Shown here: piece by piece, positions 1-10,285 of the stretch | How the letters are laid out: the number at the start of each line of letters is the position of its first letter | Numbering within the stretch: position 1 is the stretch's first letter | DNA from: a virus | Lineage: Duplodnaviria > Heunggongvirae > Uroviricota > Caudoviricetes | Virus record (IMG/VR): IMGVR_UViG_2531839374_000022 | Direction: 5' to 3' (one strand) | Length of the DNA stretch: 10,285 nucleotides | Notes under the pieces: generated by a model | What the model saw: only the letters and a program-made list of their open reading frames with translations | Databases searched by the model: none | What the model was told of the DNA's origin: nothing | Made by a program: the position numbers and the translations under genes

Positions 1-2433
1 TTACTCCGTCTGCTCAATAATCTGCTGGTGCTCTTTGTTCCCCGTGCCGAACTCACGCAACCACGCATTGTAGCTGTGCTGTATCGCATCACGGCACGTT
101 TGATCATCCCAGCCAGTAACCACGCCACCCAGCAGTAAAGCAGCCTCCAGAATGGCGAACCTTGCCCCTACACGGTGAACCTGTTCCCCATAGTCGGCAG
201 GAATAAGACTGCGCCAGCGGGCTTCACAGTCACGAACGGTATCAATGGCCTGCTGCTGGTGGCCTGCAAGCCATCTGATCCACTCCCGCCCGGCAGCGCC
301 GTGATTGCTCTGCCACGCGGATTTTAATGCGTCTGCATGGTCTTTCCCTGTCTGGTGCTCATGAAAGCGCACCGCCTTACTTAACGGGATATTCAGCAGG
401 CGCACCAGTTGCCCCGCTTTTGTCTTGCGTCCTGCGGTGGCAATGAACGTTTCTAAATCCATTTCCCCGGTGCTGATTGCCACGGTACGCCAGCGTTTTA
501 GATCCCGATTTCCGCCTTCTTTCGCGCCCTGCAATTTCCCTACGCCGTTAAACAGGGCATAGGCAGACTGAGAAACGCTTATCGGGTCTGCGCCCTGTCC
601 GACTTCATCCAGCGGCATCAGTCCGTCATTGTGGGCGGCGGCCTCGTTTATCAGCCCCAGCGCCGTCCCGTACCACGTCAGGCGCAAGGCATCAGGGTTC
701 CCGTATAGACTGCTAGCCACGTTCTGCGTGGTTGTTTTCCCGGCGCTCGATTGCTCATAAAAATGAATCCCGAATCCGTCACGCTCTGCCACCCCGATTA
801 ATGGCGCTGCCAGTGCTGCGGCAATGCCTGTCATCATCGCGTAGTTGCCGTATGCCAGCCGCGCGACACTGTTGCGCCAGCTTTCCGGCGTTCCTGCTAC
901 GGTATACCCGGCAGCGGCTGAACTGCGCCCGCTGAACAAAACAGGCCGCTCAGGTGTGCCGATGATTTCCCCGTCCGGCATGATGTATGCCCCGCACTGC
1001 CAGCCTGTAGCATGAGCAACGCGCCACAATTCACGCGAGCCGCTCCGCTGTAGCCAGTCGGCAAGGATCGCCCGTAAACTGCTTTTGGTCGTGACGTTAA
1101 CCCCACCAGCTTTCAGGGTGCGCCAGCCTTCACGCTCGCCAATATCAGCCAGCGGGATAGCCGCTGTTGTCGGTATGCCTGCACCGAATGCCAGCCATGA
1201 GATAATAAGATACTGATCTTTGTCGTCGCGTCCCGTGCCGATAACCTCCAACGGGGAACATAACCAGCTTTCAGCGTTGACGATCTCCCCGCTTTCCTTG
1301 TCCACCTTCGGCGTTACCCAGAAAACGCCATCTTTGCGGCTCTCAATGTGGGGTTTTAGTGGATCTTTCTCTGGATGGTCAGTTTTACCGCCCTCAATGG
1401 CTTGCAATCGCGGTTTCACGGCTTCCCCTTGAATCTGGTACATCGAATCGTTAAACGCAGCCGTAGCGACTTCCAGCCCGTTTTGCTGGCGGTAGTCGTC
1501 CCAGTCGGCTTTGTAGTCTGTCGGCGGCAGCGCCACCCAGCCAGCCACGGATAAGGCGGCTTTCTCTGCGGCATCTTTGCCCGTGTTCGCCTGGTCGTCC
1601 TGCTGGTGGTCGTTATCTGCGGCAATGATAATCTGCGTGGCTGGATATATCCGGCGCATCACTTCGGCAACGGGTAGCAGGTTGCCCGCGTCAATTGCTG
1701 CCACTGCCAGCGCGTCCGGGCGCATCAGGTGAACTGAAAGGGCCGTCGCCAGCCCCTCGGCAATTAAAACGCTCTGCGGCGATTCTGGCGCGTTTACGGC
1801 GTGATATGCCCCGCGCTTTGCTGAACCTGTCAGGAGTCGCTTCTCTCCCTGCGGTGTAATGGTTTGCGCTGCTGCCACTGCGCCGGATTCGTCCACCAGC
1901 TCCAGCAATAACGAACCATCCGGCATAACCGGATAGTTAAACCCGGTCAGCCCTTTTGATTGCAGGTAATCAGATTCGCCCTGTGTGGCACTCTGGCGCA
2001 TTCCGGCATACAGATGGGCAAACGTAGCCCTTCGCTGCTCTGCGTCCTCTGCTGCCTGTTTCTGGCGCTCCTGCTCACGCTGCTGGCGGTCAGCTTCCAG
2101 TTGCTCTCTTCTATGGCTCGCTGCCGCCGGGTCGGTTTGCGCTGCCCGGTAATCAATACCCAGCACGTCAGCGGCAAGCTGTGCCGCCTCCGTGGTGTCG
2201 CAGTTGTTTACCCGCTTGATTAAATCCAGCCCGTCACCAGCGCCACACTGGTTGCAGATAAAGCTACCGCGCCCGTTGTCGTCGAATCTGAAACGGTCTT
2301 TTCCACCACATGCAGGGCATGGAGAATGGCGGCGCGATGAATCAGGCACGTCGATAGACAATTCAGCCAGCACATAAGGCCAGCGCCCTGCTGCGGCGCT
2401 GGTCACTTCGCGGATAAGGTCGATATTACGCAT
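1..2433 (-). CDS. Bifunctional DNA primase/helicase, phage P4 alpha family (zinc-ribbon + TOPRIM + C-terminal P-loop NTPase)
   Basis: Track ORF 1..2466 (821 aa). N-terminal Cys motif CPACGGKDRFRFDD...FICNQCG (primase zinc ribbon), TOPRIM-like LIAEGLATALSV and IIIAADNDHQ, Walker-A-like SSAGKTTT in the C-terminal half. Likely true start is the ATG at 2433 (MRNIDLIREV...), which has an AGGAGG Shine-Dalgarno 7 nt upstream; the track start at 2466 is an in-frame upstream extension. Stop codon at 1-3. Confidence 0.88.
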   Translation of the reverse strand: MRNIDLIREVTSAAAGRWPYVLAELSIDVPDSSRRHSPCPACGGKDRFRFDDNGRGSFICNQCGAGDGLDLIKRVNNCDTTEAAQLAADVLGIDYRAAQTDPAAASHRREQLEADRQQREQERQKQAAEDAEQRRATFAHLYAGMRQSATQGESDYLQSKGLTGFNYPVMPDGSLLLELVDESGAVAAAQTITPQGEKRLLTGSAKRGAYHAVNAPESPQSVLIAEGLATALSVHLMRPDALAVAAIDAGNLLPVAEVMRRIYPATQIIIAADNDHQQDDQANTGKDAAEKAALSVAGWVALPPTDYKADWDDYRQQNGLEVATAAFNDSMYQIQGEAVKPRLQAIEGGKTDHPEKDPLKPHIESRKDGVFWVTPKVDKESGEIVNAESWLCSPLEVIGTGRDDKDQYLIISWLAFGAGIPTTAAIPLADIGEREGWRTLKAGGVNVTTKSSLRAILADWLQRSGSRELWRVAHATGWQCGAYIMPDGEIIGTPERPVLFSGRSSAAAGYTVAGTPESWRNSVARLAYGNYAMMTGIAAALAAPLIGVAERDGFGIHFYEQSSAGKTTTQNVASSLYGNPDALRLTWYGTALGLINEAAAHNDGLMPLDEVGQGADPISVSQSAYALFNGVGKLQGAKEGGNRDLKRWRTVAISTGEMDLETFIATAGRKTKAGQLVRLLNIPLSKAVRFHEHQTGKDHADALKSAWQSNHGAAGREWIRWLAGHQQQAIDTVRDCEARWRSLIPADYGEQVHRVGARFAILEAALLLGGVVTGWDDQTCRDAIQHSYNAWLREFGTGNKEHQQIIEQTE

Positions 2434-2767
2434 GGTTGCCTCCTGCCACGGTCGCGCCCATATCATTAATCATGCTTTGCCATATCTCGCGCCCGATGTC
2501 AGTCAATCCGTCCTTAGTGACGCAACGATCAAGAAGCTCGATCCCCACGATTTCCCACTGCGGGTAGCGCACTTTCATGGCTGCCAGTGCGTAGCTATCA
2601 ATCAGGCTGCGAACGCCTTTTACTCCATTGACGATTTCCACACGGACGGCGAGGCCGTCCGCATCAATCATGAAATAGTCCCCGCCGCTGGTGGAAGTAA
2701 TGTGGTTATACAGTGCCGCCGCATACTTATTCGCCAGCGCATTCAGTCGGAAATTTTTAGTAATCAT
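2426..2767 (-). CDS. Hypothetical protein (113 aa), last gene before the primase
   Basis: Track ORF; ATG at 2767 preceded by GAGGGG Shine-Dalgarno; stop lies 2 nt before the primase start at 2433. No motif recognised. Confidence 0.6.
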   Translation of the reverse strand: MITKNFRLNALANKYAAALYNHITSTSGGDYFMIDADGLAVRVEIVNGVKGVRSLIDSYALAAMKVRYPQWEIVGIELLDRCVTKDGLTDIGREIWQSMINDMGATVAGGNHA

Positions 2768-2775
2768 GTCGCCCC

Positions 2776-3378
2776 TCAGTGCGCCAGCGGCATTTCAGGC
2801 CAGCCGTTTTCATTCAGTTCAGCTATAAAGCTGTTGTGAAGTTCAGCAAGCGTTTCACGACCAAATGGAGTCAGTGCTCCTTGTTCCACATCCATCATGG
2901 CTCTGTAGAAAATGATGGCGCGTTCTGTGCCAGACTCGATGCCAAAACGTTCTATCATCGCGCCCTCAATGTTGTTTGCCATAGCGAGGCGCTCTGCTAC
3001 TGGATACAGCGGCATGGCGACGATGCCGTTGGAATAAACAGCCACTTCGGAAGGATTGCCAGTATCATCAATGATGCTGACAGTGCCGTTTTCCTCTCTC
3101 ATTTCCAGCATGAATACTGTTGCGATCAGCCAGCGCCACATAATCACGTGATGCTGTGATGTGTAATCGAAATATCCCTGGTTGCCGCCACTGGCAATAG
3201 CGAGATGTATAAACATGCCTTCATCTGGTTTATCGTCATAATCCCCGGCATCCAGACGATTTACGGCATCAATATATGAGACGGTCTCAACGCGTTCTGT
3301 CATGCCATCGTTGCTGCGGTACATGATGTTTACGCCGCCAGGCGTTGCTTCTGCATGGAACGTTAAGAAATTATTCAT
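2776..3378 (-). CDS. Hypothetical protein (about 200 aa)
   Basis: Track ORF 2776..3483; probable start is the internal ATG at 3378 (MNNFLTFHAEA...), which overlaps the stop of the upstream ORF by 8 nt (ATGAATAA) and has a GAGG Shine-Dalgarno. No motif recognised. Confidence 0.6.
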   Translation of the reverse strand: MNNFLTFHAEATPGGVNIMYRSNDGMTERVETVSYIDAVNRLDAGDYDDKPDEGMFIHLAIASGGNQGYFDYTSQHHVIMWRWLIATVFMLEMREENGTVSIIDDTGNPSEVAVYSNGIVAMPLYPVAERLAMANNIEGAMIERFGIESGTERAIIFYRAMMDVEQGALTPFGRETLAELHNSFIAELNENGWPEMPLAH

Positions 3379-3592
3379 GTTTCGCCTCGCCTGAATGATT
3401 CTGTAACTCATATTTGCCCAACAATTCGTCAGCTTCCTGAATAGCTTCTGGTACGCCATTGAGCAGTGACATAACCGCGCCAATCATTAACTTGTCTCTG
3501 TTGCTGGGGCTGGCCCCTTCAAGCCAGAACCCTAAAACAGTCTGAACCTGTTCGATGCGACATTGCGCTTCAATGAGCTGGATGTTGGTCAT
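3371..3592 (-). CDS. Hypothetical small protein (73 aa)
   Basis: Track ORF; ATG at 3592 with GGAGAG Shine-Dalgarno; ATGA start/stop overlap with the upstream ORF (stop at 3589). Confidence 0.55.
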   Translation of the reverse strand: MTNIQLIEAQCRIEQVQTVLGFWLEGASPSNRDKLMIGAVMSLLNGVPEAIQEADELLGKYELQNHSGEAKHE

Positions 3593-3852
3593 TTCGCACT
3601 CTCCACATCGATTAAACTGATATCTATCAGGGAGGTAACTTTTTGTAGCCAGCTATTGATTACTGTCGCCTGTTCCCCTCCCACCGAGGGAACAATCTCA
3701 TTCATCACATGAACCAGACCTGTGCGCGCTCTGGTAAGCCGTTCAGTCGCGCAATCTGCGGGAGTGAATGTGTCTGGATATGGCTCTTCGCGCCCCAGCA
3801 ATGATTCAATTTCCAGCTCACACGGATGACGATAAATTAAGTTGATATTCAT
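3589..3852 (-). CDS. Hypothetical small protein (87 aa)
   Basis: Track ORF; ATG at 3852 with GGGGGTG Shine-Dalgarno; ATGA overlap with the upstream ORF (stop at 3849). Confidence 0.55.
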   Translation of the reverse strand: MNINLIYRHPCELEIESLLGREEPYPDTFTPADCATERLTRARTGLVHVMNEIVPSVGGEQATVINSWLQKVTSLIDISLIDVESAK

Positions 3853-4043
3853 TTTTCACCCCCAAGAATTACCAGCTCTGCACGGGCATCGTTAACCAAA
3901 GATGAGCACGCTTTAATCGCATCCACGACATCAGCAGCGTCCATTTCTTCAGCCGAAAGACTGACAGCAACCAGGACAGCCGCTGTTTGCTCGATTAATT
4001 GAAGTGCGGACGTAAGGCGAGGGGTATTAATTGAGTTATTCAT
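3849..4043 (-). CDS. Hypothetical small protein (about 64 aa)
   Basis: Track ORF 3849..4100 begins with GTG; the internal ATG at 4043 (MNNSINTPRL...) overlaps the upstream stop by 8 nt and has a G-rich Shine-Dalgarno, so 4043 is the preferred start. Confidence 0.5.
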   Translation of the reverse strand: MNNSINTPRLTSALQLIEQTAAVLVAVSLSAEEMDAADVVDAIKACSSLVNDARAELVILGGEK

Positions 4044-4254
4044 TGGTTGCCCCCCGTTTTCCTGACATTTCGCCACCTTCCAGCAGGAAATGAACGTCAC
4101 GAACGGCGAGATCCAATATCGCGAGTAACGCCTTCAGTTTTTCGTCTCGTGAGGGAGAGTTGCTCACCAGAATGTCATTAATCACTTCTGTCAGTGTGAT
4201 GATCTGGCTTGTGCGTTCGAGGGGATCCATATGCACATCGTAGGTTTTAATCAT
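4036..4254 (-). CDS. Hypothetical small protein (72 aa)
   Basis: Track ORF 4036..4344; preferred start is the ATG at 4254 (MIKTYDVHMDPLE...) with a GGAGGTG Shine-Dalgarno; it overlaps the stop of the upstream ORF (ATGATTAA). Confidence 0.55.
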   Translation of the reverse strand: MIKTYDVHMDPLERTSQIITLTEVINDILVSNSPSRDEKLKALLAILDLAVRDVHFLLEGGEMSGKRGATNE

Positions 4255-4441
4255 GTGCCACCTCCATGCGGATACGACCAGCAAAAAAGCAGACGTGATC
4301 GCGCACCAGAGAACGGCGAGCATCGCGTTCAGACTCGGCAGCAATATGATGAATTTTGGCGGTAATTGTCGGGCAATCGCGGCGAACTGCGGCGATAATC
4401 CAGATAAATTGCGGTTTTTGGGTAGGGGTAGTAGCCAGCAT
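4247..4441 (-). CDS. Small protein (64 aa), first gene after the structured leader; possibly Icd-like (host cell division inhibitor family of P1/P4-like elements)
   Basis: C-terminal 64 codons of track ORF 4247..5002. ATG at 4441 has a strong AAGGAGG Shine-Dalgarno 7 nt upstream. Sequence MLATTPTQKPQFIWIIAAVRR...FFAGRIRMEVAHD. The Icd-like assignment rests on position directly after a C4/CI-like leader and a remembered resemblance; it is not verified. Confidence 0.5.
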   Translation of the reverse strand: MLATTPTQKPQFIWIIAAVRRDCPTITAKIHHIAAESERDARRSLVRDHVCFFAGRIRMEVAHD

Positions 4442-4444
4442 AGC

Positions 4445-4710
4445 GGCAGCCTCCTTTGTGTTTAAGGAGTCACCGCCTGAGTTTCCACGCTCTGAAATGG
4501 CGGTGACGTTAGCAGGGGTGGAAATACCGGACACAAAGGAAACCGGCCTACGCGAACGTAGCCCCACTAACGCCACCATTGATACAGTACGGACTAGGCC
4601 GCTGATTTGATGTGCGTAGTGATCGGACACAAAAAAAGACGCTTTCGGCGTCTGTGTCGCCCTGAGTGTGTTCGGGTTTCCACGCCCGGTTGCTGATTTT
4701 GCAGCAACGC
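4445..4710 (-). ncRNA. Candidate structured leader / antisense-RNA immunity region (P4 CI / P1 C4-like): hairpins, direct repeats and a terminator
   Basis: On the minus strand: hairpin GTTGCTG-CAAAAT-CAGCAAC (plus 4689-4708); direct repeat GCGTGGAAAC at plus 4676-4685 and 4481-4490; a complementary TTTCCAC at plus 4518-4524; direct repeat TTTGTGTCCG at plus 4624-4633 and 4528-4537; UUCG-loop hairpin at plus 4548-4561; 9-bp stem GTCACCGCC/GGCGGTGAC (plus 4469-4477 and 4499-4507) enclosing one repeat copy, immediately upstream of the Shine-Dalgarno at 4449-4454. The family assignment is inference. Confidence 0.35.
4631..4653 (-). terminator. Rho-independent terminator (minus strand)
   Basis: Minus strand reads AGACGC-CGAAA-GCGUCU followed by UUUUUUU; 6-bp GC-rich stem at plus 4637-4642 / 4648-4653, then a run of seven T on the minus strand (plus 4631-4637, the last shared with the stem). 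Confidence 0.55.
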
Positions 4711-4940
4711 TTGGACTATAACAGCTTTTCTCTGCTAGGTGGTCATACCAGATAAAACCGTAACCCTTTAAGAGTTTTTCCTGTGCACGGCTCACCATCT
4801 TTTTGTTGAGGGTAAGCGCCTCGCGTACTGGTAACGGAACTCCGGGCGCTGCGGTATCAATATCAGGTTTTATAAGGTTGTAAGGGTTAACATTTGTTAA
4901 CAGGCCAGCCAGATTAAAGGCTTCTTTCTGGGCGGCAGGT

Positions 4941-5123
4941 TCATTCAGTATCACGGCGCACCTCCACGAACTCATTAACGAATCTCTCCAAAGGCTGAAC
5001 ACATGGCGACTGATAGCCCTCGCGGTAAAAGGTCACTCGGTTATGCTCGACGCGCTCAACGGTCACTACAGCCCCGTGCGAATCCTTGTAACGGCTTCCC
5101 GGCATCGGATTGTGGTTACGCAT
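4941..5123 (-). CDS. Hypothetical small protein (60 aa)
   Basis: Track ORF; ATG preceded by GGAGGT Shine-Dalgarno; start overlaps the stop of the antirepressor-like gene by 8 nt (translational coupling). Confidence 0.5.
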   Translation of the reverse strand: MRNHNPMPGSRYKDSHGAVVTVERVEHNRVTFYREGYQSPCVQPLERFVNEFVEVRRDTE

Positions 5124-5925
5124 GGTTTACCTCCAGACGTTTAGCGAGCCAGCGTTGCGACAGGCGGGTGAGTTCTCCTTTGCGCTGCTCATATTCCATG
5201 CCCATATCAATTAACGTGATATTGGTGCTTTCGAGATAGGCGAGGTGTTCAAGCTGTGCTGCGTTCATGCTGTCCCGTGGTTCGCCAGTAATGCCATTTG
5301 CCTGCGCCCACTGCTTCGCCGTCATGCCACCCAGCACGATACGGGCGATCATGTTGCTCTCGTTGCTGTAGTGGCGCTGCTGCGTCGTTTTGCCCATCTC
5401 GGCACGGGCCATATTCAGCGCATCGCACATTGGCTTAAAGTTGTTTGCGGCACTGAGACGGGCTTTTAGCTGGCGACGATAGCGGGCGGCGATTTCAGGC
5501 ACGCTACGCTGTAATTCTTCCTCGCACTGGATGAAATAACGGCGGATAGCGCGGCCCTGCTCGTTGCGTTCAACCATTGCCACTTCTTTAGCCATATCCA
5601 GCGATAGCAGGTAATCATGCTCTATTTGCTGGCGAGTTTTTGCGCTCGCCCGTTTTGGCGTGCTCAAATTTTCAACACGGATAAAATCGGTTCCGGCAAT
5701 AAAACCGTACTGGTCAATTCGGCCTTTAATCCAGTTAGTAAAGTCGCGGCCCACCCCCAGCGCTTTATGCAACGCCTTAGCGCTCACAATATTGGCTTCA
5801 CGCCCGCCAATGCGTCCGGCAATAACGGGAACAATAGCGGCAAAGTCGTTGCCGTTAATTACTCCCGTGTTAACGTTGGGTTGCGGGGCGGCCCCCGAAC
5901 TGAATCGGCTTTTTTCGATAGTCAT
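5116..5925 (-). CDS. Phage antirepressor-like protein (AntA/AntB N-terminal motif plus KilAC-like region)
   Basis: Track ORF 5116..5985 begins with TTG; preferred start is the ATG at 5925 (MTIEKSRF...) with a GGAG Shine-Dalgarno. Motifs SAKALHKALGVGRDFTNWIKGRIDQYGFIAGTDFI (AntA-type) and LSLDMAKEVAMVERNEQGRAIRRYFIQCEEEL (typical of phage antirepressors). Confidence 0.72.
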   Translation of the reverse strand: MTIEKSRFSSGAAPQPNVNTGVINGNDFAAIVPVIAGRIGGREANIVSAKALHKALGVGRDFTNWIKGRIDQYGFIAGTDFIRVENLSTPKRASAKTRQQIEHDYLLSLDMAKEVAMVERNEQGRAIRRYFIQCEEELQRSVPEIAARYRRQLKARLSAANNFKPMCDALNMARAEMGKTTQQRHYSNESNMIARIVLGGMTAKQWAQANGITGEPRDSMNAAQLEHLAYLESTNITLIDMGMEYEQRKGELTRLSQRWLAKRLEVNHA

Positions 5926-5938
5926 ATTTTCGGCTCCG

Positions 5939-6370
5939 TTATGCGGCGGTGAGATTGTCCGGGTATAGATTGAGAGTGTCGGCAATTTCAGGCTGAGAAA
6001 GTCCCTGATAGCCGCCAGCGTCGGCGTTATGGTTCACAAGCCGAATAACTTTTAGAACGTCACCGCGCCCGGTAAAGCGATAGCGTAAATGTGACCCTAT
6101 CCCGTCGGGGTTCTTTTCGTCTATACGCTCAAGCTGAATATCAAGCCTGCGCTCTAACTCGCTGGCGTAGTTCCTTCCAGACGAAAGGCGGCAATAACGC
6201 AGAATGTCATTTTCTGTCCATCCCTCTATACCAGTACGCAGCATATAGACTCTGGCACGATGCTTTTTCGGTGTGCGCTTTGGTGCTTGAAGGGATTTTG
6301 TAAGGGGCGTAACATCAGATACGCGAATATCTGAATTAGCCGCCTGTAATGGGCGGTTTTTCTTTTCCAT
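5939..6370 (-). CDS. Hypothetical protein (143 aa), translationally coupled to alpA
   Basis: Track ORF; its ATG shares the A of the alpA stop codon (TGATG overlap). Basic N-terminus; no motif recognised. Confidence 0.6.
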   Translation of the reverse strand: MEKKNRPLQAANSDIRVSDVTPLTKSLQAPKRTPKKHRARVYMLRTGIEGWTENDILRYCRLSSGRNYASELERRLDIQLERIDEKNPDGIGSHLRYRFTGRGDVLKVIRLVNHNADAGGYQGLSQPEIADTLNLYPDNLTAA

Positions 6371-6573
6371 CAGGCCACCTTCCCGCGGCGTTCTGCCAGC
6401 CAGTTGTGAATCTCAACCGCATCAAACGCAGTTATTTTTTCTCCCAGCTTTACCGGACGTGGTAGTGAACCGTTTCTTACTTTACGGTCGATGGTGGATA
6501 CACTAACGCCCAGCAATTCAGCCAGGCGGAAGCGTCTGATATAGCCTTTTGTAGGGATAGTGTCGATGTTCAT
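6370..6573 (-). CDS. alpA: AlpA/Vis-family helix-turn-helix regulator (prophage CP4-57-type regulatory protein / excisionase-like)
   Basis: 67 aa; RFRLAELLGVSVSTIDRKVRNGSLPRPVKLGEKITAFDAVEIHNWL fits the AlpA-family helix-turn-helix pattern; GAGG Shine-Dalgarno upstream of the ATG at 6573. Confidence 0.85.
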   Translation of the reverse strand: MNIDTIPTKGYIRRFRLAELLGVSVSTIDRKVRNGSLPRPVKLGEKITAFDAVEIHNWLAERRGKVA

Positions 6574-6612
6574 GATTCCCGTAACCTCTTAGCGATAGTT
6601 GTTGCTTCGTTA

Positions 6613-6617
6613 CGGGT
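6613..6617. repeat. IS2 target-site duplication, left copy (CGGGT)
   Basis: CGGGT immediately outside the IS2 end at 6618; identical pentamer at 7949-7953. IS2 is known to make 5-bp duplications. Confidence 0.8.
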
Positions 6618-6628
6618 TGGATTTGCCC

Positions 6629-7534
6629 CTATATTTCCAGACATCTGTTATCACTTAACCCATTACAAGCCCGCTGCCGCAGATATTCCCGTGGCGAGCG
6701 ATAACCCAGCGCACTATGCGGATGCCATTCGTTATAATGTTCGAACGCCTCTGCAAGGTTCTTTGCTGCCGTTAACCCGTCTGGTTTGGGCATGATACTG
6801 ATGTAGTCACGCTTTATCGTTTTCACGAAGCTCTCTGCTATTCCGTTACTCTCCGGACTCCGCACCGCCGTGTTCTTCGGTTCAAGTCCCAACATCCGGG
6901 CGAACTGGCGTGTTTCATTAGCCCGGTAGCATGAACCATTATCCGTCAGCCACTCCACTGGAGACGACGGAAGATCGTTGCCGAAGCGGCGTTCCACCGC
7001 TCCCAGCATGACGTCCTGTACTGTTTCACTGTTGAAGCCGCCGGTAGTCACCGCCCAGTGCAGTGCCTCACGATCACAGCAGTCCAGCGCGAACGTGACA
7101 CGCAGTCTCTCTCCGTTATCACAGCAGAACTCGAACCCGTCAGAGCACCATCGCTGATTGCTTTCTTTCACGGCCACTCTGCCTGTATGTGCCCGTTTCG
7201 ATGGCGGTACAGCAGGTTTTCGCTCAAGCAACAGCGCATTCTGGCGCATGATCCGGTAAACACGTTTGGCATTGATCGCAGGCATACCATCAAGTTCTGC
7301 CTGTCTGCGAAGCAGCGCCCATACCCGACGATAACCATACGTGGGCAGCTCTCCGATAACATGGTGTATACGGAGAAGCACATCCGTATCATCAGTGTGA
7401 CGACTGCGGCGGCCATCCATCCAGTCATCGGTTCGTCTGAGAATGACGTGCAACTGCGCACGCGACACCCGGAGACAACGGCTGACTAAGCTTACTCCCC
7501 ATCCCCGGGCAATAAGGGCGCGTGCGCTATCCAC
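6629..7534 (-). CDS. insD: IS2 transposase OrfB (InsD), 301 aa
   Basis: Track ORF; protein [34 protein letters not shown]... matches IS2 InsD as remembered; GTG start; expressed as the OrfAB fusion by -1 frameshifting. Confidence 0.95.
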
Positions 7535-7857
7535 TTTTTTGCCCGTCCATATTCAACGGCTTCTTTGAGGAGTTCATTTTCCATCGTTTTCTTGCCGAGC
7601 AGGCGCTGGAGTTCTTTAATCTGCTTCATGGCGGCAGCAAGTTCAGAGGCAGGAACAACCTGTTCTCCGGCGGCCACAGCAGTAAGACTTCCTTCCTGGT
7701 ATTGCTTACGCCAGAGAAATAACTGGCTGGCTGCTACACCATGTTGCCGGGCAACGAGGGAGACCGTCATCCCCGGTTCAAAGCTCTGCTGAACAATTGC
7801 GATCTTTTCCTGTGTGGTACGCCGTCTGCGTTTCTCCGGCCCTAAGACATCAATCAT
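7492..7857 (-). CDS. insC: IS2 transposase OrfA (InsC)
   Basis: Track ORF 7492..7902 has an upstream GTG extension; the canonical InsC start [26 protein letters not shown]... is the ATG at 7857. Confidence 0.95.
7534..7541 (-). other. Probable IS2 -1 programmed ribosomal frameshift site (A6G slippery run) in the insC/insD overlap
   Basis: Minus strand reads GGGCAAAAAAGTGG in the InsC/InsD overlap (plus ccactttttt gcccg at about 7531-7545). Frameshifting at an A6G motif is established for IS2/IS3-family elements; the exact position here is by eye. Confidence 0.5.
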
Positions 7858-7948
7858 CTGTACTCCAATGACTAGTCTAAAAACTAGTATTAAGACTATC
7901 ACTTATTTAAGTGATACTGGTTGTCTGGAGATTCAGGGGGCCAGTCTA

Positions 7949-7953
7949 CGGGT
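7949..7953. repeat. IS2 target-site duplication, right copy (CGGGT)
   Basis: CGGGT immediately outside the IS2 end at 7948, identical to 6613-6617. Confidence 0.8.
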
Positions 7954-7962
7954 ATTTAATGG

Positions 7963-8025
7963 CGTGCACGCTCAAAAAGGAATGATCGTATTTTTTACTA
8001 TCGTGATAGTAAAATTTACTATCAC
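7963..8025. promoter_or_regulatory. Operator-like palindrome cluster between the orphan gene and IS2/alpA
   Basis: Perfect 10-bp palindrome GCGTGCACGC (7963-7972); inverted repeat TACTATC-gt-GATAGTA (7996-8011) with a third half-site TACTATCAC (8017-8025). On the plus strand GTGATAGTAAA / TTTACTATCAC can pair and is followed by CTTTTTTT (8026-8033), so the same sequence could act as a plus-strand terminator. Confidence 0.35.
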
Positions 8026-8870
8026 CTTTTTTTCCCTGCCGTGGTGCGTTCTTCCGGTGTTCTGTCTGTGTCGGCTATGAGTTTCTTCAGGTAATCTATG
8101 GATGGCTCATCATAGCCGCCCCCCAAAAGCGCCCAGTGGTTTATTGTGGCGTTCGCCCATGCTTCGTTGGTTTCCTTCCCGTTCTTCCCTTTACACTCTT
8201 CTGGGTAGTGCCGCTTCACATAAATCAACGCCAAGAGGCAAATTTCGCGCTTTTGCCTGTGGCGCTCTCTGTTTCCGTGCTCAACGTTTTTAACATCCTC
8301 ATAAAGAGCTTGTAAGTTTATGCGAGTTTCGGGGCTGTATATGGGCTGGTTTTTGTCCATGCATTCGCCGATATATTCAACCCACGGCCTTGTTATGTAC
8401 AAATCCTCTACGGATATTTCGTGGAAGGCATGTTTTGTATAATCGAGAAAAAAATAATAATTCGCACTTACGTCTAGTTCTCTTTTTCTGTGTGCGGGGC
8501 TGAATATGCGTGCGGGAGTGTCAATAGAATCAAGCCCTGCGATGTCGAGTATATAGGAGGCGTTAACATGCCATAGCCCAAGCACATGGCAATCTATATG
8601 ATTTACAACGCCTGCCTTAAAGCTTTTTTCGTCCTCTACTTCAGTGATTATGTCGGCAAGTAATAAGCAGTCTTCTTTGACGTCTGGGAATAAAGAGCAA
8701 TTGCGGTAAAGACTCGCGATGCTATGTAATGTGCCGTCGTAGCCGCAAAGGTACGCGCTCAAATATATAGATTCTGCCGCCGCCATAATCAAAAGATCAT
8801 CAATATCTATTTCTAATAATTCGGCTGCTCTGTTAAGCCTGAAAAAAGGGGCGGGTGGTAATTTTTTCAT
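8022..8870 (-). CDS. Hypothetical protein (282 aa), AT-rich orphan cargo gene between the integrase and alpA
   Basis: Track ORF; ATG at 8870 preceded by AGGTGA Shine-Dalgarno. The DNA is visibly more AT-rich than the rest of the window (long A/T runs; exact GC not computed). N-terminus FFRLNRAAELLEIDIDDLL is weakly helix-turn-helix-like; no catalytic motif recognised. Confidence 0.65.
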   Translation of the reverse strand: MKKLPPAPFFRLNRAAELLEIDIDDLLIMAAAESIYLSAYLCGYDGTLHSIASLYRNCSLFPDVKEDCLLLADIITEVEDEKSFKAGVVNHIDCHVLGLWHVNASYILDIAGLDSIDTPARIFSPAHRKRELDVSANYYFFLDYTKHAFHEISVEDLYITRPWVEYIGECMDKNQPIYSPETRINLQALYEDVKNVEHGNRERHRQKREICLLALIYVKRHYPEECKGKNGKETNEAWANATINHWALLGGGYDEPSIDYLKKLIADTDRTPEERTTAGKKR

Positions 8871-8965
8871 TGCGTCACCTTTTACGCTGCGCCTTATTTT
8901 GTGATTGAGCCAGGCGGTAAGGCTTCCCGCTTTTCGCCCCGTCGAGCTAGGCTCAATCTATTCAG

Positions 8966-10285
8966 TTAGTTCGCCCTTCTGAGAGGCGTTACGTTGTAGT
9001 CTTTTCCGCTTTCCAGTGCCACCAGCAGATCAGCCCACTGTGCCAGTGCTGCTTTACGCTCATCAAAATACTGATGGCGGTTATAAATCCCCTCTACGCC
9101 CTTAATGCGATGATTGAGGCATCGTTCCGCCACAACAGGATCAACACCCAACGCTGCTAAATGAGTACGTGCGGTGCGTCGAAAGTCGTGAATCGTGAAA
9201 TTAGGCACATCCGGCATTTCGGCGCGAACCTTAGCCAGTGCTACGGGTAAAGTGCTTTCCTGAATATGTGGGATCATTCTGTTTTGCATCTTCCTGGCCG
9301 GAAGCACCCATGCGCTATTACATGAAAAGGTGTGTAGCTCTCTCAACCATTCAACGGCTGGGGAAGGTAGAGGTATATCAATAGGGTCTCCGTTTTTGCT
9401 GCGTTCTTCCGGCAAATGCCATACCGCACCATCTAAATCAAACTCTTCCCATCGTGCGGCGCATAATTCCATTTTGCGGACGCATAACGCTAACAGTAAT
9501 TTGAACGTGATTTCGTTCTGGCGACTGAATCCCTTAGCCGTGCGCATGGCTTTGAATAGCTGGATTAACTCATCGCGGGTTAACCAGCGGTCACGGGCAG
9601 CTTCTTTCCCTCCGGCGTCTGCCACCTCAAAGGCTGAACAGGGGTTAATCTCTAGCGCGTGCCGTTTGATTCCGTAGTCGAATATGCGGCGCGTCCATCT
9701 CAGCACGTCCGTTGCTATGGTCGGCGCTCCACGGTCAACAATACCTTTCAGCATGTCATCGATATGGCGCGGTTTCACGTCCTCTACCTTCATGCTGCCA
9801 ATGCAGGGGTTTATATCTTTGTCGATACGGCGGCGGAGTATATCGGGGTGCTTCCAGCGCGGGAGGATCTGACGCTCAAAGTATTCAGCGGCAAGCTCTG
9901 AAACGCGCATAGCGTTCTTCTCTGCTTCCATCTTCGCCAGTGCTTCGGTTTTGCGCTTCTGCTTCTCTCCTGCAACGTCATAGCCCAGCGCAACGCGAGC
10001 CGATAGCTCTTTGGCTGTCTCTCTGGCCTTTGATAGTGATAGCTCGCTATACGAACCAATTAGCATGGCGCGGGACTTCCCTGCGAGTTTATAGCGGAAT
10101 CTCCATGTGGGGGTTTTGTCGGCTTCACGGTAACGTAGGTATAAACCGTTACCGTCTGCCCGCCCCTCGAATCGCTCTCCGCTCTTAATCCATGCGCGGA
10201 TCTGCATGTCTGTTAGTTTTGGCATTTTGCGAATATCCAAACTTTGAATAGGGGGTGTACCCAAAGCAATGTACCCAAACCTCAT
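8966..10285 (-). CDS. int: Tyrosine-type site-specific integrase, P4-like family (N-terminal arm-binding domain + catalytic domain)
   Basis: Track ORF of 439 aa reaching the window edge. N-terminal GNGLYLRYREADKTPTWRFRYKLAGKSRAMLIGSY matches the P4-type arm-binding (DUF4102-like) pattern; C-terminal HDFRRTARTHLAALG...NHRIKGVEGIYNRHQY carries the R/H-x-x-R/Y catalytic signature. A more typical start is the internal ATG at 10225 (MPKLTDMQIRAWIK...). Confidence 0.9.
   Translation of the reverse strand: MRFGYIALGTPPIQSLDIRKMPKLTDMQIRAWIKSGERFEGRADGNGLYLRYREADKTPTWRFRYKLAGKSRAMLIGSYSELSLSKARETAKELSARVALGYDVAGEKQKRKTEALAKMEAEKNAMRVSELAAEYFERQILPRWKHPDILRRRIDKDINPCIGSMKVEDVKPRHIDDMLKGIVDRGAPTIATDVLRWTRRIFDYGIKRHALEINPCSAFEVADAGGKEAARDRWLTRDELIQLFKAMRTAKGFSRQNEITFKLLLALCVRKMELCAARWEEFDLDGAVWHLPEERSKNGDPIDIPLPSPAVEWLRELHTFSCNSAWVLPARKMQNRMIPHIQESTLPVALAKVRAEMPDVPNFTIHDFRRTARTHLAALGVDPVVAERCLNHRIKGVEGIYNRHQYFDERKAALAQWADLLVALESGKDYNVTPLRRAN

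Follow-up and report, generated by a model that had tools for sequence, protein, structure and literature searches.

The window analyzed here (the whole stretch of 10,285 nucleotides) is very likely the left two-thirds of a phage-inducible chromosomal island (PICI) of the Gram-negative type, within the EcCIMP1-like lineage, residing in an E. coli/Shigella chromosome. The element is a known kind of phage satellite in an IS-broken copy, and is essentially ordinary. Judged from its sequence, it appears to have its RNA switch and primase in common with P4, and never to have possessed the capsid-shrinking genes of the latter.

Identity and genomic location of the element

The window was 100% identical to contig AMGB01000076.1 (locus L013). 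Intact sister copies are located between yicC and dinD, and comparison with the empty K-12 site, from which the junctions were defined, revealed an intact element of 14,177 bp, integrated at the 3′-end of yicC, an attachment gene already known for PICIs. The initial annotation had asked for att sites and a flanking tRNA: the former exist, as attL and attR repeats of the yicC 3′-end, and no tRNA flanking the element was found. Related elements are present in 715 of 5426 complete E. coli genomes.

All genes of the window lie on the minus strand, in the order (i) int, an int-alpA RNA motif, an orphan gene for a 282-aa protein, IS2 and alpA, (ii) orf143, an AntA antirepressor gene and a DUF4222 gene, (iii) an isrK-like leader and a C4/CI-like RNA, and (iv) an Icd/Kil-like ORF, six small ORFs and a primase-helicase gene. 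The previously noted succession of int, cargo, alpA, small genes, RNA leader, coupled ORFs and primase is therefore present. The same gene order is kept in 29 loci from other species of Enterobacterales (about 25 genera), and many genera retain the compact 14–17 kb architecture, in which int faces inward and alpA comes next; structural and lysis genes were found in none of the copies of the lineage examined. Beyond the window edge, the element contains an iteron origin, ssb and a cos-like segment. In published terms, it appears to comprise four zones: Integration (int, cargo slot and alpA), Bro (orf143, AntA, DUF4222 and an eta-like ORF with the immunity RNAs), Replication (Icd/Kil-like ORF, six small ORFs, pri-rep, iteron origin and ssb) and Late (genes without assigned role plus the cos site).

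Integration zone

The product of int (8966..10285, minus strand) is a tyrosine integrase that shows the domain architecture of P4 Int (Pfam Arm-DNA-bind_3, Phage_int_M and Phage_integrase), to which it is 25.8% identical. Translation probably begins at M21 (10225). The protein is annotated in relatives at 419 aa, and GGGTACA(C) repeats within the first 60 nt of the ORF continue the arm-type repeats located upstream. Directly after the int stop codon lies the int-alpA RNA motif (Rfam RF02996; 8891..8957, minus strand; 60.6 bits versus a gathering score of 35.8), a motif shared with L001 and L002, two relatives of the yicC type, and missing from EcCIMP1, whose int differs.

The orphan gene (8022..8870, minus strand) occupies the variable slot between int and alpA. 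Its 282-aa product had no match in Pfam, PHROGs, PADLOC, NCBIfam, PDB or a phage tblastn search, fell into only 6 protein clusters of a 5.8-billion-sequence database, and gave a low-confidence AF2 model (pLDDT 61). The alpA gene (6370..6573, minus strand; Pfam Phage_AlpA) encodes an HTH protein of the AlpA/Vis family, 34.7% identical to P4 Vis, which is predicted to act as activator and excision factor; the AlpA proteins of EcCICFT073 and EcCIMP1 serve as master activators.

Bro zone and the RNA switch

The hallmark gene of the lineage, orf143 (5939..6370, minus strand), has a start codon that overlaps the stop codon of alpA by a single base (ATGA). Its product belongs to a group of 633 protein clusters; the 120 listed show 79–92% identity and come from many enterobacterial genera. 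The AF2 model (pLDDT 69.5), with an H-H-H-beta-beta core, predicts a winged-helix-like protein, and fold comparison of this model gave no significant match. The following gene (5116..5925, minus strand) encodes an AntA/AntB-family antirepressor of the "Bro zone" (Pfam AntA, 2e-24; PHROG anti-repressor Ant, 1e-42), and overlaps by 8 nt the gene of a small DUF4222 protein (4941..5123, minus strand; Pfam DUF4222, 5e-23).

A long eta-like ORF (4247..4975, minus strand) reads through the RNA leader and contains the Icd/Kil-like ORF in frame. Its Pfam match (Phage_ASH, PF10554) covers residues 79–182 (window 4720..4409), and the same family spans the equivalent stretch of P4, in which a nested eta/kil arrangement has been described (PMC10111431). 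Of 21 elements, 15 keep the eta-like frame open over 450–970 nt ahead of the Icd-like ATG; since it is closed in the other six, translation through the leader cannot be universal.

The isrK-like leader (4632..4721, minus strand; Rfam isrK 72.1 bits at 4708..4632, c4-a1b1 55.1 bits) includes the upstream C4 target b1 (GTGGAAA, 4683..4677, minus strand) and, ahead of a T7 run, an intrinsic terminator (4653..4637, minus strand). It is the counterpart of P4 seqA, as P4 matches isrK at the same relative position. A candidate constitutive promoter with an extended −10 sequence, TGTTATAGT (4715..4723, minus strand), was read from the sequence 7 nt upstream of the isrK-like 5′-end; it was missed by a strict consensus scan, and aligns with the ATATAGT of P4 at the position expected for PLE. 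The C4/CI-like antisense (immunity) RNA follows (4496..4583, minus strand; Rfam C4 80.3 bits, E=6e-15). The same model scores P4 CI at 74.9 bits, and the Rfam RNA matches come in the same order in the window and in P4.

Two downstream targets (4450..4488, minus strand) were identified by complementarity to C4: b2 (GTGGAAA, 4488..4482), perfectly complementary to C4 nt 60–66, and a2 (ACACAAAGGA, 4461..4452), perfectly complementary to C4 nt 44–53 and overlapping the Shine-Dalgarno sequence AAGGAGG of the Icd/Kil-like ORF. In all 21 elements b1, b2 and a2 are perfectly complementary to C4, despite 7 versions of the b heptamer and 13 of the a2 sequence; the RNA switch thus shows three-way covariation across these elements.

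Replication operon and putative origin

The Icd/Kil-like ORF (64 aa; 4247..4441, minus strand; NCBIfam phage_ICD_like 71.7 bits versus a cutoff of 25) is the first gene of the replication operon. Six tightly packed ORFs follow on the same strand (2426..4254): orf72 (4254..4036), orf64 (4043..3849), orf87 (3852..3589), orf73 (3592..3371), orf200 (3378..2776) and orf113 (2767..2426). Neighbours overlap by 4–8 nt, with the sole exception of an 8-nt gap between orf200 and orf113, and the PHROGs matches of the products, where any, belong to families without known function.

The last gene, pri-rep (1..2433, minus strand), encodes, according to its Pfam domains, a protein that joins a Zn-ribbon and TOPRIM primase to a helicase of the DUF927 family. 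The initial annotation named it an alpha primase, which holds for residues 5–311, the only part that aligns to P4 alpha (35% identity); the helicase is different, and the gene is cut by IS4. Just past pri-rep there are 10 exact copies of the iteron GAGACAACA, against 0.11 expected by chance, and this array probably constitutes the replication origin.

The cos-like segment

The absence of cos noted for the window is correct as regards P2/P4: their 19-nt cos was found neither in the window nor in the intact element, even when 2 mismatches were allowed. It does not extend to cos sites in general, as the element harbours, about 5 kb beyond the window edge, a 98-bp segment 85–93% identical to the region directly upstream of terS in SfII and SfV. 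This segment holds the exact 10-nt sequence TGCCCGCCCC, the experimentally determined cohesive end of Shigella phage SfI (PMC3636060). The element probably has a cos of the SfI/SfV type, a phage type other than P2/P4. In an Erwinia relative, the cos position is taken by a different segment, which matches sequence at the genome ends of mEp235 and Fraca; the presence of cos segments of different phage types at the same position argues for selection rather than debris. A helper prediction based on cos could nevertheless be wrong, since EcCIMP1, the one relative tested, was transferred at very low frequency by the helper Kapi1, which is unrelated to the SfV group.

Degeneration of the analyzed copy

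A complete IS2 (1331 bp; 6618..7948, minus strand; orfA 7857..7492, orfB 7534..6629) sits 44 nt before the ATG of alpA, bordered by a 5-bp target duplication (ACCCG at 6613–6617 and 7949–7953), and splits alpA from its upstream region. It is absent from the sister copies L003 and L009, which are otherwise 99.9% identical, and is a recent insertion. IS4 truncates pri-rep at about residue 810 of 919, removing the C-terminal ~110 residues, and bases 1–3 of the window (the pri-rep stop codon) are IS4 sequence. The attR core has lost 12 of 21 bases. Given the IS2 upstream of alpA, the IS4 in pri-rep and the loss in the attR core, the copy in the window is very probably dead. Many Shigella copies carry a heavy IS load and a damaged attR.

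Proposed functioning of the element and alternative explanations

The sequence, together with the precedents of P4 and P1, suggests that in the quiescent state the constitutive promoter just upstream of the isrK-like leader would give rise to short transcripts, processed into the C4/CI-like RNA. This RNA would pair with its upstream (b1) and downstream (b2, a2) targets; pairing at a2 would cover the ribosome-binding site of the Icd/Kil-like ORF and keep the translationally coupled replication operon silent. By analogy with EcCICFT073, EcCIMP1 and P4, a helper phage may raise alpA expression, whereupon upstream transcription would proceed through alpA-orf143-antA-DUF4222 into the eta-like ORF, whose translation across the leader would override the RNA block. 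The element would then be excised by Int and AlpA, replicated by Pri-rep from the GAGACAACA iterons, and cut and packaged as concatemers by the helper terminase at the borrowed SfI/SfV-type cos, without capsid remodelling.

No terS, rpp, capsid-morphogenesis or other interference genes are recognisable in the element. With int, alpA and a primase only, SatelliteFinder would place it in "Type C", a class set aside in the criteria of that tool as possibly defective or another kind of element. This ambiguity, the lack of a recognisable packaging or interference protein, the very inefficient transduction of EcCIMP1 and the many heavily IS-ridden Shigella copies with damaged attR could fit an integrative element that moves without phage packaging (e.g. 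mobilisable via a conjugative helper) or an immobile regulatory or defence island. We consider both highly unlikely, as family searches gave no relaxase, oriT-associated or coupling-protein matches, a phage cos with an exact cohesive-end sequence is present, and excision and transfer of EcCIMP1 have been shown to depend on AlpA and on a helper phage.

Still less probable is a defective temperate prophage (P1-like or lambdoid) of which only an immunity/antirepressor block and a replication gene would remain. The C4-icd leader does resemble P1 immI, with DNA matches to the P1-like phages RCS47 and D6 at icd, AntA-type antirepressors and DUF4222 are common in prophages, and the cos fragment resembling that of SfV might be phage DNA left behind. 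However, such a remnant is hard to reconcile with a compact architecture lacking structural and lysis genes in every copy across many genera, an iteron origin adjoining a pri-rep fusion, cos segments of differing phage types at a constant position, and a close relative, EcCIMP1, that is helper-dependent and transferable in experiment.

Comparison with P4 and EcCIMP1

The left operon is P4-like in its order, but an antirepressor block is placed between alpA and the RNA leader, where P4 has nothing. The reported absence of sid, delta and psu applied to the window and to the whole intact element alike. The suggestion that the orphan and IS2 stand in place of the capsid module proved misleading: the orphan sits in the normal variable cargo slot, and the arrangement int-cargo-alpA is conserved throughout the lineage. 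The idea of a degenerate P4-like satellite, whose int-alpA interval would once have held sid-delta-psu and a P2-type cos, with the orphan and IS2 marking the place of their loss, is the least probable of all and is effectively refuted already: it could draw on the P4-type parts (Int domain architecture, AlpA/Vis homologue, isrK/C4 leader in the same order, Icd/Kil-like ORF and N-terminal primase of alpha) and on the IS-marked decay of this copy, but int is just 26% identical to P4 Int, the helicase domain belongs to a family other than that of P4 alpha, the cos outside the window is not of the P4 type, IS2 is missing from the sister copies, tblastn searches of the intact 14.2-kb element at E≤0.1 gave no sign of sid, delta, psu, epsilon, cnr, gop, beta or cII, the 29 relatives showed no sid, delta, psu, epsilon, cnr or orf151 at E≤1e-5, and only three to four of the seven P4 core components are present, at least five being required.

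The other possibility raised by the initial annotation, a PICI-like lineage sharing the regulation and replication core, is supported. The closest characterised relative is EcCIMP1, whose alpA- and int-dependent excision and transfer by the helper phage Kapi1 have been demonstrated experimentally (PMC11773190). Its core proteins are 72–100% identical to those of the window element (orf143 84%, AntA 74%, DUF4222 72%, Icd-like 100% and pri-rep 79%; orf72, orf64, orf87, orf200 and orf113, the five compared without orf73, 92–97%), and its right-end genes 97–100%. In contrast, identity reaches only 28% for int and 33% for alpA, both of which have been swapped. The layout of the window element fits the Integration–Bro–Replication–Late plan published for Gram-negative PICIs, with its C4/isrK matches and P4-type CI/seqA RNAs (PMC10111431), these RNAs included.

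Genetic organization and integration site

Comparative analysis revealed that the window carries an IS-damaged Gram-negative PICI resembling EcCIMP1, a new representative of a kind of element that is already known and has been validated by experiment. Positions 2483-12767 of its source locus (L013; contig AMGB01000076.1 of GCA_000296305.1) match the window at 100% identity, and the same int gene occurs in many Shigella and E. coli assemblies. Searches for identical proteins led to this contig with int and orf113, and gave no match with the truncated pri-rep. Apart from lacking IS2, two sister copies (L003 and L009) share 99.9% identity with the window; L009 was used as the intact reference.

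The gene order proposed in the initial annotation (int, cargo gene, alpA, small genes, RNA leader, coupled ORFs, primase) proved correct, with all of the genes on the minus strand. The int gene (10285..8966; probable start at M21, position 10225) is followed by an int-alpA RNA motif (8957..8891) and by an orphan gene encoding a 282-aa protein (8870..8022), which occupies a variable slot between int and alpA. IS2 spans 6618-7948 (1331 bp), is flanked by a 5-bp duplication (ACCCG) and stops 44 nt before the ATG of alpA (6573..6370). The latter gene is close-packed with orf143 (6370..5939), a gene for an AntA-family antirepressor (5925..5116) and a DUF4222 gene (5123..4941). A region of roughly 500 nt separates this block from seven tightly packed ORFs on the same strand: start/stop overlaps of 4-8 nt chain the Icd-like ORF, orf72, orf64, orf87, orf73 and orf200, and an 8-nt gap then precedes orf113, which overlaps the primase-helicase gene pri-rep (2433..1). 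Matches to isrK (4708..4632), c4-a1b1 (4721..4669) and C4 (4583..4496) were, like the int-alpA RNA, above the Rfam gathering score.

The int-alpA RNA motif adjoins the end of int and precedes the cargo gene, ~2.3 kb from alpA in the window and ~1 kb from it in the IS2-free copies. It appears to travel with the integrase, because it accompanies the yicC-type int of two E. coli relatives (L001 and L002) and is absent with the int of EcCIMP1, which gave no match to this RNA.

No tRNA gene was found in the window, and comparison with the empty site of E. coli K-12 showed that the attachment site is a protein gene. Of the features that the initial annotation suggested looking for, a flanking tRNA was not found; direct repeats at the element ends were. 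The intact element is inserted between yicC and dinD: attL is the 3′-end of yicC (CAGATTCAGAACATCGAGTAA; junctions set by the empty K-12 site), and attR is a second copy of this 3′-end, which is intact in L002 (22198-22230), but lacks 12 nt in the source contig (L013 19282-19300) and 18 nt in L009 (17844-17860). These distinct deletions in different Shigella-type copies suggest that excision competence has decayed more than once. The unit measures 14,177 bp in the intact element and 16,950 bp in the source. yicC has been named as an integration target of reference PICIs (preprint of PMC10111431).

A 19-bp repeat, GTGTACACAARGGTGTACC, is present inside both ends of the element, and related GGGTACA(C) motifs reach the first 60 nt of the window. 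This repeat was considered as the att core and ruled out, since the empty K-12 site places it inside the element; the repeat and the related motifs are probably integrase arm sites, with int probably starting at M21 (10225).

A predicted antisense RNA switch upstream of the replication operon

The antisense logic of the P1 c4 and P4 cI RNAs is established. Its components were recognized in the window by Rfam matches and by pairing, the C4 loops matching one upstream site and one downstream site at the ribosome-binding site of the first ORF. Nucleotides 60-66 of C4 (TTTCCAC) are perfectly complementary to GTGGAAA, which occurs at 4683..4677 in the isrK-like leader and at 4488..4482 just past the 3′-end of C4, while nucleotides 44-53 pair with ACACAAAGGA (4461..4452), over the AAGGAGG Shine-Dalgarno sequence of a 64-aa ORF (ATG at 4441). 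This ORF is a member of the NCBIfam phage_ICD_like family (71.7 bits; cutoff 25).

Five leaders were aligned (from the window, EcCIMP1, P4 and two E. coli yicC elements), and 16 further loci were then scanned. Both pairings were perfect and at the same positions in all 21 elements, even though these carry seven distinct heptamers and 13 distinct a2 sequences; the target types of the window and EcCIMP1, for example, are GTGGAAA/ACACAAAGGA and TTCGCAG/GTACAAGGA, respectively. Perfect pairings that covary at three sites in 21 of 21 elements are strong comparative evidence for what would be a working antisense system with element-specific specificity. The many C4 specificities, with clean three-way covariation, suggest the existence of heteroimmune types among co-resident satellites.

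An extended −10 sequence (TGTTATAGT, 4723..4715) ends 7 nt before the 5′-end of the isrK-like unit, which is closed by an intrinsic terminator (4653..4637, followed by a T7 run). A scan with strict promoter consensus sequences detected none on the coding strand. We also noted the sequence GGCGGTGAC at 4469-4477, 18 nt downstream of C4, which shows complementarity to C4 nt 77-85, the 3′ arm of the closing stem; each of the five aligned leaders has an equivalent 8-9-mer. This site could form an alternative structure competing with C4 folding in the unprocessed transcript.

A long "Ash family" ORF (~4975..4247) reads through both RNAs in the same frame as the Icd-like ORF, with PF10554 matching over 4720..4409. 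The same family matches the equivalent stretch of P4 (L018 8330-8740), and P4 epsilon belongs to PF25738. PF10554 (Phage_ASH) and the RefSeq name "ash family protein" therefore cover the isrK-like and C4/CI RNA region, not P4 epsilon, and papers that equate "Ash" with epsilon may score the eta/CI region as an epsilon marker. The frame is open over 450-970 nt in 15 of the 21 elements, which agrees with the nesting of eta and kil in P4. In that satellite, the logic of which is summarized in PMC10111431, translation from the upstream late transcript overrides CI-dependent termination (PMC10111431). The view that PF10554 represents merely a translated RNA gene was softened, since P4 eta is translated across CI and the frame is so often open.

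The replication module and the region beyond it

In intact copies pri-rep encodes a protein of 919 aa. In the window it is broken by IS4 near residue 810, and the first three bases of the window, which form the stop codon, are IS4 sequence. The protein comprises Zn-ribbon, TOPRIM and DUF927 domains, and P4 alpha comprises Zn-ribbon, TOPRIM, D5_N, DUF5906 and Pox_D5. In related loci the helicase half is usually DUF927, with a P4-alpha-like helicase in two of them (L030 11332 and L031 14765). The replicase is a domain-swapping fusion. The P4-alpha-type helicase (D5_N/DUF5906, "P4 family primase") was also observed in the E. coli matches H15, H17 and H23.

Directly after the pri-rep stop codon, outside the window, an AT-rich region of 260 bp contains ten exact GAGACAACA iterons in both orientations (0.11 expected by chance); none occurs in the window. 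This region is the expected, predicted origin of replication. It is followed by ssb, several uncharacterized genes, a non-coding segment, orf61, a gene of the pRiA4b-ORF3 family and a reverse-strand ORF. Searches of Pfam and PHROGs found no capsid, terminase, Sid, Psu or Delta families among the genes beyond the window.

Distribution of the lineage

Related DNA was found in 715 of 5426 complete E. coli genomes. orf143, the hallmark gene downstream of alpA, has relatives in 633 protein clusters; the best 120 are 79-92% identical and include proteins of Serratia, Klebsiella, Citrobacter, Pectobacterium, Salmonella, Enterobacter, Kluyvera and other genera. This gene is highly conserved across genera even though the coupled alpA is freely exchanged (33% identity to that of EcCIMP1), and it has no family assignment; it should serve as a good marker of the satellite lineage.

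A scan of species-representative genomes yielded 29 related loci, with the collective gene order int, alpA, orf143, antA, DUF4222, icd, orf200, orf113, pri-rep, ssb, orf203, orf61, pRiA4. Their integrases are either of the yicC type (87-91% identity) or P4-Int-like (41-45%; 73% in a Yersinia). None of the 29 loci carries P4 sid, delta, psu, epsilon or cnr, which means that the lineage ancestrally lacked the capsid-size module and that this copy has not lost it. What looks like a P4 without its capsid module is a standard PICI of the Gram-negative kind, and its lineage is widespread among enterobacteria.

Two loci bear non-enterobacterial labels: L037 (Chryseobacterium sp. 18061; int 88%, orf143 81%) and L041 (a MAG labelled Paenochrobactrum). 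Both are typical enterobacterial copies of the element, and contamination or mis-binning is a more likely explanation than a real host range.

Backbones that are otherwise nearly identical differ greatly in the Late zone. Genes for phage ejection proteins and a lytic transglycosylase follow pri-rep in some relatives, EcCIMP1 among them (L001 18960-22351 and L019 15481-20649), at the place where the element has ssb and uncharacterized genes.

A cos-like segment and the predicted helper phages

A search of phage genomes with the post-primase DNA gave a single match, a 98-bp non-coding stretch (L009 16315-16412; L013 ~17753-17850) similar to the very start or end of the SfII, SfV, SfIV, ST64B and related records (E down to 1e-19). 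In SfV and SfII the match stops 7 nt before the start of terS. The cohesive end of SfI, 5′-TGCCCGCCCC, was established by experiment and is nearly identical in SfV (PMC3636060); SfIV was reported to have the same site. The element carries an exact TGCCCGCCCC; the 59 nt on the terS side are 93% identical to the phage sequence, and the full 98-bp stretch is 85% identical. Beyond the window, where the initial annotation suggested looking for packaging genes, there is thus a cos-like segment of the SfI/SfV type, but Pfam and PHROGs gave no terminase, capsid, Sid, Delta or Psu family.

EcCIMP1 and every Shigella copy examined also have the segment, as do relatives in Kluyvera and Atlantibacter, and it was found in 339 of the 5426 complete E. 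coli genomes. In an Erwinia relative this position is taken by another sequence, which matches the termini of mEp235 and Fraca, and the segment is absent from L001 and L002, which have other Late-zone contents. We infer a swappable cos module, which would set the helper range. Such differences between members lead to concrete helper predictions, and for the element and EcCIMP1 the predicted helpers are SfI/SfV-type phages. The EcCIMP1 paper makes no mention of cos (PMC11773190), so that both the site and the helper prediction are absent from it, and a literature search for the 10-mer returned unrelated papers only. The SfI/SfV-type cos with its implied helper prediction, and the extent of the RNA-switch covariation, are the modestly new aspects of this element.

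A second exact copy of TGCCCGCCCC is located inside int (10157-10166, plus strand, antisense to the gene). It has no flanking likeness to phage cos, and ~0.02 copies are expected per 10 kb on both strands; this copy is probably a coincidence, though EcCICFT073 has two functional cos sites.

EcCICFT073, a cos PICI with neither terS nor capsid genes, is thought to be packaged as approximately three units per full-size head (PMC6092414). Three units of 14,177 bp amount to 42.5 kb, compared with 41.5 kb for SfII and 37.1-41.5 kb for genomes of the SfV group. Three-unit packaging would accordingly be compatible with SfII, and tight or too large for the others. We tentatively propose, as a possibility rather short of an even chance, that the EcCIMP1-like PICIs classed as "Type C" are genuine cos-only satellites, whose efficient natural helpers are phages of the SfI/SfII/SfIV/SfV/ST64B type (mEp235/HK97-type phages for other members) and not Kapi1, the phage used in the tests of EcCIMP1. 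In Shigella these helpers would be the O-antigen serotype-converting phages, the satellites would enter unmodified heads as concatemers of roughly three units, and each lineage would have its own combinatorial C4/CI "immunity type".

State of the window copy and its uncharacterized proteins

The window copy carries several lesions. IS2 parts alpA from its upstream region (in EcCIMP1 the helper-responsive promoter fragment spans −449 to +50; PMC11773190), IS4 removes the C-terminal ~110 residues of pri-rep, and more than half of the attR core is lost. Other Shigella copies contain further insertions of IS1, IS3-family and other ISs, plus deletions. By inference the copy is probably non-functional, and this Shigella/E. 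coli form is best described as a decaying, probably immobile relic.

The orphan 282-aa protein had no match in Pfam, PHROGs, PADLOC, NCBIfam, PDB profiles or the phage search; it has six related clusters only and an AlphaFold pLDDT of 61, and relatives carry unrelated genes in the same slot. Searches of PADLOC, NCBIfam, PHROGs, Pfam (also at E≤1) and PDB profiles gave nothing useful for orf143 and the post-primase genes. The AlphaFold model of orf143 (pLDDT 69.5) predicts a disordered N-terminus followed by a winged-helix-like core, for which Foldseek against the PDB returned assorted winged-helix proteins, none of them significant (best E 0.08). The C-terminal half of AntA (residues 159-258; gene at 5116-5925) gave a match to PDC-S22, a candidate defence family in PADLOC (E=1.6e-11).

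Assignment of the element to the PICIs

The initial annotation left two readings of the element, a PICI-like lineage and a degenerate P4-like satellite, and it is the former that was borne out. The plan of Gram-negative PICIs comprises Integration, Bro, Replication and Late zones, with cos in the Late zone, and Rfam C4 and isrK match several of these elements (PMC10111431). The element shows (i) an inward-facing int, then alpA and, further along, pri-rep, every element gene of the window lying on the same strand, (ii) a Bro zone with AntA and the Rfam isrK, c4-a1b1 and C4 matches, (iii) a Replication zone with the pri-rep domains, ten iterons next to them in the source contig and ssb (origin and ssb outside the window), (iv) a size of 14,177 bp, with no structural or lysis family among its genes (Pfam, PHROGs), (v) a dedicated att site with direct repeats (attL at the yicC 3′-end and its attR copy), and (vi) a predicted means of helper packaging, namely the SfI 10-mer and a flank 85-93% identical to the DNA upstream of terS in SfII/SfV. 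Helper-dependent induction, replication and transfer were reported for EcCIMP1 (PMC11773190) and EcCICFT073 (PMC6092414). On the sequence evidence the element thus appears to fit every testable PICI feature except a terS or capsid-morphogenesis gene, neither of which was detected with Pfam and PHROGs. For this reason it would be a "Type C" PICI under the SatelliteFinder rules, a class set aside by the authors of that tool and the one to which EcCIMP1 was assigned. Automated tools thereby leave the lineage in a grey zone.

P4 and the element have the same Int architecture in Pfam, related AlpA/Vis proteins, a Zn-ribbon/TOPRIM primase, an iteron origin and a dependence on a helper cos that is predicted for the element. 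Just past vis, P4 also gives matches to Rfam isrK and C4, arranged as in the element, and the order promoter - seqA/isrK-like - CI/C4 - seqC - kil/eta follows the same pairing logic; the regulatory leader is truly common to both. However, tblastn of all P4 proteins against the intact element detected only Int (25.8% identity), Vis/AlpA (34.7%), the region of the old "cI ORF" (41.7%) and residues 5-311 of alpha (34.9%), its N-terminal Zn-ribbon and TOPRIM region; the helicase of the element is DUF927 in place of D5_N/DUF5906/Pox_D5. P4 has sid, delta, psu, epsilon, cnr, orf151, gop, beta, cII and a P2-type cos, and the element has none of these. The best tblastn value in L009 for these nine genes was E=0.1; Sid, Delta and Psu gave noise only (E≥0.1) in L009, L001 and L002 and nothing at E≤1e-5 in the 29 related loci, and epsilon had no match in L009 or the 29 relatives. 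The P2-type 19-nt cos (GGCGAGGCGGGGAAAGCAC) was found only in P4 and is absent, at up to two mismatches, from the window, L009 and L013. A 13-nt likeness to P2 cos in two Enterobacter relatives lies within a coding region and was attributed to chance. In addition, the element, unlike P4, has an antirepressor block between alpA and the leader, a protein gene instead of a tRNA as its attachment site and all genes on one strand. The SatelliteFinder rule for P4 demands at least five of seven core components, which the element does not reach; int, alpA and primase alone define an ambiguous Type C PICI. The P4 reading was therefore rejected in favour of the PICI assignment.

Comparison with known systems

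The immI regions of P1 and P7 resemble the leader of the element in having C4 with a′/b′ loops, upstream a1/b1, downstream a2/b2 over the icd ribosome-binding site, and an Icd-like first ORF; P1-like phages also show DNA similarity to the element at icd. The placement differs, in that the antirepressor gene of the element (5925..5116) is upstream of C4 (4583..4496) and outside its control, and the genes 3′ of the RNA are the small ORFs and pri-rep. The RNA would gate the replication operon, not ant.

The PICMI of Vibrionaceae (PMC10803314) have a similar set of int, alpA and primase without capsid remodelling, helper recognition sequences and possibly concatemers, and the cos-SaPIs such as SaPIbov5 have a reduced gene set and helper-sequence packaging (cited in PMC6092414). 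Both, likened here by description, have different hosts and helpers, and the element is larger and has a P4-type RNA immunity.

PICIs of the EcCICFT073 type (PMC6092414) share with the element the unidirectional int, alpA and pri-rep, AlpA as activator (predicted for the element), a helper-type cos, the lack of terS and capsid-morphogenesis genes, and a size (~15 kb) at which about three copies fill a full-size head. The cosN of EcCICFT073 is lambda/phi80-like, without the phage cosB, whereas that of the element is of the SfI/SfV type, with a terS-proximal flank 93% identical to phage; EcCICFT073 was compared by its published description, as two stretches (45-49 kb) taken from the CFT073 chromosome did not reveal it.

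EcCIMP1, the PICI of E. coli MP1, requires its alpA and int, has no terminase or capsid genes and was scored as "Type C #var01" (PMC11773190). Its backbone and gene order agree with those of the element between orf143 and pri-rep and once more at the right end, and it has the isrK and C4 leader and the cos-like segment too; both lack terS and capsid genes, and both are hence of Type C. Its identities to the intact sister copy are 84% (orf143), 74% (AntA), 72% (DUF4222), 100% (Icd-like ORF), 92-97% (orf72, orf64, orf87, orf200 and orf113), 79% (pri-rep, TOPRIM and DUF927) and 97-100% (orf61, pRiA4b-ORF3 and orf119), in contrast to 28% for int and 33% for AlpA, a pattern indicating that the integration module has been exchanged on an otherwise shared backbone. 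EcCIMP1 is located beside tRNA-Thr next to proA, and the element in yicC; its primase is followed by genes for P22-like ejection proteins, a second alpA and PerC, where the element has ssb and uncharacterized genes. The element copy, unlike EcCIMP1, is broken by IS2 and IS4.

Follow-up and report, generated by a model that had tools for sequence, protein, structure and literature searches.

The seven small genes that lead into the primase gene of this viral sequence probably form an early operon, on the replication side of an integrated Gram-negative PICI-type phage satellite, that is regulated after the manner of P4 and P1. The operon is likely switched at its first gene, O1, by an antisense RNA, with translational coupling relaying the decision to the primase; the layout of an RNA-switched early satellite operon is already known. 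The element itself is a Gram-negative PICI-type satellite, with int, alpA, Ant/Bro, DUF4222, Ash/Eta and primase genes in the window (the whole 10,285-nt stretch that was analysed).

Architecture of the coupled operon

On the minus strand, positions 2426-4441 are tiled by seven ATG-started ORFs of 64-200 aa (Table 1). ATGA or ATGNNTAA overlaps were present at six of the seven junctions, that into the primase included, and the seventh was an 8-nt gap. Shine-Dalgarno sequences were located 5' of each start (AAGGAGG, GGAGG, GGGGGG, GGGGGTGA, GGAGAG, GAGG, GAGGGG and AGGAGG). Together, the seven ORFs account for 99.6% of the interval; 2000 mononucleotide shuffles gave a mean coverage of 12% and a maximum of 56%. 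A consensus scan of the coding strand within 2426-4441 found neither promoter-like nor terminator-like sites. The first-pass annotation had described seven small ORFs coupled head-to-tail in a tight operon feeding a P4-type primase, with a good Shine-Dalgarno at nearly every start, and this description was borne out, Shine-Dalgarno sequences being found at all starts. It had also placed the block directly downstream of an RNA leader; RNA elements do lie upstream, but inside a long open frame in phase with O1 and not in an untranslated leader.

The coupled chain starts before O1, with alpA at 6573, and extends over 13 cistrons. A chain walk over 4941..6573 gave upstream junctions of -1, +13, -8 and -14, and the order alpA, 143-aa ORF, Ant/Bro and DUF4222 (PGAP names taken from the related island L001) recurs in more than 40 loci. 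In this copy, IS2 is inserted 52 nt upstream of alpA; the insertion probably removed the late promoter, and the 'on' route may therefore be broken here.

Among 49 non-redundant related operons, 212 of 256 kil-to-primase junctions are overlaps, of 4 nt in 117 cases and of 8 nt in 71, and a Shine-Dalgarno of at least 4 nt precedes 97% of downstream starts, figures that are somewhat inflated because the gene caller used favours coupled starts. Gene overlap is in any event a frequent property of compact mobile elements.

Table 1. Features of the operon and of the region upstream of it.
Feature	Position	Strand	Length (aa)	Remarks; junction with the next cistron
alpA	6573-6370	-		First of the upstream coupled cistrons
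143-aa ORF	6370-5939	-	143	
Ant/Bro-type protein	5925-5116	-		
DUF4222	5123-4941	-		Pfam
Eta-like ('Ash family') open frame	4247..4954	-	235	From GTG 4954; alternative starts ATG 4975, GTG 5002
Putative extended -10	4715..4723	-		TGTTATAGT; candidate constitutive immunity-sensitive promoter, P4 PLE analogue, proposed from sequence
isrK-like / c4-a1b1 (seqA-like) element	4632..4721	-		Rfam RF01394, 72.1 bits; RF03163, 55.1 bits
C4/CI-type antisense immunity RNA	4496..4583	-		Rfam RF01695, 80.3 bits (gathering score 45); inside Eta-like frame
C4 target sites a2 and b2	4450..4488	-		a2 GTGGAAA 4488-4482; b2 ACACAAAGGA 4461-4452
O1, Kil/Icd-like	4441..4247	-	64	Basic, pI 9.5; first cistron of immunity-controlled transcript; ATGATTAA, 8-nt overlap
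O2	4254..4036	-	72	ATGAATAA, 8-nt overlap
O3	4043..3849	-	64	ATGA
O4	3852..3589	-	87	ATGA
O5	3592..3371	-	73	ATGAATAA
O6	3378..2776	-	200	Gap of 8 nt
O7	2767..2426	-	113	ATGCGTAA; overlaps primase start by 8 nt
Primase	2433..1	-	810	Stop codon at 1-3

The Icd-like gene, its enclosing frame and the antisense RNA

O1 matches the Icd-like family NF033153 of NCBIfam (E 3.7e-20; 71.7 bits against a cutoff of 25) and is 44% identical to P4 Kil (E 4e-11). It is the nested 3' part of the longer Eta-like frame, which is in phase with O1, holds both RNA genes and has a start that overlaps the DUF4222 stop. Pfam PF10554 ('Ash') matches residues 79-182 of this frame (nt 4720-4409), and the frame groups in one BLAST family with P4 eta. 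In 50 of 50 loci it is start-coupled and stays open for 372-1164 nt upstream of kil, compared with one stop per 54 nt in the other two frames. Both the Icd-like and the Ash-like families that the first-pass annotation had named as candidates are thus present, and the predicted role of O1 as a cell-division inhibitor or killer fits its suggestion of host takeover.

The C4 structure was paired in 99.7% of cells across 31 related loci, with compensatory changes in 16 of 27 pairs. A perfect complement of the C4 loop (8-10 nt) was found at the O1 ribosome-binding site in all 31 loci, which carry 18 loop variants, and loop and target covary; cognate runs averaged 9.1 nt, whereas non-cognate runs averaged 3.9 nt. 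In the window, b2 overlaps the O1 Shine-Dalgarno (AAGGAGG, 4456-4450), and upstream of C4 the b1 copy is degenerate, with a perfect match of only 5 nt. A terminator scan placed an intrinsic terminator, hairpin plus T-run, at 4653-4637 in the isrK-like element. The isrK match has its 5' end approximately 7 nt downstream of the putative extended -10; this candidate internal promoter was missed by a two-hexamer scan and has no good -35, and most related leaders have a GTTATAG-like element ahead of the isrK hairpin. Within the operon mRNA, the stretch richest in C and poorest in G is the start of O1, and the nested kil start tends to be missing where C4 is missing. The coupling is most likely explained by C4 RNA masking the O1 ribosome-binding site; neither this masking nor the nesting of O1 in a longer translated frame had been noticed in the first-pass annotation.

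By analogy with P4 and P1, we reasoned that in the quiescent state a weak constitutive promoter within the Eta-like frame would give a short leader yielding the isrK-like and C4 RNAs, and that the C4 loop and 3' tail would pair with a2 and b2 and cover the O1 Shine-Dalgarno. O1 would then go untranslated, its C-rich start would be bare, and transcription would halt before O2-O7 and the primase, probably by Rho, a step carried over from P4. Upon induction, a helper phage would trigger AlpA and transcripts would begin upstream of alpA; ribosomes would cross alpA, the 143-aa ORF, Ant, DUF4222 and the Eta-like frame with its RNA genes, and pass in phase into Kil. Hand-over at each ATGA or ATGNNTAA junction, with the next Shine-Dalgarno at a fixed distance, would keep the mRNA covered through to the primase and insensitive to the RNA. 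The tight coupling would in effect be a wire that relays the single decision made at O1 over 2 kb, with ribosomes passed from cistron to cistron and polarity imposed by Rho as in P4. The product of O1 is predicted to be a toxic cell-division inhibitor, and those of O6 and perhaps O7 Cnr-like partners that would tune the primase/initiator.

The same parts could also make up an abortive-infection or programmed-cell-death module, in which a phage protein would perturb the RNA or AlpA control and the Icd/Kil-like protein, made either by itself or as the C-terminal part of the long Eta-like product, would arrest or kill the cell, with the linked small genes and the primase required for the full effect. 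Silas et al. (bioRxiv 10.1101/2023.04.06.535777) reported that a prophage-like locus of ECOR61 causes cell death upon expression of the phage accessory gene orf24, that the effect is lost without the Icd-like gene, and suggested that P4 kills via kil upon Abc1 expression. The ECOR61 locus has, by its description, exactly the architecture of the window, although its homology to the window is not established beyond that description. Against such a module, the full satellite gene set is present (int, alpA and primase) and none of the ORFs in the block matched a defence family; killing may be a by-product of induction, because EcCIMP1-like elements are mobilised by helpers. We consider it unlikely that killing is the main role of the operon.

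Conserved and exchangeable genes between O1 and the primase

Among 76 primase-anchored loci, tblastn matches were obtained to O1 in 33, O6 in 38, O7 in 25, O5 in 21, O4 in 18, O2 in five and O3 in three, and the proteins are conserved at the corresponding position in other genera. O3-O7 had median dN/dS values of 0.13-0.34; O2 gave a pN/pS of 0.24, from a single usable pair. P4 epsilon, which the first-pass annotation had proposed to search for, was absent; no ORF showed homology to epsilon (PF25738) or orf151 by BLAST, Pfam or profile comparison.

O2-O5 likely serve as small acidic accessory proteins (pI 4.2-5.0) of an exchangeable cassette. O2 and O3 are its rare members: O2 has tblastn homologues at 38-48% identity in three loci (L014, L033, L049) and at 96% in two (L001, L011), with no match in family-database searches, and O3 has homologues in L001, L011 and L012, a dN/dS of 0.34 and family matches that are sub-threshold only. 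O4 belongs to a conserved family of 22 members (motif R..RL.R.R.GL.H...P...W; dN/dS 0.21), in three loci occurs as a fusion with F20, another cassette family, of which it is a neighbour elsewhere, and matched neither PDB sequences nor epsilon. O5, which matches phrog_20558 (E 2.9e-9), likewise represents a conserved family (25 members, at times two per operon; motif C(R/Q)(I/V)EQAQ.VLS.WLE...LL.GVPEA; dN/dS 0.13).

The interval from kil to the Cnr-like gene is highly variable in the 49 operons, with 1-7 ORFs of 55-100 aa drawn from more than 20 unrelated families, and the junction sequences are the best-conserved feature across unrelated gene pairs. Such rapid turnover of families and ORF number, together with the junction conservation, would be expected if O2-O5 were relay ORFs whose translation alone mattered, keeping ribosomes on the mRNA and Rho off, with functionless products; orf45 of Gifsy-1 is conserved in nucleotides and not in amino acids (PMC4825925). 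The dN/dS values of O3-O5, however, indicate selection on the proteins, motifs and lengths are kept between genera at identities of 20-53%, O4-like and F20-like proteins are found as separate neighbours as well as fused, and PHROG families exist for O5. It is thus very improbable that these products lack a function.

O6 is a very acidic protein (net charge -19) whose C-terminal domain is matched to P4 Cnr (DUF5375) by hhalign (94%) and has an inserted beta-hairpin; it has an extra N-terminal domain relative to Cnr and falls below the Pfam DUF5375 threshold. By these sequence comparisons, O6 is a remote homologue of Cnr, the copy-number regulator of P4. O7 is a helix/hairpin/helix protein with a confidently predicted fold (AF2 pLDDT 92.5, pTM 0.85) and no match in BFVD or PDB. 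Its secondary-structure elements come in the same order as those of O6 residues 74-191, the two share an L(T/S)xxGRE motif, and hhalign of alignment A6 against A4 gave 56% (E 1e-4); no direct match of O7 to Cnr was found, the link being transitive only, via O6. O7 and the C-terminal domain of O6 may be paralogues. The last cistron is a primase/helicase of the P4 alpha type, with zinc ribbon, Toprim and DUF927 domains (PF08273, PF13362, PF06048; phrog_1139), 35% identical to P4 alpha.

The relationship of O6 to Cnr indicates replication control rather than helper manipulation, which bears on the first-pass view that O2-O5, possibly all six downstream ORFs, are helper-manipulating or counter-defence accessory proteins analogous to epsilon and coupled merely for co-expression. 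This would give the block another main purpose, and can stand alongside the regulatory model. Like many phage inhibitors, these proteins are small and acidic; they are under purifying selection, epsilon occupies the equivalent position in P4, and gene content is variable in the kil-to-Cnr-like interval and mosaic among E. coli genomes, of which 644 match part of the query and 19 cover at least 80% of it. Nonetheless, variability by itself is no proof of a role in conflict, searches linked no ORF to epsilon or to a characterised family of anti-defence or derepressor proteins, and the two largest ORFs are related, O7 only possibly so, to a replication regulator. We regard helper manipulation as possible but doubtful, and the first-pass interpretation as a whole as supported in part.

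Comparison with known satellites and prophages

The comparison with P4 that was originally drawn is apt. The left (early) operon of P4, vis(orf88)-eta/kil-epsilon-orf151-cnr-alpha, is under CI RNA immunity (seqA/seqB/seqC) by the eta/kil/CI mechanism, and matches to C4 and isrK occur in Gram-negative PICIs, inside 'Bro zone' genes (PMC10111431). P4 and the window share a first gene of the AlpA/Vis type, a long Eta frame (Pfam Phage_ASH) that encloses the CI/C4 RNA and in whose 3' end Kil is nested, an antisense RNA complementary to the kil ribosome-binding site, cistron overlaps of 4 or 8 nt (vis, eta, epsilon and orf151 in P4), and a Cnr-type protein ahead of an alpha-type primase as the last gene. 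In contrast to P4, the window has four to five unrelated small acidic ORFs in place of epsilon and orf151, a Cnr homologue with the additional domain and hairpin, the O7 gene between this homologue and the primase, and three added cistrons (143-aa ORF, Ant/Bro and DUF4222) between alpA and eta; sid, delta and psu are absent from the window and from L001.

The immI operon of P1/P7 (c4 RNA, icd, ant) also resembles the window: a C4 RNA (RF01695) is flanked by a1/b1 upstream and a2/b2 downstream, a2/b2 mask the ribosome-binding site of an Icd-like first cistron, and the downstream payload depends on icd translation via an overlapping stop/start. In the P1-like phage D6, icd overlaps ant. The payload of P1 is the antirepressor Ant, whereas that of the window is six small proteins and the primase, with the Ant-like gene upstream and the RNA genes inside a translated frame that would be fed by an upstream promoter.

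In the isrK-orf45-anrP locus of the Salmonella prophage Gifsy-1, too, an isrK-type RNA that carries its own terminator precedes a small ORF, and translation of the next gene is coupled to this ORF through an AUGA overlap. Such coupling under isrK control has been demonstrated there by experiment (PMC4825925). Unlike in the window, the short RNA acts in trans to activate translation, an antirepressor forms the payload and there is no primase operon at the locus.

Gram-negative PICIs (EcCICFT073, EcCIMP1 and relatives) share int, alpA, an antirepressor, an 'Ash family protein' and a primase with the window, and L001 carries SSB and PerC as they do; no individual description of the small ORFs between their Ash/Icd and primase genes was found in the literature. 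The inducer of E. coli PICIs is AlpA, which is autoactivating (PMC6092414). Only AlpA, Pri-Rep and Int have been said to resemble P4 proteins in PICIs (PMC6092414), whereas in the window Eta/Kil and the Cnr-like protein are also common to P4.

The seven-ORF block and the element that carries it

The first-pass annotation had proposed seven small ORFs, coupled head-to-tail and leading into the primase gene, between 2426 and 4441; a frame-by-frame scan recovered all seven (here O1 to O7) at these coordinates, and the junctions, the Shine-Dalgarno sequences and a comparison with shuffled sequence confirmed them. The junctions consisted of ATGATTAA for O1/O2, ATGAATAA for both O2/O3 and O5/O6, ATGA for O3/O4 and O4/O5, an 8-nt gap for O6/O7 and ATGCGTAA for O7/primase, and every start from O1 to the primase was preceded by a Shine-Dalgarno sequence at 6-10 nt. 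The ORFs covered 99.6% of the block, versus a mean of 12% and a maximum of 56% in 2000 shuffles. A consensus scan of the coding strand revealed no promoter-like or terminator-like sites inside the block. Plus-strand ORFs (for example 2432-2839 and 2779-3159) were dismissed as shadows; all homology and selection signals fell in minus-strand frames.

Features of the window, with positions in nucleotides
Feature	Position	Strand	Description
O1	4441..4247	minus	ATG-started ORF, 64 aa; frame-by-frame scan
O2	4254..4036	minus	ATG-started ORF, 72 aa; frame-by-frame scan
O3	4043..3849	minus	ATG-started ORF, 64 aa; frame-by-frame scan
O4	3852..3589	minus	ATG-started ORF, 87 aa; frame-by-frame scan
O5	3592..3371	minus	ATG-started ORF, 73 aa; frame-by-frame scan
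O6	3378..2776	minus	ATG-started ORF, 200 aa; frame-by-frame scan
O7	2767..2426	minus	ATG-started ORF, 113 aa; frame-by-frame scan
Primase gene, complete	2433..1	minus	Zinc-ribbon/Toprim/DUF927 domains; directly after O1-O7
Site b2, ACACAAAGGA	4461-4452	coding strand	10 nt; complement of the C4 apical loop UUUCCUUUGUGU
C4 antisense RNA	4583-4496	coding strand	Rfam RF01695, 80.3 bits
Intrinsic terminator	4653-4637	coding strand	Ends the isrK match; terminator scan
isrK	4708-4632	coding strand	Rfam, 72 bits
c4-a1b1 target motif	4721-4669	coding strand	Rfam, 55 bits
Ant/Bro-type protein gene	5116-5925	minus	
IS2 copy	6626-7939	minus (insC/insD-type genes)	Imperfect 33-nt terminal inverted repeats
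282-aa ORF	8022-8870	minus	Between integrase and IS2
int-alpA RNA motif	8891-8957	minus	Rfam RF02996, 60.6 bits; directly downstream of the integrase gene
Integrase	8966-10285	minus	

The genes of the window lie in a single orientation, in the order integrase, 282-aa gene, IS2, alpA, a 143-aa ORF, an AntA/B-type gene, DUF4222, an RNA region, O1-O7 and primase. In gene content the element corresponds to Gram-negative PICIs and not to P4 proper; int, alpA and pri-rep genes are arranged in one orientation within about 10-15 kb, structural and lysis genes are lacking, and EcCIMP1 (PMC11773190) and EcCICFT073 (PMC6092414) have the matching gene set. Among the markers by which SatelliteFinder defines P4-like satellites (int, alpA, epsilon, alpha, sid, delta and psu), int, alpA and an alpha-type primase were common to the window, whereas epsilon, sid, delta and psu were absent from it; sid, delta and psu were also absent from the whole island of L001, the closest complete E. 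coli relative (96% identical across the operon). That island, of about 14 kb, is flanked by yicC and dinD and carries genes for SSB and PerC past the primase. In the collection searched, no complete E. coli genome covered at least 80% of the window.

Several observations concern the genes outside the block. Cargo or defence genes of P4-like satellites and PICIs are often located where the 282-aa ORF lies here; this ORF gave no Pfam match and a negligible PADLOC match, and homologues were present in just two of 76 related loci, a comparison set fetched from other Enterobacterales with the primase as query. Six related loci have the int-alpA motif at the equivalent position. The stretch 7974-8033, between IS2 and the 282-aa ORF, contains a 29-nt imperfect palindrome and a pair of 20-nt direct repeats (TGATCGTATTTTTTACTATC / TGATAGTAAAATTTACTATC), and could be an operator-like or other binding site. 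The C-terminal part of the Ant/Bro-type protein matched the PADLOC candidate defence family PDC-S22 (E 1.6e-11).

O1, the Eta-like frame and the C4 RNA

O1 matched NCBIfam NF033153 (phage_ICD_like) over residues 12-59 (71.7 bits, cutoff 25; E 3.7e-20) and was 44% identical to the 65-aa Kil of P4; it is basic (pI 9.5). Like Icd-like proteins and P4 Kil, it is about 65 aa long, follows a C4 RNA and is nested, in phase, at the 3' end of a longer eta-type frame; it is the first cistron downstream of C4, and its ATG lies 55 nt past the C4 3' end. On these similarities O1 is classified as a Kil/Icd-like protein, and a lead towards Icd-like families was borne out. The lead towards Ash-like families proved equally sound, through the longer frame that ends in O1. 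This Eta-like frame remains open upstream of O1 to GTG 4954, ATG 4975 or GTG 5002 (235-251 aa), and therefore runs across both RNA genes; its start overlaps the DUF4222 stop, it clusters with P4 eta by BLAST, and it matched Pfam Phage_ASH (PF10554) over exactly nt 4720-4409 of the minus strand. The region ahead of O1, previously described as an RNA leader, is more than a leader: it is an RNA switch within a long open frame.

The Eta-like frame was present in 50 of the 76 loci. In every one of the 50 it was start-coupled to the preceding gene and open for 372-1164 nt upstream of kil, while the other two frames contained one stop per 54 nt. The Phage_ASH alignment sits exactly on the isrK-like and C4 RNA genes and the O1 start, and likewise in P4 eta; because the family aligns exactly over RNA genes, the conservation of this 'protein family' may owe much to RNA constraints. 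In L001 the region is called by PGAP as an incomplete 'ash family protein' pseudogene.

The C4 RNA of the window has a three-helix structure, with a loop and a tail complementary both to a downstream ribosome-binding site and to an upstream copy. Site b2, the complement of the loop, extends into AAGGAGG, the O1 Shine-Dalgarno (4456-4450); the 3' tail UUUCCAC has its complement in the 7-nt GTGGAAA at 4488-4482 and again at 4681-4675. Among the upstream copies, a1 is perfect and b1 matches at 5 nt only. A covariance model built from eight homologues detected C4 in 31 loci, versus eight loci with nhmmer and one C4 sequence. Across these 31 loci, 99.7% of cells were paired, and 16 of 27 pairs exhibited compensatory changes. 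Each of the 31 carried a perfect 8-10-nt complement of its own loop, 34-39 nt past the C4 3' end and ending in the kil Shine-Dalgarno; the loops were of 18 different kinds, and loop-target runs averaged 9.1 nt for cognate versus 3.9 nt for non-cognate combinations. As the complement between loop and ribosome-binding site covaries in all 31 loci through 18 loops, there is strong comparative evidence that C4 RNA masks the ribosome-binding site of O1.

The covariance model detected no C4 in 21 loci with the Eta-like frame (L012, L015, L019, L021, L025, L027, L036, L037, L039-L042, L045-L047, L052, L058-L060, L067, L073), and six of the C4-less loci yielded neither C4 nor isrK at Rfam gathering thresholds. 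Eight of the 21 had an Icd-like C-terminus, and since five of these eight had no internal ATG and Shine-Dalgarno, the nested kil start appears to go with the C4 RNA. The C4-less relatives may be controlled in another, undescribed way or not at all.

Translational coupling from alpA to the primase

Both the operon and the translational coupling assumed in the first-pass annotation, as well as its analogy with P4, proved right, although the coupled chain starts at alpA rather than at O1: it runs through alpA, the 143-aa ORF, Ant, DUF4222, Eta/Kil, O2-O7 and primase, with junctions upstream of O1 of -1, +13, -8 and -14, in order from alpA. P4 is built likewise, with vis, eta (kil nested), epsilon and orf151 joined by 4- or 8-nt overlaps. 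The family was surveyed over 49 non-redundant related operons with 256 junctions from kil to primase; 212 junctions overlapped (117 by 4 nt, 71 by 8 nt and 10 by 1 nt) and 97% of downstream starts had a Shine-Dalgarno of at least 4 nt, all of which are upper estimates because the gene caller favours coupled starts.

The junction itself is stereotyped: in 49 unrelated gene pairs, GGAGG stood at -12 to -8, C before the ATG and NN-TAA after it, and GGAGG-N7-ATG-NN-TAA junctions occurred throughout window positions 2426-6573 and in related loci. This fixes the C-termini of unrelated upstream proteins as E-V-x-H-[A/D/V] and gives many downstream ones an M-R-N start. A junction shared in this way might serve as a linker for swapping cassettes by recombination.

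Precedents for such coupling exist. Expression of ant in P1 requires translation of icd, and in the P1-like phage D6 icd overlaps ant. For P4, the link between kil translation and Rho, the block by CI RNA and the escape through eta were reportedly described by Forti et al. in 1999. In P4, Rho-dependent termination is averted as long as the kil region is translated; on transcripts that start at an internal constitutive promoter this translation is blocked by CI RNA, and transcripts from the upstream late promoter, being translated through eta, escape CI RNA (PMC10111431). Experiments on Gifsy-1 have demonstrated isrK-controlled coupling by way of an AUGA overlap (PMC4825925). From the precedents of P4, P1 and Gifsy-1, we infer that coupling relays the decision from O1, where it is taken, as far as the primase. 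Three features of the window fit this relay: the most C-rich, G-poor 80 nt of the operon mRNA are the O1 start (4440-4361; 28 C, 14 G), a candidate extended -10 (TGTTATAGT) precedes the isrK 5' end by 7 nt, and the block is free of internal signals. The proposed mechanism would further involve putative operon promoters, Rho-dependent termination upon RNA binding, and activation by AlpA. The IS2 insertion lies 52 nt ahead of the alpA start codon, and upstream of alpA just about 47 nt in common with L001 remain, so that in the window copy an AlpA-dependent late promoter has probably been cut off, or replaced by IS2 read-through.

The variable cassette, the Cnr-like protein and known systems

O2-O5 are acidic (pI 4.2-5.0). 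The O4 and O5 families have conserved motifs, and median dN/dS was 0.13-0.34 for O3-O5, computed within families because the closest relatives gave too few substitutions. No match was obtained for O2-O5 among families of known function, epsilon or defence families, nor for O2-O7 among PADLOC defence families. The epsilon suggested earlier from the position in P4 had no homologue among O1-O7, by Pfam (PF25738), BLAST families or hhalign (0.8% or less), and homology to orf151 was likewise negative for all seven. A common origin of O2-O5 as a paralogous hairpin family was not supported by pairwise BLAST (E of 0.08 or more), and profile comparison was weak (79% for the O5 family and F21, 53% for F17 and F9, 21% for O3 and O5; F9, F17 and F21 being other cassette families).

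In the 49 operons, the interval between kil and the Cnr-like gene held 1-7 ORFs per element from more than 20 families. O4-like proteins and those of the F20 cassette family were found both as neighbours and fused; Pfam searches of ten other cassette families returned only ORF6N and one sub-threshold DUF. A speculative and rather doubtful reading is that this interval constitutes a dedicated, fast-exchanging cassette of small acidic effectors (counter-defence proteins, helper-specific proteins or cell-death triggers), in which the junction of about 20 nt lets unrelated genes swap while staying wired to the RNA switch. A live rival reads the operon as an abortive-infection system, because a preprint by Silas et al. 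reports a similar ECOR61 locus (bioRxiv 10.1101/2023.04.06.535777). On the effector-cassette reading, O2-O5 would represent new families of inhibitors whose expression is confined to the triggered satellite.

The small ORFs had been regarded as candidates for manipulating the helper phage or the host; while the operon and its coupling stood, the two largest ORFs point to replication control instead. A profile of 52 diverse O6 members aligned with the P4 Cnr/DUF5375 profile at 94.4% (E 9e-8, hhalign), O6 78-195 pairing with 6-102 of the 107 Cnr positions, that is, over most of Cnr. O6 has in addition an extra N-terminal domain and an inserted hairpin. A 126-aa bridging protein, P0369, weakly matched both profiles (PF17345, 16.6 bits, cutoff 30), and neither O6 nor O7 matched Pfam PF17345 (DUF5375) at E of 0.1 or below. 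P4-like viral contigs fetched to diversify Cnr were all about 100% identical to P4.

The O7 model (pLDDT 92.5) has its secondary-structure elements in the same order as the C-terminal half of O6, the two profiles matched at 56% in hhalign, and an L(T/S)xxGRE motif is common to both; directly against the Cnr profile O7 reached 0.4%, so that its link to Cnr passes through O6 only. The O7 fold gave no match below E 0.4 in BFVD, and no structural neighbour in BFVD or the PDB; profiles of O4, O5, O6 and O7 returned nothing against the PDB. O7 overlaps the primase start and O6 lies one gene further up, a Cnr-like position; in P4, cnr is 14 nt upstream of alpha. Because Cnr controls P4 copy number and sits just before alpha (PMC8628076), O6 and O7 are best read as primase-associated regulators. 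In a record deposited as phage phi467 (LN997803; L159, locus 4892-5230), an O7-like gene stands behind an ORF6N-domain gene and not ahead of a primase, showing that the O7 family moves between contexts.

The seven-ORF block is real and well explained. Its truly unknown content is narrowed to four small, conserved, acidic proteins and the 113-aa, confidently folded O7, five proteins that are cheap to test, and the O2-O5 cassette and the O7 fold merit experiment; the rest of the block is what elements of this kind ordinarily carry. The searched literature contained no mention of the individual small ORFs, of the link between O6 and Cnr or of family-wide covariation between C4 loop and ribosome-binding site. 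At least 18 naturally matched pairs of RNA loop and target could serve as orthogonal immunity specificities.

The logic of the operon is that of the P4 left operon and of P1 immI. Homologues of C4 and isrK in Gram-negative PICIs have already been noted, with the suggestion that the P4 eta/kil mechanism may apply there (PMC10111431), and AlpA, Pri-Rep and Int were the sole proteins listed as common to P4 in the 2018 description of PICIs (PMC6092414). To this overlap between PICIs and P4 the present analysis adds three parts, namely Eta/Kil, a CI-type RNA and a Cnr-like protein. One well-studied control logic, in which an antisense RNA masks the first ribosome-binding site and translational coupling relays the decision, would then govern replication operons in a widespread class of enterobacterial satellites.

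Follow-up and report, generated by a model that had tools for sequence, protein, structure and literature searches.

The window analyzed here is a 10,285-nt stretch of viral DNA (Caudoviricetes; IMG/VR record IMGVR_UViG_2531839374_000022). On its minus strand, a gene encoding a DUF4222 protein is followed by a long open frame that ends in a small Kil/Icd-like gene, with several RNA elements embedded in the frame (Table 1). From stop to stop the frame covers 786 nt (5032 to 4247). Its 4247-5002 part runs through a terminator stem with its T-run (4637-4653), both copies of the direct repeat GTGGAAA (4677-4683 and 4482-4488), an AAGGAGG Shine-Dalgarno sequence whose GGAGG occupies 4450-4454, and the ATG at 4441. 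An earlier note on this DNA had pointed to a 251-codon stop-free frame through these elements, and both the ORF listing and a shuffling test bear it out. When the 499-nt gap between the DUF4222 gene and the ATG (4442-4940) was shuffled with dinucleotides preserved, only 73 of 200,000 sequences lacked a stop in register with the 64-aa gene (P ~3.7e-4).

Table 1. Features of the locus, with positions in the window
Feature	Position	Strand	Basis
DUF4222 gene, 60 aa, upstream partner; start of the long frame coupled to its stop	4941..5123	-	Pfam PF13973, E 4.7e-23
251-codon ORF, eta-like, ending in the nested kil/icd-like gene	4247..5002	-	ORF listing; GTG start
Likely true start of the long frame: GGAGG 4961-4965, 6-nt spacer, GTG 4952-4954	4952..4965	-	Sequence; PGAP starts in relatives
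Candidate internal constitutive promoter, counterpart of P4 PLE: extended -10 TGtTATAGT	4715..4723	-	Inferred from conserved position
IsrK/seqA-like leader RNA with a1 target GTGGAAA (4677-4683) and intrinsic terminator	4632..4721	-	Rfam, terminator scan
C4/CI-type antisense immunity RNA	4496..4583	-	Rfam RF01695 (clan CL00128), 80.3 bits vs threshold 45
Downstream RNA targets, seqC/a2-b2 equivalent	4450..4488	-	Motif matching
64-aa Kil/Icd-like gene, in frame within the long ORF	4247..4441	-	NF033153, 71.7 bits
Next gene, 72 aa, start overlapping the kil stop (ATGATTAA), +1 frame relative to kil	4036..4254	-	Sequence

The GTG at 5002 lies 62 nt inside the 60-aa DUF4222 ORF, which the earlier note had taken as an argument against the full-length protein. 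The overlap is real, but the argument fails because a second in-frame GTG, preceded by GGAGG, overlaps the DUF4222 gene by only 14 nt (stop codon 4941-4943) and would give a product of 235 aa. This GTG is probably the true start of the long frame. The CDS start assigned by PGAP in the E. coli relatives L074 and L076 is the equivalent GTG, also with a 14-nt overlap, and the GTG of the window aligns with the first methionine of the 'ash family' CDSs in L002 and L003. The DUF4222 gene is likewise annotated by PGAP in relatives.

Further upstream lie an AntA-family gene (5116-5985) and alpA (6370-6573). About 50 nt upstream of alpA, an IS2-like element (~6626-7939) with terminal inverted repeats at 6626-6658 and 7907-7939 has been inserted, and this insertion may have cut off the upstream promoter of the operon. 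On the 3′ side, the 64-aa gene is followed by small ORFs and a primase gene.

Embedded RNAs and their pairing targets

Two Rfam families matched the leader region: isrK (RF01394; 72.1 bits against a threshold of 50) at 4632-4708 and c4-a1b1 (RF03163; 55.1 bits against a threshold of 46.7) at 4669-4721. The terminator scan placed the intrinsic terminator at the end of the isrK-like element. The C4 RNA downstream carries the a′ sequence TTTCCAC (4518-4524) and a b′ loop, TTTCCTTTGTGT (4531-4542). Compensatory changes were found at 15 of its 28 pairs in 65 homologues, which supports a three-way-junction fold.

The a′ sequence is complementary to GTGGAAA at both a1 and a2 (4482-4488), and the b′ loop is complementary to b2, ACACAAAGGAGG (4450-4461), which covers the Shine-Dalgarno sequence of the 64-aa gene. 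A b1 target is weak and degenerate in the window. These targets were identified by exact-motif matching; duplex prediction between the whole C4 molecule and its flanks gave uninformative global duplexes. Across loci, a1, a′ and a2 covary, as do b′ and b2, yielding 30 specificity pairs. Covariation both in the stems and between the a/b motifs and their targets indicates that the C4 RNA is under selection.

In satellite phage P4, the internal constitutive promoter PLE yields an untranslated leader. In the window, the isrK match begins at 4708, and 7 nt 5′ of it lies a candidate counterpart of this promoter, the extended -10 sequence TGtTATAGT. TATAGT or TACAGT is found at the same spacing from the isrK-like start in P4 and in most loci shown in an 18-locus alignment. 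A generic scan requiring both hexamers detected no sigma-70 promoter in 4200-5200.

The Kil/Icd-like gene

The C4 RNA ends 55 nt 5′ of the 64-aa ORF, which has its own Shine-Dalgarno sequence. NCBIfam NF033153 matched residues 199-246 of the long ORF. The 64-aa protein shares AAVRR...ERxARRSLVRD with P4 Kil, whose overexpression kills cells or inhibits their division; by homology, the 64-aa protein may act likewise. Among homologous loci, dN/dS in kil was 0.25 and the entropies at the three codon positions were 0.47, 0.40 and 1.01, so that this part of the long frame resembles a conventional protein gene.

Conservation of the open frame in related loci

Fetching loci through Kil alone gave a sample of 66, in which C4 was found in 65 and an isrK-like element in 64. 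Frame statistics were calculated from 68 related loci in which both RNA elements were detected. In 59 of these (58 unique sequences), the open kil frame reached back 60 nt or more beyond the isrK-like start, and the +1 and +2 frames closed within 8-137 nt and 19-157 nt, respectively. The distance from the isrK start to the kil ATG fell into nine length classes, every one of them divisible by three. No stop was present in frame 0 as against 77.4 expected from column composition, in a test that used loci chosen for an open frame and in which stops had excluded only two loci. Each of five segments of frame 0 was free of stops where 10-19 were expected, and each of the variable spacers and the pre-promoter part had none where 16-19 were expected. 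The other frames matched expectation (154 stops versus 154.6 in frame 1 and 255 versus 270.6 in frame 2).

In 58 of the 68 loci, a start codon in the long frame fell between -20 and +15 nt relative to the stop of an upstream ORF; the coupling values are unreliable for L001-L006 and L010, seven loci whose long frame is +1 to kil. By PGAP coordinates, L002 and L003 overlap the upstream gene by 7 and 4 nt, and in both the long frame continues into the counterpart of the 72-aa gene. In-frame nesting with kil is not obligatory, because the frame is broken in two P4-type loci (L031 and L058) and is out of register with kil in six close relatives. E. coli mosaics in which the N-terminal segment is unrelated (708, 771, 831, 837 and 873 nt) were all open, and one of them is an in-frame deletion joining the AntA start to the long frame.

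The P1-like phage D6 also carries C4 and isrK, with stops in every sense frame through them. Because the same RNAs occur there with closed frames, constraint on the RNA is by itself not enough to keep the frame open. The earlier note had proposed that structural constraint on the RNA might happen to do so; the stop-free spacers and pre-promoter part, the length differences in multiples of three and the closed frames of D6 reject that proposal. These results indicate that the long frame is kept open, and in register, by selection across dozens of species.

Amino-acid constraint and the PF10554 match

Upstream of kil, pooled dN/dS was 0.74-0.89, compared with 0.25 in kil, and variability was flat across codon positions. 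The part upstream of kil is thus without amino-acid-level selection, and within the long frame only the 64-aa kil-like part is selected at the protein level. The earlier note's idea of an RNA element inside a longer gene is in essence correct, since the frame is conserved and in register, but the gene is an unusual one, with no amino-acid selection upstream of the 64-aa part.

Residues 95-198 of the long ORF nevertheless matched Pfam PF10554 (Phage_ASH) with E 2.4e-23 and 83.1 bits against a threshold of 26, covering profile positions 1-106 of 107. In nucleotides, this match (~4409-4720) coincides with isrK/a1b1, C4 and a2/b2. The 'conserved residues' of the family shift with the RNA pairing specificity (GRGNP, GRENP, GRRNP and GIGVP). 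Across the homologous loci, the match region showed neither the purifying selection nor the third-position variation of an amino-acid-selected domain. In P4 the family is represented by the ORF formerly called 'cI', superimposed on the CI RNA gene. From these data, the PF10554 profile appears to record conserved RNA sequence read in one frame rather than a protein fold. We also considered that PF10554 might simply be a spurious family and the ORF untranslated; the frame-conservation data ruled out 'untranslated'.

Comparison with P4 and other systems

In P4, a 214-codon ORF (8168-8812) that has the 65-aa Kil at its end runs through an isrK-like element (8615-8692) and C4 (8420-8507). According to the account of eta and kil in PMC10111431, which cites Forti et al. 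1999 (J Bacteriol 181:5225), eta contains the CI and seqA sites, an internal promoter is constitutive, eta is coupled to the upstream alpA homologue, and its translation prevents termination. The window has the P4-type arrangement, in which a longer in-frame ORF contains isrK/a1b1, C4 and a2/b2 and starts upstream of the candidate promoter. Its parts follow one another as in P4: a coupled start, a candidate for the internal promoter, an isrK/seqA-like element and terminator, C4/CI RNA, a target over the Shine-Dalgarno sequence and an in-frame Kil of 64-65 aa. The Pfam and NCBIfam matches also agree. Where P4 has an alpA/vis homologue as the upstream partner, the window has DUF4222, with antA ahead of it. 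The pre-promoter part spans ~80 codons, compared with ~24 in P4-type loci, the candidate promoter is an extended -10 without the TTGCxT -35, b1 is degenerate, and Kil is only 39% identical.

In the immI operon of P1/P7 (c4, icd, ant), represented by D6, the same Rfam C4 and isrK/a1b1 elements lie 5′ of an Icd-like gene, and the RNA targets the ribosome-binding site of that gene, as in the window. In contrast to the window, D6 has no long sense frame, both spacers contain stops, and the icd-like gene is not nested. The antirepressor gene is downstream of icd in D6 and upstream in the window. Membership of the P1 immI operon, in which a translationally coupled antirepressor gene comes after icd, was ruled out, given that the window has no downstream antirepressor and D6 no long frame.

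The Salmonella Gifsy-1 IsrK-orf45-anrP locus (PMC4825925) also has a terminator-bearing leader RNA of Rfam isrK. According to that report, P4 seqA is a structural homologue of IsrK, the short IsrK RNA activates orf45 and anrP translation in trans, and STnc1160, a processed downstream RNA, may act like CI. The regulated gene there is an antirepressor rather than Kil, and a long frame through isrK is not described in PMC4825925. Lambdoid phage mEp460 and Stx phages carry ASH-Rha 'antirepressor' genes in which a long ORF, coupled to the upstream gene, contains isrK and C4. Their frame differs from that of the window at its 3′ end, where a Phage_pRha antirepressor domain takes the place of Kil.

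Discussion

The long frame probably corresponds to eta and kil, the nested genes of P4. Direct support comes from the homology to P4 eta/kil, the embedded RNAs, the conservation of the frame, the lack of amino-acid constraint and the covariation of the RNAs with their targets. From these data we infer that the frame is translated and selected to stay open, and that the act of translation matters rather than the product. The RNA elements dictate the amino-acid sequence of the first ~170 codons, and selection acts on openness and on the start.

By analogy with work on P4 and P1, from which promoter use, processing, Rho dependence and anti-termination by translation are taken, the locus would have two modes of expression. 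Transcripts from the internal promoter, beginning near 4708, would lack the start codon of the long frame. They would yield a 77-nt IsrK/seqA-like RNA ending at the intrinsic terminator and, after processing, the C4/CI antisense RNA. Through a′ and b′, this RNA would pair with a2/b2 (4450-4488) over the kil Shine-Dalgarno sequence and with a1 in the leader. Kil would then go untranslated and transcription would stop early, an immune state in which the downstream replication genes are silent. Transcripts from a promoter further upstream, in the alpA, antA and DUF4222 operon, would carry the GGAGG-GTG start (4952-4965) coupled to the DUF4222 stop. Ribosomes could thus traverse the promoter region, the terminator hairpin, the C4 sequence and the targets into kil, preventing the RNA from folding and pairing and blocking Rho, so that transcription would continue into the primase operon irrespective of immunity. 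A block of Rho-dependent termination by translation is also suggested by the selection for an open frame without amino-acid constraint.

Could the amino-acid sequence itself matter? The long frame might encode a functional regulator of the 'Ash family' or Bro network, ending in an Icd/Kil domain. The PF10554 match is well above threshold, PGAP annotates 'ash family' or 'Icd-like' proteins of 256-355 aa at this locus, PMC10111431 counts Phage_ASH among Bro-network domains, and mEp460 has the ASH part joined to a Phage_pRha domain. We nevertheless consider a functional regulator rather unlikely: upstream of kil the codon positions vary equally and pooled dN/dS is 0.74-0.89 versus 0.25 in kil, the match coincides with RNA elements and its residues follow pairing specificity, and close relatives carry unrelated segments as the N-terminal part.

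Disuse is also unlikely, that is, that the window merely inherited an eta-like frame which now lies idle in a defective element, the IS2-like insertion parting alpA and the operon from their native promoter. The element, with its terminal inverted repeats, does sit just upstream of alpA, but the frame and its SD-GTG start are intact, as are the RNA elements and kil, and the operon might still be supplied by other promoters or by one pointing outward from the IS. It is most improbable that the frame is unread and open by accident of RNA conservation. About one-third of it is RNA sequence conserved for other reasons, and amino-acid-level constraint is absent, both in keeping with an accident. 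Against this stand the low chance of such a frame in the window, the lack of stops in the spacers and pre-promoter part with the other frames as expected, the length variants in multiples of three, the coupled starts and the closed frames of D6, which together largely refute it.

With the long frame read as an eta/kil counterpart that is kept translatable, a broader proposal concerns the 'Ash family' (PF10554) as a whole. The family may represent no protein domain but only the translation of an RNA immunity cassette made up of isrK/seqA, C4/CI and its targets, in which case the frame would be a ribosome-escort ORF; we give this proposal an even chance of being correct. Selection would then act only on openness and on the coupled start, and P4-like satellites, PICI-like islands and lambdoid phages may all use such a frame. 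Upstream transcripts may thereby override RNA immunity, and the frame may be rewired without loss by a 1-nt indel, which changes its register between kil and the next gene, or by in-frame deletions.

In relatives, the same locus is annotated variously as 'ash family protein', 'Icd-like protein' or 'pseudogene', and one survey of P4-like satellites took the PF10554 profile as a marker of epsilon. If the proposal is true, 'ash family protein' annotations and PF10554 as a P4 epsilon marker label an RNA locus. This is a warning for annotation, as both the Pfam family and the NCBI product name appear to be based on RNA sequence read in one frame. For the locus itself, the question of coding versus RNA is settled: both are true, as already worked out for P4. 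The data suggest that many Enterobacterales elements have conserved this translational override of antisense-RNA immunity, in a frame maintained purely for its translatability.

The open frame and its start

The long stop-free frame reported in the earlier note was recovered in the ORF listing as a 251-codon minus-strand ORF (4247-5002) with a GTG start, open stop-to-stop from 5032, and its passage through the terminator, the repeats, the AAGGAGG and the ATG of the 64-aa gene (kil) is borne out by the sequence. When the 499-nt gap between the stop of the DUF4222 gene and the kil ATG was shuffled with dinucleotide content preserved, 73 of 200,000 shuffles were stop-free in the register of the long frame; the open frame in the window is not due to chance. 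The GTG at 5002, whose overlap with the DUF4222 ORF had been held against a full-length protein, is probably not the true start. Another GTG of this frame, at 4952-4954, lies 6 nt after a GGAGG, and its overlap with the DUF4222 stop is just 14 nt. The equivalent start was chosen by PGAP in two related loci (L074 and L076), and M1 of the CDSs of two others (L002 and L003) aligns with it.

Three Rfam families matched the long frame on the same strand at gathering thresholds. Complementarity links the C4 loop TTTCCTTTGTGT (4531-4542) to ACACAAAGGAGG (4450-4461), a segment that spans the Shine-Dalgarno of kil, and the C4 junction TTTCCAC (4518-4524) to both GTGGAAA repeats. The b1 target in isrK (4659-4670) is degenerate in the window and its closest relative (L001, 97.4% identity), reading ACACACTCAGGG versus ACACAAAGGAGG at b2; exact complementarity of b1 to the C4 loop is 7-9 nt in most other loci. 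In the window, as in P4 and most loci shown, a TATAGT box precedes the start of the isrK match by 7 nt; a generic scan requiring a -35 box did not pick up this candidate promoter. Pfam PF10554 ('Phage_ASH') matches ORF residues 95-198 (nt ~4409-4720), a stretch that coincides exactly with the RNA elements in the window, and NCBIfam NF033153 ('host cell division inhibitor Icd-like') matches the last 64 residues. Upstream of the internal promoter, where the frame is variable, the motif TTTCG(T/A)GACCAGTACGCGC recurs once or twice; it might serve as a binding site for a protein or as a recombination module.

Features of the long frame and related loci (window coordinates unless a locus is named)
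Feature	Position	Strand	Basis
Alternative start of long frame	GGAGG 4961-4965, 6 nt, GTG 4952-4954	-	sequence
TTTCG(T/A)GACCAGTACGCGC sites	window 4822-4832; L007 1569, 1595; L008 1557; L009 1380, 1671	- (window)	
Candidate extended -10 promoter TGtTATAGT	4715-4723	-	conserved TATAGT position; activity inferred
c4-a1b1	4669-4721	-	Rfam
isrK, terminator included	4632-4708	-	Rfam
Direct repeat GTGGAAA	4677-4683 and 4482-4488	-	sequence
Intrinsic terminator	stem 4637-4653, then T-run	-	terminator scan
C4 antisense RNA	4496-4583	-	Rfam, 80 bits
AAGGAGG Shine-Dalgarno and ATG of 64-aa gene	ATG at 4441	-	sequence
1-nt register-switch site	window 4442; L001 2182; L003 1515		
Region holding the PF10554-matched obsolete cI CDS	L005 (phage P4) 7888-8584		

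Relation to P4 eta and kil

Satellite phage P4 (NC_001609) has the layout of the window: a 214-codon minus-strand ORF (8168-8812) crosses an isrK-like element (8615-8692) and a C4-family RNA (8420-8507), the P4 CI immunity RNA, and its last part is a 65-aa protein to which the 64-aa product of the window is homologous. The P4 frame has been published as two nested genes, eta and kil. According to a later summary, Kil is a truncated form made from its own start codon, full-length Eta is translatable solely from an upstream late promoter, and Eta translation prevents termination (PMC10111431). The long frame of the window is an eta/kil homologue in another neighbourhood, and the arrangement itself is already known. 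The window differs from P4 in having DUF4222 and antA upstream, in the ~80 codons that precede the internal promoter, in the extended -10 form of the candidate promoter, and in the degenerate b1. The primary eta/kil paper, by Forti et al. in 1999, reportedly gives the same account as the later summary.

Conservation of the frame

Loci were fetched through the Kil protein only, which kept the sample free of bias from whether the frame upstream is open or closed. The search yielded 66 loci (L006-L071) from Enterobacterales genomes, with C4 upstream of kil in 65 and an isrK-like element in 64. In the homologue comparison that the earlier note had proposed, the kil frame was open from a point 60 nt or more ahead of the isrK-like start in 59 (58 unique sequences) of the 68 loci in which both RNA elements were detected, the window, P4 and E. 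coli relatives included. The remaining two sense frames were shut within 8-137 nt and 19-157 nt. The long frame was broken in two P4-type loci, L031 and L058. An in-frame start codon lay -20 to +15 nt from the stop of an upstream ORF (at least 50 codons, same strand) in 58 of the 68 loci, usually as an ATG directly on the stop of an alpA-like gene.

When the 58 unique sequences were aligned by codon, frame 0 ahead of kil held no stops, where column composition predicts 77.4; frames 1 and 2 agreed with expectation at 154 (154.6 expected) and 255 (270.6 expected). Counts across the loci are of non-independent events, since the loci share descent, and those in the stop-deficit test were pre-selected for an open frame, just two having been left out for stops. 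The deficit was present in every segment, including three non-RNA segments with no frame-0 stops each: the pre-promoter segment (18.1 expected), spacer 1 (16.3) and spacer 2 (18.8).

Indels in multiples of three, mosaics and the D6 control hold regardless of the independence of loci. All nine distances from isrK start to kil ATG (243, 267, 270, 279, 282, 285, 288, 318 and 327) are multiples of 3. In E. coli relatives, the N-terminal part of the frame is a mosaic of unrelated segments, and versions totalling 708, 771, 831, 837 and 873 nt are all open. One of these versions, in E. coli X14-3 (L075, 526-1296), carries an in-frame deletion: the greater part of antA and the whole of DUF4222 are gone, and the first ~25 antA codons (MNIEKSRLISEAAP...) continue at NEPAAQKE into the eta-like frame. 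RNA conservation alone was rejected as the cause of the open frame: in phage D6, a P1 relative, an Icd-like gene is preceded by C4 (76 bits) and isrK (59 bits), yet no sense ORF crosses these RNAs and both spacers contain stops, so RNA conservation by itself does not hold the frame open.

Substitution pattern and register

The earlier note had left open whether protein or RNA constraint accounts for the frame. Codon periodicity and substitutions were protein-like in kil but not upstream of it; kil alone resembles protein-coding sequence within the long frame. The sequence upstream of kil is shaped by the RNA. Among 65 distinct C4 sequences, the stems carry compensatory changes at 15 of 28 pairs, with almost no pair broken. 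The a and b specificity motifs covary among the C4 RNA and both of its targets in 30 combinations, and these changes read in translation as GRGNP, GRENP, GRRNP or GIGVP. Across the 66 loci, at least eight a motifs combine with numerous b loop motifs in 30 ways, and the a motifs of close relatives differ (GTGGAAA in the window versus TTGGAAC in L075), which suggests that immunity specificity diversifies fast by module exchange.

Per-codon-position entropy and pooled Nei-Gojobori dN/dS by segment
Segment	Entropy, positions 1/2/3	dN/dS
pre-isrK	0.75/0.81/0.75	0.80
isrK	0.52/0.50/0.46	1.11
spacer 1	0.91/1.03/1.07	0.53
C4	0.57/0.52/0.58	0.76
spacer 2	0.82/0.95/0.75	0.98
kil	0.47/0.40/1.01	0.25
Upstream non-RNA parts, pooled		0.74
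RNA parts, pooled		0.89

The long frame is in register with kil in the window and P4. In L001-L004, L006 and L010 it lies +1 to kil, owing to a 1-nt difference that falls between Shine-Dalgarno and ATG. In all of these except L001, the +1 frame continues through kil without a stop and joins the next gene. In L001 the long frame ends 47 nt short of the kil stop, and the gene is labelled 'frameshifted' by PGAP; the +1 frame across kil is likewise open in the window (ORF 4036-4344). These register variants show a translatable path through the leader, rather than a fusion with Kil, to be the conserved trait. The 'ash family proteins' annotated in L002 (342 aa) and L003 (355 aa) are the long frame run into the next gene. 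L003 and L004 (850-1920) have the same 1071-nt open frame with 12 differing positions, annotated by PGAP as that single protein in L003 and as an 'ash family' pseudogene and a separate Icd-like gene in L004; annotation of the locus is unstable.

A less expected by-product concerns PF10554, which, on the present evidence, behaves as RNA sequence translated in one frame. The P4 member of this family is the old GenBank 'cI gene product' CDS (8168-8584), which overlies the CI RNA, and the true P4 epsilon (helper derepression) protein belongs to a separate family, PF25738. A survey of P4-like satellites marked epsilon by PF10554 and equated Ash with epsilon (PMC8628076); what this marker picks up is probably the eta/CI locus rather than epsilon.

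Proposed mechanism

In the ribosome read-through mechanism that we propose and in part infer, leader transcripts from the internal promoter would be untranslated and give a short IsrK/seqA-like RNA and processed C4 RNA; C4 would hide the kil ribosome-binding site, so that transcripts end prematurely and the primase operon is off. Transcripts of the upstream operon (alpA, a 143-aa ORF, antA and DUF4222, all with overlapping ends) would bear the coupled start, from which ribosomes would cross the terminator, C4 and the C4 targets, and transcription would go on. Under such a mechanism, selection is predicted to keep the frame open and its start coupled while leaving the amino-acid sequence unconstrained.

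The alpA gene (6370-6573) has an IS2-like insertion ~50 nt upstream of it (~6626-7939; InsC/InsD-type ORFs 7492-7902 and 6629-7534; 33-nt terminal inverted repeats 6626-6658 and 7907-7939). The insertion may cut the alpA-antA-DUF4222-eta operon off from its native promoter and may have altered transcription upstream in this element. An int-alpA RNA (Rfam RF02996, 60.6 bits, 8891-8957, minus strand) lies just downstream of the integrase gene (8966-10285), a position consistent with a P4-like or PICI-like integrative element.

In lambdoid phage mEp460 (L073, 1021-2172), isrK and C4 lie within a 383-aa ORF that is coupled to the upstream gene and has a Phage_ASH plus Phage_pRha architecture. ORFs holding isrK and C4 in mEp460 and Stx phages are annotated as Rha or antirepressor. 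Because the mEp460 ORF ends in the pRha antirepressor domain, the arrangement reaches beyond kil, and the escort-frame design seems also to serve antirepressor genes of lambdoid and Stx phages.

Follow-up and report, generated by a model that had tools for sequence, protein, structure and literature searches.

The 10,285-nt stretch of DNA analysed here, referred to throughout as the window, very probably carries a module that controls immunity in a P4-related integrative element and belongs to the C4 (P1/P7) or CI (P4) class of antisense-RNA systems. A first-pass annotation had put forward a candidate P4 CI or P1 C4-type immunity module, and this proposal is supported by matches to the Rfam C4, isrK and c4-a1b1 families, all three on the minus strand, full length and above the curated cut-off, as well as by comparison with P4 and P1. 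The window, P4, P1 and D6 are colinear from the -10 element to the start codon in a four-way alignment, and the 296-nt region folds more stably than all 200 shuffles of it (z = -3.7). The kind of module is already known, its RNAs being recognised by curated models, and it reveals no new kind of mechanism. Its features are as follows.

4715..4723, minus strand: predicted constitutive promoter, with -10 TATAGT at 4720-4715 and extended -10 TG at 4723-4722.
About G4708, minus strand: predicted transcription start.
4632..4708, minus strand: IsrK/seqA-type leader RNA of 77 nt (Rfam isrK RF01394, 72.1 bits, cut-off 50, full length).
4721-4669, minus strand: c4-a1b1 target motif (Rfam RF03163, 55.1 bits), overlapping the isrK match.
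4708-4689, minus strand: leader hairpin 1, 7 bp, GUUGCUG/CAGCAAC.
4688-4673, minus strand: leader hairpin 2, with a1 displayed in its loop.
4677..4683, minus strand: a1 target GUGGAAA, in the loop of hairpin 2; perfect complement of a'.
4661..4669, minus strand: b1 target ACACUCAGG, placed by position in an alignment of 69 loci.
4631..4653, minus strand: intrinsic terminator, AGACGC CGAAA GCGUCU plus U run (terminator scan; part of the isrK model).
4496..4583, minus strand: C4/CI-type antisense RNA (Rfam C4 RF01695, 80.3 bits, cut-off 45, E 6e-15, model positions 1-87 of 87).
Within C4, minus strand: UUCG-loop hairpin CUACG-UUCG-CGUAG, the first C4 hairpin (covariance-model alignment).
4531..4540, minus strand: antisense segment b', with the sequence UCCUUUGUGU, within the second hairpin loop of C4.
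4518..4524, minus strand: a' (UUUCCAC), the antisense segment that complements a1 and a2, located in the single-stranded C4 junction.
4469..4507, minus strand: alternative hairpin, formed when 4507-4499, the 3' side of the C4 basal stem, pairs with 4477-4469, and holding a2 in its loop.
4482..4488, minus strand: a2 target GUGGAAA, complementary to a'.
4452..4461, minus strand: b2 target ACACAAAGGA; it overlaps AAGGAGG at 4456-4450, which is the Shine-Dalgarno sequence of the kil/icd-like gene.

A covariance-model search for C4, proposed beforehand as a check, was positive over the full model at 4583-4496, and the same RNA scores 97.2 bits with a custom-built model (R1). Its fold consists of a long basal stem around two hairpins, the first of which is the second, UUCG-loop hairpin reported in the first-pass annotation. 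Conserved covarying structure was looked for in homologues and found: 99.7% of cells are paired and compensatory changes occur in 14-17 of the 27 C4 pairs, a covariation that none of 500 shuffles reaches and that was computed on two alignments, one model-fitted and one made with MAFFT. The position of a' in C4 is that of the P1 a' segment, CUGUCAA. In P1 and P4, C4 is cut from a longer transcript, with RNase P making the 5' end. Alignment to the 77-nt C4 RNA of P1 predicts a mature C4 of 79 nt at about 4577-4499. Such an excision is hinted at, by sequence only, in an AU|GG conserved at the 5' end and a CC that never varies after the basal stem.

The 9-bp stem that had been noticed around the repeat nearest the ribosome-binding site corresponds to the alternative hairpin, 4507-4499 pairing with 4477-4469 to enclose the second copy of GCGTGGAAAC. 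It is 98.6% paired in 65 sequences, with compensatory changes in 6 of its 9 pairs, and again no shuffle out of 500 reaches the covariation. As this hairpin and the C4 cloverleaf share a basal-stem strand, they are mutually exclusive.

Upstream of C4, the -10 of the window aligns with the annotated P1 P1c4/P51b -10 (TATAGT) and with a TATAGT at the matching position in P4, and a TATAGT or TACAGT hexamer occupies the -10 position in nearly all P4-like loci. Since a sigma-70 consensus scan of 4000-5300 found no -35/-10 pair and no recognisable -35, the promoter is predicted from homology only, through the P1/P4 alignment. The 7-bp-stem hairpin and the terminator described in the first-pass annotation are both present on the minus strand, the latter at 4653-4631, where it is the sole terminator-like site found by the scan in 4000-5300; it is kept in P4, D6 and P4-like loci. 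This intrinsic terminator sits between the promoter and C4, and C4 output would therefore depend on read-through.

The strongest complementarity in the region is that of b' (4540-4531) to b2 (4461-4452), a perfect 10-nt complement with a duplex energy of -20.2 kcal/mol, which no shuffle out of 500 attains. The position of b2 agrees with that of the annotated P1 b2, directly before icd. The pairing logic of the earlier reading was borne out as regards a' with a1 and a2, but this main site, b' with b2 over the Shine-Dalgarno sequence, had been missed. The TTTCCAC that had been singled out as complementary to the first repeat lies at 4524-4518 on the minus strand; it is a' within C4 and complements both GTGGAAA copies. 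The order of repeat, terminator, complementary segment, repeat and ribosome-binding site had also been read correctly.

Two exact repeats in two copies each had been reported, and both counts are right. GCGTGGAAAC is present exactly twice, at 4685-4676 and 4490-4481 on the minus strand (0.02 expected), and these copies contain the targets a1 and a2. TTTGTGTCCG is likewise present exactly twice, at 4633-4624 and 4537-4528 on the minus strand (0.03 expected), but was rejected as a functional target repeat, its downstream copy being the b' loop and its upstream copy the terminator tail. In related loci this tail is a U run followed by GUGUC, ACGUC or AUGUC, unlike each locus's own b'.

In the lineage of the window b1 is degenerate: only 7 of the 9 positions of ACACUCAGG are complementary to b', with two mismatches, and the predicted duplex of b' with the IsrK RNA does not outdo shuffled sequences. 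In most other loci, b1 is a 7-10 nt perfect complement of b'. The upstream target or decoy may thus work poorly in the window. A 6-nt GACACA match to b' in the leader was considered as b1 and rejected, as it is part of a GCGACAC motif common to most loci whatever their b' type.

Antisense segments and targets co-vary across 69 related loci, a sample biased towards P4-like loci by a search that used the alignment of the window and P4 Icd proteins; the four-way Icd alignment of window, P4, P1 and D6 is without a conserved stretch. Of 66 loci in Enterobacterales genomes, 65 have a full-length C4 directly before the Icd-like gene. The 69 loci comprise 12 a' types and 25 b' types in 37 combinations. 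Each a' finds its own 7-nt complement at a2 in 69/69 loci and at a1 in 68/69, across the 12 a' types. On average b' matches its own b2 over 8.6 nt, compared with 4.2-5.0 nt when the pair is of different type, and nearly all of the 25 b' loop types are matched by their own b2.

It is tempting, if somewhat doubtful, to see in the a'/b' pair a combinatorial two-part address code, its parts apparently reassorted between elements, alongside which a leader with a decayed b1 could be rewired to an a-only decoy. If so, dozens of satellite types could owe their mutual heteroimmunity to the code, which could also govern how co-resident elements compete, and an a-only decoy in lineages like that of the window, with b1 decayed and a1, a2 and b2 perfect, would change the set-point of the switch. 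No survey or test of either idea was found in the literature searched. As its segments and targets co-vary so cleanly, the family is a good natural system for studies of RNA-based heteroimmunity.

The genes in and around the module are the following.

4247..4441, minus strand: Icd/Kil-like gene of 64 aa, start ATG 4441, the first under predicted C4 control (NCBIfam NF033153 phage_ICD_like, 71.7 bits).
4247..5002, minus strand: long eta-like frame, encoding 251 aa if read from GTG 5002 and 242 aa if read from ATG 4975.
1..2466, minus strand: primase with zinc ribbon, Toprim and DUF927 (Pfam), truncated by the window end; distal gene of the controlled operon.
5116..5985: AntA domain protein, upstream of the promoter.
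6370..6573: AlpA-like gene.
8957-8891: int-alpA RNA (Rfam).
8966..10285: 439-aa ORF, whose homologue is annotated as a tyrosine integrase.

The 64-aa protein, whose gene would be of the cell-killing type, is 39% identical to the P4 ORF following CI, which is taken to be kil, and the RefSeq name of its homologue is 'host cell division inhibitor Icd-like protein'. A tblastn search with it against the phage collection gave nothing at E <= 1e-3, the query probably being too short. Beyond the start codon of this gene the sequence is rich in C and poor in G, ranking at the 97th percentile within the window; as a Rho loading site, for termination like that of P4 (timm) when kil is untranslated, this tract is only suggestive. 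The primase has the same position relative to the antisense RNA as P4 alpha has relative to CI. Upstream of the alpA-like gene, at a distance of 44 nt, lies an IS2 element (about 6617-7947) that may have disconnected an upstream promoter able to override the module.

By analogy with P4, P1 and Gifsy-1, the module may be pictured to work as follows. A constitutive promoter (-10 at 4720-4715), placed inside the eta-like frame, would start transcription near 4708, and the terminator at 4653-4631 would stop most transcripts, yielding an IsrK/seqA-like RNA of about 77 nt that carries a1 and b1. Transcripts that read through would carry the C4/CI RNA (4583-4496), to be excised as a stable tRNA-like species of about 79 nt, with the ends of both small RNAs as predicted from the known systems. 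On read-through transcripts, a' (UUUCCAC) and b' (UCCUUUGUGU) would then pair with a2 (4488-4482) and b2 (4461-4452). The b2 duplex would hide the Shine-Dalgarno sequence of the 64-aa kil/icd-like gene, preventing its translation. As in P4 and P1, a C4 block of kil/icd translation should therefore lead to premature termination before the primase operon, the untranslated RNA being terminated, presumably by Rho, before transcription reaches the small ORFs and the gene for the primase. The element would thereby be kept quiescent and immune to incoming elements of the same a'/b' type. Were transcription to come from further upstream, from the alpA-like operon, ribosomes on the eta-like frame would cross the leader, C4 and the targets, and the block could be overridden.

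The region might alternatively be protein-coding only, the 251-aa 'Ash/eta' frame being its sole functional product and the RNA-like signals by-products. The frame has a good deal to recommend it. It runs across the promoter and both RNAs and includes, in frame, the kil/icd-like gene; its residues 95-198, encoded by the RNA region, match Pfam Phage_ASH with 83 bits, it matches PHROG 6928 with 114 bits, and RefSeq has the name 'ash family protein' for it. It is also open through C4 in 64 of the 69 loci, where spacer indels preserve phase, the nine spacer length classes all belonging to one. Nevertheless, constraint on a coding sequence fails to account for compensatory double changes in 14-17 stem pairs, for 12 a' and 25 b' variants each matched at two distant sites, or for Rfam covariance scores far above the cut-offs. 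P1 and D6, moreover, have in-frame stops in the long frame and retain the RNAs and targets, while in P4 the long frame eta, with kil nested within it, coexists with the RNAs and both are described as functional (PMC10111431). A coding-only region is thus very improbable. The first-pass annotation had held that translation of the whole 4247..5002 frame as one protein would count against the RNA module; given the coexistence of eta and the RNAs in P4 (PMC10111431) and the conservation of the frame, that reasoning is not valid. The eta-like frame is real, but it is a second layer on the same DNA and not an alternative to the RNAs. In three close homologues (L001, L005 and L009) a 1-nt deletion breaks the eta-kil frame.

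That deletion, together with the RefSeq pseudogene flag, the two mismatches of b1 and the IS2 just upstream of the alpA-like gene, could be taken as signs that the island is decaying and that the module is a relic, no longer active and conserved in sequence by recent descent only. Such a view is scarcely credible, the least probable of those weighed here, given that a', a1, a2, b' and b2 are all perfect in the window, that the C4 fold is intact at 80-97 bits, and that the kil/icd-like ORF and the long frame are open, as is the primase ORF to the window end. A better case, though still an unlikely one, can be made for a module that is mainly an IsrK-type activator, in which the abundant short leader RNA, acting in trans, engages read-through transcripts or draws off C4 as an a1/b1 decoy, and turns on downstream translation instead of conferring immunity. 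The isrK match (72.1 bits) and the perfect mimicry of a2 by a1 accord with this, as does work on Gifsy-1, where the short IsrK shares complementary sequence with the processed downstream RNA and boosts translation of the ORF and antirepressor downstream by a factor of more than 100 (PMC4825925). In the window, however, b1 is degenerate and the duplex of b' with the leader is no better than shuffles, so that the short RNA would be a weak competitor for C4, and downstream the kil/icd-like gene, small ORFs and primase are arranged as in P4, for which repression by termination is the documented result (PMC10111431). A module could work in both modes, and because the short IsrK activates downstream translation in Gifsy-1 (PMC4825925), the net sign of the a1/b1 leader contribution is uncertain. 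Immunity control of the C4/CI kind remains the preferred reading.

The chief value of the result lies in annotation. At present the locus is labelled an 'ash family protein' pseudogene in RefSeq and a 'transcriptional repressor' in PHROGs; its proper labels are C4/CI antisense RNA, IsrK/seqA leader and nested eta/kil genes. The element is thereby marked as a P4-related island with its replication genes under RNA immunity.

One of the closest known systems is P4, whose eta/kil/CI/seqA arrangement has been described (PMC10111431). P4 has the PLE promoter, seqA, the CI RNA with seqB, and seqC upstream of its alpha primase, with the kil and eta genes nested there. Its CI/seqA region matches the same two models, C4 and isrK, the latter with 60.8 bits as against 72.1 here. 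Both have the promoter, the IsrK/seqA-type leader with its terminator, the C4/CI RNA and a2/b2 at the ribosome-binding site, followed by a Kil/Icd-like first gene of about 64 aa, with a long in-frame eta-like ORF over the whole module, a primase operon downstream and an alpA-like gene and integrase upstream. They differ in a' (UUCUCAC in P4, UUUCCAC in the window), in the b' loop (UCCUGUGAA in P4, UCCUUUGUGU in the window) and in the spacer from terminator to C4, which at 110 nt is 60 nt shorter than the 170 nt of P4. Unlike P4, the window has AntA/AntB and DUF4222 genes between alpA and eta, and the small ORFs between kil and primase are unrelated in the two. A homologous E. coli island is 97% identical over the module and about 92% over the primase, after which it contains only ssb, a PerC-family gene and hypotheticals before chromosomal genes resume. 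Neither in the window nor in this island, the closest E. coli homologue, were sid, psu or delta genes found, and the element is therefore not a classic P4.

Among phage DNA sequences, those of the P1-like phages RCS47 and D6 match the window most closely, with 70% identity. In the annotated P1 record, P51a/b, a1, b1, C4, a2, b2 and icd follow in the same order, and the immI regions of P1 and P7, whose C4 is covered in PMC12197685, resemble the window in having a' in the junction, b' in a hairpin loop and targets on both sides of C4. In P1, too, b2 lies at the icd ribosome-binding site and the first gene is Icd-like. The controlled operon differs, being icd-ant in P1 and kil/icd-like gene, small ORFs and primase in the window; the window does not have the c4-icd-ant order of P1, as no ant gene lies downstream and an AntA protein is encoded upstream instead. 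P1 also has no clear hairpin at the aligned terminator position between b1 and C4, and its long frame is not open.

The IsrK locus of Gifsy-1 in Salmonella (IsrK sRNA, orf45/STnc1160, anrP) is the third relative. There the antirepressor is translationally coupled to orf45, there is no icd/kil-like gene or primase, and the documented effect of the short IsrK is activation. The isrK-orf45-anrP order is absent from the window, which has the kil/icd-like gene, small ORFs and primase downstream and AntA/AntB upstream. The RNA architecture, on the other hand, is alike: a three-hairpin leader and terminator are followed by a C4-like processed RNA complementary to the leader, and an ORF overlaps the RNA (PMC4825925). 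IsrK read-through transcripts give rise to a processed species of about 80 nt, and the authors of that work compare the locus with P4 seqA/CI (PMC4825925). The pair of isrK and C4 is also found in the lambdoid Salmonella phage ST64B.

A scan of the whole window against Rfam places three curated RNA families on the minus strand of one region: the C4 antisense RNA (RF01695) at 4583-4496, full length, with 80.3 bits against a cut-off of 45; isrK (RF01394) at 4708-4632, with 72.1 bits against 50; and the c4-a1b1 target motif (RF03163) at 4721-4669, with 55.1 bits against 46.7. These matches overlap or adjoin, and each exceeds its curated cut-off. The first-pass annotation had proposed an immunity module of the P4 CI / P1 C4 type, to be sought with the Rfam C4 model, and this reading is correct. 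isrK, which has no clan, and c4-a1b1, which belongs with C4 to clan CL00128, share 40 nt within 4632-4721 (minus strand) and describe the same element. isrK and C4 co-occur in all loci scanned with Rfam, namely P4, D6, ST64B and the comparison loci L005, L008, L013 and L026.

The terminator, hairpins, 9-bp stem, repeats and TTTCCAC originally read from the sequence were all found on the minus strand. Antisense segments (a', b') and their upstream (a1, b1) and downstream (a2, b2) targets were assigned by position and complementarity:

4708-4689, minus strand: 7-bp hairpin GUUGCUG/CAGCAAC (sequence reading)
4683-4677, minus strand: a1, GUGGAAA, in the loop of the second leader hairpin
4669-4661, minus strand: b1, ACACUCAGG, matching b' at 7 of 9 positions in the window lineage
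4653-4631, minus strand: intrinsic terminator AGACGC-CGAAA-GCGUCU with U run (terminator scan)
4540-4531, minus strand: b', UCCUUUGUGU, in the loop of the second C4 hairpin
4524-4518, minus strand: TTTCCAC (sequence reading), in the RNA a', UUUCCAC, in the single-stranded junction of C4
4507-4499 with 4477-4469, minus strand: 9-bp stem (sequence reading)
4488-4482, minus strand: a2, GUGGAAA (position and complementarity)
4461-4452, minus strand: b2, ACACAAAGGA, overlapping the Shine-Dalgarno sequence AAGGAGG (4456-4450) of the ORF with ATG at 4441
4441..4247, minus strand: kil/icd-like ORF of 64 aa (NCBIfam 'host cell division inhibitor Icd-like', 71.7 bits)

The terminator is the sole terminator-like site in a scan of 4000-5300, and the fold of a 296-nt stretch beats 200 of 200 dinucleotide shuffles (z = -3.7). 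Two 10-mers noted initially as repeats have two exact copies each in the whole 10,285 nt, where 0.02-0.03 would be expected. The copies of the first, GCGTGGAAAC, are a1 and a2, with TTTCCAC as a'. Those of the second, TTTGTGTCCG, do not form a target pair, being b' itself and the terminator tail. This upstream copy reads in relatives as a U run followed by GUGUC, ACGUC or AUGUC, and the tail in related elements does not track the b' of its own locus. The b2 target sits on the ribosome-binding site, and the predicted duplex of b' with the b2-bearing leader (-20.2 kcal/mol) was reached by none of 500 shuffles; the b'-b1 duplex in the window is no better than shuffles.

Sixty-six loci from Enterobacterales genomes were retrieved with an alignment of the window and P4 Icd sequences and searched with a covariance model of C4 based on the window, P4, D6 and P1. 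A full-length C4 lies directly upstream of the Icd-like gene in 65 of these, the remaining locus being without upstream DNA; among 5,426 complete E. coli genomes, about 640 carry similar DNA. Pairing in the cloverleaf is 99.7% both in the model-fitted alignment, with compensatory changes in 17 of 27 pairs, and in an independent MAFFT alignment, with changes in 14 of 27. These pairing values were reached by 0 of 500 shuffles, and shifted controls were only 29-52% paired. Among the antisense segments there are 12 a' types and 25 b' types, which occur together in 37 combinations; each is matched by the targets of its own locus. A perfect a'-a2 7-mer is found in 69 of 69 loci and a perfect a'-a1 7-mer in 68 of 69, while own-locus complements average 8.6 nt for b'-b2 and 7.5 nt for b'-b1, compared with 4.2-5.0 nt for different-type pairs. 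Such co-variation is the signature that would be expected of a working, specificity-determining antisense pair, and the type matching parallels the known heteroimmunity of P1 and P7 (PMC12197685). Two Mangrovibacter yixingensis loci, L033 and L014, both at contig ends, have an identical promoter and IsrK leader and differing C4 RNAs; the a1 and b1 of L033 mismatch its own C4 but match that of L014. Recombination or cross-talk between the two could account for this, as could a misassembly at a repeat.

In the 9-bp stem, the basal stem of C4 contributes its 3' strand, which pairs with a further partner, and a2 is displayed in the loop. This alternative hairpin is 98.6% paired in 65 sequences, with compensatory changes in six of nine pairs. 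As one strand co-varies with two partners, the read-through transcript can apparently adopt either the C4 cloverleaf or the a2-presenting hairpin. Alternative conformers have likewise been described at the Gifsy-1 locus (PMC4825925).

The RNAs lie within a long frame, 4247..5002 (minus strand), that matches Pfam Phage_ASH (83 bits) exactly across the RNA region and PHROG 6928 (114 bits). Followed backwards, the Icd/Kil frame meets no stop across C4 and the leader in 64 of 69 loci (median 357 nt, against 24 and 120 nt for the other two frames). Nine lengths, between 86 and 170 nt, are seen for the stretch separating the a1 hairpin from the AUG at the 5' end of C4, and in 65 of 66 loci every one leaves a remainder of 2 on division by 3. 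In P1 and D6 the frame is interrupted by stops. PMC10111431, citing Forti et al. 1999, describes P4 kil as the terminal portion of a longer gene, eta, which begins upstream of the constitutive promoter, is coupled to the alpA homologue and is translated solely from an upstream late promoter, its translation preventing termination. The nested frame of the window agrees with this arrangement as described there. Because the conserved frame matches the kil/eta description, the DNA bears two layers, RNA and protein, and translation of the whole frame, formerly held to refute the RNA reading, would not do so. A purely coding explanation, for its part, fails against the compensatory changes and the co-variation of the targets.

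PF10554 ('Phage_ASH') and PHROG 6928 ('transcriptional repressor') match precisely the translated IsrK, C4 and target region, at 4409-4720 (minus strand) in the window, 6222-6728 in the E. coli homologue L001 and 8168-8584 in P4, where the old 'cI gene product' CDS overlies the region; in RefSeq the homologue appears as an 'ash family protein', marked as a pseudogene. All of these are protein names given to an RNA locus that lies inside an eta-type frame, and 'repressor' was probably carried over from the way P4 cI was annotated. In the close relatives L001, L005 and L009 a 1-nt deletion (GCCACATG vs GCCGCTATG) just before the kil/icd-like ATG (window equivalent 4442-4446) puts the eta-like frame out of phase with kil/icd, leaving RNAs and targets intact.

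The 64-aa ORF shares 39% identity with the P4 ORF in the equivalent position and 28% with P1 Icd. It is followed by small ORFs without assigned function and a zinc-ribbon/Toprim/DUF927 primase. Upstream of the module lie DUF4222, an AntA/AntB-domain protein, a 143-aa ORF and an AlpA-like gene and, farther off, IS2, a 282-aa ORF, an int-alpA RNA motif and the integrase. From the genes flanking C4, the layout is of the P4 type (immunity RNA before a replication operon) and not the P1 type (c4-icd-ant). The int-alpA motif (RF02996; 8957-8891, minus strand; 60.6 bits against a cut-off of 35.8) has the integrase gene on one side and the 282-aa ORF on the other. IS2 (IS3 family; ~6617-7947, orfA 7492..7902, orfB 6629..7534, terminal repeats recognisable) sits 44 nt before the start of the alpA-like gene and is absent from L001; the insertion may separate the alpA-to-primase operon from its upstream promoter or take that promoter's place. 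A mosaic boundary falls at the kil/icd-like stop codon (2434-4246 compared with 4247-5599): E. coli NZ_CP092452 shares 97% identity across the immunity module with the antirepressor side and 92% across the primase, but for the small ORFs between the kil/icd-like gene and primase no DNA similarity is detectable. Inside the eta-like frame, ~170 nt before the predicted -10, a palindromic hexamer occurs twice as GTTAAC-AAAT-GTTAAC (4886-4901, minus strand), which may serve to bind a protein.

By analogy with P4, P1 and Gifsy-1, a promoter near 4720 would be constitutive, most transcripts would stop at the terminator to give a leader RNA of ~77 nt, and read-through transcripts would be processed to a C4/CI RNA of ~79 nt. 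Pairing of C4 would block kil/icd translation, leading to premature, probably Rho-dependent, termination before the primase, and translation of the eta-like frame from upstream transcripts would override the block. A C-rich, G-poor tract right behind the kil/icd-like start codon (4380-4436, minus strand; mean 18.5 C vs 8.4 G per 50 nt across 69 loci) is compatible with a candidate Rho loading site, exposed if the gene is untranslated. The leader RNA itself may act in either direction: seqA of P4 helps transcription to terminate, and IsrK of Gifsy-1 switches translation on (PMC4825925). Its target b1 is weak in the window. An IsrK-type activator is unlikely as the main logic because the gene layout is P4-like, although it may coexist with repression. 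It is also unlikely that the module is a dead relic, since every element but b1 is intact.

The module is already known in kind, being recognised by three curated Rfam families, and CI and seqA homologues inside Bro/eta-type genes of satellites have been noted before (PMC10111431). The practical value of the finding is annotation; only mildly new are the wide range of a' and b' specificities, their apparent reassortment and the conserved alternative a2 hairpin. Phage D6 (L003) has a second, weaker C4-like match at 2024-2103 (40.7 bits with the model built here), ~470 nt upstream of its main C4, with partly junction-complementary sequence directly downstream. The annotated P1 record gives the order P51a/P51b promoters, a1, b1, 77-nt C4 RNA, a2, b2, icd and ant, and in a four-way alignment the window, P4, P1 and the P1-like D6 are colinear over the stretch between a common TATAGT -10 hexamer and the first gene's start codon. 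The immunity region of P4 itself matches the same models as the window, C4 at 74.9 bits within the old 'cI gene product' CDS and isrK at 60.8 bits ~110 nt upstream, and the module corresponds to it part for part.

Follow-up and report, generated by a model that had tools for sequence, protein, structure and literature searches.

The window, by which we mean the whole stretch of 10,285 nucleotides that was analysed, carries all of its genes on the minus strand. The gene under study, antA (5116..5925), is an intact open reading frame with its ATG at 5925, its stop codon at 5116-5118 and a GGAG motif 9 nt 5' of the ATG, which confirms the gene that the original prediction had placed at 5116-5925. 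The TTG at 5985 is only a mechanical start of the reading frame, the ATG at 5925 being the real one. The product, AntA, is 269 aa long, and more than 100 full length homologs (269-280 aa) begin at the same methionine (MTIEKSR).

The surrounding genes are closely packed. The first, alpA (6370..6573, Phage_AlpA/HTH_17), is a homolog of P4 vis. It abuts orf143 (5939..6370), and antA begins 13 nt past the end of orf143. The start of a DUF4222 gene (4941..5123) overlaps the antA stop by 8 nt, and the end of this gene is in turn overlapped by a long Eta-like reading frame. This tight packing places antA in a transcription unit headed by alpA, which corresponds to the PLL unit of P4. The product of orf143 matched no family in Pfam, PHROG, NCBIfam or PADLOC; in most related islands the gene, at 54-92% identity, immediately precedes antA, and it may encode a partner of AntA. 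Downstream of an Icd/Kil-like ORF (icd) come small ORFs and then a P4 alpha-like primase/helicase (1..2466), which is cut by the window end. The other end of the window cuts a tyrosine integrase (int, 8966..10285), and the int-alpA RNA motif (Rfam RF02996, 8891-8957, 60.6 bits) lies directly downstream of int and upstream of orf282.

The slot between int and alpA is variable and is occupied here by orf282 (8022-8870), a 282-aa orphan which shares just 55% identity with its E. coli S43 counterpart. Between the orf282 stop and an IS2 copy lies an inverted repeat (7974-8033) with 29-nt arms and a perfect palindromic core (TGATAGTAAAATTTACTATCA). This repeat could serve as the orf282 terminator, as an operator for the native alpA promoter, or in both roles. 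A repeat search for candidate AntA binding sites returned nothing convincing except this palindrome upstream of IS2.

The insertion sequence itself (6618..7948, minus strand, 1331 bp) is 99.9% identical to IS2 and is flanked by a 5-bp target duplication, CGGGT, at 6613-6617 and 7949-7953. Its insertion point is 44 nt 5' of the alpA ATG; it is oriented like the operon and parts alpA-orf143-antA from the native upstream region. In the related island EcCIMP1, the region upstream of alpA carries a helper-responsive promoter and is free of IS2. Because IS2 lies only 44 nt upstream of alpA, the alpA-antA operon is probably uncoupled from helper control in the window. Its expression in this copy has probably been lost or replaced by read-through from the insertion sequence, and helper-dependent induction of the element may have been abolished.

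The RNA immunity leader and its reading frames

An RNA module lies 3' of antA on the same strand. Two Rfam families, c4-a1b1 (4669-4721, 55 bits) and isrK (4632-4708, 72 bits), together mark an a1b1/isrK-like leader RNA (4632..4721) which ends in an intrinsic terminator, a stem at 4637-4653 followed by T7; this is the sole convincing intrinsic terminator on the minus strand. Further downstream is a C4/CI-like immunity RNA (4496..4583; Rfam C4, 80 bits, E=6e-15) with covarying stems, and the CI RNA of P4 can be aligned to it with the stems covarying as well. The leader holds the a1 site, GUGGAAA, at 4677-4683. A second pair of target sites (4452..4488, minus strand) consists of a2 (GUGGAAA, 4482-4488) and b2 (ACACAAAGGA, 4452-4461). 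One C4 loop, UUUCCAC, pairs over 7 nt with GUGGAAA at both a1 upstream and a2 downstream, and the other, UCCUUUGUGU, pairs over 10 nt with b2, which spans the Shine-Dalgarno sequence of the icd-like ORF. That ORF (4247..4441, minus strand) encodes 64 aa and matches the NCBIfam model NF033153, 'Icd-like', at E=3.7e-20, although the product is closer to P4 Kil than to Icd of the P1 type. The Icd and Ant proteins of phage D6 gave no matches in the window. Thus the order first proposed, with the ant-like gene upstream of a CI/C4-like leader and an Icd-like gene downstream, is borne out, and the scores of antA, the RNA leader and the Icd-like ORF are all far above chance.

The leader is preceded by an extended -10 box, TGtTATAGT (4715..4723, minus strand), recognised in a 9-sequence alignment as part of a PLE-like immunity promoter. 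The -10 hexamer (TATAGT, 4715-4720) is conserved as TATAGT, TATATT or TATGGT in all nine sequences, namely eight related loci and P4; it stands 7 nt upstream of the isrK-like RNA start, and in the window it is preceded by TG. From its sequence, this conserved promoter is the predicted analogue of the constitutive PLE promoter of P4, and it is situated about 400 nt downstream of antA. Both the immunity promoter and every C4 target are therefore downstream of antA. A consensus promoter scan returned zero sites and missed even the immunity promoter, so that it is silent on the matter of internal promoters.

Both RNA genes are contained in a long Eta-like ORF (4247..4975, minus strand; Pfam Phage_ASH), the 3' part of which is the Icd/Kil-like ORF. 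Its start is the ATG at 4975 or the GTG at 4954, both within the end of the DUF4222 gene. The icd frame is open upstream through C4 and isrK, for 591 nt in the window and 453 nt in P4, and in 17 of 27 loci the open stretch before icd measures at least 300 nt. The possibility that the Phage_ASH match is a mere artefact of translating RNA genes was dropped, as the eta gene of P4 is a translated ORF and the frame is open in these 17 loci. The NCBI annotation names the Phage_ASH ORF variously, as 'ash family protein' or as an over-long 'Icd-like protein'.

In 28 of the genome loci recovered through AntA homologs, as well as in EcCIMP1, a C4 RNA follows antA at a distance of 0.2-2 kb. A covariance model was used for this count, as single-sequence nhmmer was too insensitive for C4 across loci. 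Within the window, identity to E. coli genomes is uneven. The segment 4247-4456, which covers the icd part, matches hundreds of E. coli islands (such as those of strains 042 and 83972) at 98-99% identity, while for the leader and antA the figure is only 87-92%. This jump in identity points to a putative mosaic breakpoint near the icd start codon.

Domain composition and distribution of AntA

AntA is a two-domain protein. Its N-terminal Bro-network domain, AntA/AntB (PF08346), covers aa 47-121 (5563..5787, minus strand) and is matched at E=2e-24 with 86 bits, well over the gathering cut-off of 27. The PHROG families 5817 (E=1e-42) and 377 (E=3e-30), which share the name 'anti-repressor Ant', match as well. 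A Pfam scan of the whole protein at E<=0.01 found AntA as the sole family, without Rha (PF09669) or P22_AR_N/C. The C-terminal helical domain (aa 141-269; 5119..5505, minus strand) is covered by no Pfam model, and when searched alone it matched nothing in Pfam even at E<=1, ANT/KilAC (PF03374) included. A comparison by hhalign between the profile of this domain and a true AntA+KilAC protein, from Klebsiella phage P12620-1, gave a probability of only 0.2%. The P12620-1 protein has a genuine KilAC domain and shares only the N-terminal domain with AntA of the window; homology to phage proteins of this kind is strong over aa 31-140 and then fades. Of the description of this gene as AntA/KilAC-like, then, the AntA half stands and the KilAC half is to be withdrawn, while the Rha profile that had been suggested for comparison is likewise without a match.

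Homologs of AntA number more than 900 in total. The best 120 share 72-97% identity with AntA of the window, measure 269-280 aa and belong to Escherichia, Enterobacter, Salmonella, Klebsiella, Citrobacter, Pantoea, Serratia and Pectobacterium; nearly all of those 120 that have a source name bear the NCBI label 'antA/AntB antirepressor family protein'. Within the AntA domain, aa 61-110 (5596..5745, minus strand) form a replacement hot spot. In 56 of 118 close homologs whose C-terminal domain is more than 80% identical, this segment is less than 55% identical. It behaves like a cassette, with at least two alleles among otherwise near-identical AntA proteins, and AntA of EcCIMP1 carries the other allele. 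The segment probably sets the specificity of AntA.

By tblastn, a genuine phage, Edwardsiella phage EPP-1 (36580-37431), and five loci on Edwardsiella chromosomes likewise encode full-length homologs at 65-77% identity. No integrase or primase homolog of the window type was detected near antA in these chromosomes. The protein is thus not specific to satellites, because it has homologs in a genuine phage and in chromosomes with neither gene detected nearby. The gene contexts of the phage homologs (EPP-1, P12620-1 and Rac-SA53) were uninformative.

The C-terminal module is itself widespread. An exhaustive search with aa 141-269 gathered 347 representative clusters, and every listed match of near full length (about 190-310 aa) has the module at its C-terminus. 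In 105 such proteins its N-terminal partner was pRha in 47, KilA-N in 24, AntA in 22 and Bro-N in 2. Judged by these pairings, the distribution of the module is classic Bro-network shuffling. A second homolog search with the profile of the domain returned mostly fragments and not the diverse set wanted. The module over aa 159-258 also matches PDC-S22, a phage-defence candidate of PADLOC, at E=1.6e-11.

The closest solved structure to this domain is the C-terminal domain of DdrC from Deinococcus radiodurans (PDB 7qvb, 8u0g). The match in sequence is weak (E=0.12) and not significant alone, and four-helix bundles are common folds. The likeness covers the C-terminal domain of AntA only; moreover, DdrC is a chromosomal DNA-damage protein, whereas AntA of the window is the product of a satellite gene. 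DdrC has been reported to be without sequence homologs outside Deinococcus, and it circularises, compacts and protects DNA. A far-reaching proposal can be built on this likeness: the module of AntA and of hundreds of Rha, KilA-N and Bro-N 'antirepressors' would be a homolog of the C-terminal domain of DdrC, itself DNA-binding and domain-swapping, DdrC would be a domesticated phage Bro-network protein, and AntA would be a dimeric factor that binds lesions, ends or topology of helper or satellite DNA and not an antirepressor. We hold this proposal to be doubtful as a whole.

Other structural searches were of little use. Sequence searches of the PDB with the AntA protein and with the profile of its close family returned nothing meaningful. 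Matches to polyubiquitin entries, obtained with a heterogeneous 105-sequence profile, were spurious sums of weak repeats and were rejected. The AlphaFold model of full-length AntA, made from a 16-sequence alignment, reached a pLDDT of 56 and is unusable for the N-terminal domain.

An EcCIMP1-like island with a P4-type leader

Domain content, gene order and packing, the RNA module with its pairing sites, synteny across taxa and homology to EcCIMP1 were all observed directly. By these features the element is a putative EcCIMP1-like phage-inducible chromosomal island (PICI) with P4-type RNA immunity. EcCIMP1 of E. coli MP1, mobilised by the P22-like phage Kapi1 (PMC11773190), is the closest relative that has been studied experimentally. 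In its RefSeq annotation the order is identical to that of the window: int-alpA-orf143-antA-DUF4222-ash/icd-small ORFs-primase. The satellite-type nature first ascribed to the element is upheld by this shared order, EcCIMP1 being a proven PICI. AntA of EcCIMP1 is 74% identical to that of the window, with a nearly identical C-terminal domain, while the integrase and the attachment site (tRNA-Thr) of EcCIMP1 differ from those of the window. EcCIMP1 excises and is transduced only with its helper Kapi1, and its alpA promoter responds to helper induction, DNA damage alone being insufficient (PMC11773190). The genes for the 'antirepressor', Ash and the primase are the most conserved of EcCIMP1-like elements, and the 'antirepressor' was placed on the map only and never tested (PMC11773190). 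Deletion of EcCIMP1 or of its alpA leaves Kapi1 titres and CI-lux expression unaltered. Additionally, EcCIMP1 adds superinfection immunity to Kapi1 lysogens, and no known defence system was found in it.

The arrangement is widespread. A scan of one genome per species gave 59 loci with AntA homologs, and in about 48 of them, a set biased by its selection on AntA, antA lies between the integrase, usually with alpA and orf143, and the primase. These syntenic loci include homologs from Aeromonas and Lonepinella at 39-44% identity. The same layout was described in 2023 for Gram-negative PICIs, with an integration zone (Int, AlpA) followed by a Bro zone and a replication zone; the Bro zone contains domain-swapping Bro-network proteins, with AntA and Phage_ASH in its Pfam list, and immunity RNAs detected as C4 or isrK (PMC10111431). 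The Bro zone is termed dynamic in that study, whereas the position of antA is constant in about 48 of the 59 loci selected on AntA. An Enterobacter survey (2026) also lists AntA/AntB, BRO and Rha 'antirepressors' in PICIs, all of them untested. Because of that layout and this survey, the anatomy is to be regarded as already known, and it is a published, widespread feature of AlpA-type satellites.

The likeness to P4 (vis-eta/kil-CI RNA-epsilon-alpha) extends over the whole region. An AlpA/Vis gene precedes an Eta-like ORF which holds a CI/C4-like RNA, with complementary sites on both sides of the RNA, a nested Kil/Icd-like ORF, a conserved -10 box and an alpha-type primase downstream. By tblastn, P4 vis is 35%, the eta/kil-region ORF 42% and alpha 35% identical to their counterparts in the window. 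P4 has nothing between vis and eta, whereas orf143, antA and DUF4222 are inserted there in the window. The features of a P4-type immunity leader are thus present, but the genes of a P4-like element sensu stricto (sid, delta, psu, epsilon) are not: epsilon, orf151, sid, delta and psu had no tblastn match within the window, which ends inside int and primase.

The immI region of P1, P7 and D6 is similar in having a C4 RNA with a' and b' loops, a1b1 and a2b2 targets, and a b2 site over the icd ribosome-binding site, and the RNA region of the window shares about 70% identity with phages D6 and RCS47. The P1 immI likeness originally drawn therefore holds for C4, a1b1, a2b2 and icd. It fails for ant, which in P1 and D6 comes after icd and so is silenced by C4, whereas the ant-like gene of the window lies upstream of the -10 box (4715-4720) and of C4, and replication genes follow icd. 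The departure from the P1 order c4-icd-ant had been noticed correctly; it follows from P4 logic, in which the C4-like RNA gates the replication genes and not ant. The unusual order is simply the P4 arrangement, with the C4/CI-like RNA gating the replication operon.

A third comparison concerns the protein. AriS of Listeria phage phi10403S is, like AntA, a two-domain Bro-network protein with an N-terminal AntA/AntB domain; it is 259 aa long and annotated as an antirepressor (PMC9043618). Its C-terminal domain is ANT/KilAC and inhibits SOS, whereas the DdrC-like C-terminal domain of AntA is unrelated, and AriS is encoded by a phage whereas AntA of the window is encoded by a satellite. The AntA domain of AriS down-regulates genes of its own phage and the KilAC domain dampens SOS (PMC9043618). 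AriS is the sole characterised AntA-domain protein that was found, and it does not act as an antirepressor (PMC9043618).

The role of AntA in the island

The explanation that we tentatively favour is that AntA is a helper-induced, dimeric DNA-binding regulator which acts on island DNA, helper DNA or both. For this protein we infer DNA binding, dimerisation, the timing of expression and a target. As the third gene of a predicted alpA operon, alpA-orf143-antA-DUF4222, which would run into the Eta-like ORF, antA is not under C4 control, because the constitutive immunity promoter is located 3' of the operon. By analogy with EcCIMP1, AntA would be made only once a helper phage switches on the alpA promoter. 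Its N-terminal domain probably reads a target, and its C-terminal helical domain, with its resemblance to the dimerising, DNA-contacting domain of DdrC, would allow a dimer to tune transcription or DNA transactions of the island, the helper or both after activation. Sequestration of a repressor by AntA would be unlikely under this scheme. A protein partner that changes would explain the hot spot at aa 61-110 just as well as a DNA site that changes, and the match of the C-terminal domain to a PADLOC candidate counts against a regulator.

It is unlikely, in our estimate, that AntA is a true antirepressor which inactivates the repressor of a helper prophage in place of P4 epsilon, so that the island wakes its helper, for instance once it has been transferred to a new lysogen. 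The family and PHROG names do say 'anti-repressor', the role of epsilon is vacant because the window holds no epsilon homolog, and antA belongs to the first operon expressed upon activation. The hot spot could also track variable repressors, and ant-like genes are linked to C4 or isrK RNAs in P1-like and Gifsy-1 modules; in Gifsy-1, AnrP raises antQ transcription (PMC4825925). However, AntA is without KilAC, P22_AR or any domain of the experimentally proven antirepressors, its C-terminal domain resembles a DNA-binding domain, and AriS has the same N-terminal domain and yet is not an antirepressor (PMC9043618). AntA is also 72-97% conserved across many genera that must have different helpers. 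The experiments on EcCIMP1 point in the same direction, as its alpA promoter fires only after helper induction, and the loss of the island or of alpA changes neither Kapi1 titres nor CI-lux. The antirepressor role derives solely from the family name, and on balance it is less likely than a DNA-binding regulatory role.

Two further explanations were weighed. The more probable of them, itself rather improbable, is that AntA, instead of regulating transcription, is a DdrC-like DNA-handling factor which binds ends or nicks and circularises, compacts or protects DNA, and so aids replication of the island, its circularisation after injection, or packaging. This agrees with DdrC as the closest solved structure and with the activities of DdrC given above, and antA and the primase are among the most conserved genes of EcCIMP1-like elements (PMC11773190). 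But the match is limited to the C-terminal domain and DdrC activity also requires its own N-terminal domain, while the AntA, pRha and KilA-N N-terminal domains are generally held to be sequence-specific and regulatory. Moreover, AntA is conserved though the type of primase changes (31-40% against 80-93% identity), and for this reason it is not bound to one replication system. Even less probable is an interference or defence effector, which would take part in the superinfection immunity that EcCIMP1 gives to Kapi1 lysogens or would block competing phages. The match to PDC-S22 and an immunity that no known defence system accounts for speak for this effector, but PADLOC PDC entries are candidates, and a match may merely reflect the presence of satellites in defence hot spots. 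AntA also has no enzymatic or toxic domain, and antA is syntenic and core-like, not variable cargo.

The finding matters because hundreds of enterobacterial genomes label antA 'antirepressor', a label which leads to the idea that satellites wake their helper prophages. According to the evidence assembled here, 'antirepressor' is only the name of a domain, and antA is not wired like ant of P1. The function of AntA, once known, would fill a gap in how satellites of the AlpA type take over after induction, and it might account for the unexplained superinfection immunity of EcCIMP1. Separately, the possible link to DdrC offers a lead on how a Deinococcus repair protein arose.

Follow-up and report, generated by a model that had tools for sequence, protein, structure and literature searches.

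In an island that looks like a Gram-negative PICI, a copy of IS2 lies exactly between a −10-like hexamer and the leader hairpin of alpA, having arrived there by a recent simple insertion, and it is fairly probable that alpA has thereby been cut off from induction and the island locked. The inverted repeat that the insertion touches behaves as a covarying RNA stem with the ribosome-binding region inside it, rather than as a protein operator; this leader hairpin and the fixed positions of the hexamers beside it are what the comparison of leaders given below adds for this widespread alpA clade. Throughout, 'the window' means the whole stretch of DNA that was analysed, 10,285 nucleotides of IMG/VR virus record IMGVR_UViG_2531839374_000022. 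Coordinates of the features on which the argument turns are collected in Table 1.

The island, its genes and its host

On the minus strand the order of features is integrase, int-alpA RNA, 282-aa ORF, the IS2 copy, alpA, 143-aa ORF, AntA antirepressor, DUF4222 protein, Ash, small ORFs and a primase with Zn-ribbon/Toprim/DUF927 domains. An Rfam scan found that Ash is accompanied by C4 antisense RNA, isrK and c4-a1b1 RNA motifs. The island, of the ~10-18-kb class, has int, alpA and pri-rep co-oriented and occupies a specific chromosomal site between yicC and a dinD-like gene, the same site as in its relatives in Escherichia coli 042 and 50EVAW. From its gene content it looks like a Gram-negative PICI, one with the architecture of EcCIMP1 in particular: as in EcCICFT073 and EcCIMP1, int, alpA and a primase with the three domains just named share one orientation, and genes for an AntA antirepressor and for Ash are common to EcCIMP1 and the island considered here. 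The differences from those two islands are that here the primase gene is split by IS4, that alpA is parted from its upstream region by IS2, and that a conserved ORF of 220-330 aa stands between int and alpA. Induction by a helper phage, with the excision, replication and packaging that ensue, is known from the literature on EcCICFT073 and EcCIMP1.

The island does not have the gene set of a P4-like satellite, in which psu, delta, sid and epsilon accompany the alpha primase, alpA and int: domains of those four are absent both from the window ORFs and from the precomputed Pfam labels of the remainder of the island. A Pfam scan of ten ORFs in the window gave no structural or lysis gene of a phage, the part beyond the primase being covered by precomputed Pfam labels only; in the E. 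coli 042 relative that part contains P22-like ejection-protein genes. A tblastn search with AlpA gave no match in the phage collection. Since the chromosomal DNA beside the island agrees with E. coli at 99.6-99.7% and a fragment of the neighbouring ORF, at 99% identity, bears a name from Shigella boydii, the host is E. coli in the broad sense, and probably Shigella.

That alpA encodes an AlpA-type regulator, as the first-pass annotation had it, is confirmed by the Pfam match, and what such a regulator does comes from better studied islands. In EcCICFT073 and EcCIMP1, AlpA is a self-activating, helper-phage-dependent master activator, and its overproduction in EcCICFT073 leads to excision and uncontrolled replication (PMC6092414, PMC11773190). 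The PICI literature describes the helper-phage trigger of alpA in Gram-negative PICIs as still unknown. The 282-aa and 143-aa ORFs that flank alpA have no match in Pfam, NCBIfam, PADLOC or PHROGs. The family of the former diverges fast, with 46 clusters at 50% identity, stands ahead of alpA at 73 of the 114 loci and is distantly related to a 321-aa ORF that has the same slot in strain 873.10.

The primase gene has an insertion of its own. IS4, with a 12-bp duplication (GAGCAGACGGAG), splits it exactly at window position 1, and ~107 primase codons are stranded beyond the element. The same IS4 junction is present in the allele without IS2 that is described in the next section, so the island was already damaged when IS2 arrived.

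Table 1. Features of the alpA region and of the IS2 insertion, in window coordinates
Feature	Position	Strand	Remarks
alpA, 67-aa AlpA-family regulator	6370..6573	-	Pfam Phage_AlpA, E = 2.2e-8
alpA leader hairpin	6578..6616	-	5' arm CCCGTAAC (6616-6609), 23-nt loop, 3' arm GTTACGGG (6585-6578)
Target-site duplication CGGGT, alpA-side copy	6613..6617	.	Direct reading; single copy in IS2-free allele and relatives
Complete IS2, 1331 bp	6618..7948	-	Full-length identity; termini read directly
IS2 orfB frame, 301 aa, rve integrase core	6629..7534	-	Pfam rve, rve_3, HTH_21
Outward −35 TGGAAA of IS2 IRR (Pjunc −35)	6634..6639	-	16 bp from IS tip
IS2 orfA, 121 aa, ATG at 7857	7492..7857	-	Pfam HTH_Tnp_1 (ORF 7492-7902)
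Target-site duplication CGGGT, promoter-side copy	7949..7953	.	Direct reading; left junction also in ERR048277
−10-like hexamer TTAAAT	7954..7959	-	In the empty site 1 nt before the hairpin; now faces IS2 IRL
−35 position TTCCTT	7977..7982	-	2/6 match; spaced 17 bp from the −10-like hexamer
Two tandem 21-bp imperfect palindromic units	7983-8002, 8004-8023	.	TTACTATC three times; candidate operators
282-aa ORF	8022..8870	-	Fast-diverging family; usual slot between int-alpA RNA and alpA
int-alpA RNA motif (Rfam RF02996)	8891..8957	-	60.6 bits; gathering score 35.8
Tyrosine integrase of island, adjoining chromosomal yicC	8966..10285	-	Pfam; context in GCA_000296305.1

IS2 and the insertion event

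Across 1331/1331 bases the IS2 of the window is 99.9% identical to many E. coli copies, which in thousands of records are labelled 'IS3-like element IS2 family transposase'. Direct reading of the termini gives TGGATTTGCCCC at the 6618 end and GGGGGCCAGTCTA closing at 7948, with IRL at the 7948 end, IRR at the 6618 end and the transposase on the minus strand, co-directional with alpA. The features that define IS2 are all there: a length of ~1331 bp with imperfect terminal repeats (IRL TAGACTGGCCCC..., IRR ...GGGGCAAATCCA), orfA and orfB frames that overlap, with an A6G site for −1 frameshifting (7540-7534, inside orfA), an rve (DDE) catalytic core and a 5-bp direct duplication for which there is an empty allele with a single CGGGT. 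Both the terminal inverted repeats of IS2 and its A6G frameshift window have been described (PMC3299598). The sole difference from the reference, the copy in CFSAN029787, is a synonymous SNP at 6740, and on its sequence the element is apparently transposition-competent.

An IS2-free allele of the same island was found by exact-protein look-up in a Logan contig from ERR5984617. When set against the window minus IS2 and one CGGGT, it is identical at 8949 of 8949 bases, with no mismatch. The relatives in E. coli 50EVAW and 042, whose island is ~85% identical overall, are contiguous over a single CGGGT and have 100% identity to the window for ~60 bp round it. Because the IS2-free allele is otherwise 100% identical and the relatives run uninterrupted across a single CGGGT, this is a recent simple insertion of IS2, through the usual copy-out/paste-in transposition, in which 5 bp of the target were duplicated. 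The first-pass annotation had called an intact IS2 with both termini and both frames, flanked by a perfect CGGGT duplication and inserted recently and simply 44 bp upstream of alpA, and it had proposed that the empty site be reconstructed from relatives lacking the element; the call holds down to every coordinate, and the empty site exists as a real allele.

The occupied allele, identical to the window, is present in NCBI assembly GCA_000296305.1, and occupied junctions stand at contig ends in ERR048277, SRR061722 and SRR061723. The junction is absent from all 5426 complete E. coli genomes, and an exact 24-mer spanning the empty site has no match among GTDB species representatives.

A covarying hairpin in the alpA leader

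Between IS2 and the alpA ATG (6573-6571, minus strand) there are 44 bases (6574-6617), and within them the Shine-Dalgarno sequence AAGAGG at 6590-6585 is enclosed by a hairpin. It folds at −13.6 kcal/mol (z = −3.47) and is equally formed in the context of RNA reading out of IS2. The insertion had been placed in the distal arm of an inverted repeat bracketing the ribosome-binding site, and the CGGGT duplication does overlap that arm, CCCGTAAC.

Genomes, metagenomes and IMG/VR supplied 138 loci whose AlpA is of the same clade; these yielded 65 unique leaders, and the stem is present in nearly all of them. The covariation test used a MAFFT alignment of 54 unique leaders. Stem cells are paired in 94.8% of cases, as against 25-39% with the partner slid; five of the eight stem pairs have compensatory changes on both sides, and the observed values were attained by none of 500 shuffles (0/500). 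The stem cells that are not Watson-Crick comprise, on the sense strand, 32 G.U and 4 A.C. There is no Rfam family for this hairpin, a permissive scan giving chance-level matches only. It is distinct from the int-alpA RNA of Rfam (RF02996), which scores above its gathering threshold. In the window, and in the same place in 12 relatives, that RNA follows int and is ~1 kb upstream of alpA, with the variable ORF between.

Promoter-like and operator-like DNA upstream of the insertion

How far upstream of alpA does conservation reach? Among relatives with other genes between int and alpA, homology ends exactly at GTTACGGG, at the outer base of the stem, and nothing upstream of alpA is kept across all cassette types except the 43 bp that run to GTTACGGG. 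Since homology between cassette types stops at the stem edge, 7954-8021 is part of the variable module, and as a conserved alpA operator region it is ruled out. In the first-pass annotation IS2 had parted alpA from an operator-rich region at 7954-8025; the separation and the repeat are real, but the region is specific to its cassette and is not conserved regulatory DNA.

What the unrelated upstream sequences do have in common is only the positions of −10-like and −35-like hexamers. At the −10 offset at least four of the six bases of TATAAT are matched in 36 of 54 unique leaders, versus 0-11 at all other offsets, the counts by position (n = 54) being T23, A30, T25, A29, A35 and T43. A TTGACA-like signal appears in relatives only at a 17-bp spacer, where 18/54 have a match of at least 4/6 versus 0-7 elsewhere. 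In strain 873.10 and related loci the intrinsic terminator of the upstream ORF comes just before the alpA promoter position, which argues that alpA has its own promoter there. A generic promoter scan returned no site in 6300-8200, so the argument for a promoter rests on comparative positions, and a literature search found no mapped alpA transcript starts for this alpA clade. Most likely, as predicted from the positional consensus, there is a sigma70-like alpA promoter at a fixed place next to the hairpin; in the window its putative −35 is poor, and the assignment there is by positional consensus only. The predicted transcript start is at ~6611, about arm position 6 and inside the 5' arm of the hairpin.

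Further upstream are the palindromic units. The three occurrences of TTACTATC fall within 7995-8023, to be compared with 0.14 expected in the whole window. The units extend over the stop codon of the 282-aa ORF, and their centres are ~45 and ~66 bp ahead of the predicted start. A comparable palindrome architecture, of diverged sequence, is present in E. coli 042 and 50EVAW and is absent with other cassettes. The slot of the 282-aa ORF and the divergence of its family weakly suggest that its product may be a DNA-binding regulator, with the 21-bp units as its candidate sites.

Proposed effect on alpA

On the coding strand the duplication reads ACCCG. On the promoter side, TTAAAT is now followed by ACCCG|TAGACT, the first seven bases of which are those of the native ACCCG|TAACGA; towards alpA, the −10 position is now taken by AATCCA. 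IS2 would thus cut alpA off from its own promoter, and the predicted promoter at 7959-7954 would now fire into IS2, in the direction of the transposase. Transcripts from it would have to traverse 1.3 kb, mostly of untranslated orfB RNA, before coming to alpA: most ribosomes would stop at the end of orfA, leaving ~870 nt of orfB RNA untranslated and subject to Rho-dependent polarity. Rho-dependent polarity is a classical behaviour of IS2. Such transcripts as do read out of IS2 would have an entire 5' arm, which the duplication restored; the hairpin should therefore form in them, and it would mask the Shine-Dalgarno sequence. The net effect would be an island that can no longer be switched on, with the proviso that read-through across IS2 could still yield some AlpA.

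Could IS2 activate alpA, or leave it unaffected?

An insertion of IS2 may do the opposite of silencing, with a fusion promoter, or read-through from the transposase promoter, making AlpA constitutive or altering its expression. The first-pass annotation had raised a hybrid promoter with flanking sequence, and there is reason to consider it: IRR with its outward −35 adjoins alpA, the transposase is co-directional, a scan of the sense strand within IS2 gave no intrinsic terminator, and promoters formed by fusion with IS2 have been described at ampC, acrEF and neoR. The insertions at gal, ampC and acrEF are of the same element (99.9%), with 41/42-bp imperfect repeats, the orfA/orfB A6G frameshift and a 5-bp duplication, and in them too IS2 is beside AT-rich promoter-like DNA and has an IRR with an outward −35. 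They differ from the present case in that their targets are metabolic or resistance genes, here a phage-satellite switch gene, and in that the junction in the window has no usable −10 at 17-bp spacing. A spacer of 17 bp between the −35 and −10 of Pjunc is strictly needed (PMC3299598). The slot which that spacing assigns to the −10 (6616-6611) reads CCCGTA, a 0/6 match to TATAAT, and for this reason no fusion promoter of the kind seen at ampC arises; widening the spacer to 18 or 19 bp yields CCGTAA or CGTAAC, both without the key A2 and T6. The hybrid promoter was accordingly not borne out. A fusion promoter at IRL, from a −35 in the flank and the −10 TAGACT, is ruled out as well, the hexamer 17 bp upstream being GCGTGC and TTGAGC being 21 bp away. 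By scan and by direct reading the alpA side of IS2 has neither a sigma70-like promoter nor a fusion promoter. As for read-through, PIRL is weak and repressed by OrfA (PMC3299598), and transcripts reading out of IS2 would still have the whole hairpin round the Shine-Dalgarno sequence. Overproduction of AlpA drives excision in EcCICFT073, yet the island of the window is integrated in an assembled contig. Activation or rewiring of alpA is, all in all, quite unlikely.

The other direction in which to depart from silencing is to suppose that IS2 makes no difference to alpA, its needs being met within the retained 44 bp or its expression coming from a distant promoter that crosses IS2. That the 43 bp are all that every cassette type keeps would fit with this, and so would the intact hairpin that the duplication left behind. 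However, hairpin, Shine-Dalgarno sequence and spacer occupy all 44 bp and leave no room for a −35/−10 pair, the −10 slot is now AATCCA, and the positional −10 and −35 signals are upstream of the insertion point, so we regard a neutral effect on alpA as unlikely. One may also take the inverted repeat for a DNA operator of a dimeric protein, for instance AlpA itself, with IS2 mainly disturbing the binding. Palindromic half-sites can co-vary, AlpA activates its own promoter, and upstream we found no further conserved candidate for an AlpA site; set against this, the spacing of the arms varies among relatives, with loops of 13-28 nt, compensatory changes in the arms distinguish elements whose AlpA proteins share 93-96% identity, G.U greatly outnumbers A.C on the sense strand, and in the clade with short loops the 5' arm pairs directly with GGAG. 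In any case the half-site was restored by the duplication. An operator is very unlikely, and silencing of alpA, by separation from its predicted promoter and with a hairpin that should persist in read-out RNA, is the reading that we prefer.

A possible fold-back design

Although the predicted start falls within the 5' arm, covariation extends to the outer pairs of the hairpin, from which it would follow either that read-through RNAs matter or that the real start is further upstream. The two observations together suggest a fold-back design, where the full stem would form only in read-through RNAs. Fold-back inhibition of the transposase mRNAs of IS10 and IS50, with which the names of Davis, Simons and Kleckner (in 1985) and of Krebs, Schulz and Reznikoff are associated, reportedly serves as protection from read-through transcription that comes from outside the element. 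In the alpA leaders the Shine-Dalgarno sequence is likewise inside a conserved stem, and the likeness to IS10 and IS50 extends to a 5' arm at or upstream of the predicted native start; the differences are that for alpA the arrangement comes from covariation and hexamer positions and that the protected gene is a satellite regulator and not a transposase.

On a fold-back reading, mRNAs from the alpA promoter would be without that half of the 5' arm which is rich in GC, and would be translated, while read-through mRNAs would be masked, and the candidate operators would belong to the neighbouring MerR-like 282-aa protein. A promoter within the hairpin would in this way insulate alpA, and IS2, at the hinge, would have left a phage-responsive promoter and its candidate operators driving the IS2 transposase instead of AlpA, with the island locked. 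The full combination is a speculation that we hold to be quite improbable; if it were true, transposition of IS2 in the carrier strain would be coupled to helper-phage infection.

Conclusions

The biological weight of any silencing or rewiring is reduced by the interruption of the primase gene by IS4 in both alleles. Since IS4 had already split that gene, the IS2 insertion is most simply taken as one more step of neutral decay through insertion sequences, in a genome rich in them, and not as adaptive rewiring. As such it is another instance of the well-known IS-driven decay of a mobile island.

The main value of the insertion is for dissecting the alpA switch. Alleles with and without IS2, otherwise identical, are present in public samples and constitute a natural isogenic pair, which could be used to locate the alpA promoter and to show whether the hairpin blocks translation of read-through RNA. 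Three testable elements are thereby offered toward understanding how alpA is switched: a covarying hairpin, a predicted promoter at a fixed position, and a fast-evolving neighbour gene with palindromic repeats nearby.

Island content

The 810-aa primase in the window owes its stop codon to the end of an IS4 element, which on a longer contig carrying the IS2-occupied allele (L147, GCA_000296305.1) is flanked by a 12-bp duplication, GAGCAGACGGAG, with the primase reading continuing for about 107 codons on its far side. The same IS4 junction is present in the IS2-free allele (Logan ERR5984617). Past the primase the content differs from that of the E. coli 042 island (L005), the window's island having SSB and a PRiA4_ORF3-domain protein. 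Within an Ash/Icd-like region lie C4 antisense RNA, isrK and c4-a1b1 motifs, kept together in relatives L001, L002 and L006–L008 and making up an antisense immunity module of P1/P7 type carried by a PICI-like island.

Features of the island and its relatives
Feature	Location	Strand	Setting
IS4	L147 12434–13875		just beyond window position 1; interrupts 3' part of primase gene
C4 antisense RNA, isrK, c4-a1b1 target motifs	window 4496–4721	minus	above Rfam gathering thresholds
alpA leader hairpin	window 6578–6616		around Shine-Dalgarno
Rfam int-alpA RNA motif	window 8891–8957	minus	immediately downstream of int
P22-like DNA-ejection protein genes, PerC-family regulator, Doc-type toxin gene	L005 4469–9305		downstream of primase

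The alpA leader

Conservation and covariation among 65 unique leaders (L001–L146, collected relatives with alpA of the same clade) mark the leader hairpin, which matches no Rfam family. The int-alpA RNA motif is some 1 kb from alpA in the window and 12 relatives, and a 220–330-aa ORF separates the two every time. Just upstream of the hairpin are sigma70-like −10 and −35 hexamers whose offsets are fixed, so that the transcript start is predicted within the 5' arm, a placement that predicts fold-back-type insulation against read-through.

Six relatives (L006, L011, L023, L053, L066 and L082) have CTGT-N8-ACAG-like sequences 20–35 nt upstream of the hairpin, with one mismatch to a LexA box, and these overlap the putative alpA promoter at its −35 and spacer; unlike them, the window has no such sequence there. 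Different cassettes may wire alpA to different signals.

Follow-up and report, generated by a model that had tools for sequence, protein, structure and literature searches.

The satellite island and its gene content

The stretch of viral DNA analysed here (10,285 nucleotides of IMG/VR record IMGVR_UViG_2531839374_000022, hereafter the window) carries all of its genes on the minus strand, in the order integrase (int), a 282-aa open reading frame that we call gene X, an IS3-family element (IS2), alpA, a 143-aa ORF, an AntA antirepressor, DUF4222 together with several small ORFs, and a primase (Table 1). IS2, the RF02996 identity of the repeat upstream of X and the P4-type C4 RNA had all been left out of the original prediction for this locus.

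Table 1. Features of the window (nucleotide positions) and segments of the X protein (residue positions).
Feature	Position	Strand	Details
P4-type tyrosine integrase (int)	8966..10285	-	Arm-DNA-bind_3, Phage_int_M and Phage_integrase matches
int-alpA RNA motif, Rfam RF02996	8891..8957	-	Ends 21 nt upstream of the X start codon
Gene X, 282-aa ORF	8022..8870	-	ORF and homologues
X, N-terminal domain	residues 1-37		Acidic MerR/Xis/AlpA-like winged-helix-like domain
X, insert	residues 38-150		Hypervariable, acidic, conserved G-L-W
X, DLYISR segment	residues 155-172		Conserved DLYISRxxVExI strand and helix
X, C-terminal module	residues 197-282		Basic, helical, ends RTTAGKKR
Palindrome O1	8003..8025	.	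GTGATAGTAAA-T-TTTACTATCAC, perfect 11-nt arms, includes the X stop codon
Repeat O2	7984..8002	.	GATAGTAAAAAATACGATC, less perfect second copy
Rest of cassette 3' flank, putative alpA promoter region	7949..7983	-	-10-like TTAAAT at 7954-7959, weak -35
IS2 (IS3 family)	6618..7948	-	1,331 bp; orfA 7492-7902, orfB 6629-7534
IS2 target duplication	6613-6617 and 7949-7953		CGGGT, 5 bp
alpA leader stem-loop	6578..6616	-	CCCGTAAC ... GTTACGGG, just upstream of the alpA start
alpA (PF05930), master activator gene of the satellite	6370..6573	-	Pfam; PMC6092414; PMC11773190
c4-a1b1 targets	4669-4721		Rfam
isrK-like RNA	4632-4708		Rfam
C4 antisense RNA	4496-4583		Rfam
Toprim/DUF927 primase	1-2466	-	Incomplete, continues beyond the window end

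The original prediction likened the element to P4-like satellites, and P4-like traits are indeed present: a P4-type integrase, an alpA/vis-type gene, an alpha-like primase and, in an Rfam scan of the window, a P4-type RNA immunity module (C4, isrK-like and c4-a1b1). However, the int-alpA interval lacks psu, delta and sid, and no evident copy of these genes occurs among the ORFs of the window, whose end falls within the primase. Judged by its gene content, the element is a phage satellite of the EcCIMP1 class (AlpA, AntA, Ash, DUF927 primase and PerC) with P4-like features. As in Gram-negative PICIs, int and alpA are co-directional and followed by a primase/replication module, and the island core is free of phage structural and lysis genes. 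EcCIMP1, the PICI type that the island resembles in these respects, is an E. coli element mobilised by the P22-like phage Kapi1, with an alpA that is helper-induced and autoregulated (PMC11773190). The two share AlpA, an AntA antirepressor, Ash, a DUF927/Toprim primase and PerC, and relatives of the window island encode homologues of P22-type ejection proteins, in keeping with this class. Unlike the window-type island, which sits beside yicC together with its E. coli, Shigella and Enterobacter relatives, EcCIMP1 is integrated at tRNA-Thr by a different integrase, and its slot holds no X and instead a small unrelated ORF, EcCIMP1_002, reported to be about one tenth the size of UvrB (PMC11773190).

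Gene X is a real gene, on the strand and at the coordinates first given for it, and its MKKLPP start is kept in homologues. It is visibly AT-rich, with the lowest GC content of the window genes (45.2%, against 52.4% for the window overall) and the low GC concentrated in codons 1-196. Separate acquisition had been suggested on these grounds. This is not borne out: X is the most AT-rich gene in every island (GC 34-45%, flanks 50-62%), so low GC is a trait of the family and gives no evidence for recent separate acquisition in the window island.

An undescribed and fast-evolving protein family

The family to which X belongs is undescribed and evolves very fast. Searching 5.8 billion proteins by word index yielded six clusters, and an exhaustive HMMER search of 1.84 billion representatives yielded 46 clusters (at 50% identity) with E <= 0.001 and 22 with E <= 1e-10. 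The proteins are mostly about 280-360 aa long. An alignment of 40 members retains an N-terminal motif (PPLEYCxLxRAAxLLxCxxxDLLHxAxxGAIxL), followed by a long variable region with a conserved G-L-W, a DLYISRxxxEKI strand and helix, and a C-terminal module with the consensus HGNxERxAxxRExxLxAAIYxxxxYPxEC...AWA. R208 is the sole residue invariant among the 40, and the family therefore carries no catalytic signature. Several subtypes of the C-terminal module exist, and in the E. coli allele L025 an unrelated 70-residue segment takes its place. Since this module varies or is swapped, the family core consists of the N-terminal domain, the insert and the DLYISR helix.

The lack of a recognised family, part of the original prediction, held up in database searches. 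X from the window matched no model in Pfam, NCBIfam, PHROGs or PADLOC, and the 40 members matched Pfam, NCBIfam and defence models at no meaningful level; eight of them match phrog_7144, whose function is unassigned. In PADLOC-DB v2, X gives just a 12-bit match (E = 0.016), and the 40 members give one match at chance level (E = 0.0068). Sequence searches of the PDB with the single protein and with two profiles returned nothing significant, a family-alignment search of GTDB representative genomes recovered no loci, tblastn matched nothing in a phage collection, and a literature search on X-family accession numbers found none.

AlphaFold2, run with the family alignment, models X with a mean pLDDT of 81, rising above 90 at residues 1-40 and 200-270 and ranging from 52 to 88 per 10-residue block in the insert; the C-terminal module modelled alone reaches 88.5. 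Fold searches gave weak winged-helix matches only, with Xis and AlpA-type excisionases among the neighbours, and a search of BFVD gave nothing. The N-terminus had originally been described as weakly helix-turn-helix-like; the fold matches to domains of this kind are weak, and no HTH family HMM matches significantly. In Pfam, X does not match the AlpA/Xis/MerR-type wHTH models (PF05930, PF12728), one of 40 relatives matches HTH_17 below the cut-off (E = 0.005), and the N-terminal 40 residues spliced to the DLYISR helix, as a putative AlpA-like domain whose wing holds the insert, find no match (best E = 0.099). In an hhalign comparison with AlpA the match was weak (probability 24%). Compared with AlpA, Vis and Xis proteins, X also has four to five times the length, a large insert and an additional C-terminal module.

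Charge also sets the N-terminal domain apart from those proteins. Residues 8-37 have a net charge of 0 to -6 in all 40 members (mean -3, never positive), D25 in the N-terminal helix is nearly invariant, and a basic/polar DNA-contacting recognition helix is absent, an acidic one standing in its place. Across the family the insert is strongly acidic (mean -9.6). The C-terminal module alone is basic (mean +3.3), in agreement with the basic C-terminus first described; it is therefore the likelier part of X to contact nucleic acid, should X do so at all, and the N-terminal domain may have been turned into a protein-interaction surface.

Occupancy of the slot between int and alpA

The order int-X-alpA was found in all nine island lineages, at no fewer than three attachment sites; as X itself was the route by which these islands were located, the sample is biased. 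In E. coli, Shigella and Enterobacter the X-bearing islands sit beside yicC, and those of Raoultella and Klebsiella occupy another site. A further Klebsiella case, a circular "plasmid" of 22.9 kb, is an excised island, and the remaining lineages are an IMG/VR contig and three from metagenomes, one of them with an AlpA ORF that is uncalled but clear. The three genes share a strand in every island, and int is always directly upstream of X, with a gap of just 4-18 nt in several.

Sampling of E. coli slots through their flanking sequence is unbiased with respect to X. It recovered five X-family allele types (those of 042, of islands L018 and L020, of L019, of L025, and the window type, from Shigella) and, in islands L026 and L027, an unrelated 216-aa gene with a 470-nt gap (34% GC) after it. 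Of the six types of gene seen in yicC islands of E. coli, the X family thus accounts for five. In L028, a tRNA-Thr island of the EcCIMP1 type, the slot has no annotated gene. X is thus the usual occupant of the slot, not an obligatory one. The variable cargo slot of the original prediction stands insofar as the content is exchanged and is sometimes an unrelated gene or lacks an X-family gene, but one family dominates it. The 216-aa protein was considered as a cryptic relative of the X C-terminal module and rejected (hhalign probability 0.2%).

X and its 3' flank are exchanged as a unit

In each comparison with the window island, X is the most diverged syntenic gene. Identities to E. coli 042 are 92% for int, 56% for X and 98.5% for alpA; to the Enterobacter island, 90% for int, 33% for X, 73% for alpA and 87% for the primase; and to the Klebsiella circle, 64% for int, 23% for X, 73% for alpA and 84% for AntA. 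Even islands whose int and alpA are 98-99% identical may carry X alleles that are about 20% identical, with DNA that cannot be aligned. The one near-identical allele pair that was compared shows one synonymous and one non-synonymous difference, too few to be informative.

Mosaicism is reciprocal, with one cassette on different backbones and different cassettes on one backbone (L018 and L020 for the former, L011 against L018 and L019 for the latter). Between L011 and L018, int is 99.2% identical, the int-X spacer 100% and alpA 99.0%, while X is not alignable and the X-alpA spacer is 67.5% identical. Between L018 and L020 the pattern is inverted: X is 99.8% and the X-alpA spacer 100% identical, against 66.3% for int, 87.3% for alpA and 81.7% for the int-X spacer, the last value being depressed by additional sequence at the int end of L020. 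The left breakpoint is the X start codon, immediately after the spacer with the int-alpA RNA, and the right one coincides with the 5' arm of the leader stem-loop, about 43 nt before the alpA ATG. These positions indicate that X is exchanged together with the next 70 nt or so downstream, a stretch that holds allele-specific palindromes and the putative alpA promoter.

RNA and DNA elements flanking X

X was originally described as bracketed by inverted repeats, and both repeats are present, the upstream one being the closing stem of an RNA motif and the downstream one a palindrome with 11-nt arms. The RNA motif, RF02996, matches over its full model (1-71 of 71) with 60.6 bits against a gathering threshold of 35.8 (E = 7.9e-12). 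It lies within the 95-nt int-X spacer and also precedes X in islands L011, L018, L020, L021 and L023, and is absent from half of the X-bearing islands scanned. All four islands that were compared have the same sequence between the motif and the X start; this part of the spacer, kept despite different integrases and X alleles, marks the left edge of the exchanged cassette.

Downstream, palindrome O1 is a candidate protein-binding site, and O2 lies 21 nt from it, a distance of two helical turns. The window contains three exact GATAGTAAA half-sites, all within 7994-8023. This two-site layout is kept in the E. coli 042, Enterobacter and IMG/VR relatives, whose alleles share one C-terminal subtype with the window type and have palindromes with the half-site GAYAnTAAA, centred 21 nt apart and starting at the stop codon. 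The 042 and Enterobacter repeats fold no better than shuffles (z -0.4 and -1.2), and the variable fifth position of the half-site is not compensated across arms; what is conserved is therefore the half-site as DNA, not a hairpin in RNA. That the repeats persist in diverged islands sharing one subtype speaks for a function. A role of O1/O2 as the X terminator was rejected for the window allele type, as there is no T-run on the coding strand and the repeats of relatives fold like shuffles. For the L018, L019 and L013 allele types the terminator reading holds: these alleles and L021, all of another C-terminal subtype, are followed by a GC-richer terminator-like hairpin, and in two of the four a different palindrome, TGTTCATATATGTACA or TGTATATCTATACA, comes after the hairpin in the stretch that must contain the alpA promoter.

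The TTAAAT just before the leader stem is a putative alpA -10 element with a poor -35, and a consensus promoter scan found no alpA promoter. By per-sequence folding, the alpA leader stem-loop keeps its structure while its stem sequence differs between islands, and the stem goes with AlpA and not with the X allele. The palindromes behave in the opposite way, changing with the X allele while AlpA stays 98-100% identical, and thus do not track AlpA. On whether AlpA or X binds the palindromes, this mosaic analysis is more informative than comparison of the proteins across islands. Physical linkage to X is nevertheless a sufficient, trivial explanation for the association of palindrome and allele.

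A possible regulatory cassette controlling alpA

Tentatively, and short of even confidence, we propose an immunity-like role for X and its 3' flank: together they would be an exchangeable regulatory cassette controlling alpA in a satellite related to EcCIMP1 and P4. We infer that in the quiescent island X would be made from the int-X transcript and would bind the paired palindromes beside the alpA promoter, with the basic, winged-helix-like C-terminal module as the probable DNA-binding part. Bound X would then set, by repression or by activation, whether alpA is transcribed. Contact with a helper-phage protein would fall to the hypervariable acidic insert, and each allele would tie activation to particular helpers, as Stl does in staphylococcal islands. 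Exchange together with the DNA upstream of alpA makes X a candidate link between helper phage and satellite activation. Our confidence is held down by several observations. First, X belongs to no sequence-detectable DNA-binding family, its N-terminal domain is acidic, and all fold matches are weak. Second, related islands that lack X are still helper-inducible. Finally, the island already has a C4-type RNA immunity system.

Two known arrangements bear comparison with the proposed cassette. Like X, the Stl/Rpr regulators of Gram-positive PICIs (SaPIs) lie between the integrase and the lytic-cycle regulators, are about 250-350 aa long, and diverge extremely between otherwise related islands. Stl, however, has a recognisable HTH, and its gene and those under its repression are transcribed divergently, whereas X is co-directional with int and alpA, has an acidic N-terminal domain and no sequence-detectable HTH, and shows no sequence or confident fold relationship to Stl; its binding to DNA and to a helper is a prediction from the allele-linked palindromes and the hypervariable insert. 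Lambdoid immunity regions resemble the cassette in their reciprocal mosaicism with sharp breakpoints in conserved flanks, in the joint travel of a protein and promoter-proximal palindromes, and in paired sites two helical turns apart. Unlike them, the cassette has a single regulator gene without CI/Cro-type homology, its operators are putative, and some alleles have a terminator-like hairpin in place of paired sites.

In Gram-negative PICIs the helper must switch alpA on, and the repressor and inducer have been missing from the published picture since 2018 (PMC6092414; PMC11773190). X may be the Gram-negative counterpart of Stl, a helper-sensing master regulator of a large enterobacterial satellite class, with an insert that binds a helper protein and a cassette that defines interchangeable immunity or helper-specificity groups recombining freely between backbones; we regard this fuller claim as doubtful. 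Exchange of a regulator together with its sites is known from phages and Gram-positive islands and has not been described for Gram-negative satellites. The X family, which adjoins alpA and is exchanged with the alpA promoter region, offers a concrete and testable candidate for helper sensing, and a natural allele-swap set is available on near-identical E. coli backbones, where five alleles of the X family and one unrelated gene give at least six variants of the slot.

Alternative functions of X

An anti-phage role, which the original prediction had put forward, is the main alternative, although on balance an unlikely one. X would then be a single-protein, non-enzymatic anti-phage or helper-interference factor (superinfection exclusion, an abortive infection trigger or an inhibitor of a phage protein), its insert would follow phage escape, and the downstream repeats would be a terminator or 3' UTR. 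The slot is exchangeable, AT-rich and not always filled by an X-family gene, several alleles are followed by terminator-like hairpins, and the extreme divergence of X within a conserved backbone is as in an arms race. Integrase-proximal hotspots of P4-like satellites are reportedly rich in defence systems, and they share with the X slot AT-rich, exchangeable content beside a P4-type integrase in an element with C4/CI-type RNA and an alpha-like primase. Those hotspots, however, are said to lie between int and psu and to hold many unrelated, often recognisable systems, whereas the X slot is bounded by int and alpA and is occupied almost always by one family without a defence-model match, in five of six E. 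coli types and in all distant islands examined. The related EcCIMP1 confers superinfection immunity without a recognisable defence system (PMC11773190). Nothing in the protein points specifically to defence: no PADLOC match above chance level occurs among the 40 members, and the family shows neither catalytic residues nor an effector, nuclease, NTPase or membrane domain. The slot offers no partner gene, and an anti-phage role leaves unexplained the two-site, 21-nt-phased palindromes, which are DNA and not RNA elements. If X is nonetheless anti-phage, it represents a new non-enzymatic defence family carried by satellites. Either outcome would give a function to the neighbouring int-alpA RNA motif.

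It is improbable, though worth considering, that X acts on AlpA protein or on RNA, either as a decoy or anti-activator of AlpA or its partner through the acidic AlpA-like N-terminal domain, or by binding of the basic C-terminal module to the alpA leader stem-loop or the int-alpA RNA to control translation. The N-terminus of X aligns in register with the AlpA proteins of the islands, with basic recognition-helix residues replaced by acidic ones, and X is flanked by two conserved structured RNAs. However, the similarity to AlpA is weak, the RNA motif is missing from half of the islands scanned, the leader stem follows AlpA, not the X allele, in its conservation, and protein-protein or protein-RNA contacts of X are predictions.

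Very unlikely is a role for X as an accessory recombination factor of the adjacent integrase, acting in directionality or attachment-site selection through an excisionase-like domain. Its location directly downstream of a P4-type integrase, at a spacing that in several islands suggests co-translation, and its excisionase fold neighbours would fit such a role. The excisionase-like domain is acidic, however, and X alleles are uncoupled from the integrase, the same allele occurring with 66% identical integrases and unrelated alleles with 99% identical ones. Moreover, alpA and int are sufficient and necessary for excision in related islands (PMC6092414, PMC11773190).

State of the window copy

That X is a decaying or non-functional remnant in an IS-ridden island is most improbable: IS2 disrupts the neighbouring regulatory region and a partial Shigella record is among the close relatives of X, but X retains an intact reading frame that matches the copies in IS2-free islands at 99-100% identity, and motifs are conserved across the 46 clusters. 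Judged by the closest named relative, the source strain is probably a Shigella.

The IS2 copy is 99.9% identical to annotated copies and is flanked by a target duplication. Its two ends are 73 nt past the X stop codon and 44 nt before the alpA ATG. Removal of IS2 in silico restores the exact X-alpA spacer of IS2-free relatives, and the otherwise identical islands L007 and L017, whose X is 99.6-100% identical to that of the window, lack IS2. Since IS2 cuts alpA and its leader off from the promoter-proximal DNA of the cassette, any control of alpA by X has probably been lost in the window copy, and the window island may be locked or misregulated.

Regions upstream of X and alpA

The 95-nt spacer between the integrase gene (int) and X, the 282-aa protein gene that precedes the satellite master activator gene alpA, is 100% identical between islands despite integrases that are only 66% identical and X alleles that are about 20% identical, and it holds a full-length match to the int-alpA RNA family of Rfam (RF02996). 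This RNA was found in 191 of 5,426 complete E. coli genomes, and a gene of the X family lies directly downstream of it in every locus inspected; it is absent from half of the scanned islands that bear X. The int-alpA RNA could be a leader of X rather than a free sRNA.

A complete IS2 cuts alpA off from its native upstream region in the window. L007 and L017, islands otherwise identical to the window's, lack the element. The alpA start codon lies 44 nt downstream of the insertion, which falls inside the 5' arm region of a stem-loop in the alpA leader. Because IS2 and alpA have the same orientation, alpA could now be transcribed by read-through or from a hybrid promoter. Shine-Dalgarno-like purines lie at or inside the 3' arm of this leader stem-loop, and its structure is kept among islands while the stem sequences differ: the stem is 8 bp long in the window and 10 bp in a Klebsiella circle (L009), is an unrelated 12-bp stem in L023, another compared island, and is shifted in L026, an E. 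coli yicC island. The stem-loop may serve in translational control or as a binding site for AlpA.

In the E. coli island L019, which carries a different X allele, the spacer with the putative alpA promoter contains a palindrome that agrees by eye at 14 of 16 positions with the LexA-box consensus (CTGT-N8-ACAG). Published work describes SOS-independent alpA induction in related islands.

Positions of the features discussed (window and related islands)
Feature	Locus	Position	Strand	Remark
C4 antisense RNA	window	4496-4583	-	
isrK-like RNA	window	4632-4708	-	
c4-a1b1 target sites	window	4669-4721	-	
alpA leader stem-loop	window	6578-6616	-	directly 5' of AUG; equivalents in L009, L023, L026
IS2, complete	window	6618-7948		target duplication 6613-6617 and 7949-7953
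int-alpA RNA	window	8891-8957	-	
216-aa protein gene plus 470-nt gap	L026	2256-3377		int-alpA slot; protein unrelated to X
216-aa protein gene plus 470-nt gap	L027	2223-3344		as in L026
Palindrome TTGTATATCTATACAG	L019	about 2625-2640		
P22-type ejection protein homologues (Inj_translocase, P22 gp16)	L001	18428-20846		downstream of primase
AlpA-type ORF (...VTIWRWTANGRLPKPVKLSERVTAWRVEDIRQWM...)	L024	about 6444-6730		missed by source annotation
87-aa ORF	L026	6254-6517		homologue of window ORF 3589-3852

Gene content of the window and related islands

In some E. coli yicC islands, such as L026 and L027, the slot is occupied by the 216-aa protein WP_001059729.1, for which a Pfam search gave no match; its gene overlaps the integrase stop codon and is followed by the gap, which has a GC content of 34% and no annotated gene.

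Together, the C4 RNA, isrK-like RNA and c4-a1b1 targets are a P4/P1-type RNA immunity module, which in the window lies inside a mechanical ORF (4247-5002) of the ash region and is also carried by Enterobacter, Klebsiella and E. coli 042 islands.

The Klebsiella circle (NZ_CP033626.1) is a 22,859-bp circular record from Klebsiella pneumoniae, a 'plasmid' typed as non-mobilizable. It is a circular copy of an X-type island (int-X-alpA ... primase, SSB, PerC), with extra genes for superinfection immunity and a 932-aa tape measure protein. The ejection protein homologues of the E. coli island L001 are consistent with a P22-like helper, and such a helper has been reported for the related E. coli PICI EcCIMP1 (PMC11773190). 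Downstream of the primase, the L024 contig carries P2-type tail genes (Phage_TAC_7, GpE).

RefSeq names the 87-aa ORF of L026 'nicotinic acetylcholine receptor subunit beta', an evident misannotation.

Follow-up and report, generated by a model that had tools for sequence, protein, structure and literature searches.

The window, the whole 10,285-nucleotide stretch of viral DNA analysed here, is, judged by its gene order and its Pfam and Rfam matches, a phage-satellite island of the PICI/P4-like kind (10.3 kb). All island genes lie on the minus strand in the order int, X, dyad region, alpA, with an IS2 element between the dyad region and alpA (Table 1). Pfam assigned the integrase, Phage_AlpA and AntA, and Rfam the C4, isrK and int-alpA RNAs; past alpA follow an ORF of 143 aa, an AntA-family gene, the isrK and C4 immunity RNAs, and a primase. 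Homologous loci are annotated with P4-family or TOPRIM/DUF927 primases, and the gene layout agrees with the organisation described for Gram-negative PICIs (PMC10111431).

The order int-X-alpA is kept in every related island that was fetched. The fetched islands are from E. coli, Enterobacter and metagenomes; the family, inserted next to yicC or der, is also known from Shigella and other relatives of these hosts. The interval between X and alpA is about 75-115 bp long in most of them and 470 bp in two (L016 and L017). In the window, an Rfam search over 7954-8033 gave no match, even at E-values up to 1.

Table 1. Features at and around the interval between X and alpA, in window coordinates.
Feature	Position	Strand	Remarks
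P4-type integrase	8966-10285	minus	Integrase by Pfam
int-alpA RNA motif (RF02996)	8891-8957	minus	Rfam; between int and X, upstream of X
Gene X, 282 aa	8022-8870	minus	ORF without Pfam domain
X stop codon	8022-8024	minus	Overlapped by the third half-site
Dyad 1, GATAGTAAA-A-TTTACTATC	8005-8023		Perfect 19-bp palindrome; promoter-distal; overlaps X stop codon
Dyad 2, GATCGTATT-T-TTTACTATC	7984-8002		One half perfect, the other 6/9; adjoins the -35-like hexamer
Hairpin with tail CTTTTTTT (8026-8033)	8003-8033	plus	Stem 8003-8025
Long imperfect inverted repeat	7974-8033	minus	29-nt arms; A7 and T5 flanks; lineage-specific
Putative -35 of alpA promoter, TTCCTT	7977-7982	minus	TTCACA or TTCACT in relatives
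10-bp perfect palindrome GCGTGCACGC	7962-7971		Inside the 17-nt promoter spacer; judged incidental
Putative -10 of alpA promoter, TTAAAT	7954-7959	minus	IS2 target duplication directly after
IS2 insertion	6618-7948	minus	99.9% identity to annotated IS2
IS2 target duplication, CGGGT	6613-6617 and 7949-7953		5 bp
alpA, 67 aa	6370-6573	minus	Pfam Phage_AlpA; presumed target gene of the dyads

Two phased dyads at the end of gene X

The three TACTATC/GATAGTA half-sites listed in a first-pass annotation of this DNA are present, at 7996-8002 and 8017-8023 as TACTATC on the plus strand and at 8005-8011 as GATAGTA. Each extends to the 9-mer TTTACTATC or its counterpart GATAGTAAA (7994-8002, 8005-8013 and 8015-8023), and the exact copies of this 9-mer in the 10.3 kb are these three, confined to 30 bp (7994-8023). 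By our own arithmetic about 0.08 exact copies are expected per window, and three within 30 bp are therefore far beyond chance. When up to one mismatch was allowed, the window contained 5 matches versus 1.38 expected.

A fourth, degenerate half-site, GATCGTATT, occupies 7984-7992. Read along the plus strand, the arrangement is GATCGTATT T TTTACTATC GT GATAGTAAA A TTTACTATC, which amounts to a 21-bp direct repeat (7983-8002 and 8004-8023) and to two 19-bp dyads with a centre-to-centre distance of 21 bp. There are thus four half-sites overall, and dyad 1 shows what is expected of an operator, namely dyad symmetry over about 14-20 bp with recognisable half-sites. The first-pass annotation had instead joined the first two half-sites into an inverted repeat; the half-sites themselves are exact, but pairing in 19-bp units fits the relatives better. 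It had also placed all elements between the gene stop and IS2, which is not the case for the third half-site, which overlaps the stop codon, or for the T-run at 8027-8033, which is inside the ORF.

The dyads abut a conserved promoter-like element, TTCACw-17-TTwAAT, which we tentatively assign to alpA. TTCACw or TTCCww, a 17-nt spacer and TTwAAT were found in seven of nine lineages (alignment A5), the -10 hexamer taking the form TTAAAT or TTTAAT. Relative to this putative promoter, the dyad centres lie near -46 and -67. Position 2 of the -10-like hexamer is not the consensus A, and a consensus promoter scan did not flag the -35/-10 pair. As the element is non-canonical and was missed by the scan, it is uncertain where the sites lie with respect to the transcription start.

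The spacer of this element contains the perfect 10-bp palindrome that the first-pass annotation had counted as part of the cluster. The palindrome is there, beginning one base before the region outlined in that annotation, but neither its frequency nor its conservation singles it out: the window has 3 perfect 10-bp palindromes versus about 9.8 in shuffled sequences, and E. coli 042 has a degenerate counterpart of GCGTGCACGC (GTGTGCATGC), whereas Enterobacter-type relatives have none. It was rejected as an operator on these two grounds.

Conservation, symmetry and spacing in related islands

In some 12 islands related to the window, the X stop codon is overlapped or adjoined by a dyad, and none of the relatives examined lacked it. 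Most of them have a second copy 20-21 bp downstream, beside the conserved -35/-10-like pair. Nine lineages, all with the same class of X C-terminal domain and with an X that is about 25-58% identical to that of the window, could be aligned over both dyads, with 16 invariant columns and a mean column identity of 74%. The promoter spacer next to the dyads is not alignable across lineages. Conservation of the half-sites in related elements, which the first-pass annotation had suggested as a check, is thus seen across the nine aligned lineages, and, as expected of an operator, half-site sequence and symmetry are conserved while the flanks diverge.

The dyad consensus is GAyAnTAAA-N-TTTAnTrTC, corresponding to a half-site G-A-Y-A-N-T-A-A-A. 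The TAA core of the half-site is nearly invariant and the outer bases are lineage-specific (GATAG, GACAG, GATAC, GGGAG or GGAAG); between GGGAG and GGAAG the change is symmetric, affecting both halves of the dyad. In the nine-lineage alignment, 87% of the cells of dyad 1, taken as a 19-bp unit, are symmetric, and three positions are altered on both sides. Dyad 2 is more degenerate (71% symmetric cells). The inner pairing of the first-pass annotation reaches 74%, with weaker covariation. Considering both 19-bp units jointly, five positions are altered on both sides, and not one of 500 shuffles attained the observed covariation. The 19-bp pairing accordingly fits the alignment better than the inner pairing.

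Spacing is conserved beyond the sequence of the repeats. A lag of 21 was the top autocorrelation lag in the window, in E. coli 042 and in L008, L014 and L015, and these five islands carry three unrelated repeats (GATAnTAAA, AATTCCG in L014, and AAATTTG in L015). The distances, 21 bp in the window and 20-21 bp in the relatives, have the helical phase expected of multiple sites. L015 has three purely direct repeats, for which a hairpin is impossible. In the distant relatives L029, L030 and L031, a dyad is likewise found over or directly after the X stop codon, with other (drifting) half-sites.

Islands with a different X show homology to the window only from CCCGTAAC onwards, which implies that everything upstream, including the dyads, travels with X. 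If X and the repeats are a regulator-operator pair, the junction for recombination of this specificity module would be located at the conserved CCCGTAAC. Neither the operator DNA nor X had a counterpart in 50,697 phage records, and scans of genome contigs found no relative.

The repeat class follows the C-terminal domain of X

Repeat class follows the class of the X C-terminal domain, and among the island proteins the X C-terminus alone behaves in this way. AlpA, one of the binders suggested in the first-pass annotation, is mainly found as two helix-turn-helix alleles. Four repeat classes (the window type, the L010/L011 type, the L013 type and the L014 type) go with allele 1 and three with allele 2, and repeat classes A and D are each paired with both alleles. 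Because AlpA alleles cross repeat classes, AlpA cannot set the specificity. It was rejected as the specificity partner, the same allele being found with unrelated repeats, and the earlier suggestion is to that extent unlikely.

A comparison of L014 and L015 bears on the remaining proteins. Over int and the first ~225 codons of X, the two islands share 92-100% identity, and from about codon 50 of alpA onwards they share 93-100%. Their difference is a single block that comprises the X C-terminus, the intergenic repeats and the alpA N-terminus. Int, the 143-aa/PM1773-like protein and AntA were rejected as partners, since they are 92-100% identical in this pair and the repeats differ. Integrase arm sites, origin iterons and a packaging site were set aside as well on grounds of position, since 2.3 kb separate the cluster from the int-proximal end and the primase is far away. 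By this comparison of sequences, the 282-aa X protein, the other binder suggested in the first-pass annotation, is the best candidate binder of the dyads. A serious caveat is that the X C-terminus and the repeats are adjacent and even overlap, and their co-variation could also result from physical linkage alone.

X is predicted to consist of an N-terminal MerR/excisionase-like winged helix-turn-helix, a variable middle and a conserved C-terminal helical domain of winged-helix-like type; the fold matches of the C-terminal domain to winged helices are weak and suggestive. Searches of Pfam, PHROGs and PDB sequences gave no match for X, and neither did Foldseek against the PDB at E-values up to 0.001. 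The single PADLOC match, PDC-M48B, was non-significant (E = 0.016). At more than 85% nucleotide identity, the X allele of the window is absent from complete E. coli genomes; 38 of them, including strain 042, carry a homologue whose amino-acid identity is 55%. The protein database contains six close X clusters, one of them from Shigella boydii, and a profile search collected 127 clusters at 50% identity. A literature search yielded no publication that deals with these repeats or with the gene located between int and alpA.

IS2 separates alpA from the dyads

The IS2 insertion point is directly after the -10-like hexamer, which separates alpA from both the dyads and the putative promoter. An IS2-free allele with an identical intergenic region was found in a Logan assembly (L009) and in an IMG/VR contig (L027). 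In gene orientation, this allele reads X stop codon inside dyad 1, dyad 2, TTCCTT, 17-nt spacer, TTAAAT and ACCCG, the IS2 target, followed by the inverted repeat CCCGTAAC-N23-GTTACGGG and the alpA ATG. The inverted repeat is conserved and spans the Shine-Dalgarno sequence of alpA. In the copy present in the window, the candidate operators are now uncoupled from alpA by IS2. If X and the repeats are a regulator-operator pair, this island is probably locked or rewired, because IS2 lies between promoter and alpA.

Hairpins and terminator-like features

Intrinsic terminators have a stable, usually G+C-rich stem-loop and a U-tract immediately 3' of the stem. The plus strand offers such a combination in outline, as the first-pass annotation had noted: the stem at 8003-8025 has 10 pairs, 3 of them G-C (dG -9.7 kcal/mol), and is followed by CTTTTTTT. 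Its T-run, at 8027-8033, corresponds to the X codons AAA-AAA-AGG, which encode the basic tail ...TTAGKKR*, and is absent after the dyad in Enterobacter-type relatives, L019, L023 and most other relatives. The observation that no plus-strand gene is evident also holds, none being located upstream of the hairpin; an intrinsic terminator would follow a same-strand transcription unit, which this structure does not. A second terminator-like hairpin on the plus strand, at 6338-6358, is conserved in the island family.

On the minus strand, the long inverted repeat yields an imperfect, A/U-rich hairpin of -23.7 kcal/mol (window z = -4.5). The T5 follows only this long hairpin; if the pairs of the A/U tracts are left out, the preferred RNA structure is the dyad-1 hairpin, with no U-tail behind it. 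In the minus-strand hairpin, the 5' arm extends over the translated stop codon of X. The homologues fold no better than shuffled sequences (z = -0.7 in 042, -0.1 in Enterobacter and -1.3 in L015), and no terminator was flagged in the 042 and Enterobacter homologues. In L011 and L012, a textbook intrinsic terminator is found at the equivalent position, and L010 has a hairpin with a short T-run. A terminator is expected to conserve structure and not sequence, but the homologues conserve sequence and not the fold. From its sequence, the 7974-8033 repeat is possibly a weak bidirectional terminator in this lineage alone.

Together, these comparisons favour a site that acts at the DNA level over an RNA hairpin: the sequence of the A/T core is conserved and not merely its pairing, the 20-21 bp spacing holds across three unrelated repeat sequences, L015 has direct repeats without a fold, the fold of the window vanishes in the closest homologues, and a translated stop codon is partly covered by the 5' hairpin arm. 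An insulating role may coexist with protein binding.

Tandem operators gating alpA as the preferred reading

The explanation that we prefer, with a probability of roughly 0.55, is that the cluster consists of tandem palindromic operators that would be bound by X and would gate alpA in a PICI/P4-like satellite. The alternative of a repressor- or regulator-binding site, already mentioned in the first-pass annotation, is thereby the one that gained support, from conserved sequence, 20-21 bp phasing, symmetric covariation and the fixed place at the promoter-like element of alpA. We infer protein binding, the identity of X as the binder, the direction of regulation and the exact promoter from the sequence comparisons described above.

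Mechanistically, two X dimers would bind the phased dyads cooperatively, on one face of the DNA and two helical turns apart, each presumably through a swappable C-terminal winged-helix-like domain. Bound X would then gate alpA, whose product, the master activator, triggers excision and replication. The favoured direction is repression, which might be exerted by a block of RNA polymerase or of alpha-subunit contacts, or by a roadblock to read-through from int-X. A helper-phage signal would be sensed by the variable middle domain of X, and a helper phage would relieve the repression or the roadblock. An activator role is equally compatible with the positions of the dyad centres, which, near -46 and -67, would fit activation no less well than repression.

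Several other explanations were weighed against X-bound operators. One is that the dyad works as an RNA hairpin, in an intrinsic and possibly bidirectional terminator or insulator that ends the minus-strand int-X transcript and spares alpA from read-through. The long hairpin of the window with its A7 and T5 flanks (z = -4.5) and the hairpins with T-runs at the same place in L010 and L011/L012 point in this direction, and symmetric covariation would also be expected of an RNA hairpin. We nevertheless consider it rather unlikely, given that the fold is lost in the closest homologues, where no terminator was flagged, that the preferred dyad-1 hairpin lacks a U-tail once the A/U-tract pairs are disregarded, that the 5' arm runs into the stop codon, and that L015 has direct repeats only. 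The invariant TAAA-N-TTTA core and the 20-21 bp direct phasing would, moreover, serve no role in termination. A terminator on the plus strand, or the relic of a divergent promoter/terminator unit like Psid of P4, both of which the first-pass annotation had brought up, is very improbable. Besides the hairpin at 8003-8025 with its tail, it can be said in favour of this explanation that the conserved plus-strand hairpin at 6338-6358 leaves room for antisense transcripts. Against it stand the coding nature of the T-run, which belongs to the conserved basic tail of X, its absence after the dyad in other relatives and the missing upstream gene, and a plus-strand terminator was rejected as a conserved function for the first two of these reasons; its appearance is a by-product of dyad 1 and the Lys/Arg codons of X. 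As for the relic, late promoters of P2 and P4 that are activated by Ogr/Delta have a TGT-N12-ACA dyad near -55. In the window this box is matched just twice, each time within IS2 and no more often than by chance, and the analogy to Psid was rejected for want of it. The sid, psu and delta genes are likewise missing.

The dyads might also be operators for a factor supplied in trans and not for X, either a host protein or a helper-phage regulator that induces alpA. The DNA-level evidence is neutral with regard to the identity of the binder, the positions near -46 and -67 suit an activator of class I or class II type, and helper phages are reported to induce alpA transcription via an unidentified factor (PMC6092414). 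A host factor would hardly account for outer half-site bases and repeat classes that vary within one host species and track the C-terminal module of X. Operator DNA and X were both missing from the 50,697 phage records, although a DNA-binding protein of a phage would need neither. On balance, we regard a trans-acting factor as distinctly unlikely. Finally, the region is A/T-rich (GC 0.42 in 7801-8100) and its 10-bp palindrome occurs at chance level, as would be expected of low-complexity sequence without function. Three exact 9-mers within 30 bp and none elsewhere in the window argue against chance, and since motif, symmetry and phasing are conserved over about 12 lineages, this explanation is largely refuted and has next to no probability left.

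Relation to known regulatory systems

The operators OR and OL of the lambda, 434 and P22 repressors are tandem palindromic operators of temperate phages. The dyads described here resemble them in size (about 17-19 bp), in their conserved outer half-site and A/T-rich centre, in the arrangement of adjacent strong and weaker copies about two helical turns apart beside a promoter, and in the joint exchange of operator and DNA-binding domain as an immunity-like module. In contrast to the phage operators, the dyads lie upstream of the -35-like element and not over the core promoter, the presumed regulator gene extends into them at its 3' end, and X, the candidate binder, is an uncharacterised protein of roughly 300 aa in which two winged-helix-like domains are predicted. 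The likeness to intrinsic terminators is limited to the hairpin with T-run on the plus strand and the A-tract/hairpin/T-tract order on the minus strand, whereas the A/U-rich stem, the coding T-run, the overlapped stop codon and the unconserved fold set the locus apart.

Sites of AlpA/Vis type are found in the same kind of element, P4-like elements and PICIs, and also in the alpA promoter region (PMC6092414, PMC10111431), but the repeat class at our locus does not follow the AlpA allele. As an AlpA-related or RNA-level element, the conserved inverted repeat CCCGTAAC...GTTACGGG beside alpA is the better candidate. The int-alpA RNA motif of Rfam (RF02996) belongs to the same islands and to the int-alpA interval, but it is located between int and X and not at the dyads.

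A functional parallel would be the master repressors Stl/Rpr and their operators in SaPIs, which are Gram-positive PICIs (PMC6092414). As in that system, a satellite-encoded regulator would keep induction off until it is relieved by the helper, and a variable sensor region could set helper specificity. X has no sequence relationship to Stl/Rpr, it is co-directional with int and alpA whereas Stl is transcribed divergently from the genes that it controls, and the controlled gene would be an activator, alpA.

Implications for Gram-negative satellites

The master activator of Gram-negative PICIs is AlpA, which activates itself and is induced by helper phages; the existence of a repressor in these islands has been stated to be unclear (PMC6092414), and none is known (PMC11773190, PMC10111431). 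A more far-reaching proposal, which we regard as possible rather than probable, is that X is the missing master regulator of this family. The C-terminal module of X would then sit on the dyads and hold alpA off, its hypervariable middle would sense a helper protein, and its N-terminal excisionase-like domain would have a second DNA-related role. The X C-terminus and the operator would form an exchangeable, immunity-like cassette that sets the pairing of helper and island, and in the island of the window this switch would have been broken by IS2.

AlpA launches the Gram-negative islands, and the route by which a helper switches on alpA is an open question of their induction. The dyads and X are a concrete candidate regulator-operator pair for this question in satellite biology. 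If they do form such a pair, the question of induction becomes directly testable, the shuffling of specificity modules between islands would be explained, and the dyads would be the functional equal of the Stl operator of SaPIs.

IS2 insertion and the alpA leader

IS2 (Table) is inserted precisely between the -10-like hexamer (TTAAAT, 7954-7959) of the tentative alpA promoter and the 5'UTR hairpin of alpA, the master activator gene. The IS2 transposase has the same orientation as alpA. The putative alpA promoter of the window is now directed into IS2, and alpA expression is now reliant on read-through or on an outward promoter of IS2. The island copy in the window has probably been locked or rewired by IS2.

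Features around alpA and the 282-aa gene X, positions in the window
Feature	Position	Strand	Remarks
IS2	6618-7948		target duplications 6613-6617 and 7949-7953
Inverted repeat CCCGTAAC-N17-23-GTTACGGG	6578-6585 and 6609-6616	-	conserved; alpA 5'UTR
G+C-rich terminator-like hairpin, AGCCGCCTGTAATGGGCGGTT then TTTCTTTT	6338-6358, tail to 6368	+	antisense to genes
int-alpA RNA motif (Rfam RF02996)	8891-8957	-	60.6 bits
C4/isrK RNA module	4496-4583 and 4632-4721	-	C4 antisense RNA 80.3, isrK 72.1, c4-a1b1 target 55.1 bits

The arms of the inverted repeat in the alpA 5'UTR enclose the Shine-Dalgarno sequence of alpA (ATG at 6571-6573). Compensatory changes are found in the related locus L013 (CTTGTAAC/GTTACGAG) and, with a G-U pair, in Enterobacter (CCCGTAGC), and the repeat could serve as a translational hairpin or as a site of AlpA autoregulation. 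Homology shared between islands with different X genes starts at this repeat, which makes it a likely recombination junction.

The terminator-like hairpin on the opposite strand, located where the alpA stop meets the start of the 143-aa ORF, is kept in all relatives checked (L001, E. coli 042, 3726-3746; L003, 5261-5284; sister islands L010, 3757-3777, and L011, 3759-3779), although the loop differs in Enterobacter. The hairpin may mark the end of an antisense RNA or, read on the sense strand, be a structure in the mRNA at the junction between alpA and 143-aa translation.

Gene X and its flanks

Gene X (8022-8870, minus strand) and its homologues P0003-P0131 form a family that lacks annotation and comprises about 127 clusters at 50% identity; in every case the gene lies between a P4-type int and alpA. 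The N-terminal excisionase/MerR-like winged HTH is conserved among the members, whereas the middle is hypervariable and the C-terminal modules are interchangeable. No match to the family was found in Pfam, PHROGs or PDB sequences, one class giving a sub-threshold match to HTH_62 (E = 0.01).

RF02996 was also detected in L001, L009, L011, L013, L014, L015, L021, L024 and L026; in all related islands having the motif it lies in the int/X interval, not immediately 5' of alpA. Because a U-run and AAGG are present at its 3' end, shortly ahead of the X start, it may be an int terminator or a 5' leader of X, instead of an alpA element.

In the X-alpA intergenic regions of the sister islands (L010, 3436-3541; L011, 3430-3543), the promoter-spacer position held by the palindrome GCGTGCACGC in the window is taken by different short palindromes: L010 has TGTATA-TC-TATACA, and L011 has TGTTCATATATGTACA. 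Palindromes at this position may be recurrent or coincidental. In E. coli 042, a promoter scan matched TTGTCA-16-TATCAT on the antisense strand (L001 4050-4077, plus strand), within the dyads (putative operators) of that island and directed into the 3' end of X. This match is probably fortuitous, since the window has no equivalent of it.

RNA-based control

C4, isrK and the c4-a1b1 target constitute an RNA immunity module of the P4/P1 type. Downstream of alpA, the island thus carries a second layer of control, one based on RNA.
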